From the IMG/VR virus record IMGVR_UViG_3300045836_000008: a stretch of DNA of 64,000 bases; one strand, 5' to 3'. Source of the stretch: a virus (Duplodnaviria > Heunggongvirae > Uroviricota > Caudoviricetes). The position numbers and the translations under genes are program-made. Shown piece after piece: positions 1-64,000 of this stretch. The first letter of the stretch is position 1; each line of letters opens with the position of its first letter. Under the pieces are notes generated by a model that saw nothing but the letters and a program-made list of their open reading frames with translations, did no database searches and was not told the origin of the DNA.

Positions 1-844
1 CTCGGAATTCGGTACACCGCAATCGTACTTCGATGCGTTCGGCATCGATACGTCCCGCATCCTTCACGTGCCGATCACGGACATGGAAATGTTCAAGTTC
101 GACGTGATGAACTACTTCGATCCGAAGAACAAAGACGGCATCAAGCGCGGCGACAAGGTACTGATTTCCATCGACTCGCTTGGCAACTTGGCATCGCGTA
201 AGGAAGTCGAAGACGCGGTGAACGAGAAGTCCGTTGCGGACATGACCCGCGCGAAGCAAGCCAAGTCGATCTTCCGCATGATTACCCCGCACCTTCGCAT
301 GAAGGACATCCCGCTGGTCGCGATTCAGCACACGTACCAGACCCAAGAGATGTATTCGAAGACGGTGGTTTCTGGCGGCACTGGCGGCATCTACGCCGCT
401 GACACGATCTTCATCATTGGTCGTCAGCAAGACGCAGAAGGCGAAGGCGCTAAGAAGGTTCTGAACGGCTACGACTTCGTGATTAACGTCGAGAAGTCGC
501 GCTACGTCAAAGAGAAGTCCAAGATTCCGGTCACGATCAGCTTCAGCGGCGGTTTGTCGAAGTGGTCTGCCCTGTTCGATTGGGCGCTCGATGGCGGGTT
601 CATCACCAAGGCCAAGCAGTCGGGTCGATACAACCACGTGGACATCGAAACCGGCGAAATCGTTGGTGACGTGTTCACCAAGAAGGAAACGAATAACGCT
701 GACTTCTGGTTGCCGATCCTGACCAACAAGAAGTTCCAAGAGTACGTCGAGAACACGTACAAGCTTGGTGAAGCGAAGATGTTGACTGACGAAGAAATCG
801 CTGACATCTACGAAGACCTTGAAGAAGTGGAAGTACCCGAATGA
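1..844 (+). CDS. uvsX: RecA-family recombinase UvsX, C-terminal portion (5' end outside window)
   Basis: Open frame from the window edge to the stop at 844. Near-collinear similarity to the C-terminal half of T4 UvsX (SLGNLASRKE..DMTRAKQAKS..AIQHTYQTQEMYSKTV..GGTGGIYAADT.FIIG...NVEKSRYVKEKSK). Synteny uvsX-small gene-gp41 matches T4. Confidence 0.85.
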   Translation, partial: SEFGTPQSYFDAFGIDTSRILHVPITDMEMFKFDVMNYFDPKNKDGIKRGDKVLISIDSLGNLASRKEVEDAVNEKSVADMTRAKQAKSIFRMITPHLRMKDIPLVAIQHTYQTQEMYSKTVVSGGTGGIYAADTIFIIGRQQDAEGEGAKKVLNGYDFVINVEKSRYVKEKSKIPVTISFSGGLSKWSALFDWALDGGFITKAKQSGRYNHVDIETGEIVGDVFTKKETNNADFWLPILTNKKFQEYVENTYKLGEAKMLTDEEIADIYEDLEEVEVPE

Positions 845-1137
845 GTAAGACGCTACCGCGCTATGCGCTGATTGAGTTGGACGGCGAAGAGTCGTGGTGC
901 GTCAGAATCGGTTCCGGTGATTACGCTGATGTGGTGTACAAGTACAACCATGTCCGCGTAGTCGAACCGGATTCAGATGACGGCTATGCCACTCTGAAGT
1001 ACAACTATGAAGTTCTGTACCACGCAGAACTACCCGAAGAGAAGTTTGCAAAGAACCCCGCGTTCGAAAACTTGATCGGGGACATTCTATACGAATTGAT
1101 TATGTCCTTTGAAGAGAAGCAAGACGATCAACAGTAA
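841..1137 (+). CDS. hypothetical acidic protein occupying the T4 gene-40 position between uvsX and the helicase
   Basis: ATG overlaps the uvsX stop (ATGA) and the stop lies 3 nt before the helicase start. No recognisable motif. Confidence 0.5.
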   Translation: MSKTLPRYALIELDGEESWCVRIGSGDYADVVYKYNHVRVVEPDSDDGYATLKYNYEVLYHAELPEEKFAKNPAFENLIGDILYELIMSFEEKQDDQQ

Positions 1138-1140
1138 TAC

Positions 1141-2553
1141 ATGGAACGCATAGAGAAGACTATCCTGCAAAGTCTGATCTACAATGAAGGGTACATGCGC
1201 AAGGTGTACCCTTTCTTGAAGGCTGAATATTTCACCGATCAGATTGATGCGCAGATGTTCAAAACGATTGCCGGGTTCATCAACACGTACAACGCGTGTC
1301 CGAGCAAAGAAGCAATCGAGATTTCGCTACAGAACGACAAGACAGTAGGAGAAGACAGCTACGAACAGTGCATCGAAGAACTGCGTGAATATTCGGCATC
1401 CGAATCAGTCGATCAGTTCTTGATTGACGAGACGGAGAAGTTCTGTAAAGACAAGGCCGTGTTCAATGCCATCACACGATCCATCAAGATCATGGACGGC
1501 AAGGACAAGGAAATCGGACAGGACGGCATCCCGCAGCTTCTACAAGATGCCTTGGCTGTCGCGTTCAATACGAACGTGGGCCACGATTACTTCGAAGATG
1601 CAGAACGACGTTTCGAGTTCTACAACAAGGAAGAAGAACGGATTCCGTTCCACCTTGAACTGTTGAACAAGGTCACGAAGGGTGGACCGCCGAAGAAAAC
1701 CCTGACGTGTGTTCTCGCGCCGACCGGTGCAGGTAAGTCGCTGTTCATGACTGATTGGGCTTCGTACCTTGTCAGCATCGGCTACAACGTCCTGTACATC
1801 ACGGCGGAAATGGCAGAAGAGCGCATCGCAGAACGTAACGATGCGAACCTGCTAGATGTGCCCCTTGACCAACTGAAGAAGATGGACAAGGACGCGTTCC
1901 TTGGACGCATGGGTAAGATTCGTGCGAAGACCCAAGGCCGGATGTTCATCAAAGAGTATCCGACATCGAGCGCACACGTAGGCCACTTCAAGGCGCTGTT
2001 GAACGAACTGAAGGTCAAGCAGAAGTTCGTCCCCGACATCATCTTCGTGGACTACATCAACATCTGTCTGTCGCAACGGTACAAGGCTGGCGGCAATGCC
2101 AATAGCTACACCATCGTCAAGGCAACAGCAGAAGAACTGCGCGGTCTGGCAGTTGAATACAATGTCCCGGTCGTCACGGCCACGCAGGTAAATCGCGATG
2201 GTATGGACAACAGCGACATTGACATGACAAACACATCCGAATCTATGGGCTTGCCGATGTCCCTTGACATCTTCTTCGCACTGATCCCGACTGAAGAGTT
2301 GGAAGCGATGAACCAGATCATGATTAAGCAGTTGAAGAACCGCTTCGGTGACATCAACTACTACAAGCGGTTTGTCGTTGGCATCGACCGATCAAAGATG
2401 CGTCTGTACGATGTCGAGACGAACGCACAAGAGAACGTAGGCAAGGACGTTGGCGAGAAGAAGGGCTACGAGTCCGACACCTTCAAGCAAGCCGCAGAGA
2501 AGGTCGCAGCCAAGCCGAAACCCGGATTCGATTTCGCTGGAATCAAATTCTGA
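1141..2553 (+). CDS. 41: replicative DNA helicase, DnaB family (T4 gp41-like)
   Basis: 470 aa, the same size as T4 gp41. Walker A APTGAGKS, RecA-fold helicase motifs (VDYINI, TATQVNRDG), N-terminal DnaB-like domain. Located downstream of uvsX as in T4. Confidence 0.9.
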   Translation: MERIEKTILQSLIYNEGYMRKVYPFLKAEYFTDQIDAQMFKTIAGFINTYNACPSKEAIEISLQNDKTVGEDSYEQCIEELREYSASESVDQFLIDETEKFCKDKAVFNAITRSIKIMDGKDKEIGQDGIPQLLQDALAVAFNTNVGHDYFEDAERRFEFYNKEEERIPFHLELLNKVTKGGPPKKTLTCVLAPTGAGKSLFMTDWASYLVSIGYNVLYITAEMAEERIAERNDANLLDVPLDQLKKMDKDAFLGRMGKIRAKTQGRMFIKEYPTSSAHVGHFKALLNELKVKQKFVPDIIFVDYINICLSQRYKAGGNANSYTIVKATAEELRGLAVEYNVPVVTATQVNRDGMDNSDIDMTNTSESMGLPMSLDIFFALIPTEELEAMNQIMIKQLKNRFGDINYYKRFVVGIDRSKMRLYDVETNAQENVGKDVGEKKGYESDTFKQAAEKVAAKPKPGFDFAGIKF

Positions 2554-3074
2554 TGCCGAAAGCAAGAGAACTGCCGTCACAAGCAGTTCTTCAGACGATG
2601 TTCCATTACGACCGCGCGACCGGCGAACTGTTCGCCAAGGTTGACGGTCATCTGGAACCGCTGAAGATCAAGGCTGACCGTGACGGCCACACAAGCTTCA
2701 CCCACAACGGTCATTACTGGTCCCTGAAACGCACCATAGCCGCCCTGTTGGGTCTGCCGGTCACGACCGATACACACGTGGCCCTTATCAACGGGAACGC
2801 CTTAGACGCCCGCTATTCGAATCTACAGGTGCTTACGCCTGAAGAGAACGCGGCGATGAAGAAGCGCAACCCGAACGTGGAATATGTCGAACCCGGCATC
2901 ATCTACAGCTACATCATCGACAAGTTCATGGTGCGTACCGGGTATCGAGACGTGAAGCGTCGTCGTGACCGGCACTATGCCACGCTGGAAGAAGCCCGCG
3001 CGCACCGCGATGCACTGATTGCAACCATGCGCAAAGAAATTCAGGCACGCCCGGAACGGTTCGATTTCGAGTGA
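2553..3074 (+). CDS. HNH homing endonuclease with C-terminal AP2 DNA-binding domain
   Basis: HNH_3-type motif (HVALINGNALDARYSNLQVLTPEEN) plus an AP2-like YATLEEARAHRDAL segment. Start overlaps the helicase stop (TGATG). Confidence 0.7.
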   Translation: MPKARELPSQAVLQTMFHYDRATGELFAKVDGHLEPLKIKADRDGHTSFTHNGHYWSLKRTIAALLGLPVTTDTHVALINGNALDARYSNLQVLTPEENAAMKKRNPNVEYVEPGIIYSYIIDKFMVRTGYRDVKRRRDRHYATLEEARAHRDALIATMRKEIQARPERFDFE

Positions 3075-3116
3075 TCGCCCTAAATATTTCCGTCAACAAC
3101 TGCGGGAGTTGCGGAA

Positions 3117-3791
3117 ATGTTTCTGGCACACAAGATCAACAAGCGTGTCGCGCAACTACATCATGCGTTGTCAACCCGGTCAGTGATCGGGCACGACGAA
3201 CTTCAGAAGGTCTTCTACGAAGCGGTCAAACCACTCGGTGTCCGAGTTGTCATGATCCGTGACGATCTACCGAAGAATGCTTTTGCGATTGGTGGTTTTT
3301 ATGAACCGTGGCGAAAGCGCCAACCCATCTGTATCGAATTGTTCGTCAGCAAGAAGACCGATTCACTTCGGATTTCAAAGAAGTGGCTGTCGAACACTCT
3401 GTTCACGTTGTACCAAACTCTGTCGCATGAACTGCTGCACAAACAGCAGTACAGCCATCGCAGACCGGATTCAGTCGTTTGGCTGATCCCGTTGGCCGGT
3501 GGTGTCGAGATGGACGAACAGCAAGCCTATCTCGCAGAAATAGACGAGATTGACGCCTACGCGCATGACATTGCGCTGGAACTGGTCTTCTACCATCCCG
3601 ACGATTGCTTCGAAGTCCTACGGACAATGCAATCGCACAAGATTTCGTCATGGCAGCTTTACGTGGATGCCTTCGACGGCACTGACTGGTCCGAGATTCA
3701 TAACCGGTTGCTGAAGAAAGTGTTCGAACATCTAACCCGTATCCGGGAAAATGGAGAACAATTCTCATGTACGAAAATATCTTTTCGGTGA
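3117..3791 (+). CDS. hypothetical protein with HExxH motif (possible SprT-like zinc metallopeptidase fold)
   Basis: SHELLHKQQ HExxH motif. Otherwise unrecognised. Confidence 0.45.
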   Translation: MFLAHKINKRVAQLHHALSTRSVIGHDELQKVFYEAVKPLGVRVVMIRDDLPKNAFAIGGFYEPWRKRQPICIELFVSKKTDSLRISKKWLSNTLFTLYQTLSHELLHKQQYSHRRPDSVVWLIPLAGGVEMDEQQAYLAEIDEIDAYAHDIALELVFYHPDDCFEVLRTMQSHKISSWQLYVDAFDGTDWSEIHNRLLKKVFEHLTRIRENGEQFSCTKISFR

Positions 3792-3943
3792 TGGACCTGA
3801 TACAATACGCACTCGTTGCCGCGTGTGGGTTTGCGTTGTATCGCGAAGGCTTCAAACGCGGCGCACGTCAAGTCCTTGAAAAACTGGCAGAGATGGGTGT
3901 TGTGCAGTTGCAACAACCTGAACAAGACGAAGAAAACAGTTGA
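3767..3943 (+). CDS. small hypothetical membrane protein (58 aa, one predicted TM)
   Basis: ATG-initiated ORF overlapping the end of the previous gene with a hydrophobic LIQYALVAACGFALY segment. Below the 60-aa ORF-track cutoff. Confidence 0.3.
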   Translation: MYENIFSVMDLIQYALVAACGFALYREGFKRGARQVLEKLAEMGVVQLQQPEQDEENS

Positions 3944-3968
3944 CCAACCTTGGGAATGACTGTATAAT
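3940..3968 (+). promoter_or_regulatory. sigma70-type promoter (TTGACC-17-TATAAT) with CCTTGGGAA half-site in the spacer, driving the tRNA
   Basis: TTGACC aaccttgggaatgactg TATAAT read directly. Member of the window-wide promoter family. Confidence 0.6.
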
Positions 3969-4039
3969 GTGGTTTCACAGTTGATGATGTCGATCAACAC
4001 CGGTTCTTGTAGATTTGTCCGGGCAAAACAATCTCCGAT

Positions 4040-4112
4040 GGGTCGGTAGTTTATCTGGCTAAAACGGCGGACTCCAAACCCGCAGTGCAAGGTTCAAGTC
4101 CTTGTCGGCCCG
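4040..4112 (+). tRNA. tRNA, anticodon CCA (tRNA-Trp)
   Basis: Manual cloverleaf: acceptor GGGTCGG/TCGGCCC (two G-U pairs), U8, D-stem GTTT/AAAC with GG in the D-loop, anticodon loop CTCCAAA (U33, CCA, A37), T-arm CAAGG-TTCAAGT-CCTTG, discriminator G, encoded CCA at 4113-4115. One A-C mismatch at 31-39. Confidence 0.6.
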
Positions 4113-4167
4113 CCACATACTTGACCGCCAAGAGCGCGGAACTAAAACCTGAAGAGAAGTAGAGAAG

Positions 4168-4425
4168 ATGACTAAACAAGTTGCACCCCTGTCGCAAAAG
4201 GCACAAATCGAAAAGCTGCTTCGCCGTGGTCGCGTCCTGACCGCAGCGCAACTGCGTGAACTCGGTGTCACCAAGCCGTCCGCGCGCATCTGCAATCTGC
4301 GCGACGATGGTCTGCGCATCGTCAGCACGAAGAACAAGCAAGGCACCCCGGCATGGAAGCTGGACAAGGCGTTCTACAACGGCCTTGATGCTCGATCAAC
4401 ACCGGCATACGCATTCAGCGTCTAA
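4168..4425 (+). CDS. small DNA-binding protein with helix-turn-helix / winged-helix character
   Basis: 85 aa, basic, with a LTAAQLRELGVTKPSARICNLRDDGL HTH-like segment. Immediately downstream of the tRNA. Confidence 0.5.
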   Translation: MTKQVAPLSQKAQIEKLLRRGRVLTAAQLRELGVTKPSARICNLRDDGLRIVSTKNKQGTPAWKLDKAFYNGLDARSTPAYAFSV

Positions 4426-4447
4426 GCGCCACAACGACCAAACATCC

Positions 4448-4463
4448 GTGGGCTTCGGCCCAC
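4448..4463 (+). other. GC-rich stem-loop with UUCG tetraloop (GUGGGC-UUCG-GCCCAC), no U-tract
   Basis: Read directly. Lies between the HTH gene and the next ORF. Confidence 0.4.
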
Positions 4464-4488
4464 TTGAGAACTCTCTAAGACATCCTAC

Positions 4489-4977
4489 ATGCACGCAGAC
4501 AACCTGAAAGCCCTTCTTTTCGCACAACTTGACGCTTGCGAAGACGCCACAACCCTTCGCACGCTGGTGAAGATCGCTGACGAAGTGATCGAGCATCAAG
4601 GCAACGAACTCAACGCTGCACACGAAGTGTTCGAAATCCTGACGGGCCAACTTGCCGAACTCGGTGATGACGCCGACCGCTACCAACTGCTGAAGCGCAT
4701 CATCGGTGACATGCTGGTTGTCGCGGCATATACCGGCGCACAGGCCGGTCACAAGGCCGTCGAAGCCTTCAAGAAGTTCGATGTCGCTTTGCTCGATTCG
4801 ACGCTGGACAACCTGATCGAAGCTGGTCTTCTCGATGAACTCGAAGAGCGCGAGACGGCCCAAGCAGCGGCAGATGCCGGTGTCGAACTCGATGATGAAC
4901 CGGTCGGTTATGCCGCAGCCGGTCCCGCATACCGCGACGAACTTCTGCCGCAAGGCGTGCTGTCGGACGAGTATTGA
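4489..4977 (+). CDS. hypothetical acidic protein
   Basis: 162-aa ORF with coding-like composition. No motif recognised. Confidence 0.5.
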   Translation: MHADNLKALLFAQLDACEDATTLRTLVKIADEVIEHQGNELNAAHEVFEILTGQLAELGDDADRYQLLKRIIGDMLVVAAYTGAQAGHKAVEAFKKFDVALLDSTLDNLIEAGLLDELEERETAQAAADAGVELDDEPVGYAAAGPAYRDELLPQGVLSDEY

Positions 4978-5099
4978 ATCACGCGTGACGTGTAGGTAGG
5001 GAAAGCAAACGGAGCATGGGAAGCGATGGTCTTGAAAACCTAGCGGATACCGCACCGGCCTACACAAACAAGCCCAACGTTGGACATCTGAAAAAGGTG

Positions 5100-5129
5100 T
5101 TGACAACGTTGGGCTTTTTCGTTTATGAT
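5100..5129 (+). promoter_or_regulatory. promoter of the conserved family (TTGACA-acgttgggctttttcgt-TTATGAT, leader TTCACTCAC...GGAG)
   Basis: Read directly. Conserved leader and GGAG precede the ATG at 5163. Confidence 0.5.
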
Positions 5130-5162
5130 TCACTCACTGGCACACACCACGGAGCGCAAGAC

Positions 5163-6344
5163 ATGAAAATCGCTGAATTCAACGCCGAAAAGTTCCTGAA
5201 GAAGATCGCGACGTTCAACCGTAAGGCAAAGAAGCTGCAACTGCCGGAAGTCAAGGCCGTCAAGATCGGTTCGGAACTCGTTGAACAGAAGCACAAGGAC
5301 GATGAAGGTAACGTCGAGACGTACTTCATCCAAGTCGATGAATACGACATTCAGGGCGAAATCCCGCGCGTCGGTGGTTGGGCGATTCACTCGAAGGTGC
5401 AGCCCGCCGAACAAGAAGCCGGTAACTTCGTGTACACGAACAAGGGCTTCGAACCGCGTGAATCGCTGCGCACGGTCGGTATGGTCTGCCAGCACTGCAA
5501 CATGGCCCGCCGTCGCGGCACGGTGTACCTGCTTCAGAACAGCGAGACGGGCGAAGAAAAGCTGGTCGGCAAGTCATGCCTGAAGGACTTCTTGCCGGAA
5601 CTGAATATCCTTGAAGTGCTGGCGTATCTGGAAGGCATCGAAAAGCTGTCGTCGGAAGGCAACGTGTACTGCGACGAAGACGGCGAACCGATTGACGGTG
5701 GCTGGCCGCGTAGCGCATGGGTGTACCCGACTTGGGACTTGGTTGCAGAATCGCTGGTCCTGATCCGCAAGTGGGGTTTTGTGTCGAAGGCCGCAGCGCG
5801 TGACAGCTTCGACACCACGGCCACGGCTGACCTGCTTGGCCGTACCGGAAAGGCCCGCAAAGAACTGTACAGCGACGCAGAAATCGAAGCTGTACGCGAT
5901 CAGGTCGAACAGTGCATCGAGTGGATCACGACGCAGGACGCCAAGTCGGACTTCTTCTACAATCTGCAACTGGCATTCAAGCAGAAGGGCGCTGGTTACA
6001 AGATGTTCTCTTTTGTTGCAGCCGGTGTGTTCCAGTGGATCAAGCATCTCGGTGAACTGGAAGCGAAGAAGAACACGAACAAGCGCAACGAGTTCGTAGG
6101 CGAGATTGGCGAGCGCCGGGTGTTCGCAGATGTCAAGATCGTCCGCGAATACGTCAGCGAAGGCCAGTGGGGTTCGACCTTCATCACGACGCTCGAAATG
6201 GTTGACGGGCAATCGCTGGTGTGGTTTGCTTCGAAGCGCGTAGGTGAGATTGGCGAGACGATGACGATCAAGGCAACGATCAAGGAACACAAGATGTACA
6301 ACGATCTTCACCAGACGGTCATCACGCGCGGCGCAAAGATTTGA
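5163..6344 (+). CDS. hypothetical protein (393 aa)
   Basis: Start chosen at the ATG after the family promoter/leader and GGAG. The ORF track extends upstream to 5016. Confidence 0.55.
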   Translation: MKIAEFNAEKFLKKIATFNRKAKKLQLPEVKAVKIGSELVEQKHKDDEGNVETYFIQVDEYDIQGEIPRVGGWAIHSKVQPAEQEAGNFVYTNKGFEPRESLRTVGMVCQHCNMARRRGTVYLLQNSETGEEKLVGKSCLKDFLPELNILEVLAYLEGIEKLSSEGNVYCDEDGEPIDGGWPRSAWVYPTWDLVAESLVLIRKWGFVSKAAARDSFDTTATADLLGRTGKARKELYSDAEIEAVRDQVEQCIEWITTQDAKSDFFYNLQLAFKQKGAGYKMFSFVAAGVFQWIKHLGELEAKKNTNKRNEFVGEIGERRVFADVKIVREYVSEGQWGSTFITTLEMVDGQSLVWFASKRVGEIGETMTIKATIKEHKMYNDLHQTVITRGAKI

Positions 6345-6365
6345 CGGGGGAGAAGCAGGGAGTTT

Positions 6366-6391
6366 AAGGGGACTTCGGTCCCCTTCTTTTT
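6366..6391 (+). terminator. rho-independent terminator, UUCG tetraloop (AAGGGGAC-UUCG-GUCCCCUU + CUUUUUG)
   Basis: Perfect 8-bp stem, UUCG loop, U-tract. Confidence 0.8.
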
Positions 6392-6410
6392 GACCTATGA
6401 CGGAGAAAAC

Positions 6411-6827
6411 ATGATCGTAAAAGCAGTCGAACGCGCGTATCGGGTGAAGGCCGAACGTAATTGGGACTACGTATATTGGGCCGTCGATCTTCATGGCGTG
6501 TGCCTGAAGTCGAACTACAACGCTGGCGGGTATCAGTGGATCACCGAAGACGCACCGCGTGTACTGAAGCTGCTGTCAGATCGACCCGAGACACGGATCA
6601 TTCTGTGGTCGTCGGTGTATCGAGAAGAGAAGTCCGACATCATCGGCTTCTTCCGCAAGCACGGCATTGAAGTGTGGGATTTCAACGGCAATCTGAGCGA
6701 GCCGAACACCATCGTGTCGTGCTTTGAAGAGAAGTTCTACTTCTCGATCCTGCTTGACGACAAGGCCGGGTTCGATCCTGAGACGGACTGGCGAGCCATC
6801 GAACAATTTGTTACATCGATGGACTGA
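6411..6827 (+). CDS. hypothetical protein
   Basis: ATG 5 nt after GGAG (gacGGAGaaaacATG). The ORF track extends to a TTG at 6390. Confidence 0.5.
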   Translation: MIVKAVERAYRVKAERNWDYVYWAVDLHGVCLKSNYNAGGYQWITEDAPRVLKLLSDRPETRIILWSSVYREEKSDIIGFFRKHGIEVWDFNGNLSEPNTIVSCFEEKFYFSILLDDKAGFDPETDWRAIEQFVTSMD

Positions 6828-7064
6828 TAGGAAGGACCGGGAACGCTAAATAGTAGTGTTCCCGTTGTTGACTCTTTGAGTACGGGACCGGGTTGTAGAT
6901 AGTTGAACATCATGTTCCGCGCTTCGCGCGTCGTGCTTCGCACGAAACATCATTCATGGACTTGTTACCAATGACCATGAACCCCGAAAAACCATTATAC
7001 CAACGTCCCAAAGTTGTGTCAAGCTAAATAAATTGACGCAACCCAAACACAAGGATTCACAACA

Positions 7065-7586
7065 ATGTCAAATTGGTCCCTAAAGAACCCGCCTACGTAC
7101 CGCCCGGATGCTGTTGCTGGTCCTGAAGGCTGGAAAGACCCGGTAACGGGCGAAGTGCTGGTCGCAATCGGCGGTCTGACGACGAAGAAGGCACCGCTGG
7201 CAAGCTGGCCTACCTTCACCCTTGCCGTCCCCGCAAACGGCACGTATCCGGCTGGTACGACCCTGACGTTCACCGTCACGGCATCGTCAGTCGTCGCAGT
7301 CGCAGGTACGCCGTCAATCGACGTGACGTTCGGCACGACTGTCCGACAGGCGCAATTCACTGGCATCGATTCAACGAAGAAGATTCTGACGTTCGCCTAC
7401 ACGACCGTCGCGGGCGATGACGCACCGTCTGGCATCGTGGTCAACAACACCATCGACCTGAACACGGTTGGCAAGGGCAAGTCCCGCGTGGTGGACGAAC
7501 TGACGCTGAACAGCGGCGAGACGATCCCGGCTGCTTCGCTGACGTTCACGGTCCCGGCCACGACTGGCATCATCACTACGGGCTAA
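7065..7586 (+). CDS. hypothetical Thr/Val-rich beta-rich protein (possible Ig-like/structural decoration domain)
   Basis: TLTFTVTASSVVAVAGTPSIDVTFGTTV-type beta-strand repeats. Confidence 0.5.
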   Translation: MSNWSLKNPPTYRPDAVAGPEGWKDPVTGEVLVAIGGLTTKKAPLASWPTFTLAVPANGTYPAGTTLTFTVTASSVVAVAGTPSIDVTFGTTVRQAQFTGIDSTKKILTFAYTTVAGDDAPSGIVVNNTIDLNTVGKGKSRVVDELTLNSGETIPAASLTFTVPATTGIITTG

Positions 7587-7593
7587 TTGAACG

Positions 7594-8028
7594 ATGGATC
7601 AGAAAGTTAGCGGGCTTCCACAAGCCACGTCAGTTCTGGCCGCTGACAACCTGATCCTGAACCAGAATGGCATTACGAAGCGTATTGCCATCTCTGACTT
7701 CTTTGGATCGGGTTTGCCGGTCACGATCAATGCCGCTGGTCAGATCGTCTTGGGTTCAACGCCCGAAGTCGTGAATACCGGCGCAGTATCACTGACGGTT
7801 CTCCGAACGCACATCAATCTGTCGGGTTCGCAATCCATCACCATTCCGAACGGCGTAGACGGCCAGATGAAGGTCATCATCGCGGCGGTCGGCACTGGTG
7901 GTGTCACAACCCTGACCGGTTCTTTGTACGCAAACACAATTCAGTTCTCCAAACTTGGCGATACCGCATTGCTGCTATTCACTGGCGGCAAATGGGCGCA
8001 AGTCGGCGGAACTGCTGTTTCACTGTAA
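7594..8028 (+). CDS. hypothetical Thr/Gly/Val-rich beta-rich protein
   Basis: 144-aa ORF with composition similar to the preceding gene. Confidence 0.5.
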   Translation: MDQKVSGLPQATSVLAADNLILNQNGITKRIAISDFFGSGLPVTINAAGQIVLGSTPEVVNTGAVSLTVLRTHINLSGSQSITIPNGVDGQMKVIIAAVGTGGVTTLTGSLYANTIQFSKLGDTALLLFTGGKWAQVGGTAVSL

Positions 8029-8031
8029 AAG

Positions 8032-8436
8032 ATGATTAAAGTCGATTTGTCCGAAGACAACTTCGAGTATTTCGCGATTCGGCACTACGATGACCCGAAC
8101 TGTCAAGGGCTGCATGAATTCAAGGAAGACATGCAGCGGTTCAAGTACCTGAATCGACTCCTGAACAAGTACGAAGAGTGCGGCGAGATGCGTACCAACC
8201 TTGTGTTGAACCATATCGTCGTTCTCTACAACCTATTCAACGATGCGGCGACAAACATGCTGTTCTATCGCGTTGCCGAGAAACACTGGCCGATCTTGGT
8301 CCCGTTCCTGATCTATATCAACCGGTTGCCGAACGACATCCACCTGTCGGCCACGCGGACCATCAAGGACAGCGACATTCAGATCGACATGAATGTTGTC
8401 TCGATTCTGCGCGAATTCAACCGACAAGGTTGCTAA
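8032..8436 (+). CDS. hypothetical protein
   Basis: 134-aa ORF with lower GC than its neighbours. Confidence 0.5.
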   Translation: MIKVDLSEDNFEYFAIRHYDDPNCQGLHEFKEDMQRFKYLNRLLNKYEECGEMRTNLVLNHIVVLYNLFNDAATNMLFYRVAEKHWPILVPFLIYINRLPNDIHLSATRTIKDSDIQIDMNVVSILREFNRQGC

Positions 8437-8444
8437 GGAAACCT

Positions 8445-8621
8445 ATGGAATACGACATCAAGACGTTCCGCCAGTTCTGTGAAGATGGCGGCGCAGCCGG
8501 TGCAGCAAGTGGTGTAGCGGCAAACAGTACGGGTACGGCAGTGGCCGGAACTGGTGATGATAAATCTACTGTAGTGGTTAAGAAGAAACCAACAATCATC
8601 ACAAGGACCAAACCCGAATGA
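8445..8621 (+). CDS. small hypothetical protein (58 aa)
   Basis: ATG-initiated, in frame with the long track ORF 8178-8621. Stop overlaps the next start (GAATGA). Confidence 0.35.
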   Translation: MEYDIKTFRQFCEDGGAAGAASGVAANSTGTAVAGTGDDKSTVVVKKKPTIITRTKPE

Positions 8622-8890
8622 AACTGTTCCACAAAATCAAACAGTGGTTCAAGCGCTCACATCATGACGCAGCTACAGTAGCCGAACTGAAGGACATCGC
8701 GAAGTATGAGACAGAAGCAAGTCTCGAAGTCCTTCCGGTGATCCCCGCGCCAAAGCCGAAGAGCAACCGCAAACCGGGACCGAAGAAGCAAGTCCCCGGA
8801 CAGCCCGCAGTGAAAACGGGTGCGCCGAAGAAAACCGGTAGCACATCGAAGAAGCCGCGTCAGTACAACAAACCAAAACCGAAGGTCTGA
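8618..8890 (+). CDS. hypothetical Lys/Pro-rich basic protein
   Basis: PKPKSNRKPGPKKQVPGQPAVKTGAPKKTGSTSKKPRQYNKPKPKV tail. Translationally coupled to the preceding ORF. Confidence 0.5.
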   Translation: MKLFHKIKQWFKRSHHDAATVAELKDIAKYETEASLEVLPVIPAPKPKSNRKPGPKKQVPGQPAVKTGAPKKTGSTSKKPRQYNKPKPKV

Positions 8891-8892
8891 TT

Positions 8893-9399
8893 ATGCCCGA
8901 AGCCGAAGACGTAACAATCGCATTGCTGCAACGGGACTATGAACAGACGCAGCAGATCGTGTCCAAGATGGACACGGCAATCGAGAAGCTAACTGATCTT
9001 GGCGTTGACATGAAGCAGATGTTGGCGCTGCATGAACAACGAATTAACCGGCTTGAACAGATCGACAACGAAATTCATGGTCTTGTTGAAAAACGTCGAA
9101 CAGAACTACAGACGGACATCAAGGACGTGGATGCGAAATTGGCGAACACTATCAAGGAAATTACGGGCGACCTAGCCAACGTCGAGACACGCATCATGAA
9201 GGCCATCGCTGACGTGAAGGAAGACATCAAGTCCGACATCAAGACCGACAAGGAAGAGAAGGCCGAGTCCGACAAGGAACTGGTCAAGCGTGTCGAAAAG
9301 CTAGAGAAGTGGCGCTGGATGATGCTAGGCGGCGGTTTCGTCGTGGGCTTCATCATCGAGAAGGTTCTGCCCCTGCTTCTACCACACGTAGGTGGTTGA
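8893..9399 (+). CDS. hypothetical coiled-coil protein with C-terminal transmembrane segment
   Basis: Heptad-rich middle region and C-terminal WRWMMLGGGFVVGFIIEKVLPLLL segment. Confidence 0.5.
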   Translation: MPEAEDVTIALLQRDYEQTQQIVSKMDTAIEKLTDLGVDMKQMLALHEQRINRLEQIDNEIHGLVEKRRTELQTDIKDVDAKLANTIKEITGDLANVETRIMKAIADVKEDIKSDIKTDKEEKAESDKELVKRVEKLEKWRWMMLGGGFVVGFIIEKVLPLLLPHVGG

Positions 9400-9486
9400 C
9401 AAAACTCCCAGACTTGGGTATAAAGACGGCTTCGGTCGTCTTTTTGCATTTTGGGGCTTGCAAAATTCCCAAGCTTGTGAGATAAT
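9396..9486 (+). promoter_or_regulatory. two tandem family promoters flanking a UUCG-loop terminator
   Basis: TTGACA aaactcccagacttggg TATAAA, then terminator AGACGGC-UUCG-GUCGUCU + UUUUGCAUUUU (about 9424-9446), then TTGCAA aattcccaagcttgtga GATAAT. Precedes the primase. Confidence 0.6.
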
Positions 9487-9523
9487 ACGGTTTCGTTAGT
9501 CAAGCAACACCACGGAGTACCAC

Positions 9524-10576
9524 TTGCTGTACATTGACGTGAAATACGTCAGCTTCCTTGCATCACGGCTGCAACAGTTCAAGAAGAAGGACGCAAGTCT
9601 GTGGAACTGTCGCTGCCCCATCTGTCTCGATTCCGCAACGAACAAGACCAAGGCGCGTGGCTACATCTACATGCGCGAACAGCGTCTTTACTACATGTGC
9701 CACAACTGCGGCACATCGATGACGTTCGGAAGCTTCCTAGAGTCGGTCGATCCCGTTCTGTACGGCGAATACCGGCTGGAAGTCTATCGCGAGAAGAACA
9801 CCACGCAGATCGACCGGCGAAAGAAAGAACCGGAAGAGAAGGAAGTTGACGCGAGCCTGTTTAAGACCGATACAGCGTCCCGCCTGAAGGCGAAGGTGTC
9901 AATCCCCCAACCGTCCCTTCTGGACGGCCTGATGGACCGTTTAGACACGTTGCCGCCCGATCATGAAGCGGTGCGCTATGTGACTGGCCGGATGATCCCC
10001 AAGGACCAATTCCACAAGATGTACTTCATTCCGAACATGCTGGACATCGTTCAGCTATCGGATAAGTACGAAGGGCGCATCAAGACGCAAGAACCGCGCA
10101 TCGTCTTGCCCTTCTTCGATCTGAAGGGACAACTGACCGGCGTGACCTGTCGGGCCATACGCGGCGAATCGCTGCGCTACGTGGTTGTGAAGGTCAAGGA
10201 AGATGCGCCGCTGATCTTCGGCATCAACGACATCGACCGATCCAAGAAGGTGTACGTCTGCGAAGGCCCAATCGACAGCTTGTTCCTACCTAACGCAATC
10301 GCTGTCGGCGGCACATCGATGGGGAAGATCAACTTCCTTGGCCTGAAGGACACGACCATCATCTTCGACAATCAGCCGCGAAACAAGGATGTCTGCCGCA
10401 TCATGGAACGGGCCATCGACCACGGTTCAAACGTGGTCATCTGGAACAGCCGCATCGGCCCCAAGGACATCAACGCGATGCACGAAGCTGGCATCGACTA
10501 CCTGAAGGAAATCGAATCGAGTACGTATTCTGGACTCGAAGCGAAACACAAATTCATCAACTGGAAGAAATGTTGA
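9524..10576 (+). CDS. 61: DNA primase (T4 gp61-like) with N-terminal zinc ribbon
   Basis: 350 aa against T4 gp61's 342. CRCPICLDS...CHNCG zinc finger, TOPRIM-like acidic motifs (CEGPIDSLF, IIFDNQ). Apparent TTG start 9 nt after GGAG; an alternative GTG lies at 9539. Confidence 0.85.
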   Translation: MLYIDVKYVSFLASRLQQFKKKDASLWNCRCPICLDSATNKTKARGYIYMREQRLYYMCHNCGTSMTFGSFLESVDPVLYGEYRLEVYREKNTTQIDRRKKEPEEKEVDASLFKTDTASRLKAKVSIPQPSLLDGLMDRLDTLPPDHEAVRYVTGRMIPKDQFHKMYFIPNMLDIVQLSDKYEGRIKTQEPRIVLPFFDLKGQLTGVTCRAIRGESLRYVVVKVKEDAPLIFGINDIDRSKKVYVCEGPIDSLFLPNAIAVGGTSMGKINFLGLKDTTIIFDNQPRNKDVCRIMERAIDHGSNVVIWNSRIGPKDINAMHEAGIDYLKEIESSTYSGLEAKHKFINWKKC

Positions 10577-10740
10577 AGTACAAAACCATTAGCGTCTACA
10601 ACGACACTGACACGTTCGATTGGAAGATCGAACAGCATGTCGATGAAGGCTGGTACGTGAACGGAAATATCGTCGTGGCTATCGACTGTGACGGCAACGT
10701 TCTGTACTCGCTGTTGATGTCAAAGAACGTGGCCGTATAA
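10570..10740 (+). CDS. small hypothetical protein (56 aa)
   Basis: ATG overlapping the primase stop (ATGTTGA). Below the ORF-track cutoff. Confidence 0.3.
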   Translation: MLKYKTISVYNDTDTFDWKIEQHVDEGWYVNGNIVVAIDCDGNVLYSLLMSKNVAV

Positions 10741-10742
10741 CC

Positions 10743-10991
10743 ATGCAAGCACGAATCATCAAACACTTCCCGCGTGACGAAGACACCGGGAAACTTCTGA
10801 GTGATGGCGACTACTATTACGTCACCGTCGAAATCCACGGCCACAAGGTCAAGAACTACGGCGACTCGTACCACGAAAAGGGTTTCGAACGTGCGCAAGC
10901 CTTCATCGAAGGTTACGCCCATGCCATCGGAATGACCAAGGGCGTCAGCATCACGTACAGTGAAGCCGAAGTCGAGTATGGCAACGCGTAG
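10743..10991 (+). CDS. hypothetical protein
   Basis: 82-aa ORF. Confidence 0.45.
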   Translation: MQARIIKHFPRDEDTGKLLSDGDYYYVTVEIHGHKVKNYGDSYHEKGFERAQAFIEGYAHAIGMTKGVSITYSEAEVEYGNA

Positions 10992-11316
10992 CCTACTCAA
11001 ACAGGCAATCGCATCGATGGCCGAATCGAACATCTTGGCATCGTGTTCGTACCTGTCAGACCCTTTGATTGCCGACGCGTACCGAAACAACGACAGATTT
11101 CAGGAACATGTGAAGTGGGACATGGCGCACCGTCTCACGGAACTGATCTTCGAACGCATGGATTACCGCGTCGATCACGACCATCCTTCAGGCGGAACAT
11201 GCTACACGGCATCAATCCGCGCATTCAATCAAAAACAGTGGGAAGACCTTGAACGTCAGCTAGACGACAAAGCCGCCCACAATCAAATCGTAGTCCTGAA
11301 CACGCATGACCATTGA
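10978..11316 (+). CDS. hypothetical protein
   Basis: ATG at 10978 in frame with track ORF 10960-11316 (the track start is GTG). Confidence 0.45.
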   Translation: MATRSLLKQAIASMAESNILASCSYLSDPLIADAYRNNDRFQEHVKWDMAHRLTELIFERMDYRVDHDHPSGGTCYTASIRAFNQKQWEDLERQLDDKAAHNQIVVLNTHDH

Positions 11317-12139
11317 AGCAAAAGTCGTTGCCGATTCCGTATGGGTCGATAACAAAAACAAGCCGCACCGAATCACCACACTGCAACTGAAGTACCCGCG
11401 ATTCATTCACGCGGAATTCATGACGCACCGCGTGTTCTCTCGCAATGCTTCGTCGTCCCGCGCGATTCCGGTGAAGAAGATTCTGTCGGCCATTTGGAAA
11501 GACCCGGCGATGCCGATCCATTGGGGCGCGAATCAAGCCGGTATGCAAGCGAAGGCCGAAGTATCGGACTTCAAACAATACGTCGCAGAAAAGCTGTGGC
11601 GTGGTTGCGGCAAGCTGGCCTGTACGTTCGCCTACGGCATGACCCTGATCGGTCTACACAAGCAGGTAGCGAACCGCATCACTGAACCGTGGCAACACAT
11701 CTCGGTCATCGTCACGGCGACCGAATGGAAGAACTTCTTCGACCTTCGCGATCACCCGGACGCACAACCCGAGATTCGCGAACTCGCGACGCAGATCAAG
11801 ATCGCGATGGAAGAGTCCGAACCCGAAGAACTGAAGAAGGGTGAATGGCATCTTCCGTATGTGTCCGAAGCCGAACGCACGATGTATTCGGACGAAGACC
11901 TGAAGAAGATTTCGGCGGCACGCTGCGCACGCGTCTCGTACCTGACGCATGATGGTCAGAAGCCGAATCCTGAAGCCGACATCAAGCTGCACGACCGTCT
12001 GGTTGGCTCGATCCCGATCCACGCATCACCAGTCGAACACCAAGCAACCCCGTCGATGACGAACAACTGGTACAAGAACTTCCGTGGTTGGATTCAGTAC
12101 CGCGTCGAAGTCGAAAAGATGAACTTGAAAACACGATGA
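11306..12139 (+). CDS. thyX: FAD-dependent thymidylate synthase ThyX
   Basis: ThyX signature RHRxxSxxxxSxR (MTHRVFSRNASSSRAIP), 277 aa. Confidence 0.9.
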   Translation: MTIEAKVVADSVWVDNKNKPHRITTLQLKYPRFIHAEFMTHRVFSRNASSSRAIPVKKILSAIWKDPAMPIHWGANQAGMQAKAEVSDFKQYVAEKLWRGCGKLACTFAYGMTLIGLHKQVANRITEPWQHISVIVTATEWKNFFDLRDHPDAQPEIRELATQIKIAMEESEPEELKKGEWHLPYVSEAERTMYSDEDLKKISAARCARVSYLTHDGQKPNPEADIKLHDRLVGSIPIHASPVEHQATPSMTNNWYKNFRGWIQYRVEVEKMNLKTR

Positions 12140-12489
12140 TAGACAAAGAAGAAATATTGAACCGTGCCGTCGAAGAAGCACGCGCGGCACTCGCGAAAGC
12201 AGAAGCAGAACTCGAAGCATTCCTTCGTAGCCCGGAACGATTCCGCTACGAAGACCTTGACGAAGCATATGAACTCGAATGGGACTTGCTGGAACGCGCT
12301 GGCGAAGATTGTGAAGGGTCTTACAACGTAGGCCACGACGAGTACCGTCAAGAGTTCTACATCGGTGACAAGAAGTACGTCGCGATCCTGTTCAAGATCG
12401 AATACAACCGTCACGACAAGCGCTACTACTACGTTGATGGTCACAAGTTCCGCATCGAAGACGAAGATGGCAACGTACAGGCAACGTAA
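12136..12489 (+). CDS. hypothetical protein
   Basis: ATG overlaps the thyX stop (ATGA). 117 aa. Confidence 0.45.
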   Translation: MIDKEEILNRAVEEARAALAKAEAELEAFLRSPERFRYEDLDEAYELEWDLLERAGEDCEGSYNVGHDEYRQEFYIGDKKYVAILFKIEYNRHDKRYYYVDGHKFRIEDEDGNVQAT

Positions 12490-12751
12490 CGTACCGACCA
12501 TCGAAGCATTCCAACTTCCCGACCCGGACGATGATGACGGCATTGCAGCCTTCCACGACTGGTCGGAGAAGTGGAACTTCGAGTGGGAATCAGATCGTGA
12601 CTGCACGATCAGCTTCAGGAAGAAGCAAACGATGGCCGCTGAAGAGTGGGTCAACGTGAAGGCCGGTGACTGGATCATCTTCAGTCCGTTTGACTTCTAC
12701 ACAATGGATGACAAGTCCTTCCGTCAATACTACGAACAAATCGAAGAGTAA
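12467..12751 (+). CDS. hypothetical protein
   Basis: ATG at 12467. The upstream part of the track ORF is out-of-frame overlap with the previous gene. Confidence 0.45.
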   Translation: MATYRQRNVPTIEAFQLPDPDDDDGIAAFHDWSEKWNFEWESDRDCTISFRKKQTMAAEEWVNVKAGDWIIFSPFDFYTMDDKSFRQYYEQIEE

Positions 12752-12818
12752 TGGGTTTCCGCTACTACACCAAGAAGCTTGACATCTTCGAAGCAACCTA
12801 CGACATCGTTTAAAGCAA

Positions 12819-13262
12819 ATGCAAATCAAGATTGAACGCGAAAGCGCAGATGTGAAAGTCCCGACCTACGGCACTGCTGGTGCAGCATGCTTCGACATCG
12901 CAGCCTACATGCCCGGTGAAGACCGTCGATTCATTGCACCCGGTGGTGCAGAGTTCTTCAAGACGGGCCTGAAGTTTGAAGTGCCCGAAGGCTATGTGAT
13001 GCTGGCCTTCTCGCGCAGTGGTCACGGCTTCAAAGATGGCATCCGTCTGGTCAACTGCGTCGGTGTGATCGACAGCGACTATCGCGGCGAACTCGGTGTC
13101 AAGCTGCACAACGACAGCAAGAAGATGTTCAGTGTTGCTGACGGTGATCGTGTCGCACAAGCGATGATTCTGCCGGTCGCACAAGTCACGTTCGTTGAAG
13201 GTGAAGAACTGACGGCTACGGTGCGTGGCGAAAACGGTTATGGGTCAACCGGCGTCCAATAA
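12819..13262 (+). CDS. dut: dUTP diphosphatase (trimeric dUTPase)
   Basis: dUTPase motifs AGAACFD, GVIDSDYRGELGVKLHN and a C-terminal motif-5-like segment. Confidence 0.9.
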   Translation: MQIKIERESADVKVPTYGTAGAACFDIAAYMPGEDRRFIAPGGAEFFKTGLKFEVPEGYVMLAFSRSGHGFKDGIRLVNCVGVIDSDYRGELGVKLHNDSKKMFSVADGDRVAQAMILPVAQVTFVEGEELTATVRGENGYGSTGVQ

Positions 13263-13276
13263 ATAGTTCTCCCAAT

Positions 13277-13310
13277 AAAGCCAAAGTTAAACGCCTTTTC
13301 TTTGGCTTTA
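13277..13310 (+). terminator. putative terminator (AAAGCCAAAG...CUUUGGCUUU stem, 13-nt loop)
   Basis: 10-bp perfect inverted repeat immediately after the dut stop. U-rich but without a clean U-tract. Confidence 0.5.
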
Positions 13311-13338
13311 TGAAGATTCTTGAATAACAAACCACACC

Positions 13339-13722
13339 ATGTTCACACTCTCTGAACTCAAATTTGCCGTTGTGTCGCTTGCACTGATCGCTGCTATCGG
13401 TGGTTCTTTCTTCTACGGTCAGCATACGCAGAAGGAATTCGACGGCCTGTTGGCTGCGAAGCAACAACAAGTCATGCAGACGAAGATCGACGCGGAGACG
13501 GATCGACGCAACCAGATTGCCAGTGTCTTCGAAGACAAGCTGGACAACCTGCACATCGTCAACACAACGATCAACCGCACGGTGAAGACCGAACTTCAGA
13601 AGCAAATCTACACGGACTGCAAACTGCCGGATTCCGGCGTTGCACTTATCAACAACAATGCTGACCTGTTGAACGCATCACGTCACGGATCGGCATCTGC
13701 ACCTGTAGCTGCATCCCAATGA
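13339..13722 (+). CDS. inner-membrane spanin (Rz-like i-spanin)
   Basis: N-terminal TM (FAVVSLALIAAIGGSFFY) plus a periplasmic coiled-coil. Adjacent to a lipoprotein gene, as in T4 pseT.3/pseT.2. Confidence 0.6.
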   Translation: MFTLSELKFAVVSLALIAAIGGSFFYGQHTQKEFDGLLAAKQQQVMQTKIDAETDRRNQIASVFEDKLDNLHIVNTTINRTVKTELQKQIYTDCKLPDSGVALINNNADLLNASRHGSASAPVAASQ

Positions 13723-13994
13723 AAAAGCTGATCGCATCCCTTTCGATTTGCGCGGCGCTGGCCGCGTGCGGTACTGCACCGCCAAAGCCAGAACTTGCGC
13801 CTATCGCGACACCGGCTGACCTGACCCGTCAGTGCCCGGACCTGCAACACATCGACTCACAAGCAACACTCGGTACGGCGATGACCTACATCACCGACCT
13901 TCAGAAGCAGTACACCGTCTGTGCCACGCGCAATGACTCCCTTCGTGAAGTGACAACCCCTGTGCAACAAACGTCCACTTCACAAGGCAAGTGA
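13719..13994 (+). CDS. outer-membrane lipoprotein spanin (Rz1-like o-spanin)
   Basis: Lipoprotein signal with lipobox LAAC-G, Pro-rich mature part. Start overlaps the i-spanin stop. Confidence 0.6.
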   Translation: MKKLIASLSICAALAACGTAPPKPELAPIATPADLTRQCPDLQHIDSQATLGTAMTYITDLQKQYTVCATRNDSLREVTTPVQQTSTSQGK

Positions 13995-15016
13995 TGGCAA
14001 CACCGAACATTCAAAAGAAGACAGACAGTCTCATTACGCAGTACCCCGAAGTAGAACAGTTCACGAAGAAGCAACTCTCTATCTTCTGGCTTCCTGATGA
14101 ACCCAAGGTCGAAAAGGACGTGCAGGATGTCTTGGTCAACATGACTAAGGCTGAAAAGCATGGCGTCACGACGACCCTGAAGCTGTTCACGAAGTACGAA
14201 CTGAAGGCCGGTGCTGAATACTGGTCTGGACGCTTCAAACGGCGCTTCCCGCGCCCCGAATTTCAAGAGATGGCATCCACGTTCGCCATGTTCGAACTGG
14301 CCGTCCACAAGCGCTTCTATCAGCGCATCAACGAACTGACGTTCCTTCACACGGACGAGTTCTATAACAGCTACACCGAAGACCCTATCCTGAAAGCACG
14401 GATGGACTTCATTGACGAAATCATCTCGGACAAAGACGACTTGGTTTCGCTCGCAGGGTTCGCATTGGTTGAAGGCGCGATCCTGTACACATCGTTCGCA
14501 TTCCTGAAGCACTTCCAGCAGCAAGGCAAGAACAAGCTGCTGAACGTGGTACGTGGCATCAACTTCAGTGTGCGTGACGAGAACCTTCACTCGCTGGCCG
14601 GTGCATGGGTCTTCCTGAAGTTGCTGGAAGAACTGAACCCCGATCCCGAGTATCGCGCGAAGCTGAAGGAACGCATCTTCGCGATGGCACGTGCGCTGTA
14701 TGAACACGAATGTCGCATCGTGGACATGATCTTCGAAGAAGGCAACATCCCCGGCATCACCGCCCACCAGTTGAAGAACTTCGCGATGTCGCGGATCAAC
14801 GAAGTGCTGGCGAATCTGGGCTTCGAGAAGCTTGAAAAGGTCGAGTACAACCCGATTGCTGAATGGTTCTACAAGGCCATCAACAGCTACACCTTCAACG
14901 ACTTCTTCAGCGGCATGGGTGCGCAGTATCACCGCGATTGGGACGAAGACGCCTTCGTGTGGAAAACAAAAGCAGTACGAGAAGCAGAAGAAGCAGAACA
15001 ACAGGTGCAAGCATGA
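13994..15016 (+). CDS. nrdB: ribonucleotide reductase class I beta (R2) subunit
   Basis: Ferritin-like diiron ligands (FALVEGAILYTSF, VRDENLHS, E..H pairs) and a radical Tyr region. C-terminal tail reaches the nrdA start. Confidence 0.85.
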   Translation: MATPNIQKKTDSLITQYPEVEQFTKKQLSIFWLPDEPKVEKDVQDVLVNMTKAEKHGVTTTLKLFTKYELKAGAEYWSGRFKRRFPRPEFQEMASTFAMFELAVHKRFYQRINELTFLHTDEFYNSYTEDPILKARMDFIDEIISDKDDLVSLAGFALVEGAILYTSFAFLKHFQQQGKNKLLNVVRGINFSVRDENLHSLAGAWVFLKLLEELNPDPEYRAKLKERIFAMARALYEHECRIVDMIFEEGNIPGITAHQLKNFAMSRINEVLANLGFEKLEKVEYNPIAEWFYKAINSYTFNDFFSGMGAQYHRDWDEDAFVWKTKAVREAEEAEQQVQA

Positions 15017-16710
15017 GTACGAACATCTACGAACAACTAAGCGAAGAGCGCAAAGAACTTCAAGCGCAAGGTCTTGTGCCCGAGTGGTACACGACTGCCG
15101 GTTGGCAGATGTTCAAAGACAAGTACATGTACGAGACGACGCATGTACGCGGTCAGTTCCAACGTATCGCTGACACGGCTGCTTCGCATCTCCCGGAGAC
15201 GATGCAACCGCTGGCCCGCGAGAAGTTCATGTGGCTTCTGTGGGACGGCATCCTGTCACCATCGACGCCTGTTCTCGCGAACACTGGCACGAATCGCGGC
15301 ATGTCCGTTTCGTGTTCGGGCGGCAAGATCGGTGATTCGGTCTACGACTTCTACAAGCACAAGCTTGAAGTCGCAATGCTGACGAAGAACGGGTTCGGCA
15401 CATCTGGCTATCTCGGTGGTATCCGTCCGCGTGGTTCGAAGATCAGCACTGGCGGCAAAGCGTCTGGCGTTCTCGATGTCTTCACTGGCATCATTGACGA
15501 CATGCGCAAGATCGCACAAGGCACGGCACGTCGCGGTGCATACGCGGGCTACCTTGAAGCAGACCACGGCGACTTTGATGAAGTGTGCGACTTCATCTAC
15601 AACAACCCCGACGACGCCAATATCGGTTGGGTCATCACCGACGAGTTCATCGACCGTCTTGAACAAGGTGATGCAGATACGCACCGTCGCTTCCGCAAGA
15701 TGCTGAAGCTGAAGATGGTACATGGTAAGGGCTACTTCTTCTTCGTGGACAAGGCGAACCGCCATCGTCCCGAGATGTATGTGAAGCACAACCTGTTCAT
15801 CAACAACAGCAACCTGTGCAGCGAAATCATGCTGTTCAACGATGAAGACCATACGTTCACGTGTGTGCTTTCTTCGATGAACGTGGCGAAGTACGACGAG
15901 TGGAAAGACACTGACGCGGTGTATTGGGCGACGATCTTCTTGGATTGTATTGCCGAAGACTTCATCAAGAAGGCACGCAACGTCCCCGGTCTTGAAGCTG
16001 CTGTCCGGTTCACTGAAAAGGGTCGTGCGCTTGGTCTAGGCCAGTGCGGTTTCCACACCTACCTTCAGCAAAACATGATCGCCTTCGAGTCCTTCGAAGC
16101 GCACATGAAGAACCTTGAAATCGCGAAGCACATCCACGACGAAAGTCTGCGTGCGTCGCAGTTCATGGCAGTCGAACTTGGTGAACCGGAATGGTGTAAG
16201 GGCTTCGGCGTTCGCAATACTCACCGTATCGCAATCGCGCCCACGAAGTCCACGGCGAACCTGATGGGCGGTGTGTCCGAAGGTATCAACCCGGACCCGG
16301 CATACGTCTACACGGCGTCTGGTGCAGCCGGTGAGATGGACCGCATCAACCCGGTGCTTCTGAAGCTGATGAAGGAACGTGGCGTCTATAACAAGCGCAC
16401 CGTTGCCGACATCGCAGACAAGCAGGGTTCCGTGCAGCACGTCACGTGGCTGAATGACGAAGAGAAGAAAGTCTTCAAGACCGCCTTCGAAATCGACATG
16501 ATGGCCGTGATCCGCATGGCATCCGCGCGTGGCCGTTACGTTGACCAGTGGCAGTCAGTGAACCTGTTCTTTGCTGCTGAAGAAGACGAAGCGTACATCG
16601 CGTACATCCACCAACAAGCCTTCCTTGACCCGAACATGCTGGCGCTGTACTACATCTACACGCAAGCCGGTGTGCAAGCCGCCAAGGGCGAATGCGAAGC
16701 GTGCCAGTAA
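15013..16710 (+). CDS. nrdA: ribonucleotide reductase class I alpha (R1) subunit, short form without N-terminal ATP-cone
   Basis: Active-site NxCSEI (NSNLCSEIML), C-terminal CEAC redox pair. ATG at 15013 overlaps the nrdB stop. 565 aa. Confidence 0.85.
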   Translation: MSTNIYEQLSEERKELQAQGLVPEWYTTAGWQMFKDKYMYETTHVRGQFQRIADTAASHLPETMQPLAREKFMWLLWDGILSPSTPVLANTGTNRGMSVSCSGGKIGDSVYDFYKHKLEVAMLTKNGFGTSGYLGGIRPRGSKISTGGKASGVLDVFTGIIDDMRKIAQGTARRGAYAGYLEADHGDFDEVCDFIYNNPDDANIGWVITDEFIDRLEQGDADTHRRFRKMLKLKMVHGKGYFFFVDKANRHRPEMYVKHNLFINNSNLCSEIMLFNDEDHTFTCVLSSMNVAKYDEWKDTDAVYWATIFLDCIAEDFIKKARNVPGLEAAVRFTEKGRALGLGQCGFHTYLQQNMIAFESFEAHMKNLEIAKHIHDESLRASQFMAVELGEPEWCKGFGVRNTHRIAIAPTKSTANLMGGVSEGINPDPAYVYTASGAAGEMDRINPVLLKLMKERGVYNKRTVADIADKQGSVQHVTWLNDEEKKVFKTAFEIDMMAVIRMASARGRYVDQWQSVNLFFAAEEDEAYIAYIHQQAFLDPNMLALYYIYTQAGVQAAKGECEACQ

Positions 16711-16711
16711 C

Positions 16712-17095
16712 ATGTTGCTAACCCCAGAACGAATGCTCTGGGTTCAAGCGCCATACTCGAAAGAGCGTGGCGCTTTTTCACGTGCGGCGTTTGCAACTAG
16801 CATCGACGTGAGAACCCTAGAAAGTCTGTACAACGAATCATCGCCGCGACCGTTGAATGAGATGGTCTGGCGTCGCCTGAAGAACTCGGATTCATGGAAC
16901 GTGCGCAAGCCCGCTGACGTGAAGGAAGACGTATCCGCGATGATCGACCTATTCAACACCGGTCGAGTCACGGCCCCGATCATCCTGAATCACGCAAGGG
17001 ACAAATACTGGCTTGTTGCGGGAGAACAACAGTTGCTTGTGGCCCGAGTTTCGGGTATCACTCCCAATGTCGTATTTGTTCGCACGTACCGATGA
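16712..17095 (+). CDS. hypothetical protein with ParB/sulfiredoxin-like N-terminal-domain character
   Basis: VTAPIILNHARDKYWLVAGEQQLLVARVSG resembles the ParB-like nuclease-domain core. Weak call. Confidence 0.35.
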   Translation: MLLTPERMLWVQAPYSKERGAFSRAAFATSIDVRTLESLYNESSPRPLNEMVWRRLKNSDSWNVRKPADVKEDVSAMIDLFNTGRVTAPIILNHARDKYWLVAGEQQLLVARVSGITPNVVFVRTYR

Positions 17096-17133
17096 CTTTG
17101 TGGTATAATGCGAACATTCCCAACAACGAGAGT

Positions 17134-17700
17134 ATGAACGCAGTGACGTATAGGCAATACATCAACATCGACATGGATGGCGTCCTTGTCGATTTCGACT
17201 CGCACTTCTATGACGTTCATGGCAAGTGGCCGCACGAAGTAGGCGAAGAGAACTTCTGGAAGGTCTTTGACACCAAGCGTGACGGTTTCTTCCGCGAGTG
17301 TCAGCCCTACGAAGGGCACAAAGAGTTCATGAAGGCCGTCTACCGGCTGGCCGACATCAAGGGCTATGGCGTCCGCATCCTGACCGCTTTGCCGCGCCGC
17401 AGCACACATCCCAAGGCCGCAGAAGAGAAGCAAGACTGGTGCAACATGCACGGACTGTCACACGTCCCGATGTGTACTGGCCCCTATGCCATCGACAAGC
17501 AGAAGTGGGTCAAGCATCCGCACGACATTCTGATCGATGACAAGCTTCTGAATATCGAACAGTGGCGAGCCAAAGGCGCGGTCGGCATCCACCACGAACC
17601 GGGCGACTTCGACGCGTCGTTGGAGAAGCTTCACCTGTTGTCCAGTTTCGCTGACTGCCCGCTGGTGGATCGAGCCAACCCGCACGTCCGCTTTCCGTGA
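17134..17700 (+). CDS. HAD-family 5'(3')-deoxyribonucleotidase-like phosphatase
   Basis: N-terminal DMDGVLVDF (HAD motif I), later ILIDDK (motif IV). ATG after AACGAGAGT. Confidence 0.65.
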   Translation: MNAVTYRQYINIDMDGVLVDFDSHFYDVHGKWPHEVGEENFWKVFDTKRDGFFRECQPYEGHKEFMKAVYRLADIKGYGVRILTALPRRSTHPKAAEEKQDWCNMHGLSHVPMCTGPYAIDKQKWVKHPHDILIDDKLLNIEQWRAKGAVGIHHEPGDFDASLEKLHLLSSFADCPLVDRANPHVRFP

Positions 17701-17978
17701 AAACCCTAATCTCGTACAACGATGACGGGACGTTGGTCCTGTACAACGCTGACGGGCTGATCGCGGTCATCAAGAAGTGCCCTTGGCAAGTGGCCCACTT
17801 GATGAGTGACGGGATGAAGGAAGCCCGCAACATCACCAAGTACAACCCCGAGAAGAGTCTATCCGAGATTCTTTCACATATTAACGAAGTCCCGACCGAT
17901 ATTCGCGAGTGGACTGACCAACACCCAGATAATGAACGCGATTCAAGAAATCCTGACTGTCTCCAACCGAATCCATAA
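17697..17978 (+). CDS. hypothetical protein (GTG start)
   Basis: ORF-track call. GTG overlaps the previous stop (GTGA). Confidence 0.35.
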   Translation: MKTLISYNDDGTLVLYNADGLIAVIKKCPWQVAHLMSDGMKEARNITKYNPEKSLSEILSHINEVPTDIREWTDQHPDNERDSRNPDCLQPNP

Positions 17979-18225
17979 TGACCGTGACCTTGATACGATT
18001 TTCTCGCATCTCGAAGGCGAAGTCGAAGAACTGATGTCAGAAATCGACAAGGTGTACTATGGTGACGAACCGGGCGAAGATGGCATTCTCGGTGAAGCCG
18101 TTGACGTTGCATTATGTGCGCTTGATGCCGCGATTATCGCAAACCCCGGCATTACCGAAGCGCAAATCAACGAAGTGGTCAGCCGGAAACTCGCCAAGTG
18201 GGAACGCATTTACGGCGCAAAATGA
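17932..18225 (+). CDS. MazG-like all-alpha NTP pyrophosphohydrolase
   Basis: EGEVEELMSEID...GDEPGEDGILGEAVDVALCAL matches the MazG/HisE-type EExxE...E...D metal-binding helices. Confidence 0.5.
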   Translation: MNAIQEILTVSNRIHNDRDLDTIFSHLEGEVEELMSEIDKVYYGDEPGEDGILGEAVDVALCALDAAIIANPGITEAQINEVVSRKLAKWERIYGAK

Positions 18226-18677
18226 AAGAGAATATGATTCTGGCGCATATGGATTGCGCCGAACGCTATGCCCGGTTGTCCACGGCACGTCGCATGAAGG
18301 TAGGTGCGCTGGTTGTCCAAGGTGATCGGGTAATCTCCATCGGCTACAACGGGACCGAACCCGGCGCAGACAACAACTGCGAGATTGAACCCGAGAATTG
18401 GGACGGCGACATCCAGAAGCTTGTCTCGAAGCCTGATGTGATCCATGCCGAAGCGAACGCCCTGAACAAGCTGGAAGCTGAATACGAAGCCGGAAGGTTG
18501 GTCTGGACAGAAGGGTTCGGCGCAGACCTGTTCTGCAACTATTCCTGTTGCGTGTCGTGCGCTACGAAGATGGTCCAGCACGGCATCCGGCGCTTCTTCT
18601 ACCGGCACAAATATCGTGACCTGTCTGGGCTGGACTACCTAGCAGATCACGGCGTGGAAGTCAAGCAGATCGTTTGA
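18222..18677 (+). CDS. cd: dCMP deaminase (T4 cd-like)
   Basis: Zinc-dependent deaminase motifs HAEANAL and CCVSCATKM. ATG overlaps the upstream stop (ATGA). Confidence 0.8.
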   Translation: MKENMILAHMDCAERYARLSTARRMKVGALVVQGDRVISIGYNGTEPGADNNCEIEPENWDGDIQKLVSKPDVIHAEANALNKLEAEYEAGRLVWTEGFGADLFCNYSCCVSCATKMVQHGIRRFFYRHKYRDLSGLDYLADHGVEVKQIV

Positions 18678-18722
18678 CCTAAATACCATGCAGATGAACT
18701 AAGAAATAAGGAGAACATCTGC

Positions 18723-18878
18723 ATGGCAACCACTCACTTCGAGTGCAATGAATGCGAAGCTTCATTCGCGATCAAGCACACCCTAGACAAGAATTATTAT
18801 CAGGTTCTTCATTGTCCCTTTTGTGGGTCAGAATTAGACAACGAGAACTATGATGTTGATGACAACGTAGACGAATGA
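18723..18878 (+). CDS. small zinc-ribbon protein (51 aa)
   Basis: CNEC...16 aa...CPFC. AT-rich region. Stop overlaps the next start (GAATGAAG). Confidence 0.35.
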   Translation: MATTHFECNECEASFAIKHTLDKNYYQVLHCPFCGSELDNENYDVDDNVDE

Positions 18879-19066
18879 AGATAATCAAGCAAGTCGTGAT
18901 TTACTACACGGACGGCACGTATCAAGCGATTGATTCCGCCGCTGTCGCACCGGTCCTGATCCCGAAGATTCGCGATGTCGAACCAGACGACTTCTGGAAG
19001 CATCCCGGACGAATCGGCACATGGCCTACCCCGCCATTCGATACCGGCACGACCATCGTGGATTGA
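18875..19066 (+). CDS. hypothetical protein
   Basis: 63-aa ORF. Confidence 0.4.
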   Translation: MKIIKQVVIYYTDGTYQAIDSAAVAPVLIPKIRDVEPDDFWKHPGRIGTWPTPPFDTGTTIVD

Positions 19067-19075
19067 CCACGCATA

Positions 19076-19110
19076 AATACCCGTACAACTCACACTGTAC
19101 GGGTATTTTT
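19076..19110 (+). terminator. rho-independent terminator (AAUACCCGUACA-loop-UGUACGGGUAUU + UUUUU)
   Basis: 12-bp perfect stem followed by a U-tract. Confidence 0.8.
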
Positions 19111-19112
19111 CT

Positions 19113-19514
19113 ATGTGGCTTTACCAAGGTCAAGAACAGACCGAAATTCCTGAAGGCATGGTCGGATTCGTTTATCTGATTACCGATCACGTCAACGACA
19201 AGCTGTATATCGGCAAGAAGCTGTACCATTTTACCAAGACGAAACAGGTCAATCTCAAAAAGAAGAAGTATAAGGCCGAGTCCGATTGGAAAGAATACTT
19301 CGGGTCGAATGATGCCCTGAAGGCTGAAGTGGAAAAACACGGCCCCGAGAAGTTCACCCGCGAAATCCTGCACCAGTGCAAGGGTAAGGGCGAGATGGGC
19401 TATTGGGAAGCCTACGAGCAATTTTCGCGCCATGTACTGCTTTCCGACCGCTACTACAACGGTTGGATCAGCGCAAAAATTACCAAGGCACATGTTGCAA
19501 AGTTGCGGACCTAG
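19113..19514 (+). CDS. GIY-YIG homing-endonuclease-like protein (Seg-like, nuclease domain only)
   Basis: GFVYLITDHVNDKLYIGKK...(GIY-YIG), downstream R/E/N catalytic residues. Lower local GC. Flanked by terminators. Confidence 0.65.
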   Translation: MWLYQGQEQTEIPEGMVGFVYLITDHVNDKLYIGKKLYHFTKTKQVNLKKKKYKAESDWKEYFGSNDALKAEVEKHGPEKFTREILHQCKGKGEMGYWEAYEQFSRHVLLSDRYYNGWISAKITKAHVAKLRT

Positions 19515-19530
19515 TATGTAGAATCCTGAC

Positions 19531-19554
19531 ACGCCGTGCTGTGGCGGCGTTTTC
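19531..19554 (+). terminator. putative terminator (ACGCCG-loop-CGGCGU + UUUCU)
   Basis: 6-bp GC stem plus a U-rich tail after the GIY-YIG gene. Confidence 0.5.
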
Positions 19555-19570
19555 TGACAGGAGAACAACC

Positions 19571-20107
19571 ATGCAAGCTGCAACCGTCCATACCATGCAG
19601 TCCCCGATGCAAGCCGCGTTCGCCCCTTGGAACGTCATCGAGAAGTGGCTGAAGGAAGCTAAAGGCCACGCTCTTCCCATCTCGATCAACGGGCTATTCG
19701 GATTGGATGAAGTCAAGAAGGTCGTGCGGGACCAACAACAGGTCCGGGACATCGTGAAGACCTTCATCACAAAGGGTATGGCTACCCAACATGATCTTCC
19801 CGCCGAGATGCGAACCGGGAACAAGCGGGACCGTGTTGGGTACATGTGGAACCCCGAGTACAAAGGGGAATCCTACCGCCCATCGGCCCGCGTCGTAGCC
19901 AACCAAGGCAAGAAGGCCAGCAAGGGCACCACAACCCGCCATAGCGCTCCCAAGGGGTTGACCCAAGTCATCCGGTCGGACAAGGCAGTTCTCACTGAAC
20001 TTCCCAAGGCCGTCGAACTCACCTTCCAAGGCATGATGATTACCGTCTCCCGGAATCCCGAGAACGGCAACATGCGTTTACAGATCGACACAACCGACAT
20101 TCTGTAA
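19571..20107 (+). CDS. hypothetical protein
   Basis: ATG after CAGGAGAACAACC. The track ORF extends upstream in the same frame. Confidence 0.5.
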   Translation: MQAATVHTMQSPMQAAFAPWNVIEKWLKEAKGHALPISINGLFGLDEVKKVVRDQQQVRDIVKTFITKGMATQHDLPAEMRTGNKRDRVGYMWNPEYKGESYRPSARVVANQGKKASKGTTTRHSAPKGLTQVIRSDKAVLTELPKAVELTFQGMMITVSRNPENGNMRLQIDTTDIL

Positions 20108-20137
20108 AAACGCTAACACTCGCGCAAAATTGATTAC

Positions 20138-20183
20138 AAACAGCCCGTTTCGTTGAAAAACGATTACGGGCTGTTTGCGTTTA
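20138..20183 (+). terminator. rho-independent terminator (AAACAGCCCGU...ACGGGCUGUUU + GCGUUU)
   Basis: 11-bp stem with a U-rich tail. Confidence 0.7.
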
Positions 20184-20186
20184 TGC

Positions 20187-20216
20187 TTGACAAATTCCCA
20201 ACCTTGGGTTTATGAT
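20187..20216 (+). promoter_or_regulatory. family promoter TTGACA-aaattcccaaccttgggtt-TATGAT
   Basis: Palindrome CCCAACCTTGGG in the spacer. Conserved leader TTCTCTCATCG...GGAG. Confidence 0.65.
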
Positions 20217-20253
20217 TCTCTCATCGTTGGACATTCAACACGGAGTGACAAAC

Positions 20254-20664
20254 ATGACGAACCTGTTCCGCATCTCGCTGACGAACGCAACCGGTCATCA
20301 CATCGAAGACAAGCCGTTCCCGAGTATCGAAGCTGCGCAAGCCTATGCCGACGAAGAAGGTAAGAAGTACGGCGCGACGCACTGCATGGCGGCGCTGATG
20401 GGCGAAGCCGTTCTAATGAAGGTCGAAGTCACCGACACGTTTGGCGGCGAAGCGAACTACTGTTGGGTCCATCGTCACGAACGCTGGATTCTGAAGGACA
20501 CATCCGACCGTGAGTGTGTCCGCATCGCCAAGGAACTCGAAGGCTGGACCGGCCATCCCTGCATGACCGAAAACTTCGGCGGCAAGTCTGGCTTCACGAT
20601 CCGCCCGCGTCACATGGCGCAGATCATGTTCATCAATTTCGACTACGATGTTGAAAATGCTTGA
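20254..20664 (+). CDS. hypothetical protein
   Basis: ATG after the leader GGAGTGACAAAC. Confidence 0.5.
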   Translation: MTNLFRISLTNATGHHIEDKPFPSIEAAQAYADEEGKKYGATHCMAALMGEAVLMKVEVTDTFGGEANYCWVHRHERWILKDTSDRECVRIAKELEGWTGHPCMTENFGGKSGFTIRPRHMAQIMFINFDYDVENA

Positions 20665-20689
20665 CAAGAATTCCCAAGCTTGGTAAGAT
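20661..20689 (+). promoter_or_regulatory. family promoter TTGACA-agaattcccaagcttgg-TAAGAT
   Basis: Palindrome CCAAGCTTGG. Leader TTCTTCCATCGACAACG...AGGAG. Confidence 0.65.
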
Positions 20690-20728
20690 TCTTCCATCGA
20701 CAACGCAGCACAAACAGGAGATTCAAAC

Positions 20729-21004
20729 ATGGCACATACGACGAAAGGTCACATCCTGAACCCGGCACAGGCGAAGCACGTGTACGACGCGATGGTGACG
20801 CTGAACAATATCAGCGGCGTCATCCACGCGCGTGTTCCGGCTGGCTTCGGCCACATCGTCACCGTGCATCAAGAAATCATGAGCGATGATGTTGTCGTGC
20901 GTCAGTACATGCGCGGGCGTGGCCCGGACGGCGAAGACGAACTCACGTTGGTCGAGACGTTCGCGGACCAGAACGCATTCGCTGAAGCATACGGCGTAGC
21001 GTAA
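20729..21004 (+). CDS. hypothetical protein
   Basis: 91-aa ORF after a family promoter. Confidence 0.5.
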   Translation: MAHTTKGHILNPAQAKHVYDAMVTLNNISGVIHARVPAGFGHIVTVHQEIMSDDVVVRQYMRGRGPDGEDELTLVETFADQNAFAEAYGVA

Positions 21005-21040
21005 ACTACACAAACGACAGGTCCACTCAGGGAGAAAACC

Positions 21041-21238
21041 ATGTCACTCACTCGCTCGGAACGAGAACTGATGGAAGCACGCGAAGGTGAACTCAACGAT
21101 GCCGAACGCGGCGTCATCGATGCAACCTTCGACGCGATCTACGAAGCCGCAGCACAACGCGGCGTGAAGCTGGCGAAGGACGACCGCGCCGCTGCATTCG
21201 AAGCGGCGATGATTCAGTTCATTCTCAAGTCACGGTGA
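21041..21238 (+). CDS. small hypothetical protein
   Basis: ATG after GGGAGAAAACC. Confidence 0.45.
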   Translation: MSLTRSERELMEAREGELNDAERGVIDATFDAIYEAAAQRGVKLAKDDRAAAFEAAMIQFILKSR

Positions 21239-21242
21239 AATC

Positions 21243-21698
21243 ATGAACAAGAACCCCAAAAGTATTTTTGACGCTGAAACCATCATAGTCGTCTCGCAAG
21301 AAGAAGCCGAGAAGATGGTGTTCTGGGAATGGGTCGCACGGCACTTCTTCAAGCTGTTCTTTGTGTGTATGGCGCTGCTGGCCGTCGCGTATTTCGGCAT
21401 GAAGTATCTCGATCAGCAAGAGAAGCGTACCGATCCGCTCTCGTACTACAAAGAAAACCCGGTGGAAGCGCTTAAGGACGGCTACAAGCCAACCGAAGCT
21501 GAACTGACGGCAAGATACGGCCCGAAGACCGAAGTGACGGCTGACGGCCAGCTATGCTCGTCGGGCCGTTGTCCGGGCGGTTATGCCACGATGGAAGACT
21601 ACCACAAGGCCAATGACGCGAAGGATGCCGAATTCGCAGCCGAGTACGAGCGTCAACGGCAAGCCCGCTACAACGCGCTGCACGCAAACGATCAGTGA
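21243..21698 (+). CDS. hypothetical membrane protein (one TM) with Cys-containing periplasmic/cytoplasmic domain
   Basis: TM segment HFFKLFFVCMALLAVAYFG. Confidence 0.5.
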   Translation: MNKNPKSIFDAETIIVVSQEEAEKMVFWEWVARHFFKLFFVCMALLAVAYFGMKYLDQQEKRTDPLSYYKENPVEALKDGYKPTEAELTARYGPKTEVTADGQLCSSGRCPGGYATMEDYHKANDAKDAEFAAEYERQRQARYNALHANDQ

Positions 21699-21741
21699 CC
21701 GTGTGGTATGGTGTAGGTTTCTTTTGAAAATGGGGGACAGT

Positions 21742-21900
21742 ATGGCAGAGCAACGACCGGTATTTGACATCGTGCGGCACATGGTTCGCATCGGAGAACA
21801 CCCGGAACACAAGGCGCTGCGCGAGCGCACCGAAGCCCGTCTCGCAGCCCTGAAGCAATCCGGGAAGCTGTATGAAGAACGCAAGAACACCCGCGATTGA
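21742..21900 (+). CDS. small hypothetical protein (52 aa)
   Basis: ATG after AAATGGGGGACAGT. In frame with track ORF 21583-21900. Confidence 0.35.
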   Translation: MAEQRPVFDIVRHMVRIGEHPEHKALRERTEARLAALKQSGKLYEERKNTRD

Positions 21901-21945
21901 CCAAACCTGACGGCGTTGTAGTGTATTCGCAACGCCGTCTGTCTG

Positions 21946-21974
21946 TTGCACAATTCCCAAAGTTGGTGTATAAT
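21946..21974 (+). promoter_or_regulatory. family promoter TTGCAC-aattcccaaagttggtg-TATAAT preceded by a 10-bp hairpin (GACGGCGUUG...CAACGCCGUC)
   Basis: Read directly. Hairpin at about 21909-21939. Drives rnh. Confidence 0.6.
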
Positions 21975-22038
21975 ACGCAGTATTGTTTGAGCAGTTTCTA
22001 CATGATGGCCGAACAACCACAAACATCATGTAAAGAGA

Positions 22039-22989
22039 ATGATTGTAGTAGATTACTCTGGCGTCTGTATCACGCAGATTATGGGCGCACTTGGCGGCGA
22101 CAACACCGCGAAGATTGAACCGGACATGTTCCGACATCTGTTCCTGTTCAATCTGCTGGAACTCCGCAAGAAGTACGGTTCACGGTTTGGCGAAGTGGTA
22201 TTTGCCGTGGACAACAAGCAGTATTGGCGCAAGGCGATGTACCCTTGGTACAAAGTTTTCCGCAAGAAGCAGAAAGAAGACGCTGGTTACGATTGGGACA
22301 TGATTCATCACTGCATGGACGTGATGAAGGCCGAACTGACCGAATTCTTCCCGTACCCGGTGATTGATGCCCCGTTCGCAGAAGCGGATGACGTGATCGC
22401 GACGATGGCCGAATACAGTCAGACTCATGACGTGAAGACGGACATGTTTGGCGAGACTGAAGCCAAGCCGTTCCTGATCGTGGCGTCTGACACGGACCTG
22501 ACGCAATGTCAGAAATATCCGAATGTCAAGCAAATCTCCCCGTACACGAAGGAACAGGTCTTGCCGAAGCTGGAAAAGAGTGGCGAGAAGGTGAAGGTTC
22601 CGCTTCAGGAATACATTCTCGATCACCTGTTGACCGGCGATAGCGGCGACTCGATCCCGAACATTTTGACGGAAGATGACTTCTTCCAGAAGAAGTTCGA
22701 CAATCCCGATGTGAAGGTGCGCCAGAAGTCCGTGACGGCGAAGATCAAGGACTTCTATCTTCCGCAGTGGATGGAACACGGCGAGATTCGCGAGTTCCGC
22801 GACGAGACGGAAGAGAAGCGCTTCAAGCGCAACTTCAAGATGATTCACTTCGATGCAATCCCGGATCGCGTGAAGAACAACGTGATCGCAGCCTACGAAG
22901 GCCAGCTTGGCAAGGACCGGTCGCAGTTGCTTGATTACTTCGTGCGCAACCGGCTGAAGAACTTGATGGATGAACTAGAGAACTTCTGA
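22039..22989 (+). CDS. rnh: RNase H / 5'-3' flap exonuclease (T4 rnh-like, FEN-1 family)
   Basis: Collinear similarity to T4 RNase H (DxSxI N-terminus, FAVDN..YWR, ADDVIA, ASDTDLTQ..KYPNVKQ.SP, C-terminal NRLKNLMDELENF). 316 aa against 305 for T4. Confidence 0.9.
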   Translation: MIVVDYSGVCITQIMGALGGDNTAKIEPDMFRHLFLFNLLELRKKYGSRFGEVVFAVDNKQYWRKAMYPWYKVFRKKQKEDAGYDWDMIHHCMDVMKAELTEFFPYPVIDAPFAEADDVIATMAEYSQTHDVKTDMFGETEAKPFLIVASDTDLTQCQKYPNVKQISPYTKEQVLPKLEKSGEKVKVPLQEYILDHLLTGDSGDSIPNILTEDDFFQKKFDNPDVKVRQKSVTAKIKDFYLPQWMEHGEIREFRDETEEKRFKRNFKMIHFDAIPDRVKNNVIAAYEGQLGKDRSQLLDYFVRNRLKNLMDELENF

Positions 22990-22991
22990 AC

Positions 22992-23387
22992 ATGAAGACA
23001 CCCGGAATCAAATACGGCCACGACCGTAACGGCAACGAGATTTACCCGCGAGATGGTGAACGCATTCTCGAAGAAGGCGAACCCCTACCCGCAGTCTATC
23101 GACCTTGGCTGAATGGTTCCGGGTGGTTGGGTCCGACCAAGCTGCACACGCATCCGGGCGCAAACCTGACCGCGTGCGTATTCGGCAACTATTGGGCCTA
23201 TGCGGTCCCGGAACGTCAGCCGGTACAACCAGTCATCCAAGAAGTCGAGAAGCCCGCAGAACCGATTCTGGTGGTTCCTGAAGCCATCCCGGACCCGGTT
23301 CCCGAACCAACCCCGGTCGTGAAGACGAAGAAGCGCCGCGCGCAAGAACGTCCCATTACCAACGAACTTATGTTTGACGACGAATGA
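22992..23387 (+). CDS. hypothetical protein with Pro/Glu-rich C-terminal region
   Basis: 131-aa ORF. Confidence 0.5.
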   Translation: MKTPGIKYGHDRNGNEIYPRDGERILEEGEPLPAVYRPWLNGSGWLGPTKLHTHPGANLTACVFGNYWAYAVPERQPVQPVIQEVEKPAEPILVVPEAIPDPVPEPTPVVKTKKRRAQERPITNELMFDDE

Positions 23388-23629
23388 CGACACTCAAAAT
23401 CTCACTGTCCGAACCTTGGGACATCAAGACGAAGGCCGCTGCGGCGAAGTACATCTCCGACAAGATTGAAGAGATGCAAACGCTGTACCAGAACATCATC
23501 TCAGTGGCCGACACGCACGATGTTCGCGTGTCTGAGATGCTTGACTGGCCGGAAGACATCGGCCGCACTGGTCACAACGAAAGCATGCGTGCAGAAGTCT
23601 ACTGGAACCCATCGAGCAAGTATTGCTGA
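23384..23629 (+). CDS. hypothetical protein
   Basis: Start overlaps the previous stop (ATGA). Confidence 0.45.
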   Translation: MTTLKISLSEPWDIKTKAAAAKYISDKIEEMQTLYQNIISVADTHDVRVSEMLDWPEDIGRTGHNESMRAEVYWNPSSKYC

Positions 23630-23630
23630 C

Positions 23631-23831
23631 ATGAAAAAGTACCGAATCGTACAGCGCGGGAACGGCAAGTTCTATGCGCAAGAGCGTTGCTTCCTGTTCT
23701 TCTGGCGCGACGCGTCGTGGTCGTCCGGGTCCGCGAATCAGTATCACTCGATGCGCGACATCGAGAATCGCCAAGCACAAGACGACCGTATCCGCAACTT
23801 CAAAACAATCAAGAAGGTCATTGAAGTCTGA
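23631..23831 (+). CDS. small hypothetical protein (66 aa)
   Basis: ATG at 23631 in frame with track ORF 23466-23831. Confidence 0.4.
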   Translation: MKKYRIVQRGNGKFYAQERCFLFFWRDASWSSGSANQYHSMRDIENRQAQDDRIRNFKTIKKVIEV

Positions 23832-24427
23832 TGTCGAATCAATTTCTCGCAGCCGATCTACACCTTGGTCATAAGGGCGTGACAACGTTCCTTGCGCCGA
23901 ACGGTGTAGACAAGCTTCGTCCGTGGGACAACCCCGACGAGATGGACGAAGCCCTGATCGAAAACTGGAACAGCGTCGTGCGTCCACAAGACAAGGTGTA
24001 CGTGCTTGGTGACGTGGTGCTGAACCGCAAGCATCTTCACAAGGTAGGACGCCTGAATGGCAAGAAGCATCTCGTCAAGGGCAACCACGACATTTGCAAG
24101 CTGAAGGAATACGAACCGTACTTCTACGAAGTGTCGGCGTGCCGCGCGTTGAAGGACATGATCCTGACACACATCCCCATTCACCCGGCCAACATCGGTC
24201 GATTTGGTGTGAACGTCCACGGCCATACGCACGCACACAAGGTCATGATCGACTACGAAGTTCATGATCGTGTATTCGAAAAGATTCCCGACCCGCGTTA
24301 CTTCTGTGTGTCGATGGAACAGATCATGTTTCACCCGATCACGCTCGAAGAAGTACGCGAGCAATGCGACCGCCGTCGCCAAGCGTTTCCCGAACTGTTC
24401 GATGTGAACGAGTGGCACGACAACTAA
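23831..24427 (+). CDS. calcineurin-like metallophosphoesterase
   Basis: Motifs DLHLGH, GDVV, GNHD, GHTH. Confidence 0.75.
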   Translation: MSNQFLAADLHLGHKGVTTFLAPNGVDKLRPWDNPDEMDEALIENWNSVVRPQDKVYVLGDVVLNRKHLHKVGRLNGKKHLVKGNHDICKLKEYEPYFYEVSACRALKDMILTHIPIHPANIGRFGVNVHGHTHAHKVMIDYEVHDRVFEKIPDPRYFCVSMEQIMFHPITLEEVREQCDRRRQAFPELFDVNEWHDN

Positions 24428-24458
24428 ATAGACGATTCAACTCGTTTAAGAAACACCA

Positions 24459-25175
24459 ATGCGTTTCACTATCCCCGAAATTCTGCAAGCTGTGTCGGAT
24501 GCAAAGACACATGAAAAGAAGGTAAGCATCCTTCAGAACTGCCAGACCGAAGTGCTGGAACAGGTTCTTCAGTACAACTTCCATCCCGACATCTCGTTCG
24601 ACTTGCCGGAAGGTGAAGCGCCGTACAAGAAGGAAACGGATGTCCCGGTCGGCAAGTCGCACACCAACCTGTACAAAGAAGGCCGTCGCCTGTATCTGTT
24701 CCTGAAGGGTCAAGCGCCGAATCTGAAGCCGTACAAGCGCGAGCAAATCTTCATCGAGATGCTTGAAGGTCTGCACTACACCGAAGCTGACCTGATCGTT
24801 GCTGTGAAGGACAAGCGCCTTCAAGACCTGTATCCGGGCGTGACGTATGAATGCGCCCGCGATGCGTTCGACCGTCTGCTACCGCAAGAGAAGCCCGCCG
24901 AGAAGCCGAAGGCCAAACCGGTGAAGCTGGCAATCCCGGAACTACCGAAGCTGGAATACGACTTCGATATGCCTGAAGTTGCGGTGAAGGAACAGGTGAA
25001 CGACCCTTTGGCACAACCGGCTTCTTCTACGAAGACGACAGCGGATTCGCCTTCGGTTCCAAAAGAGAAGAAGCCGATGTCGGAAAAGCAACTGGCGGGT
25101 ATCCGCAAGGCGCAAGAAGCACGACGCGCGAGCGCCGCCGCCAAACGAGCCGCAGCGGCACAATCGAAAGAGTAA
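24459..25175 (+). CDS. hypothetical protein with Lys/Pro/Ala-rich C-terminal tail
   Basis: 238-aa ORF. C-terminus AQEARRASAAAKRAAAAQSKE. Confidence 0.5.
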   Translation: MRFTIPEILQAVSDAKTHEKKVSILQNCQTEVLEQVLQYNFHPDISFDLPEGEAPYKKETDVPVGKSHTNLYKEGRRLYLFLKGQAPNLKPYKREQIFIEMLEGLHYTEADLIVAVKDKRLQDLYPGVTYECARDAFDRLLPQEKPAEKPKAKPVKLAIPELPKLEYDFDMPEVAVKEQVNDPLAQPASSTKTTADSPSVPKEKKPMSEKQLAGIRKAQEARRASAAAKRAAAAQSKE

Positions 25176-25296
25176 CCGGCTGGTTACTCGATAAACTGAA
25201 TTCGTTATTTGGTAAGGACGACTGGACAACGGTCGATCCTAACGTTGAACTTAAAGAATGGCTTGATACAAAACATGACAACTACCAAGGTCTTGA

Positions 25297-26844
25297 ATGA
25301 CAACATGTCCACACTGCGACAGCACAAACGTGCAAAGTCGCGGGACCAAAACAAATCAAGCTGGTGTATCACGTAATCGTTATCAGTGCATGCGCTGCCG
25401 AAAGTGGTTCAGTCATGTAGTGGGTGTAACGGTTTCGAGTGCTGGTTCGAATTTCGTTCCAGCGAAACCTGATCGGTTCTCTTCAAAGACGCCCGAAGAC
25501 TTCAAGCAGTACGAACGATTCGTTATCAGCGCGGTACAGAACGACACGCCAGTGAACGAAGAGTTCTTGGTTACGCTTCAGTCGTACTGCCGGATGAACA
25601 ACGCCAAGCTGATTCTGGTCCCGATCAAGTACAAGTACACACAAGAATCGACGTTCGATGTGGACGAAGACTTCCTGTACACGCGTGATGTCCAACTGTC
25701 CAAGAAGCTGCGTCTACTGGCACACGTCCAGATCACGCCGACCATCGCAACACCGCTGTCGGGTTTGGATGAACAGAGCAAGGGCAACAGCTTGATTATC
25801 GCGCACCCGCAGCTACAGATGCGGACCCTTGCAACACTCGATAGTTCACCCGCACAACTCTGGACCACTGGCGCTATCACCTATGCCAACTACGCAGAAA
25901 CCAAGACAGGCGAAAAAGCCCGCTTCAACCATTCACTCTCTGCACTTGTCGTTGAAAAAGACGGCGATCAGTTCTACGCTCGCGTTCTCAATTGTGACGA
26001 CGCCAATGGATTTTATGACGTTGACGGCTACTATGTGGCCGACGAGTATCATCCGGGCGCAGAAGTAGAAGCGTTGATCGTTGGTGATGAACACGCGATG
26101 TTCATTGACCCGAAGGTGAAGGGCGCAACGTACACGAACCGCGATTCCATCGTCAACGTGTTGCGACCGGCGCAGATTGTCCGTCACGATGTACTGGACT
26201 TCTTCAGCGGTTCACACCATCACCAACACTCGTTCCTGTTGCAATACGCGAAGCACAAGACGACCACGAATCATATCGAGTCCGAACTGTCGCTGACGCT
26301 GAAGCACATCGCAGAGACGACGCCCGATTGGTCACACACCGTCATGGTTGCGTCCAATCACGTCGAACACATGAACAAGTGGCTGGACACGATTGATCCG
26401 AAGCAGGAAGTATGGAATGCGAAGCTGTACTATCGCATGATGTACCTGATGCTGGAACACATCGATCAGAACGGCATCGACATCCCGAACGCGTTTCAGG
26501 TCTGGACGGAGAACACGGAACACGATTTCGATGTCCCTGAAATGACATGGCTTGGTCGGAACGAATCGTACAAGATTCATGGCATCGAACTGTCGAACCA
26601 CGGTGACATGGGTATCAACGGTTCGCGTGGTAGTCCCGCACAGTTCTCGCGTCTGCCCGACAAGATGGTTGTTGGTCACTCGCACTCACCTTCGATCATG
26701 AAGGGCTGCTACACGGTAGGCACATCTACCGGTCGTCTGGAATACACGCGTGGTCCGTCTTCATGGGCGAACACTCACTGCGTGATCTATGCGAACGGCA
26801 AGCGCCAGTTGCTAACGATCATCAATGGGAAGTGGAAGAAGTGA
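25297..26844 (+). CDS. hypothetical protein with N-terminal zinc ribbon and phosphoesterase-like His/Asp motifs
   Basis: CPHCDS...CMRCRKW zinc ribbon. GDEHAMFID, ASNHVEH, GHSHSP resemble metallophosphoesterase motifs. Confidence 0.5.
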   Translation: MTTCPHCDSTNVQSRGTKTNQAGVSRNRYQCMRCRKWFSHVVGVTVSSAGSNFVPAKPDRFSSKTPEDFKQYERFVISAVQNDTPVNEEFLVTLQSYCRMNNAKLILVPIKYKYTQESTFDVDEDFLYTRDVQLSKKLRLLAHVQITPTIATPLSGLDEQSKGNSLIIAHPQLQMRTLATLDSSPAQLWTTGAITYANYAETKTGEKARFNHSLSALVVEKDGDQFYARVLNCDDANGFYDVDGYYVADEYHPGAEVEALIVGDEHAMFIDPKVKGATYTNRDSIVNVLRPAQIVRHDVLDFFSGSHHHQHSFLLQYAKHKTTTNHIESELSLTLKHIAETTPDWSHTVMVASNHVEHMNKWLDTIDPKQEVWNAKLYYRMMYLMLEHIDQNGIDIPNAFQVWTENTEHDFDVPEMTWLGRNESYKIHGIELSNHGDMGINGSRGSPAQFSRLPDKMVVGHSHSPSIMKGCYTVGTSTGRLEYTRGPSSWANTHCVIYANGKRQLLTIINGKWKK

Positions 26845-27026
26845 TGACGCCAGAAGAATTGGCGATCATCGATAAGCTGGCGGATGTCTTCAATGACTTC
26901 TGTAACTTGGAGAACAGGCATCCGTCAGACGTTGGCGAATTCGCACATCACATCCACATCCTTCAGCGTCACGTGATGGCTAGATTAGCGCGCCGCACTC
27001 ACCCAGAAGTATTTCCGCAACGATGA
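26844..27026 (+). CDS. small hypothetical protein (60 aa)
   Basis: ATG overlaps the upstream stop (TGATG). The stop overlaps the next start. Confidence 0.35.
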   Translation: MTPEELAIIDKLADVFNDFCNLENRHPSDVGEFAHHIHILQRHVMARLARRTHPEVFPQR

Positions 27027-27754
27027 CGATCCTATCTCTCAAAGAGTTCAAGACCGGCCTTGAATATCACGACACGTTGAACCCCGTTCTGTGGAATGGG
27101 GACCAACTGAAGCCGGAAGTGCTACTGAAGCTGACGATGATCGCGGACAACTTCATCGAGTTCGTTGGACTCGATCCGAAGCTGATTCACGACATCGTGA
27201 TTACGGGTAGCAGTGCGAACTACAACTACAGCGCACTTTCTGACATAGACCTGCACGTGATCGCGCAGTATCAGCCAGAACACCGGAATGGTGCTGGCAT
27301 CTCGGTGCAGGATGCGTTTGATGCGTTCAAGACGCTGTACAACGAACAGCGTCACATCACGATCTATGGGTATCCGTTGGAAGTGTACGTCCAGCCGACA
27401 AGCGAACACTTCACGTCCAATGCGGGCGTGTATTCGTTGAAGCGGCACGTATGGATTCAGCGACCCGTCAAGCAGCACGTCGATCTTGATGACCGCGAGA
27501 TTCAGTTGAAGGCCCGCCCGATCATGCGCGACATCAATCAGGTCGTGCATGGGAAGATGGCGACAGCGCTCGCGAAGCCGCGTATCGATGCCATCAAGGC
27601 GAAGATACGGCAACTGCGAAACGCAGGTTTGCAGAGTGGTGGTGAGTTCGGCGTCGAGAACCTTGCGTTCAAGGCGATCCGCAACGCCGGGTACTTGGAT
27701 AAGCTTTCGAAGTATTCAAGTGTCCTGAAGGATTCTAGCTTGTCCCTTTCATAA
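27023..27754 (+). CDS. Pol-beta-superfamily nucleotidyltransferase
   Basis: Minimal NTase signature GS-x9-SDIDL (ITGSSANYNYSALSDIDLHV) and a downstream acidic strand (EVYVQ). Confidence 0.55.
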   Translation: MTILSLKEFKTGLEYHDTLNPVLWNGDQLKPEVLLKLTMIADNFIEFVGLDPKLIHDIVITGSSANYNYSALSDIDLHVIAQYQPEHRNGAGISVQDAFDAFKTLYNEQRHITIYGYPLEVYVQPTSEHFTSNAGVYSLKRHVWIQRPVKQHVDLDDREIQLKARPIMRDINQVVHGKMATALAKPRIDAIKAKIRQLRNAGLQSGGEFGVENLAFKAIRNAGYLDKLSKYSSVLKDSSLSLS

Positions 27755-28241
27755 GGTCAGCACGTTTGCCTTCGTATTTTACTGGTACGTCATGGTGGTT
27801 CAGAACGACTGCCATGCCACGGTTCACATAGCCGTGATACCCATGATCGACCACGGCACGTTCAAATGCGTTGCTGTGGTCTTCCCCGTTGTACACGTGC
27901 TTCGCAGCCGTGTCGCGGATTTCCTTGCTATGTTCAGGTGAAGCCTTTTCCGGGTTGTACATCTTGTGCAGCGTTGCGCTGTACGTGTGCTGTCCGAGTC
28001 CACTTTCGTGTACCTTCGATACTTTCTCGCCAGCATCGGCGTGATAAAAGTAGACACGTTTCTTGATGCGTTCGTCCTTGGTTTCACCCAGACGCTTCGC
28101 TTCCGCACCCTTGATCCCCGTCCCGTATTTGTTGCCGTCCAGACTTGACAGACCTTCCTTGTGGGAGTAGTGCAGTCCGTGGATAGTGTCGCCCTTGATC
28201 GGTTCTTCCCGCTCGGACAGAAATTGTTTGAATGTTTGCAT
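27735..28241 (-). CDS. hypothetical protein on the minus strand (168 aa from MQTFKQ...)
   Basis: The only minus-strand ORF with coding-like composition in the + strand block. His/Gly/Lys-rich. Start codon abuts the -35 of the divergent + strand promoter. The longer track ORF upstream is antisense to the + gene 28305-28547. Confidence 0.4.
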   Translation of the reverse strand: MQTFKQFLSEREEPIKGDTIHGLHYSHKEGLSSLDGNKYGTGIKGAEAKRLGETKDERIKKRVYFYHADAGEKVSKVHESGLGQHTYSATLHKMYNPEKASPEHSKEIRDTAAKHVYNGEDHSNAFERAVVDHGYHGYVNRGMAVVLNHHDVPVKYEGKRADLMKGTS

Positions 28242-28270
28242 TGACAGATTCCCAACGTTGTTGGTACTAT
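28241..28270 (+). promoter_or_regulatory. family promoter TTGACA-gattcccaacgttgttgg-TACTAT
   Basis: Read directly. Drives 28305-28547. Confidence 0.55.
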
Positions 28271-28304
28271 TTAGGCTCTGACAACGACTAGGGAGTGCCC
28301 TAAC

Positions 28305-28547
28305 ATGACGACGAATCAATTCCTTCTTTCCGATGTTGGCTCGGATGCAACCGGCCAGACCAAGACCTTCGTGAACCTGCACGATGACGTGATCGCACCG
28401 AAGGGCGCGGTGTCTCTGTCGATTTCGACGGTCTACAACAAGGCCCGGAACCCGGACGCCCACATCTCGAAGCTGGCCCTGACGGTCGGTTCCAAGGACA
28501 AGCTGCGTGAACTCGGTCAGTTCTTGATCGACTTTGCGAATGCTTGA
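28305..28547 (+). CDS. hypothetical protein
   Basis: 80-aa ORF after a family promoter. Confidence 0.5.
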   Translation: MTTNQFLLSDVGSDATGQTKTFVNLHDDVIAPKGAVSLSISTVYNKARNPDAHISKLALTVGSKDKLRELGQFLIDFANA

Positions 28548-28573
28548 CGACATTCCCAAGGTTGGTGTATCAT
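28544..28573 (+). promoter_or_regulatory. family promoter TTGACG-acattcccaaggttggtg-TATCAT
   Basis: Palindrome CCAAGGTTGG. Leader AGCGATTCATCAACCTTGG repeats the half-site. Confidence 0.6.
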
Positions 28574-28599
28574 AGCGATTCATCAACCTTGGAAAGACT

Positions 28600-28818
28600 A
28601 TGAGAGAAGAAGATATGTTGGACCTTCGCGAAGGTCTATGGGTGATCGTTGCACCGGCTGCTGGCCTGTCGCGTCACTCCATCTTCGCGAAGGTCCGTGG
28701 TATTGCGACCAACCCGCTTCCTGTGATCGGACGCAACGTCATCGTTGAACCTGAATTTCCGCTTGGCAAGTTTTCGTGCCACTCGGTGTTTGAACTGCAC
28801 CTGACACCCATCGAATGA
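28600..28818 (+). CDS. small hypothetical protein
   Basis: 72-aa ORF. Confidence 0.45.
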   Translation: MREEDMLDLREGLWVIVAPAAGLSRHSIFAKVRGIATNPLPVIGRNVIVEPEFPLGKFSCHSVFELHLTPIE

Positions 28819-29384
28819 ATTCTGTAGTCTGCTATCCGCCGCTGCGTCGCTGGAAGAAACCCGGCAATGTTGAACTGTCGGTGTTCCTTGCTGGAACTAT
28901 CGAGATGGGAAATTCCCACGACTGGCAGCAAGAGATGATCGACACGATTCAGGATCGGGCGTCCGTCATCTACAACCCGCGTCGCGCCGAATGGGACGCA
29001 TCATGGGTGCAGTCGATTCACGCCGTGCCGTTCAACAACCAAGTCAATTGGGAACTCGATTTCATCGAAGCTGCTGACCGCGTGTACATGTTTCTCGATC
29101 CCGCGTCGAAGTCGGTAATTTCGATGCTCGAATTGGGGTTCCTTGCCGCGTATGCACCTGATAAGCTATGGGTTTGCTGTCCCGATGGTTTCTGGCGCAA
29201 GGGCAACGTCGAAATCGTCTGCAATCGGTACGGCATCAAGCTGTACGAGTCCTTCAATGTGTTCAAGAACGCCGCACGGCTGGACCTTGAACGCGCCTAC
29301 GACAACTTCAAGATCAAAAAGGTGACAGATGAAGAAAGGCGAAGCCCTATCGAAGATGCTGCTGCTTGTCACGACCCGCTTTGA
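28815..29384 (+). CDS. nucleoside 2-deoxyribosyltransferase-like protein
   Basis: N-terminal VFLAGTIEMG (the NDT-family LAG motif) and a conserved acidic residue later. 189 aa. Confidence 0.5.
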   Translation: MNSVVCYPPLRRWKKPGNVELSVFLAGTIEMGNSHDWQQEMIDTIQDRASVIYNPRRAEWDASWVQSIHAVPFNNQVNWELDFIEAADRVYMFLDPASKSVISMLELGFLAAYAPDKLWVCCPDGFWRKGNVEIVCNRYGIKLYESFNVFKNAARLDLERAYDNFKIKKVTDEERRSPIEDAAACHDPL

Positions 29385-29796
29385 CGGCGTTTTCGACAAG
29401 TCCGGGCAACCGTACATCCTGCATCTGTTGAAGGTCATGCACTACTGCAAGACCGACGACGAAGAACTTCAGTGCATCGCACTCGGTCATGACTTCGTTG
29501 AAGACATCTTCCCGAACGACCACTTGGCCGGGTATGCACTGCTGCGCCGCGAAGGCTTCAGCGAACGGGTCATTCAGGGCATCCGCCGCATGACGAAGGT
29601 CGAAGGCGAGACGGAAGAAGCCTACATCGCCAAGGTGTCGGAATCCATCGACTCGATCACCGTCAAACTAGCCGATCTTCGCCATAACAGCGACATCCGC
29701 CGTTTGAAAGGTCTGCGCGAGAAGGACTTCGAGCGCATGCAGAAGTACCATCGGATGTACCTGAAGCTGAAGGAAGCTGAACTTGAATACGCCTAA
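29329..29796 (+). CDS. HD-domain (p)ppGpp-hydrolase-like protein (SpoT/Mesh1-type)
   Basis: HLLKV...ALGHDFVED HD motif and a downstream DLRHN helix. Confidence 0.6.
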   Translation: MKKGEALSKMLLLVTTRFDGVFDKSGQPYILHLLKVMHYCKTDDEELQCIALGHDFVEDIFPNDHLAGYALLRREGFSERVIQGIRRMTKVEGETEEAYIAKVSESIDSITVKLADLRHNSDIRRLKGLREKDFERMQKYHRMYLKLKEAELEYA

Positions 29797-30010
29797 GATC
29801 ATCGTCTTGACGCTGGCTGCTTGCTTTGTGGCCCTGATCGGATGGGGCATCTACGGCGACATCGAACACCACAAGTACCTTGAAGCGCACGGTTGCCAGT
29901 TGTACTTCAAGGCTGAGACTGGCCGAACGTACATGTCTGGGAAGACGCAGCACTACGAAAGAGTGTACGTCTACGAGTGCGCTGATGGTCGAAAGGTTGA
30001 ACTTGATTAG
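29783..30010 (+). CDS. small hypothetical membrane protein (TTG start)
   Basis: ORF-track call. TM segment IIVLTLAACFVALIGWGIYG. Confidence 0.35.
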   Translation: MNTPKIIVLTLAACFVALIGWGIYGDIEHHKYLEAHGCQLYFKAETGRTYMSGKTQHYERVYVYECADGRKVELD

Positions 30011-30013
30011 CGC

Positions 30014-30042
30014 TTGACAGAATTCCCAAGTCTGGGTATAGT
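30014..30042 (+). promoter_or_regulatory. family promoter TTGACA-gaattcccaagtctggg-TATAGT
   Basis: Leader TACATCCATCGCAGCGCACTTGGAG repeats the CTTGG half-site. Confidence 0.6.
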
Positions 30043-30073
30043 TACATCCATCGCAGCGCACTTGGAGCAAGAC

Positions 30074-30265
30074 ATGACGAAGACGCAATACGAAGCTGGT
30101 CAAGAAATCGTAGTCCACGGCCAGAAGTTCTTCATCGTCAAGGTGCGTGAATTCAATGCGCTCGGTGGTGTCATCCGTTCGGCGCTGACCCTTCGCAAAC
30201 CGCGCGGGCGTCGCACCTACGAAATGATCGTCTACGAGAACGGCGCGTTCTCTTCCGTCATCTAA
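30074..30265 (+). CDS. small hypothetical protein (63 aa)
   Basis: ATG after GGAGCAAGAC. Confidence 0.45.
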   Translation: MTKTQYEAGQEIVVHGQKFFIVKVREFNALGGVIRSALTLRKPRGRRTYEMIVYENGAFSSVI

Positions 30266-30277
30266 GGGAGTTACATC

Positions 30278-30664
30278 ATGGGTCTGACTGCAAGCATCTT
30301 CGTGAACAAGGAACCGGGCTACGAGAACTGTTCGAACGGCGGCATCTCCGCGCAGTTCCGACAGGTCTGCATCGTGAACGCGAGTGGTCCGAGTGAACCA
30401 CGTCCCGACTGCCCCGCCGTCATCATCGAGTCGCACGTGAAGGGTATCGTGCGGGCCATCCCGGCGCAGAACGTGCAAGGCGAATGGCGTGCCGTCGAGA
30501 TGGCACATTGTGTGGGGCCGATGGCCGGTGGTGCGTACATCGCCACATCGGACAGCCGGTTCGGTGAACTGGTCGAAAAGCTGATCGGTGGTCGGTTCTA
30601 TGGTGCAGTCGCGCTGCATGACCGCTTCGAATCGACGGAAGACTACAGCAGAAATTTCGATTAA
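30278..30664 (+). CDS. hypothetical protein
   Basis: 128-aa ORF. Confidence 0.5.
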   Translation: MGLTASIFVNKEPGYENCSNGGISAQFRQVCIVNASGPSEPRPDCPAVIIESHVKGIVRAIPAQNVQGEWRAVEMAHCVGPMAGGAYIATSDSRFGELVEKLIGGRFYGAVALHDRFESTEDYSRNFD

Positions 30665-30667
30665 CGC

Positions 30668-30718
30668 TTGACGAATTCCCAACGTTGCGATATGATTCAC
30701 ACATGCCGCAACGTTGGG
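30668..30718 (+). promoter_or_regulatory. family promoter TTGACG-aattcccaacgttgcga-TATGAT with a perfect 12-bp inverted repeat (CCCAACGTTGCG / CGCAACGTTGGG) bracketing the -10
   Basis: The two arms are exact reverse complements about 17 nt apart and flank TATGATTCACACATGC. Confidence 0.65.
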
Positions 30719-30741
30719 CGAACAAAACAGGAGAGTAGAAC

Positions 30742-31053
30742 ATGGGTATGACTGTCACGCCGAAGTACGCACTGGAAATCTTCACGAACAAACTGGTGAA
30801 CGGCAAGTGGGTGCAAGTCCCGGCGCTGGACTGCGCGACGTGGGACATCAAGCGCTATGGCCGTCCGACCGCAGAGAACTTGGAGAAGTACGTGATGGCG
30901 TATGCCAAGTCGCTCGAAGCCGGTGGCGTCAACGAAGGCATCTCGAAGGATTTGGGCTACATCCCGTATCCGACGAAGGCCGTGATCCGCTACAACCACA
31001 CCCACGGTGCAGAAGTCGCAGTGTGGAAGGCCGCAGCATTCCAAGTCTGGTAA
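30742..31053 (+). CDS. hypothetical protein
   Basis: 103-aa ORF. Confidence 0.5.
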   Translation: MGMTVTPKYALEIFTNKLVNGKWVQVPALDCATWDIKRYGRPTAENLEKYVMAYAKSLEAGGVNEGISKDLGYIPYPTKAVIRYNHTHGAEVAVWKAAAFQVW

Positions 31054-31063
31054 GGGGAACGTC

Positions 31064-31300
31064 ATGAACAAGGCAAAGCTGATCGAAGACTTGCGCAGCA
31101 TCAAGAAGGACGCCACGATGAATACGGCAGACTTCAGCCGCATCTCAACGGGCGAAATCTTCACGTACCCGACCAACGAAGCGGAAGTCACGGCGTTCAT
31201 CGAAGAGCGCACGCGAATCTGGCGGGAAACGTGGATCGTCGGGATGCTTGGTGAAGTGATCCGCGATCTGGAAGAGAACACCGCCCGTTACCGCGACTAG
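31064..31300 (+). CDS. small hypothetical protein (78 aa)
   Basis: ATG after GGGGAACGTC. Confidence 0.45.
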   Translation: MNKAKLIEDLRSIKKDATMNTADFSRISTGEIFTYPTNEAEVTAFIEERTRIWRETWIVGMLGEVIRDLEENTARYRD

Positions 31301-31307
31301 GCATCCC

Positions 31308-31553
31308 ATGAAGACGAATACGATTGGCCCGCACGATCAGCTTCCCAACAAGACGCGCGTGCGGGTCGGTATGAGACTTGGTGTGGTGGTGGACTCGAAG
31401 ATCGTGTCTGCCATCCCATCCGGTTTGATCGTGGTCCACACGATTGAATTCACCCATCGCATAGTTCGATGGCCCGCCAGAAGGTTCATCGAACTGAACC
31501 GTCCGATTCGGATGGAAGTGAACTATTCGGGTATCAGCGTCATACAGGATTAA
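31308..31553 (+). CDS. small hypothetical protein
   Basis: 81-aa ORF. Confidence 0.4.
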   Translation: MKTNTIGPHDQLPNKTRVRVGMRLGVVVDSKIVSAIPSGLIVVHTIEFTHRIVRWPARRFIELNRPIRMEVNYSGISVIQD

Positions 31554-31745
31554 ATGCTTCTCCGCGTCATCATTCTGTTTCTTCTGTTTGCTGGTGGATG
31601 TTGGGGCTTCATCACGATTGCCCCGCGTGTCACCGGCAAGCAGTGGTTGACGGTCGGCAAGATCGTCTCCAAGGCTGCAATCTGCGCAGTGGTCGCAGCC
31701 TGTTGTCTCGCCACACTCGCACTTCTACAACAAGCAACGAACTAA
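31554..31745 (+). CDS. small membrane protein with two predicted TM helices (holin-like topology possible)
   Basis: LLRVIILFLLFAGGCWGFITIA and AAICAVVAACCLATLALL. Confidence 0.4.
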   Translation: MLLRVIILFLLFAGGCWGFITIAPRVTGKQWLTVGKIVSKAAICAVVAACCLATLALLQQATN

Positions 31746-31759
31746 AGGTTCCACACGAT

Positions 31760-32557
31760 ATGAAAATTTTGAAGTCGCTGTTTCTCGTCATGATGATCGC
31801 GGCACTGGCCGCATGTGGCCGCATCGATACCGGTCATACCGGTGTCCGCACAAGCTGGAACAAGCAGGTTCAGCAAGAAGTCGTGCATCCGGGCATGTAC
31901 ATCGCAGTCACGGACTCGGTTCAACAGTACGTCACCAACGAAGTGACGTTCGAAATCAAAGACCTTCAGCCACAAACGCTGGACAAGTCGTACCTGAAGG
32001 ACTTGGACTTCTCGTACACGTACAAGGTCGATTCGTCGGACCTTCCGAACCTTGTCACCACGTTCAAGAACCGCACGGCGGTCAATGGTGACGACTACTA
32101 CCCGATGGGCCTGTACGTCGATACGCAGATTCGTGCAGCCGCCTACACCGCTGCTGGCAAGTTCAACGCGATGGACGCGAACTCGCACCGCAGCGACATC
32201 GAGAAAGACATCAAGACCATCGTCCAGTCGAAGTTCGCTGAAGAAGGTCTGGACAAGGTGATCCACGTGTCGCAGGTGACGATCCGCAACATCGAAGTCG
32301 ATCAGAAGCTTCAAGACGCCGTGGTGCGCCAGTTGAACGCCCAGACCGACAACAAGACCAAAGACATCGAAATCGACACGGCACAGAAAGAAGCCAAGCG
32401 TATGCAGATGTTGACCGAAAACAGTGGCGGTCAGACGTACATCAACCTGCTGAACGCCCAAGCGAACATGAAGATCGCAGAAGGCATCGCGAACGGTCGC
32501 GTCAACACCATCGTCGTGCCGACTGACTTCAAGGGCATCGTCAACACGGCGCACTGA
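31760..32557 (+). CDS. SPFH/band-7 (prohibitin-like) domain lipoprotein
   Basis: Lipoprotein signal LAAC-G followed by an SPFH-like region (long alpha-helical segment QKLQDAVVRQLNAQTDNKTKDIEID...). Confidence 0.55.
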   Translation: MKILKSLFLVMMIAALAACGRIDTGHTGVRTSWNKQVQQEVVHPGMYIAVTDSVQQYVTNEVTFEIKDLQPQTLDKSYLKDLDFSYTYKVDSSDLPNLVTTFKNRTAVNGDDYYPMGLYVDTQIRAAAYTAAGKFNAMDANSHRSDIEKDIKTIVQSKFAEEGLDKVIHVSQVTIRNIEVDQKLQDAVVRQLNAQTDNKTKDIEIDTAQKEAKRMQMLTENSGGQTYINLLNAQANMKIAEGIANGRVNTIVVPTDFKGIVNTAH

Positions 32558-32558
32558 C

Positions 32559-32792
32559 ATGGCAACAGCAACAACCGTCTACGCAGTGAAGCGCCGCAGC
32601 GATGGCGCATGGTACGGCCCGACATGGGGCAAGTCGTTCGGGTTCGGTGGTCTGCGTGTCTCGATGTTCGACACGCCCGGTAAGGCGAAGACCTGTATCA
32701 GCCGGAAAAGCGGTTATGGTGGTGTGAAGCCGGAAGACTTCGCCATCATGGTGATCGACCTGAACCAAGCAACAGAGTACGTGCCGAACTGA
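32559..32792 (+). CDS. small hypothetical protein
   Basis: 77-aa ORF. Confidence 0.4.
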   Translation: MATATTVYAVKRRSDGAWYGPTWGKSFGFGGLRVSMFDTPGKAKTCISRKSGYGGVKPEDFAIMVIDLNQATEYVPN

Positions 32793-33046
32793 TGGGCTAC
32801 TCGTACCGGTTCGGAACCCAGATTCAGACCTTCTGGCCGGATGACGACGAGAAGACCCTGTACTTCTCGTCGGATTCATACCTGACGGTTTCTGACATGC
32901 TGGAACAGGCCCGCGACCATTGGGGCCAAGATGTCAAGCTGGAAGACATCAACATCGGAGCCGAACACATCCACACGGATTGTCTCGGTTACGACAGGTA
33001 CGATGCTGGTGACTACACGAACTTCATCGTCCTGACACGCAAGTAA
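32792..33046 (+). CDS. small hypothetical protein
   Basis: 84-aa ORF. Confidence 0.4.
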   Translation: MGYSYRFGTQIQTFWPDDDEKTLYFSSDSYLTVSDMLEQARDHWGQDVKLEDINIGAEHIHTDCLGYDRYDAGDYTNFIVLTRK

Positions 33047-33120
33047 TCCCAAGGTTGGGAATGCTTGACAAGACTCCCGGTTGCGCGTATGATTCAACTC
33101 ATACCAACGCACCGGGAGTT
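33047..33120 (+). promoter_or_regulatory. family promoter: palindrome TCCCAAGGTTGGGA upstream, TTGACA-agactcccggttgcgcg-TATGAT, and inverted repeat ACTCCCGGTTGCG / CGCACCGGGAGT bracketing the -10, followed by UUUUC
   Basis: Read directly. The second arm plus the U-run could terminate read-through transcripts. Confidence 0.6.
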
Positions 33121-33125
33121 TTCAC

Positions 33126-33518
33126 ATGGACAACAAGATCGTTGACATCCGCATCGAAGGCGACTTGTATGTTGCCGGTCGCACGGAAGACGGTGAAGAC
33201 TACATCGCAGAGAACTTCATGGTATGCGTCGAGTTCGCCTACGGGGAAGTCTACCGTCACAAAACGATGTGGCTCGGTTGCAAGGTTCATGAAGCGGACC
33301 CCGAAGACGACTGGTATGGCATCGGCTTCGAAGACATCCGGGAAGCTTCCCGCGCATCCGCTGAACGTCTTCTCGCGCGTGTCACGGAACATGTGGGAAA
33401 AGGTGGTACTCTGAACATGGACCACTGGACCTTTCGTCGTACAAGTTACGGATCGCGCGCTTATCTGGACGAGTGCGCTATGATGACCCCGGCGCAACTG
33501 GCCGGAGAAAATGAATAA
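33126..33518 (+). CDS. hypothetical protein
   Basis: 130-aa ORF. Confidence 0.5.
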   Translation: MDNKIVDIRIEGDLYVAGRTEDGEDYIAENFMVCVEFAYGEVYRHKTMWLGCKVHEADPEDDWYGIGFEDIREASRASAERLLARVTEHVGKGGTLNMDHWTFRRTSYGSRAYLDECAMMTPAQLAGENE

Positions 33519-33555
33519 AATCAATCAGTTAGACCACGCGAAAAGGAGAAATTAC

Positions 33556-33753
33556 ATGAGCCACAAACTGACCATCACCATCGAGACGGGAAACGCCGCT
33601 TTCGAATACCATGACGGGGAAGAAATCGCCCGCATCCTTCGAGAACTGGCGGCGCGCTCGCAGTACGTGCCCTTGGCAACCGAACTGCACGATCTGGCGC
33701 TTTTCGACACCAACGGCAACAAGGTCGGAACGGTCAAGGTCGAACCATGCTGA
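33556..33753 (+). CDS. small hypothetical protein (65 aa)
   Basis: ATG after AAAAGGAGAAATTAC. Confidence 0.45.
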   Translation: MSHKLTITIETGNAAFEYHDGEEIARILRELAARSQYVPLATELHDLALFDTNGNKVGTVKVEPC

Positions 33754-33998
33754 CATTCAACGAATGGGGTGAACAGGTGCGCGAACAGTTGGCGGTCTTG
33801 GGTATGGCCGCTGACAAGCACGCGCTGTATCTCAACATAGAAGCCGCTGGAAGGCTTCTCGATGATGGGGAATATCCAACCGTTCTCGCAATGTTGCAGG
33901 GCGTCTGTGAAGGTCTACAGGCCGTCCCTGAAGCATTTGCCGAAGCCGCCCACGTCTGCGAAATCGTGAAGAAATATCCACATGAAGAAACGCAGTGA
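33747..33998 (+). CDS. small hypothetical protein
   Basis: 83-aa ORF. Confidence 0.4.
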   Translation: MLTFNEWGEQVREQLAVLGMAADKHALYLNIEAAGRLLDDGEYPTVLAMLQGVCEGLQAVPEAFAEAAHVCEIVKKYPHEETQ

Positions 33999-34257
33999 TC
34001 CCAAATACTTCCAAGAGAAAATCGTGACTTCGGCGTATGCCTACCGTGGTCACGAAATCTGGAAGAACGCCGCCCTTCAGAAGTGGGTCATCAATGGCCT
34101 ACCTGAAGGGCAATTTCCAACCTTGAAAGAAGCCAAGGCATACGTTGATCGTGTGCTGAAGTATGGCGTCCGTTTCACCAAAAAGAAGAAACAGTGTTCT
34201 ACGACAGCAACCGCGAACCCGGCATCGGATTCGTCACACTCCCCATCTCTGAAGTAA
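33982..34257 (+). CDS. small hypothetical basic protein
   Basis: 91-aa ORF. Confidence 0.4.
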   Translation: MKKRSDPKYFQEKIVTSAYAYRGHEIWKNAALQKWVINGLPEGQFPTLKEAKAYVDRVLKYGVRFTKKKKQCSTTATANPASDSSHSPSLK

Positions 34258-34592
34258 TCTCCCGCGCTGAATTAGCCCTTGCGGACCTTCTTGCCAAACG
34301 AGAAGAGTCCCGCAAGGCGTTCATCTCCCACTTCACCCAAGAACCTACCGGTTGGCGCAAATGGCTCGGTCGCAAGGCATGGACCGAAGAAGAAGCCATC
34401 AAGCACATCAACGAAGACATGTGGCTTGGGTACGAGTATCACTACATGACGCCCGAGTACCAATCTCCAAAGAAGACCAAGCTTGAACAGCTTATCAAGG
34501 TCGGCAATGGGATGCTGGAAGACAACGTGTACGTGAAGGAAATGACCGTCAGCATCGAAATGGCAAACATGTTGTATTCGTGCAACATGTGA
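34194..34592 (+). CDS. hypothetical protein (GTG start)
   Basis: ORF-track call. Overlaps the previous ORF by 63 nt. Confidence 0.4.
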   Translation: MFYDSNREPGIGFVTLPISEVISRAELALADLLAKREESRKAFISHFTQEPTGWRKWLGRKAWTEEEAIKHINEDMWLGYEYHYMTPEYQSPKKTKLEQLIKVGNGMLEDNVYVKEMTVSIEMANMLYSCNM

Positions 34593-34610
34593 CAAAGTTG
34601 GAAATAAGTG

Positions 34611-34753
34611 TTGACAAGCCCACGTATGTCTGTATAATTCGTTCTCAGGTTGTGACGCAAAACGAAACGCCGAAACGACCTGAACGATAACCAACCCCGT
34701 AGAAGAATCTACATCGTGTAGTTCTCTACTTTTCTTGATAAAGGAAATACATC
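34611..34753 (+). promoter_or_regulatory. promoter TTGACA-16-TATAAT followed by an unusually long (about 115 nt) structured 5' leader
   Basis: The leader contains hairpins (for example AGAAUCUACAUCGUGUAGUUCU) and a GGAAAUACAUC RBS region before the ATG at 34754. Confidence 0.5.
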
Positions 34754-35278
34754 ATGAAGAATATCGCACTCATCGCCGCAATCGCCGCAGCATTCGCAAT
34801 CAACGCACAAGCAGCCGACTTCAGCGGCGCAGTGACCGGTTCGGCATCGGCCTACCAAGGCGCAATCACCGGTTCGGTCGGCAGCGTGTCGCAGGGCAAC
34901 GCCGTGACTTCGGCGGAAGTGGTCGGCAACGGCAGTTCGTACCAGTCGGCCCAGAACGTGACCGGTGGTACGGCGACGGTCGGCGGCACGATCAACGCCG
35001 CTGGCGCATCGGTCGGCACGCAGACGACGCAGTACAGCAACTCGGTCGTGGTCGGCAAGACTTCGGGCGACGCCCCGGCCATGTCGGGCAACAGCATCGT
35101 GAACGGCGGTTCGGCATTCGGCCAGACCAACACGACCGCGACCGGCAACGCGACGTTCGGCAGCGGCGCAATCGGCGGCACGCTCGCCATCGCTGGTGTC
35201 GGCAGCATCGGCCCGGTCGCGCCGATTGGCGGCACGGATAACGGTGTCGGCAACGGCGGTCAGAACCACGGCAAGTAA
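34754..35278 (+). CDS. Sec-secreted Gly/Ser/Thr/Gln/Asn-rich repeat protein
   Basis: Signal peptide MKNIALIAAIAAAFAINAQA|AD. Mature protein is low-complexity with quasi-repeats (SxxxQGxxxGxxxxxxQGN...). No Cys. Confidence 0.7.
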   Translation: MKNIALIAAIAAAFAINAQAADFSGAVTGSASAYQGAITGSVGSVSQGNAVTSAEVVGNGSSYQSAQNVTGGTATVGGTINAAGASVGTQTTQYSNSVVVGKTSGDAPAMSGNSIVNGGSAFGQTNTTATGNATFGSGAIGGTLAIAGVGSIGPVAPIGGTDNGVGNGGQNHGK

Positions 35279-35395
35279 GCCACGGCTGTCTGAGTAGTAC
35301 CTACATGAAGTAAGGGTCCGCGTCCAGCAGAGATGCGAGCGTTAGCCAGAAATCTACGCGGACCCGCAACACCTGAAATCGTTTTGGAGTCCTAT

Positions 35396-35917
35396 ATGAA
35401 AAAGATCATCGCCGCCGCACTGTTCTCGTTCGCAACCGTTTCCGCATTCGCACAAGTCAACGCATCGACAAACGCCACGACCAACAGTTCGTCCGGTGCG
35501 ACGAACCAAGGCGTCAACCAAGGCATCACGTTCAACAGCGCGGCGCAGCCGACCACGACGACCGTCAAGACGACCGGCAACGCTGTCGTGTCGGGTTTCG
35601 CGGGTTCGTTCTCGTCGGACTACTGCGGTGGAACCGCTGGTCTGGCTGTTGGCGGTCCCGGCTTCGCGGTCAGCGCGGGCGCACCCAAGATCGACCACGG
35701 CTGCACGCTGCTGCGTTCGTTCGAACGTCTGCAACAGGCCGCAGCATCGGACCCGGCTGACGCACCGGCACTGCACGCCGCAGCGCTCGATGTGCTGGCG
35801 GAAGTCGATCCGGCAGTCCGCAAGGCGCTGGAAAAGCACAAGCTGATCGCAGTCGCAGACGACAAGGTACGCGAAAATGACCAAGGCCAACTGGTGTACG
35901 CGAAAGCACAGCCCTGA
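35396..35917 (+). CDS. Sec-secreted protein: Asn/Thr/Ser-rich N-terminal region plus alpha-helical C-terminal domain
   Basis: Signal peptide MKKIIAAALFSFATVSAFA|QV and two Cys (CGG...HGC). Confidence 0.65.
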   Translation: MKKIIAAALFSFATVSAFAQVNASTNATTNSSSGATNQGVNQGITFNSAAQPTTTTVKTTGNAVVSGFAGSFSSDYCGGTAGLAVGGPGFAVSAGAPKIDHGCTLLRSFERLQQAAASDPADAPALHAAALDVLAEVDPAVRKALEKHKLIAVADDKVRENDQGQLVYAKAQP

Positions 35918-35919
35918 TG

Positions 35920-35968
35920 TTGACAGGGATTCCCAGACTTGATATAATGTTTGCTTCAAGTCTGGGAA
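35920..35968 (+). promoter_or_regulatory. family promoter TTGACA-gggattcccagacttga-TATAAT with a perfect 12-bp inverted repeat (TTCCCAGACTTG / CAAGTCTGGGAA) bracketing the -10
   Basis: Read directly. Confidence 0.65.
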
Positions 35969-35977
35969 CGCAGCAAG

Positions 35978-36139
35978 ATGAAGAAGAAAAAGAAGAACTT
36001 CAAGAATCACAAGAGCAACAAGATCGTGATCGAGTTCGAAACCACGAAGCCGCGAATTGGTGTGATCTTCACCAAAGTCGTGTCCAACAAAAACTTGAAG
36101 AAGCACAAGATCAAGCACAAGCACAAGGTTGTTGATTGA
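35978..36139 (+). CDS. small extremely Lys-rich basic protein (53 aa)
   Basis: MKKKKKNFKNHKSNKIVIEFETTKPRIGVIFTKVVSNKNLKKHKIKHKHKVVD. Low GC. The alternative-frame Glu/Gln-rich ORF 35917-36135 is the same sequence in another frame. Confidence 0.4.
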   Translation: MKKKKKNFKNHKSNKIVIEFETTKPRIGVIFTKVVSNKNLKKHKIKHKHKVVD

Positions 36140-36507
36140 AACCCCTGATACACGCAAAGATTTCGGTGAAGACCTATGGCGGCAAAGTGGAAGATTATCT
36201 GCCTATTCATAACTTCATTGATAGTAGTAAGTCTGCTCACCCAGACATCCGCCATCGCGCAATTCTGCATTCAGCTTTTGGATGCTTTATCGTTGAGCGC
36301 GTATTCGGGACTTACCTGACCAACAGTGACGGTAAGGATGTGTCCGTTCGCGACATCGCTGAAGAACACATTTTGCAGGACTTGGGATTCATTCCCACGA
36401 TGGAACAGTATTTGAACAACATGACGATTCAGCCGTGGATGTCCGGTACTGAGAAACGCAACAAGAGCGCAACAACGAAGTTCATATCATTAGACGATGC
36501 TGACTAA
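36136..36507 (+). CDS. hypothetical protein (low-GC island)
   Basis: 123-aa ORF, TTG start per the track. Confidence 0.45.
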   Translation: MKPLIHAKISVKTYGGKVEDYLPIHNFIDSSKSAHPDIRHRAILHSAFGCFIVERVFGTYLTNSDGKDVSVRDIAEEHILQDLGFIPTMEQYLNNMTIQPWMSGTEKRNKSATTKFISLDDAD

Positions 36508-36790
36508 AGAAGATGTAGACCAATGGTGTCGTGATCGCGGTTACACCGTCCACTCGCGTAGTGGTGACGGCAATATCCGCACGTACAGCAAGCACTTTGA
36601 CAAGTTCTTCCTGTCGATCACCGTGGACATCCAACGCCAAGACATGCAATTGCAAGCATTCCCCGGTCTGTTCACCCTTTCGACCGGAAACATGCAACTG
36701 TGTCATCCCAAGTTCGAAGACTTCTTCGAAAAACGTATGGTCCAGATGATGTCGGCCATCGAGAACGATTCCCCAACCCCGATTTTCTGA
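36497..36790 (+). CDS. hypothetical protein
   Basis: 97-aa ORF. Confidence 0.45.
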   Translation: MLTKEDVDQWCRDRGYTVHSRSGDGNIRTYSKHFDKFFLSITVDIQRQDMQLQAFPGLFTLSTGNMQLCHPKFEDFFEKRMVQMMSAIENDSPTPIF

Positions 36791-36793
36791 TTC

Positions 36794-37279
36794 ATGGCAA
36801 ACGCACTACAAGAACTGATCGCAGCACATGCAGCCGCCAAGGCTGAATTCAAGGCCAAGGCCGAAGCAGCGTTCAAGGTCGCAGTGAAGCAACTGTTCGA
36901 AGCTGTTCCCGACCTGACGATGATCCGATGGGTGCAGTACACGCCGTACTTCAACGATGGCGAAGAATGCGTGTTCAGCATGCGCGAACCGATCTTCACG
37001 AACGCCAACGAAGATGACCGCGAGTACATCACGTCCTACGGCGAATTCGACGGCGACATCGAAGACTGCACGACCGAAGGCATCTGGTTCTTCGGCCAGA
37101 ACGTCTACAGTTCGGAACCGAAGCCGACCGACCCGAAGGTGTACAAGCTACTTGACGAGTTCGATGACATGATGGCGACGGCAGAGTTCCAAGAACTTGC
37201 CCGCGACATGTTTGACGATCACGTTCAGGTCACGGTGACGCGCGCTGGCATCGACATCCAAGAATACGACCACGACTAA
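36794..37279 (+). CDS. hypothetical acidic protein
   Basis: 161-aa ORF. Confidence 0.5.
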   Translation: MANALQELIAAHAAAKAEFKAKAEAAFKVAVKQLFEAVPDLTMIRWVQYTPYFNDGEECVFSMREPIFTNANEDDREYITSYGEFDGDIEDCTTEGIWFFGQNVYSSEPKPTDPKVYKLLDEFDDMMATAEFQELARDMFDDHVQVTVTRAGIDIQEYDHD

Positions 37280-37289
37280 CAGGTAGAAC

Positions 37290-37601
37290 ATGGACACGGT
37301 AGAAGAGAAGAAGGTTAGCAGTACGAAGCTTGTGGTTATCGACACGCAGAAGCGTGTGGCGCATAGCTACGTTGGCACGTACAAGTGTGGCGAAGCGCAT
37401 CTGCCCGACCCGAACGAAGATGACTACACGGCAGTCGAAATGACGGAACAGTTGAGTGCGTTCCTTCATGCTGCTGATGAAGCCCGCTACCGTGCCATTG
37501 CTGCAAAAGAACTGGCCGAGAAGAACGGCAAGGCGATGGTAGAAGCCACGAAGGAATACGATGCGTGGTTTGAACGTCTGGTTCGCAAGTCCCCGGTCTA
37601 A
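37290..37601 (+). CDS. hypothetical protein
   Basis: 103-aa ORF. Confidence 0.5.
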   Translation: MDTVEEKKVSSTKLVVIDTQKRVAHSYVGTYKCGEAHLPDPNEDDYTAVEMTEQLSAFLHAADEARYRAIAAKELAEKNGKAMVEATKEYDAWFERLVRKSPV

Positions 37602-37628
37602 ACGAAGTAGAACAAGAAGAGAGTGAAG

Positions 37629-38741
37629 ATGAAGCAATATGATGTCGTGGTGTACCGTGGGCGCTTTCAAGGAATGCACGAAGCGCACCTGAAGACTATT
37701 CTGATGGGTCTGCAACTCGCCAAGAAGGTCGTCGTGGTCATCGGTAGTGCGAACGAACCGCGCACCTACTACCGCAACCCGTTCTTCGAGAACGAACGTA
37801 TCGAGATGATCCGTGCGGCACTGGCCGATCACTTCCGGCACGATGACGTGGTATTCACGACCGTCGAAGATCATCCCGACGACAACGTATGGGCTGAAAT
37901 GGTCGCAGAGAACGTGCAAATAATGATCGATGCACTAGACCACGAAGGCGCATTTGGTGACAAGCTGAATCGTCTGCGCATCGGTCAGATTGGCTACAAG
38001 AAGGACGACAATTGCGTTCGTGACGTGGACCTGTTCCCGCAGTGGGAATACATCGATACGCCGCACTTCGAACCGCTCGATGCCACGAAGGTCCGCGAAA
38101 TCTACTTCAGCAAGACGCCGCTGACGTACCTGATGGGTGTGTGCCCCGCACCTGTAATCCGATGGCTGTCCGACTTCCGTGCAACGGAAGCGTTCGACCT
38201 GATGATGCAGGAAAAGGAATACTGCGACAACTACAAGAAGCAGTTCGAACATCTCGAATATGCGCCTACGTTCGTGACTGGTGACAACGTGCCGTTCCAA
38301 GACGACACGATCCTTCTGGTGAAGCGCAAGAACCATCCGGGCAAGGGTCTGTGGGCTTTCGCTGCTGGCTTCTTCAACGCTGCTGACCGTCTGACCAAGA
38401 ACGGCGAACTGGTCAAGGCCGACAAGTCCGTGTTCGACTGCGCCGTTCGTGAACTGTTCGAAGAGACGAACGCGAGTCTCACGAAAGAAGAACTGAAAGA
38501 AGCGTGCATCGCTGAAGGTCTGTTCGACGCAGAAGGTCGCGATCCGCGTGGCCGCATCGTGACGCAAGCATATGTCTACAACTTCGACGGTCGTGAAGTC
38601 TTCTCGGTCGAAGCATCGGACGATGCAGAAGAAGTGCGCCGCTTCCACATCTCGGAAGTGAATCGCCGCATGATGTATGCCGACCACTACAGCATCTTCT
38701 TGCAAGCGCTCGAATCCTATCGCAATTCGAAGTACAACTGA
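37629..38741 (+). CDS. nadM: bifunctional nicotinamide-mononucleotide adenylyltransferase / Nudix hydrolase (NadM-Nudix)
   Basis: N-terminal cytidylyltransferase-fold motif YRGRFQGMHEAH (the HxGH variant) and C-terminal Nudix box (GKGLWAFAAG...AVRELFEETNASL). Confidence 0.8.
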   Translation: MKQYDVVVYRGRFQGMHEAHLKTILMGLQLAKKVVVVIGSANEPRTYYRNPFFENERIEMIRAALADHFRHDDVVFTTVEDHPDDNVWAEMVAENVQIMIDALDHEGAFGDKLNRLRIGQIGYKKDDNCVRDVDLFPQWEYIDTPHFEPLDATKVREIYFSKTPLTYLMGVCPAPVIRWLSDFRATEAFDLMMQEKEYCDNYKKQFEHLEYAPTFVTGDNVPFQDDTILLVKRKNHPGKGLWAFAAGFFNAADRLTKNGELVKADKSVFDCAVRELFEETNASLTKEELKEACIAEGLFDAEGRDPRGRIVTQAYVYNFDGREVFSVEASDDAEEVRRFHISEVNRRMMYADHYSIFLQALESYRNSKYN

Positions 38742-38766
38742 AAACTCTCTACAGGAATCAAACCAC

Positions 38767-40128
38767 ATGCTGCAAACGAAAAACATCCAACTGTCGCAAA
38801 ACTTCGTTCTCGAATCGGATTCGTACAAGTTCAGCCACAACCCGGAAATCTACCCGGAAGGCGCAGAAGCGCTGCACTCGTATCTGTCGGCCCGCGTGAA
38901 GGGTTCGCGCGTGGTGCAGTTCGGCCTTCAGATGTGGATCAAGAAGAAGCTGCTGGCCCCGATCACGCTCGCGATGATCGATGAAGCCGAAGACTTCATC
39001 ACTCGTCACATCGGCCCCGGTGGTTTCGACCGTGGCTTCTGGGAACACATCCTGCACACGTACAACGGCTACATCCCGCTGGTGATCCGTGGTCTGCCGG
39101 AAGGCACTGTGACCGACAGCTACGACACGCTGGTGACGGTTGACTGTTTCGACCCGCGCGTGTTCCCGCTGGCGCAGCACATCGAAGCATCGCTGCAATC
39201 TGACCTGTGGTACAGCACGACCATCGCGACGAACGATCTGGAAAACTACGAAGTCGCGAAGTCGCACTTCGATCTGTTCTCGGACAACCCGGTTCTTCTC
39301 GCGTTCATGCTTCACGACTTCGGCGCACGCGGTGTGACCTGTGAAGAACAACGCCAGATTGGCGGCGCAGCGCACCTGATCTTCTTCCAAGGTTCGGACA
39401 CGATCAGCGGCATCCGTGCGGCAAACCTGTTCTACAACTGCGAGATGGCCGCGTATTCGGTTCGCGCCACGGAACATAGCATCCAGTGCGCCTACGGCCC
39501 CGAAGGGCAAGAAGAGTACATCCGGCGCGTCCTGAAGGCACATGCGAAACCGGGCAACATCGTGTCGCTGGTTCTCGACGGCTACAACGTGTGGCGCGAA
39601 GCCGAACTTCTCTGCACGAAGTTCAAAGACCAAATCATCGAAAGCGGCGCGAAGATCGTCTTCCGTCCCGATTCGGGTGACATGTTCGAAGTGGTTCCGC
39701 GCATTCTCGAAATGCAAGCGCAACACTTCGGCTTCACCGTGAACTCGAAGGGCAAGAAGGTCATCAACAACGTTGGTGTCATCCAAGGTGACGGCATCGA
39801 CAAGATCACGTTCATGCTGCTGATGCAGAAGGTCGTGGCCCTTGGCTATGCCCCTGAATGCGTCGTGATGGGTTCCGGTGGCGGTTTGCTTCAGAAGGTC
39901 AACCGTGACACGCTGAAGTTCGCGCAGAAGGCCGCAGCCATCAAGATCAATGGTGTCTGGGTTGACATGTTCAAAGACCCGATCACCGATCCGGGCAAGA
40001 AGTCGAAGACCGGTCGTCAAGACGATCCGCGCTTCGTCACGTTCTACGACCACGGCGAACTGTTGGTCGATGAATCGCTCGACGTGATCCGGGCACGTGC
40101 GCTCGAAGGCGCAAAAATTCGCAAGTAA
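38767..40128 (+). CDS. nadV: nicotinamide phosphoribosyltransferase (NadV/NAMPT)
   Basis: 454 aa. Family-typical segments (SDSYKFSH, GARGV, QGDGI, VMGSGGGLLQK). Adjacent to nadM as in KVP40-type phages. Confidence 0.85.
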   Translation: MLQTKNIQLSQNFVLESDSYKFSHNPEIYPEGAEALHSYLSARVKGSRVVQFGLQMWIKKKLLAPITLAMIDEAEDFITRHIGPGGFDRGFWEHILHTYNGYIPLVIRGLPEGTVTDSYDTLVTVDCFDPRVFPLAQHIEASLQSDLWYSTTIATNDLENYEVAKSHFDLFSDNPVLLAFMLHDFGARGVTCEEQRQIGGAAHLIFFQGSDTISGIRAANLFYNCEMAAYSVRATEHSIQCAYGPEGQEEYIRRVLKAHAKPGNIVSLVLDGYNVWREAELLCTKFKDQIIESGAKIVFRPDSGDMFEVVPRILEMQAQHFGFTVNSKGKKVINNVGVIQGDGIDKITFMLLMQKVVALGYAPECVVMGSGGGLLQKVNRDTLKFAQKAAAIKINGVWVDMFKDPITDPGKKSKTGRQDDPRFVTFYDHGELLVDESLDVIRARALEGAKIRK

Positions 40129-40141
40129 TCCCAAGTCTGGG

Positions 40142-40190
40142 TTGACGTAACACGAACCGACAGGTATGATATGCCTGTCGGTTTCTTTTT
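40142..40190 (+). promoter_or_regulatory. promoter TTGACG-17-TATGAT whose -10 lies in the loop of a terminator hairpin (ACCGACAGG-UAUGAUAU-CCUGUCGGU + UUCUUUUU). An upstream CCCAAGTCTGGG half-site palindrome abuts the -35
   Basis: Read directly. Combined terminator for nadV and promoter for the next gene. Confidence 0.6.
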
Positions 40191-40202
40191 GGAGTGAATC
40201 AC

Positions 40203-40493
40203 ATGGCTACTACATTCGAAGAAATCGTGAAGTTCATGTCGGGACTCACGATCAATACGGACCACGGCGTTATCATCAAGACTGCGACCGGCGAACATCG
40301 GGTCGTGATCCGCATCCCGGCGCGTGGTTATCCGCGCGTGGTGATGAAGGGTACGAACGGGCTACTGGTCGTCTACCGCCTGAAGGGCAACGTGTTGGAG
40401 AAATTAGGGTACAAGGGTACGGTCTACAGCGTCGCAGAGTTCGACAAGCTGGCGGCAAACCCGGTAGCAACAATCGAGTGGCATTCCCGGTAA
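40203..40493 (+). CDS. hypothetical protein
   Basis: ATG after GGAGTGAATCAC. Confidence 0.5.
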   Translation: MATTFEEIVKFMSGLTINTDHGVIIKTATGEHRVVIRIPARGYPRVVMKGTNGLLVVYRLKGNVLEKLGYKGTVYSVAEFDKLAANPVATIEWHSR

Positions 40494-40499
40494 AAGTAG

Positions 40500-40528
40500 T
40501 TGACACGAATTCCCAAGGTCGGTATAAT
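40500..40528 (+). promoter_or_regulatory. family promoter TTGACA-cgaattcccaaggtcgg-TATAAT
   Basis: Leader TCTCTTCATCGGTTGGACATCACTAGGAG. Confidence 0.65.
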
Positions 40529-40563
40529 TCTCTTCATCGGTTGGACATCACTAGGAGCGAAAC

Positions 40564-40809
40564 ATGACCAAGTTTGCTGAATGGTTCAAGACCTTCAACG
40601 AAGAAAAGGGCATCGACCCGGAAACCAACATCGAAGTTGAAGGGCCGAGTGGCACGAACTTCATGACGTTGCAGAACGTGTTCGACGCAATCCTGTCCAC
40701 GTCCGAAGCCGAACAGGCCGCGATCAAGACGATGATCGTCAAGATCGACTTCCGCAACGGCGACGTGGTTGACTACTACAAGCATCTGGCAAAGGCCATC
40801 GCGCAATGA
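40564..40809 (+). CDS. hypothetical protein
   Basis: 81-aa ORF. Confidence 0.5.
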   Translation: MTKFAEWFKTFNEEKGIDPETNIEVEGPSGTNFMTLQNVFDAILSTSEAEQAAIKTMIVKIDFRNGDVVDYYKHLAKAIAQ

Positions 40810-40982
40810 CGACTCTCGTCAACGGCAAGATTCCGGCGAACACCGTGTGTCCCTATCGGGCACGGTGTCCGTTCGCAGAGAAAGGCACCTGTCATCACAA
40901 GGGTGTCGATCACAACTGTGCGTTTTCGTGTGGTGCAGCCCGCGCATACGCCATCATCGACCGGTCCCCGGTCTGCAACTAA
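40806..40982 (+). CDS. small Cys/His-rich putative zinc-binding protein (58 aa)
   Basis: MTTLVNGKIPANTVCPYRARCPFAEKGTCHHKGVDHNCAFSCG... ATG overlaps the upstream stop (ATGA). Preferred over the Ser/Arg-rich alternative frame 40769-41002. Confidence 0.4.
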   Translation: MTTLVNGKIPANTVCPYRARCPFAEKGTCHHKGVDHNCAFSCGAARAYAIIDRSPVCN

Positions 40983-41030
40983 GCAGTATTTCCCAAACCT
41001 GAAGTAGAAATCTAAAGGAAGTAGAAAAGA

Positions 41031-42113
41031 ATGAAGAAGTGGCTTTTGGGTCTTGTACTCGCAGTCTCGTCGGCAGTCGCATTCGCACTCCCGTCCCCGC
41101 ATCAAATCGAAGACGCACTCGCAACGCAGCACTACAGCGATGCTCGTTCGATGGTCCAACAGGTACTTGAAGAGAAGCCGGATTCCGCCCGCGCTCACCT
41201 TCTCGATGCCTACATCCTGATCCACGTCGATCACAACAAGCAAGCCGCATCGCAAGAACTCGACAACGCGCGCCGTCTCGACAAGAAGGGCGATGTCGCC
41301 AACAGTCCGTTGTTCGGTCGCACCGCAGCCGAAATCGACATGACGAAGGCATCGGCCAAGCCCGCACCGGCACAACAGCAAGCGCAACCGGCGCAAGTCG
41401 TCGTGCAAGACGGTACGCAGTTCCAGCCGCAGCCGAAGCATGAAGGCCATCCGTTCCTGACCTTCCTGTTGTTCGCAGCGATCATCGGCTTGATCGGCTA
41501 CATCCTGTACCTGATCTTCCGCCGACCGCGTGTCGTCGTGCAAGAGCGTCATGTCTACCATGCGCCGACCTATGACACCGGCAGTGTCGCAAGCGCCCCG
41601 GCCATCTCGGTTTCGTCGGCCCCGCGTGTGACTTCCACGGTGGTTGAACGCCAAGTCGTCGGCAGTGCCTACGTGTCGCCTTCCCCGGCCCCGGTCATCA
41701 TCAACAACGGCGGTGGTTATGGTCGCGGTTACGGCAACGATGGCTTCGTTGAAGGCATGTTGATCGGTGAGATGATGGAAGAGAACCGCGAGACTCGCCG
41801 CGAACTCGATGCAGACCGCTACGAACGTCGCCGTGAACGCGACAGCTACAGTTCGTCGTCTTCGTCCAGCTACGACGCATCGCCTTCGAGTTCGGAACCT
41901 TCCACGTCCTACGCATCCGACCGTCAGTCGTTCTCGTCGGGCAGCGACGATAGCTGGTCCAGCCGCAGCAGTTCGTCGTATAGCTCGTCATCGTCGGATT
42001 CGTCGTCAAGCTGGTCGTCGGGTTCTTCGTCGTCGGACTACAGTTCGTCCAGCTACGACAGCGGTTCGTCGTCATCGTGGGACAGCGGCAGTTCGTCGGG
42101 TAGCGACTGGTAA
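41031..42113 (+). CDS. membrane protein: signal/TM, TPR-like helical region, a second TM, and an extreme Ser-rich C-terminal low-complexity tail
   Basis: N-terminal hydrophobic LGLVLAVSSAVAFA, internal TM FLTFLLFAAIIGLIGYILYLIF, C-terminal 100 aa about 60% Ser with W/Y/D punctuation (SSSSWSSGSSSSDYSSSSYDSGSSSSWDSGSSSGSDW). Confidence 0.65.
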   Translation: MKKWLLGLVLAVSSAVAFALPSPHQIEDALATQHYSDARSMVQQVLEEKPDSARAHLLDAYILIHVDHNKQAASQELDNARRLDKKGDVANSPLFGRTAAEIDMTKASAKPAPAQQQAQPAQVVVQDGTQFQPQPKHEGHPFLTFLLFAAIIGLIGYILYLIFRRPRVVVQERHVYHAPTYDTGSVASAPAISVSSAPRVTSTVVERQVVGSAYVSPSPAPVIINNGGGYGRGYGNDGFVEGMLIGEMMEENRETRRELDADRYERRRERDSYSSSSSSSYDASPSSSEPSTSYASDRQSFSSGSDDSWSSRSSSSYSSSSSDSSSSWSSGSSSSDYSSSSYDSGSSSSWDSGSSSGSDW

Positions 42114-42162
42114 ATCGTACCTGAACGAATTCCCAAAGCTGAGAATAGTTCGCAAAAGTTGC

Positions 42163-42226
42163 TTGACATGTAAAAGACACATCTGTAGAATGTTTCATTA
42201 TTGAAACACCAGATGTGTCTTTTCAA
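42163..42226 (+). promoter_or_regulatory. promoter TTGACA-17-TAGAAT embedded in a 13-bp-stem hairpin (AAAAGACACAUCU ... AGAUGUGUCUUUU) whose 26-nt loop contains the -10 and an inner hairpin. A weaker family-like element (CTGAAC-gaattcccaaagctgag-AATAGT) lies just upstream at 42121
   Basis: Read directly. Confidence 0.55.
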
Positions 42227-42247
42227 CCCCTTCTCGGAGAAGTAACC

Positions 42248-42499
42248 ATGAAGTTTCAGTGCAATGACGTACATGGTGTATTCGAGTACGATTTCTCGGA
42301 TATGTCCGGTTGGTCGATGAAGGTCAAGAACTACCACAACAAAGGTGACATCATCGACGTGGATTTCGATGTCGTTGTCGAATCCCACTTCGAAGCCGAT
42401 TTCCTGAACGGCAAGTTCACGGCAATCGATCAAGAAGCCCAAGCATGGGCGAAGACGCTGCAAGAGTTCATGCAAACCGAATCGTTGGCTATCGCGTAG
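42248..42499 (+). CDS. hypothetical protein
   Basis: ATG after CTCGGAGAAGTAACC. Confidence 0.5.
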   Translation: MKFQCNDVHGVFEYDFSDMSGWSMKVKNYHNKGDIIDVDFDVVVESHFEADFLNGKFTAIDQEAQAWAKTLQEFMQTESLAIA

Positions 42500-42564
42500 T
42501 CCCGGTCGTGGTGTTGCAGTACCAGATGTAAATTCCCACTGACCTGACTATGAGACAAAGCTGA

Positions 42565-42855
42565 ATGTTTATCCGCAACTACTCCAACGAAGAACTGATC
42601 GCAGAACTCGAAGCACGTGGCTTTACCATCCTGTCGGATGAAGAAGCCGATGAAGTAAACGACTCCATCGACGCGGGCAATGTCCTGATGGGCCTGACCG
42701 TGGCGATTCACACGGCGCTCGAACAGAGCAACGACATCCTGTTGAACAAACTGCTGGAAGCGCTGATCTTCAGTGCAACTGGCGAAAACGTCGAAATCGA
42801 CAACTACGAAGAAATCGCAGCAAGCAATGGCACTGGCAATCATCAACACCCCTGA
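42565..42855 (+). CDS. hypothetical acidic protein
   Basis: 96-aa ORF. Confidence 0.45.
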   Translation: MFIRNYSNEELIAELEARGFTILSDEEADEVNDSIDAGNVLMGLTVAIHTALEQSNDILLNKLLEALIFSATGENVEIDNYEEIAASNGTGNHQHP

Positions 42856-43129
42856 AGCAAAGCGCCGGATCAACGGCGCGTTCCAAGACATCTCGGACGT
42901 TCTGACTCAAATCGAAGCTGGCCGCGATACGATCAAGCAAATCGTGGCCGACTTCTCGGAAGAGTTCCAGATTGACAAGGCGACGTTCAAAGCCTTGGCG
43001 AATACGTATCACAAGCAGAACTTCGGTGACAAGACGAAGAAGAATACGGAATTCGAAATCCTGTATGAAACGCTGACCGGCGAAAAGGCCGATGGCGCAG
43101 AACTCGTTGATGGCGACGAGAACGAATAA
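42827..43129 (+). CDS. hypothetical protein
   Basis: ATG at 42827 in frame with track ORF 42773-43129. Confidence 0.45.
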   Translation: MALAIINTPEAKRRINGAFQDISDVLTQIEAGRDTIKQIVADFSEEFQIDKATFKALANTYHKQNFGDKTKKNTEFEILYETLTGEKADGAELVDGDENE

Positions 43130-43153
43130 CTGGCACTACCCGGTACTACCTGA

Positions 43154-43531
43154 ATGACGACGAACGGAACTGGCATCACCCGCGAAGAAGCTGAATCGAT
43201 TCTCAACATGATGAAGTTCAGCGAAGCAGAACAAAGCAGTGGCAGTATCGCGGTCCTGAAGAAGTTGCAGAAGGCTTACCCCGACCTGATCCCGGCATCA
43301 TCGGAATTCGGCAAGATCATCGCCCAAGCTGACGCGCAAGCGAAGGTCACGAAGGCAGAAGCATCGAAGCAAATCAGCGAGAAGATCAAGTCGATCTACG
43401 CGCTGTTCGAAGAATGCGAGAAGATCGCAGACAAAGCGGGTGTCAGTTTCACGTTCGACATGAACGGCACCTACGGCATGGGCGGCACGTACCGCGAAGG
43501 CGAATGGATGTCGTCTTCCGACCAGTGCTGA
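43154..43531 (+). CDS. paralog family member 1: small protein with conserved amphipathic helix (I.E.AG[VI].F.F) and C-terminal ...SSSDQC ending in Cys
   Basis: Shares the KIADKAGVSFTFDM core and the W..SS..C C-terminus with the five genes below. Confidence 0.55.
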   Translation: MTTNGTGITREEAESILNMMKFSEAEQSSGSIAVLKKLQKAYPDLIPASSEFGKIIAQADAQAKVTKAEASKQISEKIKSIYALFEECEKIADKAGVSFTFDMNGTYGMGGTYREGEWMSSSDQC

Positions 43532-43541
43532 ACACAACATC

Positions 43542-43802
43542 ATGAACAACAACCTTGAAGAACGAAGAATGACGATCCAAGCACAACAAGACGCACGCCG
43601 TTCGGCACTGGCCCAAATCTCGGAACAGACCCAGATTGCGCGCGACGCACTGGCAAAGGCCGAACAAATCGCGAAGGAAGCCGGTGTTGGCTTCGACTTC
43701 GACATCGGTGACGGCTATGGCAGCTACTACACCGGCGAGAACCGCGACGGCATGAAGTACGGCTATTGGGACTGGGACGGCTGGGAAGGCTCGGCCTGCT
43801 AA
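43542..43802 (+). CDS. paralog family member 2 (C-terminus ...DWDGWEGSAC)
   Basis: EQIAKEAGVGFDFDIGDGYG core. Last residue Cys. Confidence 0.55.
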   Translation: MNNNLEERRMTIQAQQDARRSALAQISEQTQIARDALAKAEQIAKEAGVGFDFDIGDGYGSYYTGENRDGMKYGYWDWDGWEGSAC

Positions 43803-43842
43803 GAAGTCCTTAAGATCAACTACATCAACAAGAGAAGAACAA

Positions 43843-44124
43843 GTGGCAGCAATTGATTTGAACGAACGCGCCAAGAAGGTCGCAGAACTTGCGGCGCTGA
43901 CTGCGAACATTCAGAAGCAACTCACTGAAGCCGAGAACATCGCAGACGCGTTCGGTATCGAGTTCGTGATGCGTCTCGCTGGTCGTCGCAACACCTACGT
44001 CCCGACCCGTCCCGATGGTGTCACGGAAGAAGACATCGAAGGAACCGATTGGGTTGAATCGGAATCCGATGACGGCTACTACGGCACTGTCACCGGCTGG
44101 ACCAACTCTTCGACGTACTGCTAA
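43843..44124 (+). CDS. paralog family member 3 (C-terminus ...TGWTNSSTYC, GTG start)
   Basis: ENIADAFGIEFVMRL core. Last residue Cys. Confidence 0.5.
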   Translation: MAAIDLNERAKKVAELAALTANIQKQLTEAENIADAFGIEFVMRLAGRRNTYVPTRPDGVTEEDIEGTDWVESESDDGYYGTVTGWTNSSTYC

Positions 44125-44127
44125 ACG

Positions 44128-44415
44128 ATGACCGAACTTCGCAAAATTGATCCGGCCAAGCGTCAAGAAGCCGTTGCCCGCATCGCGAGCAATCTTGACC
44201 GCATGAAGGAACTGATCGCAGAGAACGTGGCGCTTGCCAACGAGTTCGGCATCAACTTCAGCGTCGAAAGCCCGATGCGGTACGAAAGCGGTGTGACGTA
44301 TCTCCCGCCTGTGCCTGAAGATGTCGATCCCGAAGGTACGGATTGGGAAGAATCCCGATACGAAGACTACGATGGTGAGACGGACGGCTGGAAGAACAGT
44401 TCGTCGTACTGCTGA
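44128..44415 (+). CDS. paralog family member 4 (C-terminus ...DGWKNSSSYC)
   Basis: ENVALANEFGINFSVES core. The internal GTDWEES segment is shared with member 3. Last residue Cys. Confidence 0.55.
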   Translation: MTELRKIDPAKRQEAVARIASNLDRMKELIAENVALANEFGINFSVESPMRYESGVTYLPPVPEDVDPEGTDWEESRYEDYDGETDGWKNSSSYC

Positions 44416-44642
44416 TGTCAAAGAAACCGACTAAGGCCGTTGAAATGGCGACGGCCCAACTCGCAGAGAAGGTCGAAAGCATCCGCCAGACTTTGAAGGA
44501 CGCGTGCGATATTGCGGACGCATATGGACTCGAATTCACGTTGCTTGATGAATTCGGGAACTACCTTCGCTATACGGGTCGTGTGTACGATGTTGAATCG
44601 GACTATCACGAAGATGGTGGTTGGTATAGCTCCCACTGCTAA
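44415..44642 (+). CDS. paralog family member 5 (C-terminus ...GGWYSSHC)
   Basis: CDIADAYGLEFTLLDEFG core. Last residue Cys. Start overlaps the previous stop. Confidence 0.55.
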   Translation: MSKKPTKAVEMATAQLAEKVESIRQTLKDACDIADAYGLEFTLLDEFGNYLRYTGRVYDVESDYHEDGGWYSSHC

Positions 44643-44657
44643 CTGAGAAAGAACAAG

Positions 44658-45584
44658 ATGATCGTAATTGGAAGTGAAGCGCTGCGCAAACATGGTATCG
44701 AGACTGGCCGTAAGAAGCTAGACATCGATGTGGTTGGTGAGTACGACGACATTGTTGAATTCGCCAAACAGTTCGGCAACATCCGTGCATGCTACCCGGT
44801 CAGCGATGGCAACAAGCTGGTCGTGAAGACGGACACGATGATCGTTGAAGGCGAAATCACGTGGGAAGGATCGAACGCGGCACAACTGCGTGACCTGATC
44901 CTGAATGATCCGGGCACGGCCATCGAGAAGCGCCCGAACGGCTACGTGATCCCTTCAGTGAATCTGCTGTACATGCTGAAGATGTCGCATCGGTATCTGC
45001 GCAACAGCCCGCACTTCCTGAAGACGATGCGTGACATTCAGATGCTTCGCCTATTCGGCGCAAAGATCGAAGAACGTCACGAAGAGTTCTACAAGGAACG
45101 CATGCGCGTCACCTACGATTACGGTCATCCGAAGCTGGACCAGTCGAAGAAAGATTTCTTCAGCGATGACGGTATCAAGTACGTCTACGATCACGACTCG
45201 ATCCACGAAGCAGTGAAGCAACTGGACCGACCGGCCTACACGTACTACAAGCCGGATCAAAGCGAAGTGAACTGTTCGAAGGACATGTTCTTCGCTGCAC
45301 CGGAGATGGTTCGCCTTCTCGGTGGTCTGGAAGAGTCCTACGTGCTGGCGCTGGAACGGTCGCAGATTCCGTTCCCCGGCAAGTGGACGCCGCAGCGTTC
45401 GTTCGACTTCGCACTGATGAAGGTCTGCACGTCGATCACTAGCGGATGGTTCCGCGAATACTGTTGGGAAAACTATGACAAGATTCGCGAACTGTACGAC
45501 GACAGCTACGTTGATCGGTTCTGGCAGAAGGTTCAAGAAGGTGTGGTGATTCACCACGATCCACAACAACGAGTATATGGCTAA
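44658..45584 (+). CDS. hypothetical protein (308 aa)
   Basis: Long ORF with coding composition. No motif recognised. Confidence 0.55.
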   Translation: MIVIGSEALRKHGIETGRKKLDIDVVGEYDDIVEFAKQFGNIRACYPVSDGNKLVVKTDTMIVEGEITWEGSNAAQLRDLILNDPGTAIEKRPNGYVIPSVNLLYMLKMSHRYLRNSPHFLKTMRDIQMLRLFGAKIEERHEEFYKERMRVTYDYGHPKLDQSKKDFFSDDGIKYVYDHDSIHEAVKQLDRPAYTYYKPDQSEVNCSKDMFFAAPEMVRLLGGLEESYVLALERSQIPFPGKWTPQRSFDFALMKVCTSITSGWFREYCWENYDKIRELYDDSYVDRFWQKVQEGVVIHHDPQQRVYG

Positions 45585-45909
45585 CGAAATTACAGCGGAC
45601 CAGATTGTTCACGCTGGCAACATCAAGTTCTACTTCGAAGACCTTGGCGAAACGCTGACGGTTCGGGGCTATCTGGTCAACCTTCTGCGCAGTCTGTGGG
45701 CGGAAGGTGAAGGGTTCAACAGCAAGCGCCCATACGGCAACAGCGGATGGGAATTCGATCTGTACCGCGCGCTGGTTGACGGTGGCGCGATCAAGGGCAC
45801 GCTGGACGAAGATGGGTATCTCGAAGACTTCGACCGACAAGCGGGCATCGACATGATCTACGCGATCATTGATTCGCTCGAAGGCAACGACGACGATGAA
45901 GACGACTAA
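45577..45909 (+). CDS. hypothetical acidic protein (C-terminus DDDEDD)
   Basis: 110-aa ORF. Confidence 0.45.
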   Translation: MANEITADQIVHAGNIKFYFEDLGETLTVRGYLVNLLRSLWAEGEGFNSKRPYGNSGWEFDLYRALVDGGAIKGTLDEDGYLEDFDRQAGIDMIYAIIDSLEGNDDDEDD

Positions 45910-46162
45910 GCAGGAAGCCGCCAAGATCATCGATGACAAGCTGAAACAGGCTTGGCAATTGGTCGAAGATTGCGTGAAGCTGGCCGAACATTCCGGCTGT
46001 TGCTTCGAACTTCCGTGGGGTGGTGAAGGCACGGATCAGCGCGGCATGGGTGCGACGTATGTGCCCGAGAGTGCGAGCGAGCAAGACAAGAAGTGGATGT
46101 GTAATGACGGTTGGGGTGGTAACTACTACACCGGCTGGCAACCTTCGGCTGGCACATGCTGA
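45896..46162 (+). CDS. paralog family member 6 (C-terminus ...TGWQPSAGTC)
   Basis: ATG at 45896 in frame with track ORF 45869. VKLAEHSGCCFELPW core and WGGNYYTGW. Last residue Cys. Confidence 0.5.
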   Translation: MKTTKQEAAKIIDDKLKQAWQLVEDCVKLAEHSGCCFELPWGGEGTDQRGMGATYVPESASEQDKKWMCNDGWGGNYYTGWQPSAGTC

Positions 46163-46338
46163 AGCATCGCGAGTTCTTTGACGACGAGTTCTATCGCTTC
46201 ATGCTTCGAGAGTACGAAGCGATCCGCGTGCGTCGCAAGTCCCGAAAGGGCAAACCCGACGAGTATGAGAGAATCGAACTCACACTCGACAAGCTGTTCG
46301 AAAATTTTTACAAGCAGTTCATCGACTAAGGTCACAAC

Positions 46339-46746
46339 ATGTTCAAGAAGTTCGCAGTAGCAGTAGCAGGTATGGCGCTTGCAATGTCGGCCCACGCATT
46401 CAGCGCGGCAGCGGGTCACGCATCGGTATCCGTGGCACACGTCAGTGTCGTGTCGTCGGCCCATCCGGTCGCAGTGGCCGCACCGCACGTATCGGTCGTA
46501 GAACCGGTCGCGACGGCCCACGTAGCACCAACCCCCGCCGCGAAGCCAGCAACCCCGCCTGTGGCCGCTAAACCGGCTGCAACGGCAACGTCGCAGGTTG
46601 CGAAAGAAGCGACGGTCGCAAAGACGACGCTGGTTCCGAAGGCAACCGTTCCGCACACGCCGATCACGGTGGTTCGTGGCAAGACGGCAACCGCAGCAGC
46701 GTATGCTTCGGAAGCCAGTGCAGCATCGGCGGCACGCGCGAAGTAA
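46339..46746 (+). CDS. Sec-secreted His/Val/Ser/Ala/Pro-rich low-complexity protein
   Basis: Signal peptide MFKKFAVAVAGMALAMSAHA|FS. Repeats AHVSVVSSAHPVAVAAPHVSVVEPVATAHVAP. Ala/Pro/Lys-rich tail. Confidence 0.6.
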   Translation: MFKKFAVAVAGMALAMSAHAFSAAAGHASVSVAHVSVVSSAHPVAVAAPHVSVVEPVATAHVAPTPAAKPATPPVAAKPAATATSQVAKEATVAKTTLVPKATVPHTPITVVRGKTATAAAYASEASAASAARAK

Positions 46747-46756
46747 GTAGCAGTAG

Positions 46757-46792
46757 TTGACAAGGTTGGGAATGCGCGATAGTATTCCCAAC
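46757..46792 (+). promoter_or_regulatory. family promoter TTGACA-aggttgggaatgcgcga-TAGTAT with inverted repeat TTGGGAAT / ATTCCCAA bracketing the -10
   Basis: Read directly. Confidence 0.6.
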
Positions 46793-46807
46793 AAACAAGA
46801 GTCAAAG

Positions 46808-46939
46808 ATGAAGATTGAACGCTGTCCCCGGTGCGAGAAGAACCGATACAACGATTCGCCATACAACTACGTGTGGTGGTCCGTGATGGGTGTTGGGTAT
46901 ATGTGCTGGCACTGCTTCAAGTGCCTGAAAGCTAAATAG
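46808..46939 (+). CDS. small zinc-ribbon protein (43 aa)
   Basis: MKIERCPRCEKNRYNDSPYNYVWWSVMGVGYMCWHCFKCLKAK. ATG after CAAGAGTCAAAG. Confidence 0.4.
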   Translation: MKIERCPRCEKNRYNDSPYNYVWWSVMGVGYMCWHCFKCLKAK

Positions 46940-46958
46940 TTGATCCACAATTACGCCT

Positions 46959-47852
46959 ATGGGACTGCACCCAATGAAATCATTCTCGGAACTTCGGCGC
47001 TATCTGAACGATATGCCGATCATTAGCGAAGAAATCCACCAAGACATCCACAACGTGCTGAACGGCCCACAAGACGCGCGGTTCAAGCTGAAGTCGATGT
47101 CGGATCGTATTCGCAGTCTCGTTAAGTCCGGTCAAGATCACGGTCTGGAAGACGCGAAGCCCAAGAAGGGTTCGTCGCGCGCTGTCTTCTTCCCGAAAGA
47201 ACCGATGAAGCTGAAGATCGACGGCCAAGACACGCACATGCACACGGCGCTGAAGGTTGCGTTCCCCGGCGAACTCGACAAGTACGCCAAGCACGGCGAA
47301 TCGCTTCTCGGTGAAGAACAGAACCGCGTGGAAGGCGATCATTGGGCTAACAGCCAGTACGGCGTGCTGCGCCAAGGTGATCGTCACGACGAGTTCCACA
47401 CGAACGAACACGGCTTCCTTGCGCCTGTCCTGCACTCTCACGAAGAAGGCCACTACGTTCACATGGGGAAGATCGAACCCATCAAGGCAGGTGAGTTCAA
47501 GCAGCACACCAAGGCACCGGGCTTCGAGAAGGGCATCACGCACGACGAGATGTACGACTACCTGCATCATCACTACAACGCGGCGCACGGTCAGTCCTAC
47601 GGCGGCAAGACGAAGCCCGAACGTCTGGAACAGCTTGAAGAACACCCGATGTTGGAGCGCATGCACGACTGGATGCTGAACACTGGCGCACATCCGGGCG
47701 ATCTGAACAAGCGCAACATGGGTGTATGGACGCACCCGGTGACGCAGAAGAAGCACATCGTTGTTTCTGACTTCGGCTTCACTGGTGACGTTGCCAAGAT
47801 GTACGGCGAGCGCCGCAAGCGCATGTCCCAAGCGAAGTACGGACGCTATTGA
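46959..47852 (+). CDS. His-rich hypothetical protein (about 12% His)
   Basis: 297-aa ORF with many HxH/HH pairs (HMHTALK, HSHEEGHYVHMG, YLHHHYNAAHG). Confidence 0.55.
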   Translation: MGLHPMKSFSELRRYLNDMPIISEEIHQDIHNVLNGPQDARFKLKSMSDRIRSLVKSGQDHGLEDAKPKKGSSRAVFFPKEPMKLKIDGQDTHMHTALKVAFPGELDKYAKHGESLLGEEQNRVEGDHWANSQYGVLRQGDRHDEFHTNEHGFLAPVLHSHEEGHYVHMGKIEPIKAGEFKQHTKAPGFEKGITHDEMYDYLHHHYNAAHGQSYGGKTKPERLEQLEEHPMLERMHDWMLNTGAHPGDLNKRNMGVWTHPVTQKKHIVVSDFGFTGDVAKMYGERRKRMSQAKYGRY

Positions 47853-47876
47853 TTTCTGATGTTTGTTTTTGTATTT

Positions 47877-47905
47877 GGCCCGCCCTGTGCGGGCCTTTTT
47901 ATTTT
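47877..47905 (+). terminator. rho-independent terminator (GGCCCGC-CCUGU-GCGGGCC + UUUUUAUUUU)
   Basis: 7-bp GC stem plus a U-tract, immediately followed by a family promoter. Confidence 0.8.
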
Positions 47906-47909
47906 GTGC

Positions 47910-47938
47910 TTGACATCCATTCCCAAGCTTGGTAGTAT
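47910..47938 (+). promoter_or_regulatory. family promoter TTGACA-tccattcccaagcttgg-TAGTAT
   Basis: Palindrome CCAAGCTTGG. Leader TAGCACATACCAACATGGAG. Confidence 0.65.
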
Positions 47939-47966
47939 TAGCACATACCAACATGGAGTGCTGAAC

Positions 47967-48179
47967 ATGACCAAACTCGATGACGCAGTGCAGACGATCC
48001 GCGAAACTCTCGACTGCGACCGCAGTGATGCCTTGCGCTACATCGCGCGAAAGGTCGATAAGGACGGCGCGTTCCAATTCGCCAAGACGTTCGAAGTGCT
48101 GGACTCCAACAATTCCGCCGAAGAGTTCATGCTGGAATTCATGGAGACGTACAACAACGAAATCGAGCGTCGTTACTGA
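47967..48179 (+). CDS. small hypothetical protein (70 aa)
   Basis: ATG at 47967 in frame with track ORF 47859. Confidence 0.45.
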   Translation: MTKLDDAVQTIRETLDCDRSDALRYIARKVDKDGAFQFAKTFEVLDSNNSAEEFMLEFMETYNNEIERRY

Positions 48180-48544
48180 TGGACGCGCTGATCGATGGTT
48201 TCTGGGCCGGTGTCGGGATTGCATTCTTCCTGTTCACACCGGTTTTTCTTGGCTGTTTGCGATGGGAGAAGAAGGCTATGAAAACTGTGTACATCGTGCC
48301 CGCGTGGTCGGATCAAGCAGGACAGTGCAGGATCGTCGCCACGGTCACGGCGCAGAAGTTGTCGAACGTGGCGCGCGACTACGACCACTACCCGGACAAG
48401 TGGCGTGAAGTCGGCATCATGAACAGCCAAGGCAAGCTGGTCTGCTATGACGGCAAGCCGGAAGAGCGCGCTGAAATCCTGTCGTGCGAACCGCTGGCCG
48501 CTGGTATGGTCTTCGAGTTCGAAGGAATTCATCAACCCGCTTGA
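48179..48544 (+). CDS. hypothetical membrane protein (N-terminal TM)
   Basis: GFWAGVGIAFFLFTPVFLGCL segment. ATG overlaps the upstream stop (TGATG). Confidence 0.5.
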   Translation: MDALIDGFWAGVGIAFFLFTPVFLGCLRWEKKAMKTVYIVPAWSDQAGQCRIVATVTAQKLSNVARDYDHYPDKWREVGIMNSQGKLVCYDGKPEERAEILSCEPLAAGMVFEFEGIHQPA

Positions 48545-48598
48545 CAACGAACTCCCAAGTGTGTAAGATTCTCACATCGACAACGCACTTGGGAGTTC
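48541..48598 (+). promoter_or_regulatory. family promoter TTGACA-acgaactcccaagtgtg-TAAGAT with a perfect 13-bp inverted repeat (GAACTCCCAAGTG ... CACTTGGGAGTTC) spanning the -10 and conserved leader TCTCACATCGACAACG
   Basis: The arms are exact reverse complements separated by about 24 nt. Confidence 0.65.
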
Positions 48599-48602
48599 AG
48601 AC

Positions 48603-48812
48603 ATGGCAAACTACATCGTCCACCTTCAAAACGAACTGAAGGACGCGAACGCCAAGCTGGCCGCGATGCAGGAAGAGATTCAGAACTTCCGCCGTCACCT
48701 TCAGTCCAGCAAGTTCCAGAACGTCGAAGGTCAAGAACGCAACGACTGGATCGCAGTCGCGGACGTGCAACGCTGGCTCGATAATATCGTCAACGCCGAA
48801 CAAAGCAGTTGA
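48603..48812 (+). CDS. small hypothetical coiled-coil protein
   Basis: 69-aa ORF. ATG after GGAGTTCAGAC. Confidence 0.45.
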   Translation: MANYIVHLQNELKDANAKLAAMQEEIQNFRRHLQSSKFQNVEGQERNDWIAVADVQRWLDNIVNAEQSS

Positions 48813-48837
48813 CAAGTATTCCCATTCTTGGTAATAT
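48809..48837 (+). promoter_or_regulatory. family promoter TTGACA-agtattcccattcttgg-TAATAT
   Basis: Leader CCTTCCATCGACAAACG...ACGGAG. Confidence 0.6.
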
Positions 48838-48870
48838 CCTTCCATCGACAAACGAAACGGAGTGAAGAAC

Positions 48871-49185
48871 ATGTCCAACACCAACAAGATCGTTGAAATG
48901 AACTTCCCGCAAGAAGCGCTGGCACACCGGGCGTTCGACCGTGCGATCCTGAACGACAAGGACGCATCGACCCAAGGTCGTGCTGTGTCGGCCCTGAAGA
49001 TCGTGGAAGAAGAGTTCATGCAGCGTCGCAACTATGCACGCGAGACGGGCAACATGGTCCACTTCGAACGTGCGTGCAAGAAGCTGCTGGAAATCCGTGC
49101 AGCAATCAACCTGATCGAATACGGTCTGGACGAAGGCGACTATCCGAAGAACAAGACCACGCCGCACAAGATCAGCGTCGAATAA
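48871..49185 (+). CDS. hypothetical protein
   Basis: ATG after AACGGAGTGAAGAAC. The track ORF starts at a GTG at 48862. Confidence 0.5.
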   Translation: MSNTNKIVEMNFPQEALAHRAFDRAILNDKDASTQGRAVSALKIVEEEFMQRRNYARETGNMVHFERACKKLLEIRAAINLIEYGLDEGDYPKNKTTPHKISVE

Positions 49186-49186
49186 G

Positions 49187-49216
49187 CTTGACACGAATTC
49201 CCAGACATGGGATAAT
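49187..49216 (+). promoter_or_regulatory. family promoter TTGACA-cgaattcccagacatggg-ATAATA
   Basis: Leader GCTTCACATCAACGAACCGGGAG. Confidence 0.6.
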
Positions 49217-49246
49217 AGCTTCACATCAACGAACCGGGAGTCAAAC

Positions 49247-49765
49247 ATGAGCCAACAATTCCAACTGATCGACGCAGACAAGGCACGCGAACAACTGACC
49301 ACGGAAATCGGTCGTCGCGGCGCTCGGTTGATGGTCCTGAAGCTGGTCCTGAAGACGCTGAAGGAACTCGAAGGCTCGAAGCTGACGTGGCATCTCGCGA
49401 AGAAGCTGGCGAAGGCGCATCCGCACCAGAAGTTCGATCTGGACACGTCGCATTCGTGGTACAGCCTTGTCATCACTGGCGAAGGCATGGACGCCCTGAA
49501 CCTGAATCTGGGCTACAAGGGTCGCACGGATGTCGTGGATTACGCGGTCATCAACGAGCAGAACCAAGCGTATCTTCTCGATGAACAACGCATCCCGAAG
49601 ATGAAGGCAGAACTGAAGGACATCGATGCGCGCGTGAAGCGATACAACGATGCGCTGATCGAAGTGAATCGGGCACACAATGCCCTTGGCGAAGGCCGCT
49701 ATTCGTTCACGGACAATAGCTCCCTGAGTATCAAAGACGCGAAAGGACGCTGGTTTCAAGAATGA
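49247..49765 (+). CDS. hypothetical protein
   Basis: 172-aa ORF. Confidence 0.5.
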   Translation: MSQQFQLIDADKAREQLTTEIGRRGARLMVLKLVLKTLKELEGSKLTWHLAKKLAKAHPHQKFDLDTSHSWYSLVITGEGMDALNLNLGYKGRTDVVDYAVINEQNQAYLLDEQRIPKMKAELKDIDARVKRYNDALIEVNRAHNALGEGRYSFTDNSSLSIKDAKGRWFQE

Positions 49766-49983
49766 ATCCAATCTGCATCGAGTTTTACCGCTACCTGAAC
49801 GGTGCATGGCAAATCATGCACCGTAATGTTGACATCAACGAACGCACCATCATTCCGCAAGTCGGAATGCGGTTGAAGTTCGGTGATGGTCGCACATGCG
49901 ATTATTGGGAAGTCATCGGTGTCTGTATGAACTTCGAAGACGGTTCGTATGAAGTCCGTCTTGCCGAAAAGTGGGAGAACTGA
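49762..49983 (+). CDS. small hypothetical protein
   Basis: 73-aa ORF. Start overlaps the upstream stop (ATGA). Confidence 0.45.
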   Translation: MNPICIEFYRYLNGAWQIMHRNVDINERTIIPQVGMRLKFGDGRTCDYWEVIGVCMNFEDGSYEVRLAEKWEN

Positions 49984-50169
49984 ATGAGAATCGAATACTG
50001 GTGTCAAGATCGGTATGAACGTCTTCGTCACGAGCAATACGATCATCGCTTCACGGTCATTCCGCGCATCGGTGAGTTCGTTAAACTCCCCAACTACAAC
50101 AACCGGATGGTGGCGAATATCGTCCATGATCCAATCAACGAATTCGTGAAGGTCTGGCTACACGTATGA
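49984..50169 (+). CDS. small hypothetical protein
   Basis: 61-aa ORF. Confidence 0.4.
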   Translation: MRIEYWCQDRYERLRHEQYDHRFTVIPRIGEFVKLPNYNNRMVANIVHDPINEFVKVWLHV

Positions 50170-50450
50170 AGAAACTGATCCTGTCGGCGCTGTTGTTCGC
50201 AGCGCTGGCCGGGTGTAAGTACAACCGCACACCCGAACAACTAGAACAAGAAAAGATACAACAGGCGTATGAACACCAACTGCGCCAGCAACGCGACGTA
50301 GAATCCGCGAAACACCAAATCGACGCCCAAAACCAGTGGTTGCATTCGTGCGATTCCAATGGCGGTGTCGTCTCCATCTCGCATAGTCGGTATGACACAA
50401 CGCTGACCTGCGCCAACAAACTCGAATCAAAACTCTCGTCTTTCCAGTAA
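50166..50450 (+). CDS. small lipoprotein
   Basis: Lipobox LAGC (MKKLILSALLFAALAGC|KY). Confidence 0.55.
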   Translation: MKKLILSALLFAALAGCKYNRTPEQLEQEKIQQAYEHQLRQQRDVESAKHQIDAQNQWLHSCDSNGGVVSISHSRYDTTLTCANKLESKLSSFQ

Positions 50451-50902
50451 TGGCAGTCTACGAATTTGATGCACCGTTCGCGTTGATCGTGAACACCGAC
50501 CAATACGCGGGCAACTTCGAGCGCGAGTTCTGCGCATACGTTACAGGCGCTATTGGCGAATGCGGTGTCGGTGAAGAACTCGCTGAAGAGTTCCAAGAAG
50601 AAGAGCCGTCATCCGGCCTGTTCGACCTGACCAGTCAAGTCATGGACGATAACGGCTGTCGGCGTCCAGTGTCGATCTACGATGATGGCGACAAGTACAA
50701 TTCGATCATCATCTTCTTCGACAGCGAACCCGACGAAGACGACTACGCAATTATCGTTCGTCGTGCGAAGCAATTTGCCGAAGAACGTCCCGACTGGCGC
50801 AGCTACATGGGAACGAAAAAACCCTTGAAGCTGAAGGGCATGCGCCTGATCCGAAATGAAGTAGTCCGTACCATCACAACCCTGAAGCAATTCGAAATCT
50901 GA
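50450..50902 (+). CDS. hypothetical acidic protein
   Basis: 150-aa ORF. Confidence 0.5.
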   Translation: MAVYEFDAPFALIVNTDQYAGNFEREFCAYVTGAIGECGVGEELAEEFQEEEPSSGLFDLTSQVMDDNGCRRPVSIYDDGDKYNSIIIFFDSEPDEDDYAIIVRRAKQFAEERPDWRSYMGTKKPLKLKGMRLIRNEVVRTITTLKQFEI

Positions 50903-52278
50903 TGTCCATCCTTGAAATTCTGAATCAAGTCGCAGCAACGACGAAGAAGACCGAAAAAGAAGCAATCCTGAAAGAGAACGCGAAGAACGAAACGCTGCAA
51001 CGCGTGTTCTATCTCGCCTATCAGCCGACGATCAACTTCTTCATGAAGAAGATTCCGCCGATCATGCCGAAGTCTGGCGCTGGTTCGGTGTTCGAAGAAG
51101 AAGCCTTCACGCTCGATCACGCGCTGGCAAATCTGGTCGAAGTCATCTCGAAGCGCAAGCTGACCGGCAACGCGGCAATCGGCTACGTTGGCAACCTTCT
51201 CGCGCAACTGTCGGCAGACGATGCCGAAGTGCTGGCCCGCGTCATCGGTCGCGATCTGCGCATCGACTGCGGCGCAAGCACGGCAAACAAGGTCTGGAAG
51301 GGGCTGATTCTCGATGTCCCATACATGCGGTGCAGTCTCCCCAAGGAAGTCGATCTGAAGGCGTTTCCGTGGGTGCAAGGGCTATTCTCGCAACTGAAGT
51401 CCGATGGCAGCTTCACGAACGTCAACTACTACGCCGATGGTGCGGTCGAATTCATGACCCGCAACGGCAATGTGTACCCGAATGACGAGTTCGGTGAAGT
51501 GGTCGCAGCGGTCCAGCGTGTCCCGGCGCAAGCACACCAGTTCCACGGCGAACTGCTGATCCTTGGCCCCGATGGCAACGTGCTGGAACGTGCTGAAGGC
51601 AACGGCATCCTGAACAAGCTTCAGAAGGGCGGCAAACTGCCCGAAGGCCACAAGATCAAGTTCGTCGCATGGGACATGATCCCGCTCGATGAAGCACGCC
51701 CGAAGAACAAGTACGAAGTCCCGTACCGTGTCCGTCTCGCGACGCTGGAACAGCTTGGCTTGTCCGGTGCAATCGAAGTCGTTGAAACGCGCGTCGTTCA
51801 CTCGATCCGCGAAGCCTACGAACACTACCAAGAGATGCTTGCGCTTGGTCTTGAAGGCACGATCCTGAAGCACCCTGACGCGATCTGGGAAGACACCACT
51901 TCCAAGAAGCAAGTCAAGTTCAAGCTTGATGTCACGGTCGATCTGGAAATCATTGGCTTCACGGCTGGCAAAGGCAAGAACGCCAACACGTTCGGCGCGA
52001 TCATGATGCGTAGTTCGGACGGCCAACTGACCGTGAACTGTTCCGGCATGAAGGACGATCTGCGCAAGCATATCTCCGAGAACCGTGACGACTACCTGAA
52101 CACCATCGCAGCGGTCACGTCGAACGCAATGACGAAGGTCCGTAAGGACGGCACACGAAGCCTGTTCCTTCCGCGTCTGACCGAACTTCGCAACGACAAG
52201 AACGAAGCCGACTCGTTGGAAAAGGTCGTGCTGCAATTCGAATCCGCCGTGACCGATCTGGAAAAGCTTCTGGCCTAA
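50902..52278 (+). CDS. 30: ATP-dependent DNA ligase (T4 gp30-like)
   Basis: Adenylation motif I KxDG (QLKSDGSF), downstream nucleotidyltransferase and OB-fold motifs (HGELLIL, VAWDMI, EGTILK, KFKLD). 458 aa. Confidence 0.85.
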   Translation: MSILEILNQVAATTKKTEKEAILKENAKNETLQRVFYLAYQPTINFFMKKIPPIMPKSGAGSVFEEEAFTLDHALANLVEVISKRKLTGNAAIGYVGNLLAQLSADDAEVLARVIGRDLRIDCGASTANKVWKGLILDVPYMRCSLPKEVDLKAFPWVQGLFSQLKSDGSFTNVNYYADGAVEFMTRNGNVYPNDEFGEVVAAVQRVPAQAHQFHGELLILGPDGNVLERAEGNGILNKLQKGGKLPEGHKIKFVAWDMIPLDEARPKNKYEVPYRVRLATLEQLGLSGAIEVVETRVVHSIREAYEHYQEMLALGLEGTILKHPDAIWEDTTSKKQVKFKLDVTVDLEIIGFTAGKGKNANTFGAIMMRSSDGQLTVNCSGMKDDLRKHISENRDDYLNTIAAVTSNAMTKVRKDGTRSLFLPRLTELRNDKNEADSLEKVVLQFESAVTDLEKLLA

Positions 52279-52565
52279 TGGAACACGATCTTTCCCACTA
52301 CAGCGTGGTCGCAGTCCAACACAATCGCACTGGCCGTGACTACTGGTTCTTCCTTCGCAAAGGTAGTCAACTGTCTATCCGTACCGATTCATTCGAACGT
52401 GGACATCTGAACACCAGTGAATTGATGAAGATGTCTGACTTTGTGTTCGGTAGAGAAGGTTGGCAATTCTCATACACTCTGATGAAGTCTATCTCATCGG
52501 ATAGTGAAGCCGCGATGAAGTTGCTGTCCGACCATCTAACTCGGTCGAAACAATCCATCTGTTGA
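52278..52565 (+). CDS. hypothetical protein
   Basis: 95-aa ORF with lower GC. Confidence 0.45.
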   Translation: MEHDLSHYSVVAVQHNRTGRDYWFFLRKGSQLSIRTDSFERGHLNTSELMKMSDFVFGREGWQFSYTLMKSISSDSEAAMKLLSDHLTRSKQSIC

Positions 52566-52619
52566 CCTTTGGAAGTGCTAAATAATTTCGTGGTCAGCAC
52601 TTCCTTCAAATAATCAGCA

Positions 52620-52883
52620 ATGCCAATCTATGACTTCGCGTGCAATGATTGTGGTCACACATTCGAACGCACACTCAAAATTGCGGACATGAAACAGCCG
52701 GAAGGCGAACCGTGCCCGTCCTGCCAGAAAGAAGGCACCGTCCAAAAGCAACTTGCGGGCGCACCTGCACTTGGCGATCCGACACGACTTGGCGACACCA
52801 AGAAACTCCCCGGCGATTTCAAAGACGTACTCCGCAAAATCCATGAACGCACACCACGTAGCAACCTGAACTTGAAGTTCTAA
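52620..52883 (+). CDS. FmdB-family zinc-ribbon protein
   Basis: MPIYDFACNDCGHTFE...CPSC. Classic FmdB N-terminus. Confidence 0.65.
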   Translation: MPIYDFACNDCGHTFERTLKIADMKQPEGEPCPSCQKEGTVQKQLAGAPALGDPTRLGDTKKLPGDFKDVLRKIHERTPRSNLNLKF

Positions 52884-52931
52884 GTCGGTTCAGGCCGATC
52901 ATCCCATCTCCCTAAGCAGGAGCAAAGTAGC

Positions 52932-53708
52932 ATGGCAAAGAAGAACAGGGCACAACGCCCAAACGCCGTGAATGCAGCACAAGCACAACAAAGTGTTCAA
53001 CGTCAGTACACCGACCATCCGACGAACCGCTTGAAGCTGCGCATAGATGATCTGAAGGTATTCGAACCCCTGACGGCCAATCAGGGTGTGTTCTTCGAAG
53101 AATACCAAGACCAACGAAATATGGCCTTCATCCTGCACGGTGTTGCGGGTTCAGGCAAGTCGTTCATTGCGCTGTACAAGGCGCTCGAAACCGTGATGGA
53201 CCCTAGCAACCCGATGGACGGTGTTGTGATTGTCCGAAGCGCTGTGTCGGGTCGTGACATCGGTCACTTGCCGGGTACTGAAGAAGAGAAGTTGGCCGTC
53301 TACGAACAGCCCTACATCGGCATCTGTGCCGACCTGTTTGGCCGTCGCGACGCCTACCAACGACTGAAGGAACAAGGCGCAATCGACTTCATCTCGTCGT
53401 CGTTCATTCGTGGCACGACACTCGATAACAAGATCGTTATCGTGGACGAAATGCAGAACTATTCGTGGGAAGAACTGTACACCATCGCGACCCGCGTGGG
53501 CCATCGGACCAAGATCATCTTTGCCGGTGACTTGCGCCAGACAGACCTTCGCAAGCGCGGTGATCCTTCCGGTCTGGTGAAGTTCCTTGATGTGATGGCG
53601 ACGTTGGAAGATGTCGCACTGATCGAATTTGGTGTCCCTGACATCGTTCGTTCGGCTTTCGTAAAGGCTGTCATCGTCGCAACAATGGCTTACGACGACG
53701 CGCACTAA
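52932..53708 (+). CDS. phoH: PhoH-family ATPase
   Basis: Walker A GVAGSGKS, Walker B IVIVDEMQN, family motif IIFAGDLRQTDL. Confidence 0.85.
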   Translation: MAKKNRAQRPNAVNAAQAQQSVQRQYTDHPTNRLKLRIDDLKVFEPLTANQGVFFEEYQDQRNMAFILHGVAGSGKSFIALYKALETVMDPSNPMDGVVIVRSAVSGRDIGHLPGTEEEKLAVYEQPYIGICADLFGRRDAYQRLKEQGAIDFISSSFIRGTTLDNKIVIVDEMQNYSWEELYTIATRVGHRTKIIFAGDLRQTDLRKRGDPSGLVKFLDVMATLEDVALIEFGVPDIVRSAFVKAVIVATMAYDDAH

Positions 53709-53764
53709 GCGCTGAAGGGTTCCTGTGGACTAAATATTCATTGTTTAGTCTTTAGGAACCCTAA

Positions 53765-54277
53765 ATGTCTTATACCCTGTCACAAGCGGGCGCACAAATG
53801 ATTGGTCAGTTTGAAGGTCTTCGGCTGACAGCGTATTACGATCAAGTAGGCGTCCTAACAATCGGCTACGGCACGACGAATGCGGTACTTCCGCCGTCGA
53901 TGCAATTCGGCCCCGGCACTACCATCACGCAAGCGCAAGCGGTGCAATACCTGCAATACGCAGTGAACACGAAGTTCGCACCCGCCGTGAACAATCTGGT
54001 CAAAGTGCCGATCACTCAAAACGAATTCGATTCGCTAGTCTCTTTCGCCTACAACTTGGGTGCAGGGTCGCTGGCGAGTTCTACATTGCTGCGTCTTTTG
54101 AATGCGGGCCAGTATGGCGCTGCGCAGAAGCAGTTCCTTGTCTGGAACAAAGCCGGTGGTGTAGCAGTGCGCGGACTCACGAACCGCCGTCTTGGTGAAG
54201 CTGCAAACTTTGGCCCGCTTTCGCGTTCGGCCCTAATCGCACAATGCTTGAACGGCGTTGATCCCGCAAACCCATAA
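53765..54277 (+). CDS. e: phage lysozyme (GH24, T4 e-type endolysin)
   Basis: N-terminal catalytic motif EGLRLTAYYDQVGVLTIGYG and a downstream conserved Thr/Asn region. Confidence 0.85.
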   Translation: MSYTLSQAGAQMIGQFEGLRLTAYYDQVGVLTIGYGTTNAVLPPSMQFGPGTTITQAQAVQYLQYAVNTKFAPAVNNLVKVPITQNEFDSLVSFAYNLGAGSLASSTLLRLLNAGQYGAAQKQFLVWNKAGGVAVRGLTNRRLGEAANFGPLSRSALIAQCLNGVDPANP

Positions 54278-54289
54278 TCACAACAATCC

Positions 54290-55573
54290 ATGAGTACGAA
54301 AAACTTTTGGCAAATGCGTTCGCAGCTTGATGCCCTGAAGCTGGTCACTGAAGGTCTGACTTCGGTGGACAAGGGCGATCATCTGGAAATCACGCCAGAC
54401 CACATGAAGAAGCCGATGTACAAGGGCACGGCCATCGAGCATCGCGGCAACCCGGAACACTACGGCCCGGACGGTCATGCAGCGCTCGATAAGCACGTCT
54501 CCGAAGTCGTGAAGAACCCCGAGAAGAACACGGCGTTCAAGTCGGCTGACAGCTACACCAAGCAGCACCTTGGCACTGGCTACGAGTTCCATGACGAGAA
54601 GCCGAAGTCATCGCTGCGCAAGCAGTACGTGATCGGCAAGACGTATGACCTAGCAACCCAGAATCATCCCGACTACAAGAAGGCGGTGTTCGACGGCTAC
54701 GCAAAGCATCGTCCCGACATCGTGAAGCAGACCAAGGCAACGGACTACGATTCGCTGGTGCAAGGATCGTACAAGCACGTCGCCAAGGAAACGAACAAAC
54801 AGTTCGAACACCTACCGGTCAAGACGCAGTTCCATGATGGTCACATGGGCTATCACAACAGCGGCGAGATGATGCGCGACATCCACGGTCACAACAACCT
54901 GACTGTGTATCGTGGTGGCGACAAACACGAATTCCTGCATCATACCGACAAGACTGGCCTGAACGAGAACGAGAAGTTCCGTGCAGTTCATGACTACTAC
55001 GGTCACGCGATCCACGGCAACCAGTTCGGCCCGAAGGGCGAAGAAGTTGCATGGCACTCGCACAAGAAGATGTTCTCGCACGGCGCATCGGTCGCAATGA
55101 CGGCAGAAACGCGCGGTCAGAACAGCTACGTGAACTACACGCATGCGAACCTATCAACGCAGAAAGAGATGGAAGGCCATCGTGCATCGAAGCGTGCTGC
55201 ATTGAACGCGGGCGATCACGCTGGTGCGGCGCAAGCTGACGCACATCTGCGTGAAGCTGGTGGCAAGTGGAACTACGCGAAGCAAGCATCGGTAGCACTG
55301 CCACACGAAATGCTTCACCCGCACTTCGACGGTCACGCACCGGACAGCATCAAGCATCTACTGCATGATCCGGCTGCGAAGGCATCTGGCGGCGTCTATG
55401 ACGTTCACAAGGACCATCTGGGACTTGCGGACCTTGCCCGTCACCACAACACGTCATCGCACACCCACATGGGCGGCGGCGTGCTTGACCGTGACAACGC
55501 ACACGCGGACCTGAAGCACATCGCGGCAGTCCACGGCTACACCAAACTTTCACACAACCCGTTCAAGGGCTGA
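54290..55573 (+). CDS. His-rich hypothetical protein (427 aa)
   Basis: Numerous HxxH/HH clusters (HDGHMGYHNSGEMMRDIHGHNN, HAIHGNQFG, HEMLHPHFDGH). Compositionally similar to 46959-47852. Confidence 0.55.
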   Translation: MSTKNFWQMRSQLDALKLVTEGLTSVDKGDHLEITPDHMKKPMYKGTAIEHRGNPEHYGPDGHAALDKHVSEVVKNPEKNTAFKSADSYTKQHLGTGYEFHDEKPKSSLRKQYVIGKTYDLATQNHPDYKKAVFDGYAKHRPDIVKQTKATDYDSLVQGSYKHVAKETNKQFEHLPVKTQFHDGHMGYHNSGEMMRDIHGHNNLTVYRGGDKHEFLHHTDKTGLNENEKFRAVHDYYGHAIHGNQFGPKGEEVAWHSHKKMFSHGASVAMTAETRGQNSYVNYTHANLSTQKEMEGHRASKRAALNAGDHAGAAQADAHLREAGGKWNYAKQASVALPHEMLHPHFDGHAPDSIKHLLHDPAAKASGGVYDVHKDHLGLADLARHHNTSSHTHMGGGVLDRDNAHADLKHIAAVHGYTKLSHNPFKG

Positions 55574-55575
55574 TC

Positions 55576-55613
55576 TTGACAACGCTGGCCGTCTGTGATA
55601 CTTTCAGACGGCC
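55576..55613 (+). promoter_or_regulatory. TTGACA followed by a 9-bp hairpin (GGCCGUCUG-UGAUACUUU-CAGACGGCC) whose loop carries a weak -10-like TGATACT
   Basis: Same architecture as 40142 and 42163, with a weaker -10. Confidence 0.4.
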
Positions 55614-55659
55614 TTAACCTTAACTTACATCATGATCGATATTGAAAGGAAACCCAAAC

Positions 55660-55836
55660 ATGGCAAACAGCACCAACGTTACCCCAAAGGCGAAAGCGGT
55701 CCTTGACGACATCCTTGAAGACATCAAGGCGTCGGACGAACCGACTGAATCGCATCTTCCACAAGAAATTTTCGACCTTGACAAAGCAACACTGTTGGCA
55801 GTTATCTACCGATTGGTTGCACGTGTGCGTGATTGA
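55660..55836 (+). CDS. small hypothetical acidic protein (58 aa)
   Basis: ATG in frame with track ORF 55642. Confidence 0.4.
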   Translation: MANSTNVTPKAKAVLDDILEDIKASDEPTESHLPQEIFDLDKATLLAVIYRLVARVRD

Positions 55837-55865
55837 TGTTATAATCACGTCTGTCGATCCGGGAA

Positions 55866-55893
55866 AGGGGGCTTCGGCCCCCTTTTCTTTTTC
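55866..55893 (+). terminator. rho-independent terminator with UUCG tetraloop (AAGGGGGC-UUCG-GCCCCCUU + UUCUUUUU)
   Basis: Perfect 8-bp stem. Preceded by a second small hairpin (GUGAUU...AAUCAC). Confidence 0.85.
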
Positions 55894-55926
55894 CCAAGCT
55901 TGTAAAATCAATAAGGACCGATTACA

Positions 55927-56424
55927 ATGAAGACCATCCTTGCAGCAATCCTGATCGCACTGTCAATCCAGACCGCGATTCCCATGACTCACCCGCCTAC
56001 GCAGCTTCAGGCAAACGTCCAGCACGACATCAACTGTCTGGCCGAGAACGTCTACTACGAAGCACGTGGCGAACCCGAAGACGGCCAGATTGCCGTCGCT
56101 GACGTGACCCTGAACCGGACTGAAGCGAACGGCTTCCCGAAGACGGTGTGCGGTGTGGTGCATGAGAAGCGGGAACACAAGTGTCAATTCTCGTGGGTGT
56201 GCTGGCTGAAGCGCCCGCCCATCGACAAGAATTCCCAACAGTGGGAGAAGGCACAAAGTATTGCCACGACAGTGTTGCTTTTTCGTTCAGGAAAGGATAT
56301 AATGCAGAAACAGTCAGCGTTGTTCTACCACGCTGACTACGTTCACCCGGTATGGGCGAAGAAGATGAAGCTTGTCAAGAAGATCGGCAAGCATGTGTTC
56401 TACACGAAGACGACCAAAGCATGA
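55927..56424 (+). CDS. SleB/CwlJ-family cell-wall hydrolase with N-terminal signal/anchor
   Basis: NVYYEARGEP...GQIAVADVTLNR family signature. N-terminal hydrophobic ILAAILIALSIQTAIPM. Confidence 0.7.
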   Translation: MKTILAAILIALSIQTAIPMTHPPTQLQANVQHDINCLAENVYYEARGEPEDGQIAVADVTLNRTEANGFPKTVCGVVHEKREHKCQFSWVCWLKRPPIDKNSQQWEKAQSIATTVLLFRSGKDIMQKQSALFYHADYVHPVWAKKMKLVKKIGKHVFYTKTTKA

Positions 56425-57077
56425 TTTTCCAAAGTGAGATGTATGTCCGTGGTGCATTCGCGAGCGAGTACCCGGACAGCGCAGTGAAAAATGAACCGAT
56501 GTTCTTCAACTGCGACCTAGAGTATGCGTACAAGAACGGCCACGACATCACCCGCCACTTCCTTGACGGTCTTCCCGAAGACTGGAAGCTGGATGATGTC
56601 GTGTTGGACAGCCGAGTTCACATGCTGATGCCGGGTTGGTATCCGTGCATTCCCGGCTGGCATCATGACGATGTGCCGCGCAGCACGCCGTCCGGCCAAC
56701 CGAACTACGAGAACCCCGAATACCATTCGGAACACCTGTGTGGACTGGTGAACGCGCATCTCGCGCCGACCATGTTTGCCATTGGTGAATTCTTCATGTC
56801 GGAACCGGACATCAACAAGACGATCTACAAGGTCTGGAATGATGAAGTCGAACATAAGGTATGGAAAGCTTCCAACGACATATCTGTTGTTTCGGCCCGA
56901 TCCGGCGAGTACATCCAATTCGATGCACACACGTTCCACACCGGGACCAAAGCTGTTGGTAACGGCTGGCGCTGGTTCATCCGTCTGTCTCGCAACACCA
57001 ACCGCGTGAAGTTCATCACCAACGAAGTCCGTCACCAAGTTCAGGTGTACATGGACGACCCAACCCAAGGCTGGTAA
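56421..57077 (+). CDS. 2OG-Fe(II)-oxygenase-like protein
   Basis: HxD...H candidate iron ligands (WHHDDVP, FDAHTFHTG) in a beta-rich context. Moderate confidence. Confidence 0.45.
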   Translation: MIFQSEMYVRGAFASEYPDSAVKNEPMFFNCDLEYAYKNGHDITRHFLDGLPEDWKLDDVVLDSRVHMLMPGWYPCIPGWHHDDVPRSTPSGQPNYENPEYHSEHLCGLVNAHLAPTMFAIGEFFMSEPDINKTIYKVWNDEVEHKVWKASNDISVVSARSGEYIQFDAHTFHTGTKAVGNGWRWFIRLSRNTNRVKFITNEVRHQVQVYMDDPTQGW

Positions 57078-57401
57078 ATGACGTACAAGACCCAAGAAGA
57101 GATTGTCAACGAACTCGTTGCAGCCCTGACGGACGACGACAAATCGGCACTGAAGACGTACTACAAGTCCGAAGACGAACTCGGAATCTTGCATCACGGC
57201 TACGGCACGCACATCCGCAATACGTACAAGCTGTGGGAAGCGGCGAACCCGCTGACCCATGACTGGTTCAAGGACTGTGCGTTCGCAGAGAACGGGCAGC
57301 ACGAACACATGATTGATGGTGTCGATCATCACCCGCAACATCCCGATCAGGTGTCGTTTGAAATCATCAAGGCCGTCTGGCGCAGGGCTGTCGATGTCTG
57401 A
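57078..57401 (+). CDS. hypothetical protein
   Basis: 107-aa ORF. Confidence 0.5.
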   Translation: MTYKTQEEIVNELVAALTDDDKSALKTYYKSEDELGILHHGYGTHIRNTYKLWEAANPLTHDWFKDCAFAENGQHEHMIDGVDHHPQHPDQVSFEIIKAVWRRAVDV

Positions 57402-57618
57402 CGAGAAGTGGCACGATGCCGGTTCACTGCCGAACGGGCATCATCTGTTCTACAAAGAAAACGAAGTCGGTGGTCGCACCTACTGCACGGACGAGTGTGG
57501 TTGTGGCGTCATCATCTGGGACACCGCAATCACCGACTATCACACCCTGTTGGCCGCAATTGTTCATGAAGAGCATTTGCGCATCAAAGAGTTTTACGAG
57601 AAGAAGTATGCAAGCTGA
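57394..57618 (+). CDS. small hypothetical Cys/His-containing protein (74 aa)
   Basis: ATG in frame with track ORF 57313. Contains CTDECGCG. Confidence 0.4.
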   Translation: MSDEKWHDAGSLPNGHHLFYKENEVGGRTYCTDECGCGVIIWDTAITDYHTLLAAIVHEEHLRIKEFYEKKYAS

Positions 57619-57883
57619 AGTCCACGCAGTACCCGCAACAGACGAATTCATCATCACCAAGGAATTCGCTTCGGCCAACGAATTTTCGATGTTCATCGAA
57701 GAGACGGCCATCAAAGAAGGCATGGACCTGATTGATGTCATCCTGAACTACTGTGAAGAGAAAGACATCGACGTGGACGTGACCGCAAAACTCGTCACCA
57801 AATCCCTGAAGGAAAAGCTTGCCATCGAGTTCCAGCAACGCAAGATGCTGCGATCAGAGACGGGCACGCTCGAAGACCTGTGA
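57608..57883 (+). CDS. small hypothetical acidic protein (91 aa)
   Basis: ATG in frame with track ORF 57416. Confidence 0.4.
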   Translation: MQAEVHAVPATDEFIITKEFASANEFSMFIEETAIKEGMDLIDVILNYCEEKDIDVDVTAKLVTKSLKEKLAIEFQQRKMLRSETGTLEDL

Positions 57884-58007
57884 GTTGGAACAACGTTCTT
57901 CCGTGGTGGATATGGTGTCACCTTGCATGGGAACGCGCGGCGCTCGGATCATGCGCCTTCAATGACGAGTTCCATCTAAGCGAATTCCGATCCGACTACT
58001 TCCCCTG

Positions 58008-58505
58008 ATGTACACGCTGAAACAATACATTGTAGAGAAACAAGAAGGCAAAAGTGGTACATACGCTGCGATGAACTTTGCGCCGATTTCGGCGTATCAA
58101 ATCGCGAAGTACGTGTCCGAACATCGGATACCTTCACCCGTTCCGCCCGAGAAGCTTCACGTGACGCTGATGTACTCGCGTCGCACGCTGGTCGGATATA
58201 CGGCGCAAGGCGAAATCAAGCCTATGCCGGTTCGCGTGATCGGGTTCGATGTCTGGGATACCCATGACGGCAAGAAGGCGCTGGTGGCCCGTTTAGACGC
58301 CCCAGAACTCGAAGCACGTCACCGGTATCTGATGGACACGTACAACGGGACGTATGACTTCCCCGAATACAAACCCCACTTCACGATGTCATATGACGTT
58401 GGACCGGGTTGGGCTGCATCCAAGATGCCCTTGTTCGAACATCCGCTGTACCTGAACCATGAGTACAGCAAACCCCTTGACCTTGAATGGACCCCTGACA
58501 AGTGA
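58008..58505 (+). CDS. 2H-phosphoesterase-superfamily protein (LigT / 2'-5' RNA ligase / cyclic phosphodiesterase-like)
   Basis: Two H-x-T/S-x motifs (HVTLMYS and HFTMSY) spaced about 85 aa apart. 165 aa. Confidence 0.7.
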   Translation: MYTLKQYIVEKQEGKSGTYAAMNFAPISAYQIAKYVSEHRIPSPVPPEKLHVTLMYSRRTLVGYTAQGEIKPMPVRVIGFDVWDTHDGKKALVARLDAPELEARHRYLMDTYNGTYDFPEYKPHFTMSYDVGPGWAASKMPLFEHPLYLNHEYSKPLDLEWTPDK

Positions 58506-58954
58506 CATTCCTTGATTATTTGCTCGGTCGCAACAAGCAACCCGAAAAGCCAAAGGCGCTGGTCTACGAACTGGCCGACCTGAAGGCAACGTCCGTCGAA
58601 CGTGCAGCCGCACGACAGGCGAAGATGGAAGAACAGCAACGCCAGTGGTCCGAAGATCAGCGCAAGCGCGGTCAAGAAGCCGCTGTCGAACAGTTCGCGC
58701 AGTATCGTGCCCGGATTCTCAAACAGGCCGAGTACGATGACGATCTGAAGCAGTACGAAATCAACATCGCCTTTCACGAACACTCGAAAGAACTGGACGA
58801 CTACACCGAAGCGTTGGCCGATCTGCTGCGTGACCTGTTCATTCTCGAAGGCGTGAATGCCGAACTGGTGTGGGAAGAACACCCCATCGGTGAAGGTAGC
58901 TACTACGCATCCGACCGTATCCGTTATTCCGCAAAGCTGGTGGTGTCATGGTAA
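58502..58954 (+). CDS. hypothetical coiled-coil protein
   Basis: 150-aa ORF. Confidence 0.5.
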   Translation: MTFLDYLLGRNKQPEKPKALVYELADLKATSVERAAARQAKMEEQQRQWSEDQRKRGQEAAVEQFAQYRARILKQAEYDDDLKQYEINIAFHEHSKELDDYTEALADLLRDLFILEGVNAELVWEEHPIGEGSYYASDRIRYSAKLVVSW

Positions 58955-59349
58955 GTGCAATGAAGCTGATCGACCGTATCCGCATCGCAGAAGAGACGCT
59001 TGAAGCCCGTCTCGAAGAAGTGCAACGCCAGATTGCAGAAGCCCACAAGAAGCTTGATGATGAAGATCGCAAGCGTGGCAAGCAAGACGGCTACAACACC
59101 ATCTCGGTGATCGATGCGAAGATTCTGGCCGCTGTCGATGACAAACAAACGACCTACCTACACCCGGTTGGCCGTGGCCGCGCAACCAGTACCTTGTCGC
59201 CGTATGAAGAAGGTCTGTCGAACTACCTGATCGAACACTTCCGTTGGGAAGGTCTTCAGGTGACGCTCGAAAAGATGCCGCTGTACCAAGGCAAGCAGAC
59301 CGTACAGGCATACGATTTCATCCTGAAATTTTCGTGGCAACACGTGTAG
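58948..59349 (+). CDS. hypothetical protein
   Basis: 133-aa ORF. Confidence 0.5.
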   Translation: MVSAMKLIDRIRIAEETLEARLEEVQRQIAEAHKKLDDEDRKRGKQDGYNTISVIDAKILAAVDDKQTTYLHPVGRGRATSTLSPYEEGLSNYLIEHFRWEGLQVTLEKMPLYQGKQTVQAYDFILKFSWQHV

Positions 59350-59621
59350 TTAATGTCGCCAAGACCAAGAACTACGATGTCTACATTGGTCGTGGCGGCA
59401 AGTGGGGAAACCCGTTCATCATCGGTCGTGATGGCACTCGCGAAGAAGTGATTGCCAAGCACGCCGAATGGATCGAACACGGCGAAGGACGATACCTTCT
59501 CGATTCGATCCATGAACTGTACGGCAAGACTCTCGGTTGCCACTGCGCACCGAAACCCTGTCACGGCTGCACTCTTGCACGTCTGGCAGTCAAGTATCAC
59601 ATTCCTTCGTTCTTCTCATGA
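59334..59621 (+). CDS. DUF4326-family protein
   Basis: YDVYIGRGGKWGNPF...GKTLGCHCAPKPCHG signature. Start uncertain (GTG at 59334, or upstream ATG at 59244 overlapping the previous gene). Confidence 0.55.
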   Translation: MATRVVNVAKTKNYDVYIGRGGKWGNPFIIGRDGTREEVIAKHAEWIEHGEGRYLLDSIHELYGKTLGCHCAPKPCHGCTLARLAVKYHIPSFFS

Positions 59622-60211
59622 CACCCATCCAAGTCTGCAAAGCTTATCTCGCGCTGAAGCAACACTTCACGTCAGACCGGTACGATGTTTTCAAGTATCG
59701 CGGACGATGGAGCCTGTCCCGCGAAGCGTTCGACAAGCGCAAAGACAAGGGTAGGTGCGAGAAGATCGCGCGGACGATGACCGACGAAGAGATTGTCCAA
59801 ATGTTCGTCGCGAACTTCACGCGCAAGGCCGACTATTCCGGCCTGTTTGACGACCAAACAGAGACGCGCTATCGGGAATGGTTGGGCTACAATCAAGCAC
59901 TCTCGTACAACTTTGGGAATGAAGTGAAATCACTTCTGACCGTTGCACAAGAAGACGGAATATGCTATAATGACGTTTTCTTCAGTAGTGAATGTCAACA
60001 CCCACCTGTCCTGATGGCGTACATGGGGAAGCAAATCTCCATCGAGACGTTCCTGATTCTGGACCGCCTAAATAGGTTTACAGAGAAGTTGGTTAGTGAT
60101 GTGGTAACAGAGAACATCCTGCGTACCGCACGCAAGTACGATCCTTTCCTAAAGGTCGATCTGGAAACCTATGACAACATCACCCGACGAGTCAGAGAGC
60201 AAGTCTTCTGA
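59618..60211 (+). CDS. hypothetical protein
   Basis: ATG overlapping the upstream stop (ATGA). In frame with track ORF 59537. Confidence 0.5.
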   Translation: MTPIQVCKAYLALKQHFTSDRYDVFKYRGRWSLSREAFDKRKDKGRCEKIARTMTDEEIVQMFVANFTRKADYSGLFDDQTETRYREWLGYNQALSYNFGNEVKSLLTVAQEDGICYNDVFFSSECQHPPVLMAYMGKQISIETFLILDRLNRFTEKLVSDVVTENILRTARKYDPFLKVDLETYDNITRRVREQVF

Positions 60212-60380
60212 CGAGACAATCAAGGCGTTGCAGCAAGATGTGATGTACTTGCAGCGCGAGAACGATCAGCTATGGGCGAAGATTGAAGAGATTGAAGGCA
60301 ACTATACTTCGCTCTTCGAACGAATCCGTTCTTGGCCGTTCATCAAGATAAACGTTCCAGCATTAAGCAGTAATGGGTAA
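60171..60380 (+). CDS. small hypothetical coiled-coil protein
   Basis: 69-aa ORF. Confidence 0.4.
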   Translation: MTTSPDESESKSSDETIKALQQDVMYLQRENDQLWAKIEEIEGNYTSLFERIRSWPFIKINVPALSSNG

Positions 60381-60636
60381 GACACGGCACTACCGACCCG
60401 AAGAACGCAGCATCCATCGGGTCAAACCGGTCGCAGAAAAGGCGACTAAATATAAGCATGACATCTTCAAAGTTGAAGACGATGAAGACGATGAAGATGA
60501 CGACCCTGACTATCTGGATTACCCGGACGATCAGGACTGAAGTACCAACCGTGAGAACTTGCTATATGAAATCCACCAAACACGTCGAATATAAGTCGAT
60601 ACAACCAAAATACGCTGAAATAGGTAGAAACTCAAA

Positions 60637-61644
60637 ATGGCAAAAAGCATCTCGGAACTCCGCAAGGCACGTGGCAACTTTGAATCGCTGACGAAAGAAA
60701 TCGAAAAGCAGAACAAGAAGGGCTACGACAAAGAAGATGATCGTTTCTGGCAATGTGCAGTTGACAAAGCCGGTAACGGTAGCGCGGTGATCCGCTTCCT
60801 GCCCGCACCGCAAGGCGAAGACATTCCTTGGGTGAAGATGTACACGCACGGCTTCAAAGGCCCAACCGGCAAGTGGTACATCGAAAACAGCCGCACCACG
60901 ATTGGCGAAGCTGATCCGGTGACGGAACTGAACAACGAACTCTGGTCTTCGAAGGTTAAGGAAAACGAAGACATCGCACGCGCCCAAAAGCGCAAGCTGA
61001 ACTACTACAGCAACGTTCTGATTATCTCGGACCCGGCGAACCCGGAAAACGAAGGTAAGGTGAAACTCTTCCGCTACGGCGCGAAGATTTTCGAAAAGCT
61101 GAACGCCGCGATGGAACCGGAATTCGAAGACGATCCGCGTTTCAACCCGTTCGACTTCTGGGAAGGTGCAAACTTCCGCCTGAAGATCACGCGTGTTGAT
61201 AAGTACGCAAACTTCGACAAGTCGTCGCTCGCAGCACAGACGCCCGTCAGCGATGACGACGCAGAACTGCAAAAGATTTGGGACCAGTGCGCAAGCCTGA
61301 AGGCAATCATCGCCCCGGACCAATTCAAGAGCTACGAAGAACTTCAGAAGCGCTTGAACTTCGTGCTGGCAACATCGGCACCGGGCAAGAACGCTGAACA
61401 GTCCGAAGTGTCGGAAGAAGATCAAGAATTCATCCGCCAACAGTCGAATCGCACCGCCGACCGCCTGAAGGGCGCATCGAAGGCGAAAGACGCACCGAAT
61501 GCTGAACAGTTCGATGACGTTCCGCCGTTCGACGTAGACGAGAAGCCCACTGCCGCGAAGGCATCGGCCAAGTCCACGGCAAAGCAGGTTGAGTCCGAAG
61601 AAGACGACGACCTTGACTACTTCCGCAAGCTTGCTGGCGAATAA
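60637..61644 (+). CDS. 32: single-stranded DNA-binding protein (T4 gp32-like)
   Basis: Collinear similarity to T4 gp32 (DKAGNGSAVIRFLP, HGFKGPTGKWYIE, NVLIISDPANPENEGKVKLFRYGAKIFEKLNA, WEGANFRLKI, acidic C-terminal tail). Confidence 0.9.
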   Translation: MAKSISELRKARGNFESLTKEIEKQNKKGYDKEDDRFWQCAVDKAGNGSAVIRFLPAPQGEDIPWVKMYTHGFKGPTGKWYIENSRTTIGEADPVTELNNELWSSKVKENEDIARAQKRKLNYYSNVLIISDPANPENEGKVKLFRYGAKIFEKLNAAMEPEFEDDPRFNPFDFWEGANFRLKITRVDKYANFDKSSLAAQTPVSDDDAELQKIWDQCASLKAIIAPDQFKSYEELQKRLNFVLATSAPGKNAEQSEVSEEDQEFIRQQSNRTADRLKGASKAKDAPNAEQFDDVPPFDVDEKPTAAKASAKSTAKQVESEEDDDLDYFRKLAGE

Positions 61645-61736
61645 TCTGTATAACAGATAAACGCCGAATATCCGTGTAGCAGATACAGTCCACAAGCTGT
61701 ATCTGACGGATACAGACTACAAGCTGTAGAAACACA

Positions 61737-61765
61737 AAAGCCCGCTTTCGCGGGCTTTTTCTTTT
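61737..61765. terminator. bidirectional rho-independent terminator (AAAGCCCGC-UUUC-GCGGGCUUU flanked by A- and U-tracts) between convergent genes
   Basis: Perfect 9-bp stem. U-tract on + strand, A-tract upstream. Confidence 0.8.
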
Positions 61766-61770
61766 GGTGA

Positions 61771-63783
61771 TTAGAACATCACCGTGTTCATCATCTGTCG
61801 ATCAAAGTACGATTCGCGACTACGCGGTTCGGCCTTCACTGGAACGATTGCTGGCTTGTCTGAAGCTGCTGGCGCTGCATGGTTCTGCTGCACGACCACG
61901 GTAGGCTTGCTTGTCTGCGCTGAATGCTGCGCGACTTGATGCACTTCCTTGGTCTTGTCGCTGGCGGGTTTCGCCCACCATGAACCAATCTCGTCACCGA
62001 TCCATTCACCGGCACGTGCGCCAAGCATAGAACCGGCTGCACCGCCCGCGAGAGTACCGACACCCGGTGCAACGAACGAACCCGCGATACCGCCGAGTGC
62101 GCCGCCCGCATATCCGCCGATCACCGAACCCAGACCGCCGCCAACTGCATGTGCCTTCTGTTCCTTCGCTTGCTGCGCCGTGATCTTACCGGCCTTCAGC
62201 TTCGCGTCTGCATCGGCATAGTCTTCGTATGACGTGTACGCCGTGATGGCCGTGCCCGCGATACCCGCAACCTTGCCAAGCTTTGCTGCACCCTTCAGAA
62301 GCTTCGAACCGGCACGTGCTTCACCGGCCAAACCCTTCCCGCCTTCTTCAAGCAGACCTTCCTTCGGACCCTTGGCTTTGACGCCTTCTTCTTCGACTGC
62401 GCCTTTGGTCTTCTCTTCTGTCGCACCTTTCTCTTTGGCGTTTTCCTTCGGACCCTTCTCGCGAGTCAAGAACTCGGTTGCCGCCGTGAGTGCTGCACCG
62501 GCCAGACTTCCGCCAATACCCGACCCTGAATCCTTGTCGTCACCATCGTCAATCTGCTTGGTTGCATCGGCGCTGCGCGGATCGATGTCGTTCGATACCA
62601 GTGCGTCATCGGGCTTAATCGCCCCTACAACGCCTTCTGACGGCTTGAATGATGGGTAGGCATCGACTGCACCTGCAACGGCTGATGCAAGCGGTGTAAG
62701 GCCCGTTTTCAGCTTTGCATGCGGGTTGCGTTGCTTGACCTGAATCGGGTCCGGTGATTCCTTGAACTCGACATCTTCTGCTTCATGCTTCGGACCCGCA
62801 AGACGGAACGGTAGCTGATTCTCTTGCTGCTTGGCACGATGGTCTTCCAGCATCGGTGTCGGATTGTGCGGCAACGCCGGAACCAGTTCTGCGTGTGCGC
62901 CGCCCGACGACGGACCCGGCAACATTGGCGAACCGACTGCGATAGCTGATCGACCTGTCGCATTACCCGGCAACGTAGGCGGCATGTAGCGCGGTGATTT
63001 CTGACCATCTTCGTCAGCTTTCCTAACCATCTTGACGATCAGGTTTTCGACGTGAAGGTTTTCGACCTTCGATGGGAATCCGCCACTGCCGCCAGAACCC
63101 TTCACACCGCCCGCGATTTCCGAAGCCATCGCGTTCGCCTTATCCTTCACGTCTTCACCAGTGATCTTCTCACCGGCCTGACGGATCAGCTTTTCTGCCG
63201 TGCCTTCGTTCTGAAGTTCATGTAGCGGATTCAGACCGCCCGGACCCTTCTTGTCCAGACCCGCAGCCCAACGGAACAGCGGGCTTTCAAGATCGTCCTT
63301 GGTCGGCTTGAAGTAGTTCTTTGCTCGATGATTCAGTTCACCCTTCAGCGCACCGGCCAGACCCTTCGGCTTCGCCTTGCTGATGTCGGTGTGCTTCATG
63401 CCGAGTGCAGCAACCCTTTCGAGTTCGCCCTTGGCCGGATGGTCGCCATCGATTTCGTTCAGTCGTACAACTGCCGCCTTGAATTCCTTGTGCAGCGATT
63501 CAAGATCGTCTTTGTCGGCACGACGAAGCTTGTAGAAGTTCTCAGTGACACCACGGAACACTTCCTTCTGTTCGTCCGTGGCCTTCTTCATCCATTCTTC
63601 CTGATCCTTCACGGACTCAGTGAATTGACGATACGCTTCATCGATCTGCTTGATGAAGGCATCGTCCTTGCCGCCATTCTTCGAAACTTGGTTGCGGCGA
63701 AGCAAGTTCCCGATCTTCCCGATATATGCGTTCATATCCGCATTCGAGATTCCTGCTGTTTGTGTTGGTTGCATCGCCGCCAT
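61771..63783 (-). CDS. large minus-strand protein (670 aa): Lys/Glu-rich helical N-terminal region plus C-terminal glycine-zipper hydrophobic domain
   Basis: C-terminal GGGLGSVIGGYAGGALGGIAGSFVAPGVGTLAGGAAGSMLGARAGEWIGDEIGSWW (GxxxG repeats). First minus-strand gene of the window. Confidence 0.65.
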   Translation of the reverse strand: MAAMQPTQTAGISNADMNAYIGKIGNLLRRNQVSKNGGKDDAFIKQIDEAYRQFTESVKDQEEWMKKATDEQKEVFRGVTENFYKLRRADKDDLESLHKEFKAAVVRLNEIDGDHPAKGELERVAALGMKHTDISKAKPKGLAGALKGELNHRAKNYFKPTKDDLESPLFRWAAGLDKKGPGGLNPLHELQNEGTAEKLIRQAGEKITGEDVKDKANAMASEIAGGVKGSGGSGGFPSKVENLHVENLIVKMVRKADEDGQKSPRYMPPTLPGNATGRSAIAVGSPMLPGPSSGGAHAELVPALPHNPTPMLEDHRAKQQENQLPFRLAGPKHEAEDVEFKESPDPIQVKQRNPHAKLKTGLTPLASAVAGAVDAYPSFKPSEGVVGAIKPDDALVSNDIDPRSADATKQIDDGDDKDSGSGIGGSLAGAALTAATEFLTREKGPKENAKEKGATEEKTKGAVEEEGVKAKGPKEGLLEEGGKGLAGEARAGSKLLKGAAKLGKVAGIAGTAITAYTSYEDYADADAKLKAGKITAQQAKEQKAHAVGGGLGSVIGGYAGGALGGIAGSFVAPGVGTLAGGAAGSMLGARAGEWIGDEIGSWWAKPASDKTKEVHQVAQHSAQTSKPTVVVQQNHAAPAASDKPAIVPVKAEPRSRESYFDRQMMNTVMF

Positions 63784-63796
63784 TTAGGATACCTTG

Positions 63797-63991
63797 TTAT
63801 GAGAATTGGGCTTGCTTGCGCAATAGTTCGTTACGTTCAGACTCTTCCCTGATGTGTTGGACTAGCATGCCGACATAGATTTCCCGCTCCCACGGCAACA
63901 TCTCGTCCAGTTCTGTCAACGAATATTTATGGAACTGGACGAGACTGAAGTTCAACTTGTAGTAGTTGAACAACGTGTCATGTGAGAGCAT
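63797..63991 (-). CDS. small hypothetical protein (64 aa), minus strand
   Basis: ORF-track call. Lower GC. Lies upstream of the large minus-strand gene. Confidence 0.4.
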   Translation of the reverse strand: MLSHDTLFNYYKLNFSLVQFHKYSLTELDEMLPWEREIYVGMLVQHIREESERNELLRKQAQFS

Positions 63992-64000
63992 TATCCGAAA

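What the first reader, a model, noticed from the sequence alone, without database searches (positions are those of the whole stretch)
30668..30718. Perfect inverted repeats bracketing the -10 element (split-operator variant of the family promoter)
In several copies the half-site is duplicated so that exact reverse-complement arms flank the -10. Examples: CCCAACGTTGCG[17 nt with TATGAT]CGCAACGTTGGG at 30678-30718; TTCCCAGACTTG[TATAAT...]CAAGTCTGGGAA at 35930-35968; GAACTCCCAAGTG[24 nt]CACTTGGGAGTTC at 48549-48598; ACTCCCGGTTGCG...CGCACCGGGAGT at 33073-33119; TTGGGAAT...ATTCCCAA at 46767-46792. Because transcription starts between the arms, the RNA cannot form this hairpin. The symmetry therefore operates at the DNA level (cruciform or dimeric-protein operator), or only in read-through transcripts from upstream where it would act as a terminator. 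The arm sequences covary between copies while the symmetry is preserved, which argues for selection on pairing or binding.
Basis: seen in the sequence. Interest (0 to 1): 0.8.

Follow-up and report, generated by a model that had tools for sequence, protein, structure and literature searches.

The report
Early promoters nested inside RNA hairpins
In this uncultivated T4-like phage many early promoters sit inside a hairpin-forming inverted repeat, so RNA reading through from the upstream gene can fold into a stem-loop while RNA started at the promoter cannot; this matches the already described "promoter plus stem-loop" cassettes of T4-type phages and is not a new kind of operator.

Summary
At 30678-30689 and 30707-30718, perfect 12-nt arms flank the -10 box (TATGAT) of a near-consensus sigma-70 promoter. 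The window holds 11 perfect inverted repeats of at least 11 nt, against 0.35 expected. Four of them bracket a -10 box and one brackets a -35 box.

In related metagenomic genomes (about 70-97% nucleotide identity) the orthologous promoter keeps a perfect helix with three different arm sequences, so the arms change in a compensatory way.

The "split operator" reading is not supported:
- Arm sequences and arm spacing (3-29 nt) differ between copies.
- Some copies use arms unrelated to the family box.
- Several tolerate sense-strand G·U pairs.
- Some carry U-runs.

The phage is a divergent T4-like myovirus (gp32, gp41 and gp61 homologues). The elements lie between small genes of unknown function. 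Phage RB49, run through the same scan, shows the same layout. They are therefore best read as PeSL-type promoter/stem-loop cassettes, in which the stem-loop acts on read-through RNA and promoter-initiated RNA lacks the 5' arm.

In three copies (33065, 35920, 48541) the 3' arm masks the ribosome-binding site, as in T4 gene e. In the focal copy it does not, and there is no U-run, so its exact RNA-level role is inferred. This is a new member of a known kind, of modest interest.

The parts
30662..30664 (+). Stop codon (TAA) of the upstream gene 30278-30664. It lies only 3 nt before the -35 box, so the upstream mRNA must run into the promoter.
30668..30673 (+). -35 hexamer TTGACG of the focal promoter
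30678..30689 (+). 5' arm CCCAACGTTGCG, inside the 17-nt spacer. It overlaps the clade-specific ATTCCCA box.
30691..30696 (+). -10 hexamer TATGAT, in the loop of the hairpin
30703..30703 (+). Predicted transcription start (7 nt after the -10 box). Inferred, not measured.
   Evidence: inference from promoter geometry
30707..30718 (+). 3' arm CGCAACGTTGGG, at the 5' end of the promoter's own transcript
30730..30744 (+). Shine-Dalgarno GGAGA (30730-30734) and ATG (30742-30744) of the ORFan 30742-31053. Not masked by the hairpin.
5070..5124 (+). Hairpin AAGCCCAACGTTG/CAACGTTGGGCTT that brackets the -35 box (5100-5105) and is followed by TTTCGTTT. Terminator-like. Conserved with covariation in four relatives.
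28241..28286 (+). Promoter with a 9-bp helix CGTTGTTGG/CTGACAACG (two G·U) around the -10 box
28544..28592 (+). Promoter with a 12-bp helix CCAAGGTTGGTG/CATCAACCTTGG (one G·U) around the -10 box
33065..33128 (+). Promoter with a helix AAGACTCCCGGT/ACCGGGAGTTTT around the -10 box. The 3' arm contains the SD GGGAGT of gene 33126-33518, so this is the RBS-masking subclass.
35920..35980 (+). Promoter with 13/13 arms TTCCCAGACTTGA/TCAAGTCTGGGAA around the -10 box. The 3' arm covers the SD-like GGGAA. The extended helix is specific to this genome.
40142..40205 (+). Promoter whose -10 box lies in the hairpin 40154-40184, followed by TCTTTTT. Canonical intrinsic-terminator shape. Conserved in three relatives through G·U pairs and one A-U to G-C exchange.
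42163..42250 (+). Promoter with 14/14 arms AAAAGACACATCTG/CAGATGTGTCTTTT around the -10 box. The arms are unrelated to the family box.
46757..46810 (+). Promoter with arms GTTGGGAAT/ATTCCCAAC. The 3' arm overlaps the -10 box. A hairpin is kept in four relatives with different arms and loops of 4-17 nt.
48541..48605 (+). Promoter with a 16-bp helix GAACTCCCAAGTGTGT/ACGCACTTGGGAGTTC around the -10 box. The 3' arm contains the SD GGGAGT of gene 48603-48812, so this is the RBS-masking subclass.
33045..33061 (+). Free-standing copy of the box palindrome AATCCCAAGGTTGGGAA between the stop codon and the -35 box. A second such copy is at 40127-40141.

Best explanation
The element is a PeSL-type composite cassette (promoter-early stem-loop) in the variable early region of a divergent T4-like phage. 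A near-consensus sigma-70 promoter is packed into a roughly 75-nt gap between two small genes, and an inverted repeat is laid over it.

The repeat works as a hairpin in sense-strand RNA. Transcripts arriving from the upstream gene contain both arms and fold into a 12-bp stem whose loop holds the -10 box. Transcripts started at the embedded promoter begin between the arms, lack the 5' arm and stay unstructured.

The hairpin therefore marks and insulates the end of the upstream transcription unit without affecting the unit that starts there. It could do this by attenuating or pausing read-through, or by forming a protective 3' end.

The family has sub-types:
- With a U-run the hairpin looks like an intrinsic terminator (5100, 40142).
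- With the Shine-Dalgarno sequence in the 3' arm it blocks translation of read-through RNA only (33065, 48541, 35920).
- The focal copy belongs to neither sub-type.

Shown: geometry, non-randomness, evolutionary maintenance of pairing, and the fold difference between the two RNA species. Inferred: that the RNA rather than the DNA is the active form for the focal copy, and what the hairpin does to read-through RNA.
For: 1. Non-random: 11 perfect inverted repeats of at least 11 nt against 0.35 in shuffles. Five of them overlap promoter boxes.

2. Fold contrast for the focal copy. Read-through RNA folds at -25.9 kcal/mol, z = -3.1. The promoter's own leader folds at -4.7, z = +0.5. The same contrast holds at the other hairpin-bearing promoters. 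Seven of the nine have read-through z of -2.9 to -6.9 with own leaders of 0 to -4.7. 28241 is weak (z = -1.1) and 42163 was cut short in that run.

3. Orthologues of the focal promoter keep the helix with three different arm sequences:
- window and L126: CCCAACGTTGCG / CGCAACGTTGGG.
- L213 and L214: TCCCACGTTTGG / CCAAACGTGGGA.
- L215: TTCCCGCGTTTGGTA / TACCAAACGCGGGAA.
- L213 and L215 differ by a clean A-U to G-C double change.
- All six versions have z of -3.4 to -6.2.
- L126 is 83% identical to the window overall. The 43 nt from the box to the 3' arm are identical in the two printed sequences.

4. The same geometry occurs with arms unrelated to the box (42163, 40142) and at shifted registers in orthologues of 46757, with loops of 4-17 nt. 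What is conserved is therefore a hairpin, not a sequence.

5. Sense-strand G·U pairs are used. The 40142 orthologues fold at -23.7 and -22.8 on the sense strand against -11.5 and -9.9 on the antisense strand. 28544, 28241 and the 48541 orthologues also use G·U.

6. Context. The stop codon is 3 nt before the -35 box, and only two canonical sense-strand terminators were found in 20 kb.

7. The phage is T4-like. Its gp32 homologue is 46% identical to T4-like cyanophage gp32, and it has gp41- and gp61-like proteins. The downstream genes are ORFans.

8. RB49, the phage in which PeSLs were defined, gives the same layouts when run through the same scan. These include stems that bracket the -10 box. 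[quoted passage not shown]

9. Across 67 cassettes in 9 loci, a helix of at least 7 bp overlaps the -10 box in 27, overlaps the -35 box in 7, and lies upstream in 9.
Against: - The focal hairpin is followed by CGAACAAA, with no U-run in any genome, so it is not a canonical intrinsic terminator.
- It is purely Watson-Crick. Sense RNA, antisense RNA and DNA all fold about equally well, so RNA versus DNA is not resolved for this copy.
- The overall strand-asymmetry test is only suggestive (43 against 27, p = 0.07, and the cases are not independent).
- 22 of 67 cassettes have no helix, so the hairpin is not obligatory.
The 35920 helix is lost in the relatives (z near 0), and 48541 is weak in L213 and L214.
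- The left-hand box ATTCCCA is conserved as a sequence, which pairing alone does not explain.
- No transcript data exist, and the host is unknown.
Confidence: 0.62

Rival explanations
1. Split operator. A dimeric DNA-binding regulator recognises the two arms on duplex DNA on either side of the -10 box and represses or activates the promoter.
For: - The usual spacer element is a quasi-palindrome, (A/T)TTCCCA-N4-TGGG, present in about 15 promoters of the window. It is conserved as a sequence across the clade.
- On its own this box gives no significant RNA fold (z near 0).
- The focal arms are pure Watson-Crick.
Against: - Arm spacing varies from 3 to 29 nt. Arm sequences differ between copies and between orthologues of one promoter.
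- The L215 arms are not themselves palindromic. They match 15/15 as inverted copies but only 6/15 as direct copies (read by eye from the sequences), so they are not two copies of one site.
- 42163 and 40142 have the geometry without the box. Several promoters have the box without a second arm.
- G·U pairs are tolerated in sister helices.
- The box floats 3-6 nt after the -35 box, and its right half is degenerate or absent in relatives (ATTCCCAAACCTG).
Confidence: 0.08
2. DNA-level structure. The repeat extrudes as a cruciform, or folds in single-stranded DNA during replication or recombination. It then acts as a target for recombination or structure-specific nucleases that shuffle the cassettes, or as a supercoil-sensitive switch of the promoter.
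For: - Folded with DNA parameters the element gives -17.3 kcal/mol, z = -3.7.
- The PeSL authors speculated that the stem may be a target of a recombination protein, and mapped one crossover to the loop.
- Cassettes are kept while the ORFan next to them is exchanged between relatives, as at P40142 and P46757.
- The window and L122 differ in a mosaic patch at 30350-30950 that spans the focal promoter.
Against: - The loops are 13-29 nt. Large central spacers strongly disfavour cruciform extrusion (my own knowledge, not tested here).
- The G·U pairs needed in sister helices would be A·C mismatches on the other strand.
- U-runs and SD occlusion in sister copies point to RNA.
- Genes next to a promoter were not clearly more variable than other genes in my tally: about 5 of 11 against about 9 of 33 absent from the relatives.
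Confidence: 0.1
3. Translational masking, as in T4 gene e. The focal hairpin hides the ribosome-binding site in read-through RNA, so the gene is translated only from its own promoter's transcript.
For: This is true for sister copies. SD pairing probability in read-through RNA is 0.99-1.0 at 33065, 48541 and 35920, against 0.23-0.43 in their own transcripts. This exceeds at least 95% of the shuffled-upstream controls, and it is conserved in orthologues of 33065. T4 precedent: PMC3014915, section 29.
Against: - In the focal copy the SD lies 11 nt after the helix. Its pairing probability is 0.42 in read-through RNA, against 0.47 in its own transcript and 0.35 in controls.
- In the orthologues the SD is more open than in controls: 0.04 and 0.08 against about 0.5.
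- Across all 45 cassettes tested there is no general masking (0.67 against 0.68).
Confidence: 0.04
4. Mutational by-product. Perfect arms arise through template switching or arm-to-arm conversion at a quasi-palindromic spacer box, and have no function of their own.
For: - The arms are perfect rather than merely good.
- Some are lineage-specific. 35920 is perfect only in the window. The 13-nt arm of 48541 shrinks to 9 nt in the near-identical L131.
- One-step copying would mimic compensatory change.
Against: - Helices persist at orthologous sites in four to six genomes separated by 20-30% nucleotide divergence. This holds for 30668, 33065, 40142, 5100 and 46757.
- The focal hairpin is unchanged in L126 while the flanks are 83% identical.
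- Imperfect helices keep their pairing through G·U, which copying would not produce.
Confidence: 0.12

Closest known systems
PeSLs (promoter-early stem-loops) of T4-type phages: RB49/phi1 (Arbiol et al. 2010, PMC2839356), and T4/PST and KVP40/nt-1 (Comeau et al. 2014, PMC4122927)
   Same: - Near-consensus sigma-70 promoter (TTGACA-N17-TATAAT) repeated many times between small ORFans of a T4-like genome.
- Upstream stop codon at the 5' edge, and SD plus ATG at the 3' edge.
- A stem-loop laid over the promoter at variable positions, including around the -10 box.
- A clade-specific stem sequence.
- Cassettes kept while neighbouring ORFans are exchanged.
- RB49 run through my own scan shows the same layouts.
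- Even the leader resembles RB49's: CATACCAACG and AGGAGATTCAAACATG here, against CATACCGAAACG and AGGAGAATCAAACATG in RB49.
   Different: - The stem is C-first, CCCA...TGGG, with an invariant ATTCCCA left half. RB49 has GGGG...CCCC.
- Many copies have arms of 12-16 nt with loops of 13-29 nt, whereas RB49 typically has 7-8 bp stems with 3-6 nt loops.
- The genome is 53% G+C and from soil metagenomes.
- The region upstream of -35 is only mildly AT-rich (57% against 46%).
- Terminator activity, promoter activity and mini-circle formation have not been tested here.
RBS-sequestering hairpins with an internal promoter in T4 genes e, soc, 49 and I-TevI (reviewed in PMC3014915, section 29)
   Same: The promoter lies in or behind the 5' strand of the helix, so long upstream transcripts form the structure and promoter-initiated transcripts lack it. 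In copies 33065, 48541 and 35920 the SD is in the 3' arm, exactly as in T4 gene e.
   Different: - In T4 the internal promoter is a late promoter (TATAAATA) and the device delays expression. Here it is a sigma-70-type promoter of the same class as its neighbours.
- The focal copy does not mask its SD.
Rho-independent (intrinsic) terminators that overlap the next promoter
   Same: A stable hairpin directly after a stop codon. Copies 5100 and 40142 have G+C-rich stems followed by a U-run.
   Different: The focal hairpin and most -10-bracketing copies have no U-run, and their loops are much longer than the usual 3-8 nt.

Membership tests
PeSL (promoter-early stem-loop cassette) | Strong sigma-70-like promoter close to TTGACA-N17-TATAAT | tested here: met
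   The focal promoter is TTGACG-17-TATGAT. About 20 such promoters lie on the + strand of the window, 13 of them in 28-48 kb with 10-12 of 12 consensus matches.
PeSL (promoter-early stem-loop cassette) | A stem-loop-forming sequence attached to the promoter, at one of several positions (in the spacer, over -35, over -10, upstream, downstream) | tested here: met
   In 67 cassettes, a helix of at least 7 bp lies over -10 in 27, over -35 in 7 and upstream in 9. The focal copy has z = -3.1. RB49 shows the same classes in the same scan.
PeSL (promoter-early stem-loop cassette) | Located between small, mostly orphan genes in variable regions of a T4-type phage genome | tested here: met
   gp32, gp41 and gp61 homologues. 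Ten flanking small proteins gave no Pfam family above threshold. Gene content is variable among relatives.
PeSL (promoter-early stem-loop cassette) | Upstream stop codon and AT-rich tract at the 5' side; SD and start codon at the 3' side | tested here: met
   Stop at 30662-30664, SD at 30730-30734, ATG at 30742. The 20 nt upstream of -35 average 57% A+T against 46% for the window, which is a weak enrichment.
PeSL (promoter-early stem-loop cassette) | The stem-loop terminates or attenuates transcription coming from upstream | not testable with these tools
   Needs reporter or in vitro transcription assays. Terminator shape (a U-run) is present at 5100 and 40142 and absent at the focal copy.
PeSL (promoter-early stem-loop cassette) | Copies recombine with each other, so insertions, deletions and replacements between close relatives are bounded by cassettes, and mini-circles form | tested here: inconclusive
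   P40142 and P46757 are conserved while the ORFan behind them is replaced. L215 carries about 1.6 kb extra with two additional cassettes between the orthologues of 40235 and 40582. The excess of variable genes next to promoters is not clear (my tally: about 5 of 11 against about 9 of 33). The window/L122 difference at the focal promoter is part of a 600-nt mosaic patch.
T4 gene e / soc / 49 / I-TevI type RBS masking | SD and/or start codon paired in the helix of upstream-initiated transcripts | tested here: not met
   Focal copy: SD pairing is 0.42 in read-through RNA against 0.35 in controls, and the orthologues are more open than controls. The feature is met by the sister copies 33065, 48541 and 35920.
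T4 gene e / soc / 49 / I-TevI type RBS masking | The internal promoter belongs to a later temporal class (T4 late promoter) | tested here: not met
   The internal promoter is sigma-70-type with a -35 box, like its neighbours.
Intrinsic terminator | G+C-rich stem with a short loop, followed directly by a U-run | tested here: not met
   The focal tail is CGAACAAA (0 U in 8 nt) and the loop is 17 nt, in all genomes. The consensus scan reports only 40154-40184 and 47877-47895 as strong sense-strand sites in 28-48 kb.
Operator of a dimeric DNA-binding regulator | The same half-site sequence at a fixed spacing in all regulated promoters | tested here: not met
   The arms differ between copies and between orthologues, and the spacing ranges from 3 to 29 nt.

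The most novel reading that the evidence does not exclude
The invariant left-hand box (A/T)TTCCCA is conserved as a sequence in promoter spacers across this clade, floats by a few nucleotides, and is separable from the hairpins. It could be the recognition site of a clade-specific phage protein. That protein might be a global switch for the early promoters in a T4-like lineage that may lack the T4 AsiA/MotA system, or a recombinase or nuclease that mobilises the cassettes. The 3' arms would then have evolved secondarily to pair with the box.
Probability: 0.12. Interest if true: 0.6.

Novelty: new member of a known kind. Interest (0 to 1): 0.3.

Why it matters
- It extends the PeSL promoter/stem-loop cassette design to an uncultivated soil clade of about 168-kb T4-like phages. 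The design has so far been described in only a few cultivated T4-type phages and is rarely cited.
- It adds something the original descriptions lacked: comparative evidence that the pairing over the promoter is maintained through compensatory change.
- It shows that one architecture (promoter in the loop, 5' arm untranscribed) is used in at least three ways in one genome: terminator-like, RBS-masking, and neither.
- For annotators, it warns that palindromes over phage promoters need not be operators.

Tried and rejected
- Megablast of 8 kb against GenBank phages found no match, so no annotated close relative exists.
Protein-anchored searches worked instead.
- MAFFT alignments of the focal orthologues put the arms out of structural register, because the helix has slipped between lineages. 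I therefore did not use the column-based pair-count or covariance-model tools. I compared the helices sequence by sequence.
- A genome-wide 'anti-SD in every spacer' model was tested and rejected. In this model the ATTCCC box would mask GGGAGT in all read-through RNAs. Mean SD pairing was 0.67 against 0.68 in controls, and only 9 of 45 cassettes were specifically masked.
- The standard spacer palindrome as a stand-alone RNA hairpin gave no significant fold (z near 0).
- The strand test comparing G·T with A·C was only suggestive (p = 0.07).
- The idea that promoter 34611 drives a small RNA was dropped. It drives a long, poorly conserved leader of the gene at 34754.
- Rfam found only a tRNA in the window.
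- The genome-contig scan, the structure prediction tools and the large protein searches were not used. They would not bear on a non-coding element.

Full report
**1. What is in the sequence**

The focal region reads cgcTTGACGaattCCCAACGTTGCGaTATGATtcacacatgcCGCAACGTTGGGcgaacaaaacaGGAGAgtagaacATG. Its parts are:
- The upstream gene stops at 30662-30664.
- -35 box TTGACG at 30668-30673, a 17-nt spacer, and -10 box TATGAT at 30691-30696.
- Perfect 12-nt arms at 30678-30689 and 30707-30718, separated by a 17-nt loop that holds the -10 box.
- SD GGAGA at 30730-30734 and ATG at 30742.

The 46757 copy has its 3' arm overlapping the -10 box rather than flanking it. The 33065 copy has a one-nucleotide bulge.

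The window contains 11 perfect inverted repeats of at least 11 nt with loops of 3-45 nt. Twenty dinucleotide-preserving shuffles gave a mean of 0.35. Four of the 11 bracket a -10 box: 30678, 35930, 42172 and 48549. One (5070) brackets a -35 box.

Allowing G·U pairs or one mismatch adds three copies: 28556/28581, 28256/28278 and 40155/40171.

**2. The promoter family**

About 20 promoters on the + strand share one pattern: gcTTGACA, then 1-4 nt, then ATTCCCA-N4-TGG(G), then TAnnAT, a leader resembling TC..CATCGACAACG, GGAGT, and ATG.

The box is over-represented. TTCCCA occurs 27 times against 13 expected, and about 15 of those are in promoter spacers.

On its own the box gives no significant RNA fold, with z near 0 at 20661, 30014, 40500, 48809 and 49188. 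It floats 3-6 nt after the -35 box. Its right half is degenerate in several copies and largely absent in relatives, where the spacer reads ATTCCCAAACCTG.

The box and the hairpin are separable. 42163 and 40142 have hairpins with unrelated arms, and several box promoters have no second arm.

**3. What genome this is**

There is no close relative in GenBank phages. The window encodes:
- homologues of T4 gp41, gp61, ribonucleotide reductase, DNA ligase and gp32;
- NAD-salvage enzymes and an SPFH protein.

The gp32 homologue is 46% identical to that of T4-like cyanophages. Nearly all genes are on one strand, and many are small. Ten small proteins next to the hairpin promoters gave no Pfam family above threshold.

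The window is therefore the early, variable region of a divergent T4-like myovirus.

Relatives come from IMG/VR and JGI metagenomes:
- Near-identical fragments: L121/L122 at 97-98.6% and L131 at 99.4%.
- L126 at 83% nucleotide identity.
- Three genomes of about 168 kb at roughly 70-80% nucleotide identity: L123/L215/L133, L213/L135 and L214/L136.
- L132 and L134.

The ATTCCCA box is confined to this clade. It occurs in 12 of 96 loci scanned and in none of the loci whose primase is 51% identical or less.

**4. Is the pairing maintained?**

Orthologues of the focal promoter:

| Genome | 5' arm | 3' arm | Note |
|---|---|---|---|
| window, L126 | CCCAACGTTGCG | CGCAACGTTGGG | perfect 12 |
| L121 | same | same | closing pair lost; loop replaced |
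| L213, L214 | TCCCACGTTTGG | CCAAACGTGGGA | perfect 12 |
| L215 | TTCCCGCGTTTGGTA | TACCAAACGCGGGAA | perfect 15 |

L213 and L215 differ by a single clean A-U to G-C exchange. All six versions fold with z between -3.4 and -6.2. In L126 the 43 nt from the box to the 3' arm are identical to the window in the printed sequences. The flanking DNA is 83% identical.

Other orthologous sets:
- 33065: z of -5.4 to -8.6 in four genomes.
- 40142: z of -3.3 to -5.1.
- 5100: z of -5.0 to -6.7 in five genomes.
- 46757: z of -2.5 to -5.3 in five genomes, with different arms and loops of 4-17 nt.

Not all are kept. The extended 35920 helix exists only in the window. The 48541 helix is strong only in the window, L131 and L132.

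**5. RNA or DNA; operator or hairpin**

The evidence against a duplex-DNA operator:
- Arm spacing ranges from 3 to 29 nt.
- Arm sequences differ between copies and between orthologues.
- The L215 arms match 15/15 as inverted copies but only 6/15 as direct copies (read by eye). They are therefore not two copies of a palindromic site.
- The same geometry occurs with arms unrelated to the box.

The evidence for sense-strand RNA:
- The 40142 orthologues need two to six G·U pairs. They fold at -23.7 and -22.8 kcal/mol on the sense strand against -11.5 and -9.9 on the antisense strand.
- 28544, 28241 and the L131 and L132 versions of 48541 also use G·U.
- 5100 and 40142 are followed by U-runs.
- In three copies the 3' arm contains the SD.

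A global count of G·T-extended against A·C-extended helices gave 43 against 27 (p = 0.07, cases not independent). That is only suggestive.

For the focal helix itself, which is purely Watson-Crick, the sense RNA, antisense RNA and DNA folds are equivalent. Its assignment to the RNA level therefore rests on its sister elements.

**6. What the hairpin does**

Read-through RNA folds at -25.9 kcal/mol, z = -3.1. The promoter's own leader folds at -4.7, z = +0.5. The same contrast holds at the other hairpin-bearing promoters, most clearly at seven of the nine.

I tested whether the upstream, untranscribed part masks the SD. I compared SD pairing probability in read-through RNA, in the promoter's own RNA, and in 40 controls with the upstream part shuffled:
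- Masking is specific at 33065, 48541 and 35920 and their orthologues (9 of 45 cassettes).
- It is absent overall (0.67 against 0.68).
- It is absent at the focal copy (0.42 against 0.35 in controls). In L213 and L215 the SD is more open than in controls.

The focal hairpin has no U-run in any genome.

The stop codon lies 3 nt before the -35 box, and canonical terminators are scarce. I therefore infer that the hairpin forms the boundary of the upstream transcription unit, either as an attenuator or pause site or as a protective 3'-end structure. The embedded promoter's own mRNA is left free. This last step is inference.

**7. Comparison with what is known**

Arbiol et al. 2010 (PMC2839356) defined PeSLs in RB49 and phi1. 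[quoted passage not shown] One stem reduced downstream lacZ expression as much as rrnB T1. Comeau et al. 2014 extended PeSLs to T4/PST and KVP40/nt-1, with clade-specific stems.

I ran the RB49 variable region through the same script. It shows:
- TTGAC[AGGGGATC]acc[GATCCCCT]ATACT, with the stem in the spacer.
- TTGACAccggatc[GGGGATAT]agcata[ATATCCCC], with the stem around the -10 box.
- TTGACTc[AAACGGGG]actagttttatactag[CCCCGTTT]tctg, also around the -10 box.

This is the same architecture.

[quoted passage not shown] The difference is that the internal promoter here is not a late promoter.

**8. Verdict**

The 'split operator' label and the DNA-level reading are not favoured. The read-through RNA alternative is.

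The element is a new member of the PeSL kind in a new clade. It has longer arms and loops than RB49 and a distinct, unexplained invariant box. The residual uncertainty is the precise effect of the U-less focal hairpin on read-through RNA, and the function of the ATTCCCA box.

Noticed in passing
window 3940-4115: A family-type promoter carries the box in reverse orientation (TTGACCaaccTTGGGAATgactgTATAAT) and has no ORF behind it. It drives a tRNA-Trp (CCA) at 4040-4115. The same promoter is conserved in L133, L135 and L136.
   Followed up: partly
window 20695-20731, 33100-33109; L216 (RB49): The transcribed leader and SD-to-ATG stretch of the cassettes resemble those of the RB49 PeSLs. The window has CATCGACAACG, CATACCAACG and AGGAGATTCAAACATG. 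RB49 has CATCGAAACG, CATACCGAAACG, CATACCAACG and AGGAGAATCAAACATG. The two phages differ widely in G+C content and habitat. This could be shared ancestry of the cassette or convergence on a strong, unstructured leader.
   Followed up: partly
window 33045-33061 and 40127-40141: Free-standing copies of the box palindrome (AATCCCAAGGTTGGGAA and AATCCCAAGTCTGGG) sit directly after a stop codon and before the -35 box of promoters whose spacer lacks the standard box. In the relatives the 40127 copy keeps CCCA/TGGG with a variable 4-nt centre.
   Followed up: partly
window 9396-9500: Two promoters in tandem. The first (box CTCCCAGACTTGGG, -10 TATAAA) is followed at once by a canonical terminator, GACGGCTTCGGTCGTC plus TTTTT. 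Then comes a second box promoter, TTGCAA...ATTCCCAAGCTTG...GATAAT.
   Followed up: no
window 18686-18726: A perfect 11-nt inverted repeat, CCATGCAGATG / CATCTGCATGG. Its loop holds an SD (GGAG) and its 3' arm holds an ATG. It is a possible translational hairpin at a gene start with no promoter.
   Followed up: no
window 34611-34756: A consensus promoter (TTGACA-16-TATAAT) is followed by a leader of about 110 nt, rich in A and C, before the gene at 34754. That gene has a signal-peptide-like N-terminus. The first 20 nt or so of the leader (CTCAGGTTGnGACGCAAA) are conserved in L214 and L215, and the rest is not. It is probably a long 5' UTR rather than a small RNA.
   Followed up: partly
window 30350-30950 compared with L122: In a relative that is otherwise 97-98.6% identical, the differences cluster in a patch of about 600 nt spanning the focal promoter and both flanking genes. 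This indicates a recombinational mosaic. Within it, the loop of the focal hairpin is replaced by a more consensus-like version (gTAAGATTCattCCAT).
   Followed up: partly
window 40142-40493 and 46757-46939 compared with L213-L215 and L132: The promoter/hairpin cassette is conserved at the orthologous position, but the small ORF immediately behind it has no homologue in the relatives. In L132 the 46808 ORF is reduced to 7 codons. This is the pattern expected for cassette-bounded ORFan exchange.
   Followed up: partly
window 42124-42160 and 55867-55925: Degenerate cassettes. AATTCCCAAAGCTGAGAATAGT has no recognisable -35 box and lies just upstream of promoter 42163. At 55892 a strong terminator hairpin (GGGGGCTTCGGCCCCC plus T-run) is fused to TCCCAAGCTTGTAAAAT.
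   Followed up: no
window 37623-40128: The phage carries an NAD-salvage pair, an NMN adenylyltransferase-Nudix fusion and a nicotinamide phosphoribosyltransferase. It also carries an SPFH/Band-7 protein at 31469-32557.
   Followed up: no

What the first reader, a model, noticed from the sequence alone, without database searches (positions are those of the whole stretch)
34611..35917. Operon of two Sec-signal secreted low-complexity proteins behind a long structured leader; possible curlin-like or periplasm-targeted phage factors
The proteins at 34754-35278 and 35396-35917 both have textbook signal peptides with AxA cleavage sites. The first is a Cys-free Gly/Ser/Thr/Gln/Asn-rich quasi-repeat protein, and its S-x5-Q-x-G...N-x-A spacing loosely resembles curlin/beta-solenoid amyloid repeats. 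The second has an Asn/Thr-rich N-terminal half and a two-Cys helical C-terminal domain. They are transcribed from a family-type promoter through an unusually long (about 115 nt) hairpin-rich 5' UTR. A third secreted repetitive protein (46339-46746, AHVSVV repeats) lies elsewhere in the window. Phage-encoded proteins exported by the host Sec system during infection are uncommon. They could modify the envelope (superinfection exclusion, receptor masking, biofilm/amyloid interaction) or be periplasmic anti-defence factors.
Basis: partly seen in the sequence, partly recalled or inferred. Interest (0 to 1): 0.7.

Follow-up and report, generated by a model that had tools for sequence, protein, structure and literature searches.

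The report
Conserved phage pair of secreted proteins
Two neighbouring genes in a large phage encode proteins built for export into the bacterial cell envelope; they belong to an uncatalogued gene pair that travels together through many phages and some bacterial chromosomes, and its function is unknown but testable.

Summary
Genes gpA (34754-35278) and gpB (35396-35917) are real. Both have Sec-type signal peptides, and they form a two-gene unit between two perfect sigma-70 promoters with a leader of about 109 nt.

The new result is that the two genes are a conserved module. gpB belongs to a family of 221 to 778 representative clusters. Its core is S-F-S-x-D-Y-C...C, a Cys-bracketed hairpin followed by a three-helix bundle. 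In about 50 of 53 loci gpB lies next to a signal-peptide protein with at least 66% Gly/Ser/Ala/Thr/Asn/Gln. These loci include virulent and temperate phages of beta-, alpha- and gamma-proteobacteria. They also include a syntenic chromosomal site in Achromobacter and Bordetella.

Neither family matches Pfam, PHROGs, NCBIfam or PADLOC, and gpB resembles no solved structure. The curlin idea fails: there is no curlin-repeat match, no significant internal repeat and no linked secretion pore. The claim that exported phage proteins are rare also fails, because this window encodes at least five more.

My best reading is an envelope-modifying pair that acts in the periplasm, probably as a barrier against superinfection. 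That function is inferred, not shown.

The parts
34611..34638 (+). Sigma-70-type promoter of the unit (TTGACA, 16 nt, TATAAT)
   Evidence: It matches the consensus 12 of 12. The window has 9 near-consensus sites against 0.11 expected by chance. This promoter lacks the TTCCCA-N4-TGGG spacer motif of most sister promoters.
34645..34753 (+). 5' leader of about 109 nt, with predicted hairpins at about 34646-34682 and 34699-34729 and a Shine-Dalgarno AAGGAA upstream of the start codon
   Evidence: The fold has minimum free energy -29.1 kcal/mol against -18.9 +/- 3.0 for shuffles (z = -3.46). The leader length is an outlier: about 109 nt, against 23-31 nt for 7 of the 11 consensus promoters found in the window. 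No Rfam family matches. Covariation cannot be tested because the relatives are too close. One relative (L011) loses 2 of 8 pairs in hairpin 1.
34754..35278 (+). gpA, 174 aa. Signal peptide residues 1-20 (34754-34813), conserved Gly/Ser/Thr/Ala/Asn/Gln-rich core at about residues 36-148, and a Gly-rich tail
   Evidence: ORF; signal-peptide features. A profile search found 67 homologues, with many invariant Gly, Asn, Gln, Ser and Thr positions. There are no Pfam, PHROGs, NCBIfam or PADLOC hits. The AlphaFold2 model has pLDDT 46 and shows four long strands, but it is not trustworthy. The C-terminal segment is not hydrophobic enough for a membrane anchor in most members: the family median of the highest 19-residue KD window is 1.13.
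35314..35365 (+). Perfect 10-bp inverted repeat (GGGTCCGCGT / ACGCGGACCC) with a 32-nt loop, between gpA and gpB
   Evidence: Found. It is invariant in five close relatives. No T-run follows it, so it is not an intrinsic terminator by the scan. The fold of the whole spacer is not better than shuffles (z = -0.25). A role in setting the gpA:gpB ratio is only a guess.
35396..35917 (+). gpB, 173 aa. Signal peptide residues 1-19; Asn/Thr/Ser-rich flexible region residues 20-70 (35453-35605); conserved core residues 71-147 (35606-35836), comprising the SFSSDYC motif, a beta hairpin bracketed by C77 (35624-35626) and C103 (35702-35704), and a three-helix bundle
35920..35948 (+). The next perfect sigma-70 promoter, 3 nt after the gpB stop codon. 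It marks the 3' boundary of the two-gene unit

Best explanation
gpA and gpB are one copy of a previously undescribed, mobile two-gene envelope module.

Shown:
- The pair is a self-contained unit with its own perfect sigma-70 promoter, inside the replication and nucleotide-metabolism region of a phage of about 172 kb.
- Both products have cleavable Sec-type signal peptides.
- gpB's family has two invariant Cys.
- In almost every locus examined, gpB sits beside a signal-peptide protein made mostly of Gly, Ser, Ala, Thr, Asn and Gln. These loci are phages, prophages, and a fixed chromosomal site in Achromobacter and Bordetella.

Inferred:
- Host RNA polymerase transcribes the unit early, and Sec exports both proteins.
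- In the periplasm the host's disulfide-forming enzymes close C77-C103, locking a beta hairpin onto a three-helix bundle.
- The small-residue-rich partner (gpA) is made in excess and assembles into a beta-rich oligomer or mesh on or around gpB, possibly through gpB's flexible Asn/Thr-rich arm.
- The assembly changes the envelope of the infected or lysogenic cell.
- The most likely payoff is a barrier that excludes superinfecting phages, by blocking tail penetration or DNA entry, or another envelope-directed attack.
For: - Unit structure.
- Phage context: the window carries DnaB, primase, ribonucleotide reductase, NAMPT and ligase genes, and an identical gpB lies on a 172,555-bp contig.
- Signal peptides.
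- Adjacency: it holds in every fetched locus where the contig leaves room. Of 1620 ORF segments of at least 90 aa in 56 loci, 53 combine a signal peptide with at least 66% Gly/Ser/Ala/Thr/Asn/Gln, and all 53 lie next to a gpB gene.
- Partner substitution: two partner families that are not detectably related fill the same slot, one upstream and one downstream of gpB. hhalign aligns only their signal peptides. This points to selection for a type of partner, not a single lineage.
- Position in phages: the module sits in early or replication regions, between a repressor and RecT or integrase, or after polymerase or primase genes.
- Host tracking: gpB of the Achromobacter phages is 60-66% identical to Alcaligenaceae chromosomal gpB but 40-46% identical to the Burkholderiaceae group. 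This suggests interaction with host-specific envelope components.
- Precedents for periplasmic exclusion factors: T4 Spackle (PMC7677548) and the HxsA repeat protein that blocks DNA entry (PMC13128918).
Against: - Nothing here demonstrates function, localisation or a gpA-gpB interaction.
- gpB shows no sequence or fold similarity to Spackle or to any solved structure, and there are no PADLOC hits.
- The gpA model is unreliable, so assembly is an inference from composition and conservation only.
- A vertically inherited chromosomal copy in Achromobacter and Bordetella could mean an ordinary cellular envelope role unrelated to phage exclusion.
- Signal peptides were judged with my own heuristic, not a dedicated predictor.
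Confidence: 0.4

Rival explanations
1. The pair is a cellular envelope-maintenance module that phages borrow. Its original job would be structural or stress-related in the Alcaligenaceae and Burkholderiaceae envelope. Phage copies would keep the envelope intact, or tune its properties, during infection, with no role in excluding other phages.
For: The pair sits at a syntenic, non-prophage chromosomal site in Achromobacter (24 contigs read, all with the same context) and in Bordetella genomosp. 1. The order there is RNase T ... A, B, then a convergent MscK-like channel gene, LysR and acetyl-CoA hydrolase. Phage copies group with the copies of their own host clade.
Against: Most family members found are in phages or prophages across three proteobacterial classes. 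The partner family has been swapped while the architecture was kept, which is more typical of accessory or conflict genes. No link to any known envelope pathway was found.
Confidence: 0.2
2. One reading: gpA is a curlin-like functional amyloid or beta-solenoid fibre subunit, gpB is its nucleator or chaperone, and the fibres are displayed on the cell surface.
For: gpA has a Gly/Asn/Gln/Ser-rich, Cys-free composition with conserved Gly, Asn and Gln positions. The type-2 gpB relatives carry prion-like Q/G/S/N tracts. AlphaFold2 prefers long beta strands for gpA. Some T4-like marine phages carry curli pore genes csgGF (PMC9004378).
Against: Pfam gives no curlin-repeat hit at E <= 1. hhalign against CsgA aligns only the signal peptide. 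Internal repeats are not above chance. No outer-membrane secretion pore gene appears in the Pfam-annotated gene tables of the loci where these were available. The gpA model has pLDDT 46.
Confidence: 0.08
3. The pair is a lysis accessory, for example an alternative outer-membrane disruptor or a lysis-timing pair acting in the periplasm.
For: In a few type-2 loci the module lies beside or convergent with an endolysin gene: an L041 muramidase and an L015 Peptidase_M15_3. The authors of the phiAxp-2 genome paper found no lysis genes in that phage (PMC5037462).
Against: In this window the unit has an early-type sigma-70 promoter among replication genes. There is no lipobox or membrane anchor as in spanins. 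The neighbours are mostly replication or recombination genes. A lytic factor is unlikely to be kept as a fixed chromosomal pair in Achromobacter and Bordetella.
Confidence: 0.07
4. The pair is a toxin and its immunity protein. gpA would be a glycine-zipper membrane-active peptide, and gpB its periplasmic immunity or neutralising protein.
For: 47 of 58 gpA-family members have a Gly-zipper-like pattern in the last 45 residues. The unit is a tightly linked, mobile two-gene module.
Against: The tail is weakly hydrophobic (median highest 19-residue KD window 1.13). The type-2 partner family lacks the pattern (2 of 17). The proteins have a Sec signal rather than a double-glycine leader and exporter. 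No route out of the producing cell is evident, and the conserved part of gpA is its long core, not its tail.
Confidence: 0.05

Closest known systems
T4 superinfection-exclusion proteins, especially Spackle (periplasmic, early, small, inhibits the gp5 tail lysozyme)
   Same: An early-type promoter in a large virulent-style phage, a Sec signal peptide, and a small, partly helical extracytoplasmic protein (gpB). I propose the same logic: act in the periplasm of the infected cell.
HXS anti-phage system (HxsA periplasmic repeat effector that blocks phage DNA entry; PMC13128918)
   Same: A signal-peptide-bearing, repeat or low-complexity protein working in the periplasm as a physical or electrostatic barrier.
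   Different: gpA and gpB have no His-x-Ser repeats, no radical-SAM maturases nearby, no peptidoglycan-binding domain, and no NCBIfam hit.
Curli (CsgA/CsgB) and other secreted functional amyloids
   Same: Two adjacent genes for Sec-exported, Gly/Asn/Gln/Ser-rich, mostly Cys-free proteins. One could be the major subunit and the other a helper.
   Different: There is no curlin repeat by HMM or profile comparison, no significant internal repeat and no CsgG, CsgE or CsgF partner genes. gpB has a folded, disulfide-bearing domain that CsgB lacks.
Phage morons and lysogenic-conversion envelope proteins (lambda Lom and Bor, T5 Llp, Cor)
   Same: A small, self-contained, horizontally mobile accessory unit that encodes envelope-targeted proteins and sits in non-essential regions of phage genomes.
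   Different: Those are single outer-membrane barrels or lipoproteins. Here both proteins have signal-peptidase-I-type signals, there is no lipobox, and the two genes are inseparable.

Membership tests
Curlin (CsgA/CsgB, Pfam Curlin_rpt) | Match to the curlin-repeat profile or to CsgA | tested here: not met
   Pfam gives no hit at E <= 1 for gpA, gpB and the type-2 partners. hhalign of the gpA family and the type-2 partner family against E. coli CsgA aligns only the signal peptide.
Curlin (CsgA/CsgB, Pfam Curlin_rpt) | Several tandem imperfect repeats of about 19-23 residues | tested here: not met
   The best self-similarity score is reached by 24 of 300 composition-preserving shuffles. hhalign of the N-terminal half against the C-terminal half gives E = 0.13.
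Curlin (CsgA/CsgB, Pfam Curlin_rpt) | Linkage to the CsgG/CsgE/CsgF outer-membrane secretion machinery | tested here: not met
   No CsgG or related family appears among the called neighbours of the loci with Pfam-annotated gene tables. The rest of the 172-kb phage genome outside the window was not seen.
T4 Spackle-type periplasmic exclusion factor | Sequence or fold similarity to Spackle | tested here: not met
T4 Spackle-type periplasmic exclusion factor | Early expression and periplasmic location | tested here: inconclusive
   There is a perfect sigma-70 promoter and a replication-gene context, plus signal-peptide features and conserved Cys pairs. No expression or localisation data exist.
T4 Spackle-type periplasmic exclusion factor | Blocks infection by a second phage | not testable with these tools
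   This needs plating-efficiency and DNA-entry assays.
Spanins (Rz/Rz1 or unimolecular) | An outer-membrane lipoprotein signal (lipobox Cys) and/or a membrane anchor, within a lysis cassette | tested here: not met
   Neither signal peptide has a Cys. The C-terminal segment is not hydrophobic enough. The unit lies among replication genes.
HXS system (HxsA-D) | His-x-Ser repeat effector plus radical-SAM maturases | tested here: not met
   NCBIfam gives no match for gpA, gpB or the third protein. No radical-SAM genes were seen in the neighbourhoods.
Known anti-phage defence proteins (PADLOC) | Match to any PADLOC model | tested here: not met
   no hits at E <= 1.
New gpB family (provisional definition from this work) | Signal peptide, low-complexity arm, S-F-S-x-D-Y-C ... 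P-K-x-D-x-x-C-x-x-x-R-x-x-E core, and an adjacent small-residue-rich secreted partner | tested here: met
   The window's gpB carries all invariant residues, and gpA is its partner.

The most novel reading that the evidence does not exclude
The pair defines a new kind of periplasmic barrier system shared by phages and some hosts. A disulfide-locked adaptor (gpB) would nucleate or anchor a self-assembling low-complexity protein (gpA, or its unrelated substitutes) into a mesh or fibril layer in the periplasm. That layer would physically stop tail tips, ejected DNA or other envelope-crossing machines. Achromobacter and Bordetella would have domesticated it as a standing defence.
Probability: 0.15. 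Interest if true: 0.8.

Novelty: new variant of a known kind. Interest (0 to 1): 0.55.

Why it matters
Envelope-targeted phage accessory genes decide which phages can co-infect or re-infect a cell, and few are understood outside T4, T5 and lambda. This module is widespread: hundreds of gpB-family clusters, spanning phages of beta-, alpha- and gamma-proteobacteria. It is completely unannotated. It is also fixed in the chromosomes of Achromobacter, an emerging cystic-fibrosis pathogen for which phage therapy is being developed. Three therapeutic-type Achromobacter phages (AXY1, phiAxp-2 and vB_Ade_ART) carry their own copies. If the pair controls phage entry or envelope properties, it would bear directly on the design of phage cocktails. 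It would also add a new two-protein architecture to the list of periplasmic defences.

Tried and rejected
- Family libraries. Pfam, PHROGs, NCBIfam and PADLOC scans of gpA, gpB, the third protein and distant relatives gave nothing significant.
- gpA model. The AlphaFold2 model of gpA was too poor to search with (pLDDT 46).
- Curlin homology. Rejected.
- Homology between the two partner families, and between gpA and gpB's N-terminal arm. Only the signal peptides align.
- Internal repeats in gpA. Not significant.
- C-terminal membrane anchor in gpA. Rejected for most members.
- Known RNA family in the leader or spacer. None.
- Covariation in the leader. The relatives are too similar to test it.
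- Own promoters or terminators for the prophage and chromosomal copies. The scans were uninformative.
- Consistent linkage to lysis genes. Not found.
- Plasmid copies. None.
- DNA-level relatives among sequenced phages. Only a weak hit elsewhere in the query, to Stenotrophomonas phage DLP_6.
- Literature on phiAxp-2. Its orf51 and orf52 are listed as unknown.

Full report
**What is in the sequence.** gpA (34754-35278, 174 aa) begins MKNIALIAAIAAAFAINAQA|ADF. gpB (35396-35917, 173 aa) begins MKKIIAAALFSFATVSAFA|QVN. Each has a basic N-terminus, an uncharged hydrophobic core of 13-16 residues, and a small-x-small site at residue 19-20. gpA has no Cys and is 20% Gly, 17% Ala, 11% Ser, 10% Thr and 8% Asn. 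gpB has two Cys. SignalP was not available, so the signal peptides rest on a rule-based check. They are also supported by conservation of the same N-terminal architecture across both protein families.

**Transcription unit.** A 12-of-12 sigma-70 promoter lies at 34611-34638, and another perfect one at 35920-35948 starts 3 nt after the gpB stop codon. The two genes therefore form their own unit.

**The leader.** It is about 109 nt long. Of the 11 consensus promoters found in the window, 7 have leaders of 23-31 nt. The leader folds better than shuffled sequence (z = -3.46) and matches no Rfam family. Five close relatives are too similar to test covariation, and one of them loses two pairs of the first hairpin. 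The unit's promoter lacks the TTCCCA-N4-TGGG spacer motif that most sister promoters carry.

**The intergenic hairpin.** A perfect 10-bp inverted repeat sits between the genes. It is not followed by a T-run.

**The setting.** The window is the replication and nucleotide-metabolism region of a large phage. It carries DnaB, primase, ribonucleotide reductase, NAMPT and ligase genes. An identical gpB lies on a 172,555-bp metagenomic contig.

**The main finding: a conserved pair.**
- gpB has 57 homologues in the word-indexed search. In the exhaustive profile search, 778 representative clusters score E <= 1e-3, 221 score E <= 1e-10 and 70 score E <= 1e-30.
- Its invariant residues are S71 F72 S73 D75 C77 G89 D100 C103 R107.
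- gpA alone found one homologue. A five-sequence profile found 67, mostly from Achromobacter.
- In every locus fetched that leaves room on the contig, the two genes are neighbours on the same strand. This holds for Paraburkholderia and Caballeronia prophages, the Achromobacter chromosome, Achromobacter phages AXY1, vB_Ade_ART and phiAxp-2, and 30 IMG/VR viral contigs.

**Two arrangements exist.**
- Type 1, as in this window: gpA (155-180 aa) lies upstream of gpB (170-240 aa).
- Type 2, in phages and prophages that include sphingomonad prophages: a longer gpB (243-324 aa) with a prion-like Gln/Gly/Ser/Asn tract is followed by a partner of 127-135 aa. This partner is equally rich in small residues and ends in a hydrophobic [VI][YW]x[FY]xxP tail.

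The two partner families are not detectably related. hhalign aligns only their signal peptides.

**How tight the association is.** Across 56 loci there are 1620 ORF segments of at least 90 aa. Only 53 of them combine a signal peptide with at least 66% Gly/Ser/Ala/Thr/Asn/Gln, and all 53 lie next to a gpB gene. Of 53 loci with a gpB motif, 50 have a partner by the strict rule. The three exceptions are a contig end (L046), a partner whose signal peptide my rule missed (L023), and a borderline 61% case (L051).

**Where the module sits.**
- In temperate phages it lies in the early region, between the repressor and RecT, excisionase or integrase genes, or after SSB.
- In other phages it follows polymerase or primase genes.
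- Neighbours across 109 sampled ORFs are DNA polymerase, helicase, portal, capsid, RecT and similar genes. These are genuine phages, and there is no consistent link to lysis genes. One locus has a muramidase immediately downstream.
- In Achromobacter (24 contigs, one context) and Bordetella genomosp. 1, the pair occupies the same non-prophage site. It lies after RNase T, convergent with an MscK-like channel gene, and is followed by LysR and acetyl-CoA hydrolase genes. That is a vertically inherited host locus.

**The proteins track host clade.** gpB of the Achromobacter phages is 60-66% identical to Alcaligenaceae chromosomal gpB but 40-46% identical to the window and Paraburkholderia group. 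The window's gpB is 58-60% identical to the Paraburkholderia and Caballeronia prophage copies. The window phage therefore probably infects a member of the Burkholderiaceae.

**Structure.** With a 57-sequence alignment, AlphaFold2 models gpB as follows:
- a disordered arm (residues 15-73, pLDDT below 50);
- a beta hairpin (78-99) bracketed by the two invariant Cys;
- a three-helix bundle (101-147, pLDDT above 90).

- The curlin resemblance fails every test I could run: no Pfam hit at E <= 1, only signal peptides aligned to CsgA, no significant internal repeat, and no linked pore gene.
- A C-terminal membrane anchor in gpA is unlikely, because the median highest 19-residue KD window is 1.13. However, 47 of 58 members have a glycine-zipper-like tail.
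- The premise that Sec-exported phage proteins are uncommon does not hold in this window. My rule-based scan finds four candidate lipoproteins (13719-13994; 29783-30010; the Band_7 protein at 31760-32557; 50166-50450) and a signal-peptide-plus-membrane-segment protein (41031-42113).

**How it most likely works.** The shown parts are a self-contained, strongly promoted, two-gene unit for two exported proteins, and a partnership that selection has preserved even while swapping the partner family and gene order.

I infer three things from this. The folded, disulfide-locked gpB is the specific component. The small-residue-rich partner supplies bulk, self-associating material. The pair acts together in the periplasm or on the inner face of the outer membrane.

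Several features fit an envelope modification that benefits the resident phage, most plausibly exclusion of superinfecting phages:
- it is carried by virulent-type and temperate phages in early regions;
- it is mobile;
- it tracks host clades;
- it has been fixed in two host genera.

The precedents are T4 Spackle (PMC7677548) and the periplasmic HxsA effector that blocks DNA entry (PMC13128918). I put this at about 0.4. The architecture and export are near-certain; the exclusion function is a guess.

**Rival readings.**
- A borrowed cellular envelope-maintenance module (0.2).
- A surface amyloid (0.08).
- A lysis accessory (0.07).
- A glycine-zipper toxin with its immunity protein (0.05).

**Novelty.** Every member with a source name is called a hypothetical protein, apart from two automatic labels: one UniRef 'ESPR domain-containing protein' and one JGI 'prophage DNA circulation protein'. 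Neither family is in Pfam, PHROGs v4, NCBIfam or PADLOC. The phiAxp-2 genome paper lists the two genes as unknown. The general kind, a phage accessory unit aimed at the envelope, is known. This two-part architecture and both protein families are not described in anything I could search.

Noticed in passing
window 3940-3968, 6994-7022 (-), 9396-9424, 20187-20216, 30014-30042, 35920-35948, 40500-40528, 49188-49216: A family of near-consensus sigma-70 promoters shares a spacer motif, (A)TTCCCA-N4-TGGG, which is a small palindrome between the -35 and -10 elements. At 35920 the spacer's TTCCCAGACTTGA is repeated in inverted form (TCAAGTCTGGGAA) just after the -10 element. This could be an operator or an RNA hairpin at the 5' end of the transcript. 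The gpA-gpB promoter lacks the motif.
   Followed up: partly
It is rich in Ala, Val, His, Ser and Pro and has several His-x-Ser/Ala triplets (HAS, HVS, HVS, HVA). This recalls the His-x-Ser repeat effector HxsA that blocks phage DNA entry (PMC13128918). It matches no NCBIfam, Pfam, PHROGs or PADLOC model.
   Followed up: partly
window 13719-13994, 29783-30010, 31760-32557, 50166-50450, 41031-42113 (all +): Four ORFs have lipoprotein-type signals (lipobox L-A-[AG]-C or similar). One of them is a Band_7/SPFH-family protein. A fifth ORF, of 360 aa, has a signal peptide plus a strongly hydrophobic segment. By this rule-based scan the phage invests heavily in envelope-targeted proteins.
   Followed up: partly
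window 35978-36139 (+): Directly behind the 35920 promoter lies a 53-aa, extremely basic ORF (MKKKKKNFKNHKSNK...KKHKIKHKHKVVD). It is also called as a gene in related contigs.
   Followed up: no
L028 5089-5358, L029 5149-5415, L047 5186-5641: In several type-2 loci a third small ORF follows the pair. It has a signal-peptide-like N-terminus and a Pro-rich C-terminus (...PPTPYNPTP). It could be a third module component.
   Followed up: no
window gpB C-terminus (35894-35914); L012 9219-9239; L029 5027-5047: gpB of the window and Paraburkholderia clade ends ...VYA[KV]AQP. The unrelated type-2 partner ends ...VY[VI][FY][IV]QP. So in each arrangement one of the two proteins carries a similar short hydrophobic tail ending in Q-P. 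This could be a shared docking or sorting signal, or coincidence.
   Followed up: no
window 4040-4115 and 37623-40128: A tRNA-Trp gene lies behind the promoter at 3940. There is also an NAD-salvage pair: a cytidylyltransferase-like (CTP_transf_like) + Nudix protein, and nicotinamide phosphoribosyltransferase. Both features are typical of large T4-like phages.
   Followed up: no
L005 8727-11090, L057 7228-9648, L058 7283-9808: In Achromobacter and Bordetella the chromosomal pair is always convergent with a large MscK-like mechanosensitive channel gene (DUF3772 + MS_channel). This may be plain synteny or a functional link to envelope tension.
   Followed up: no
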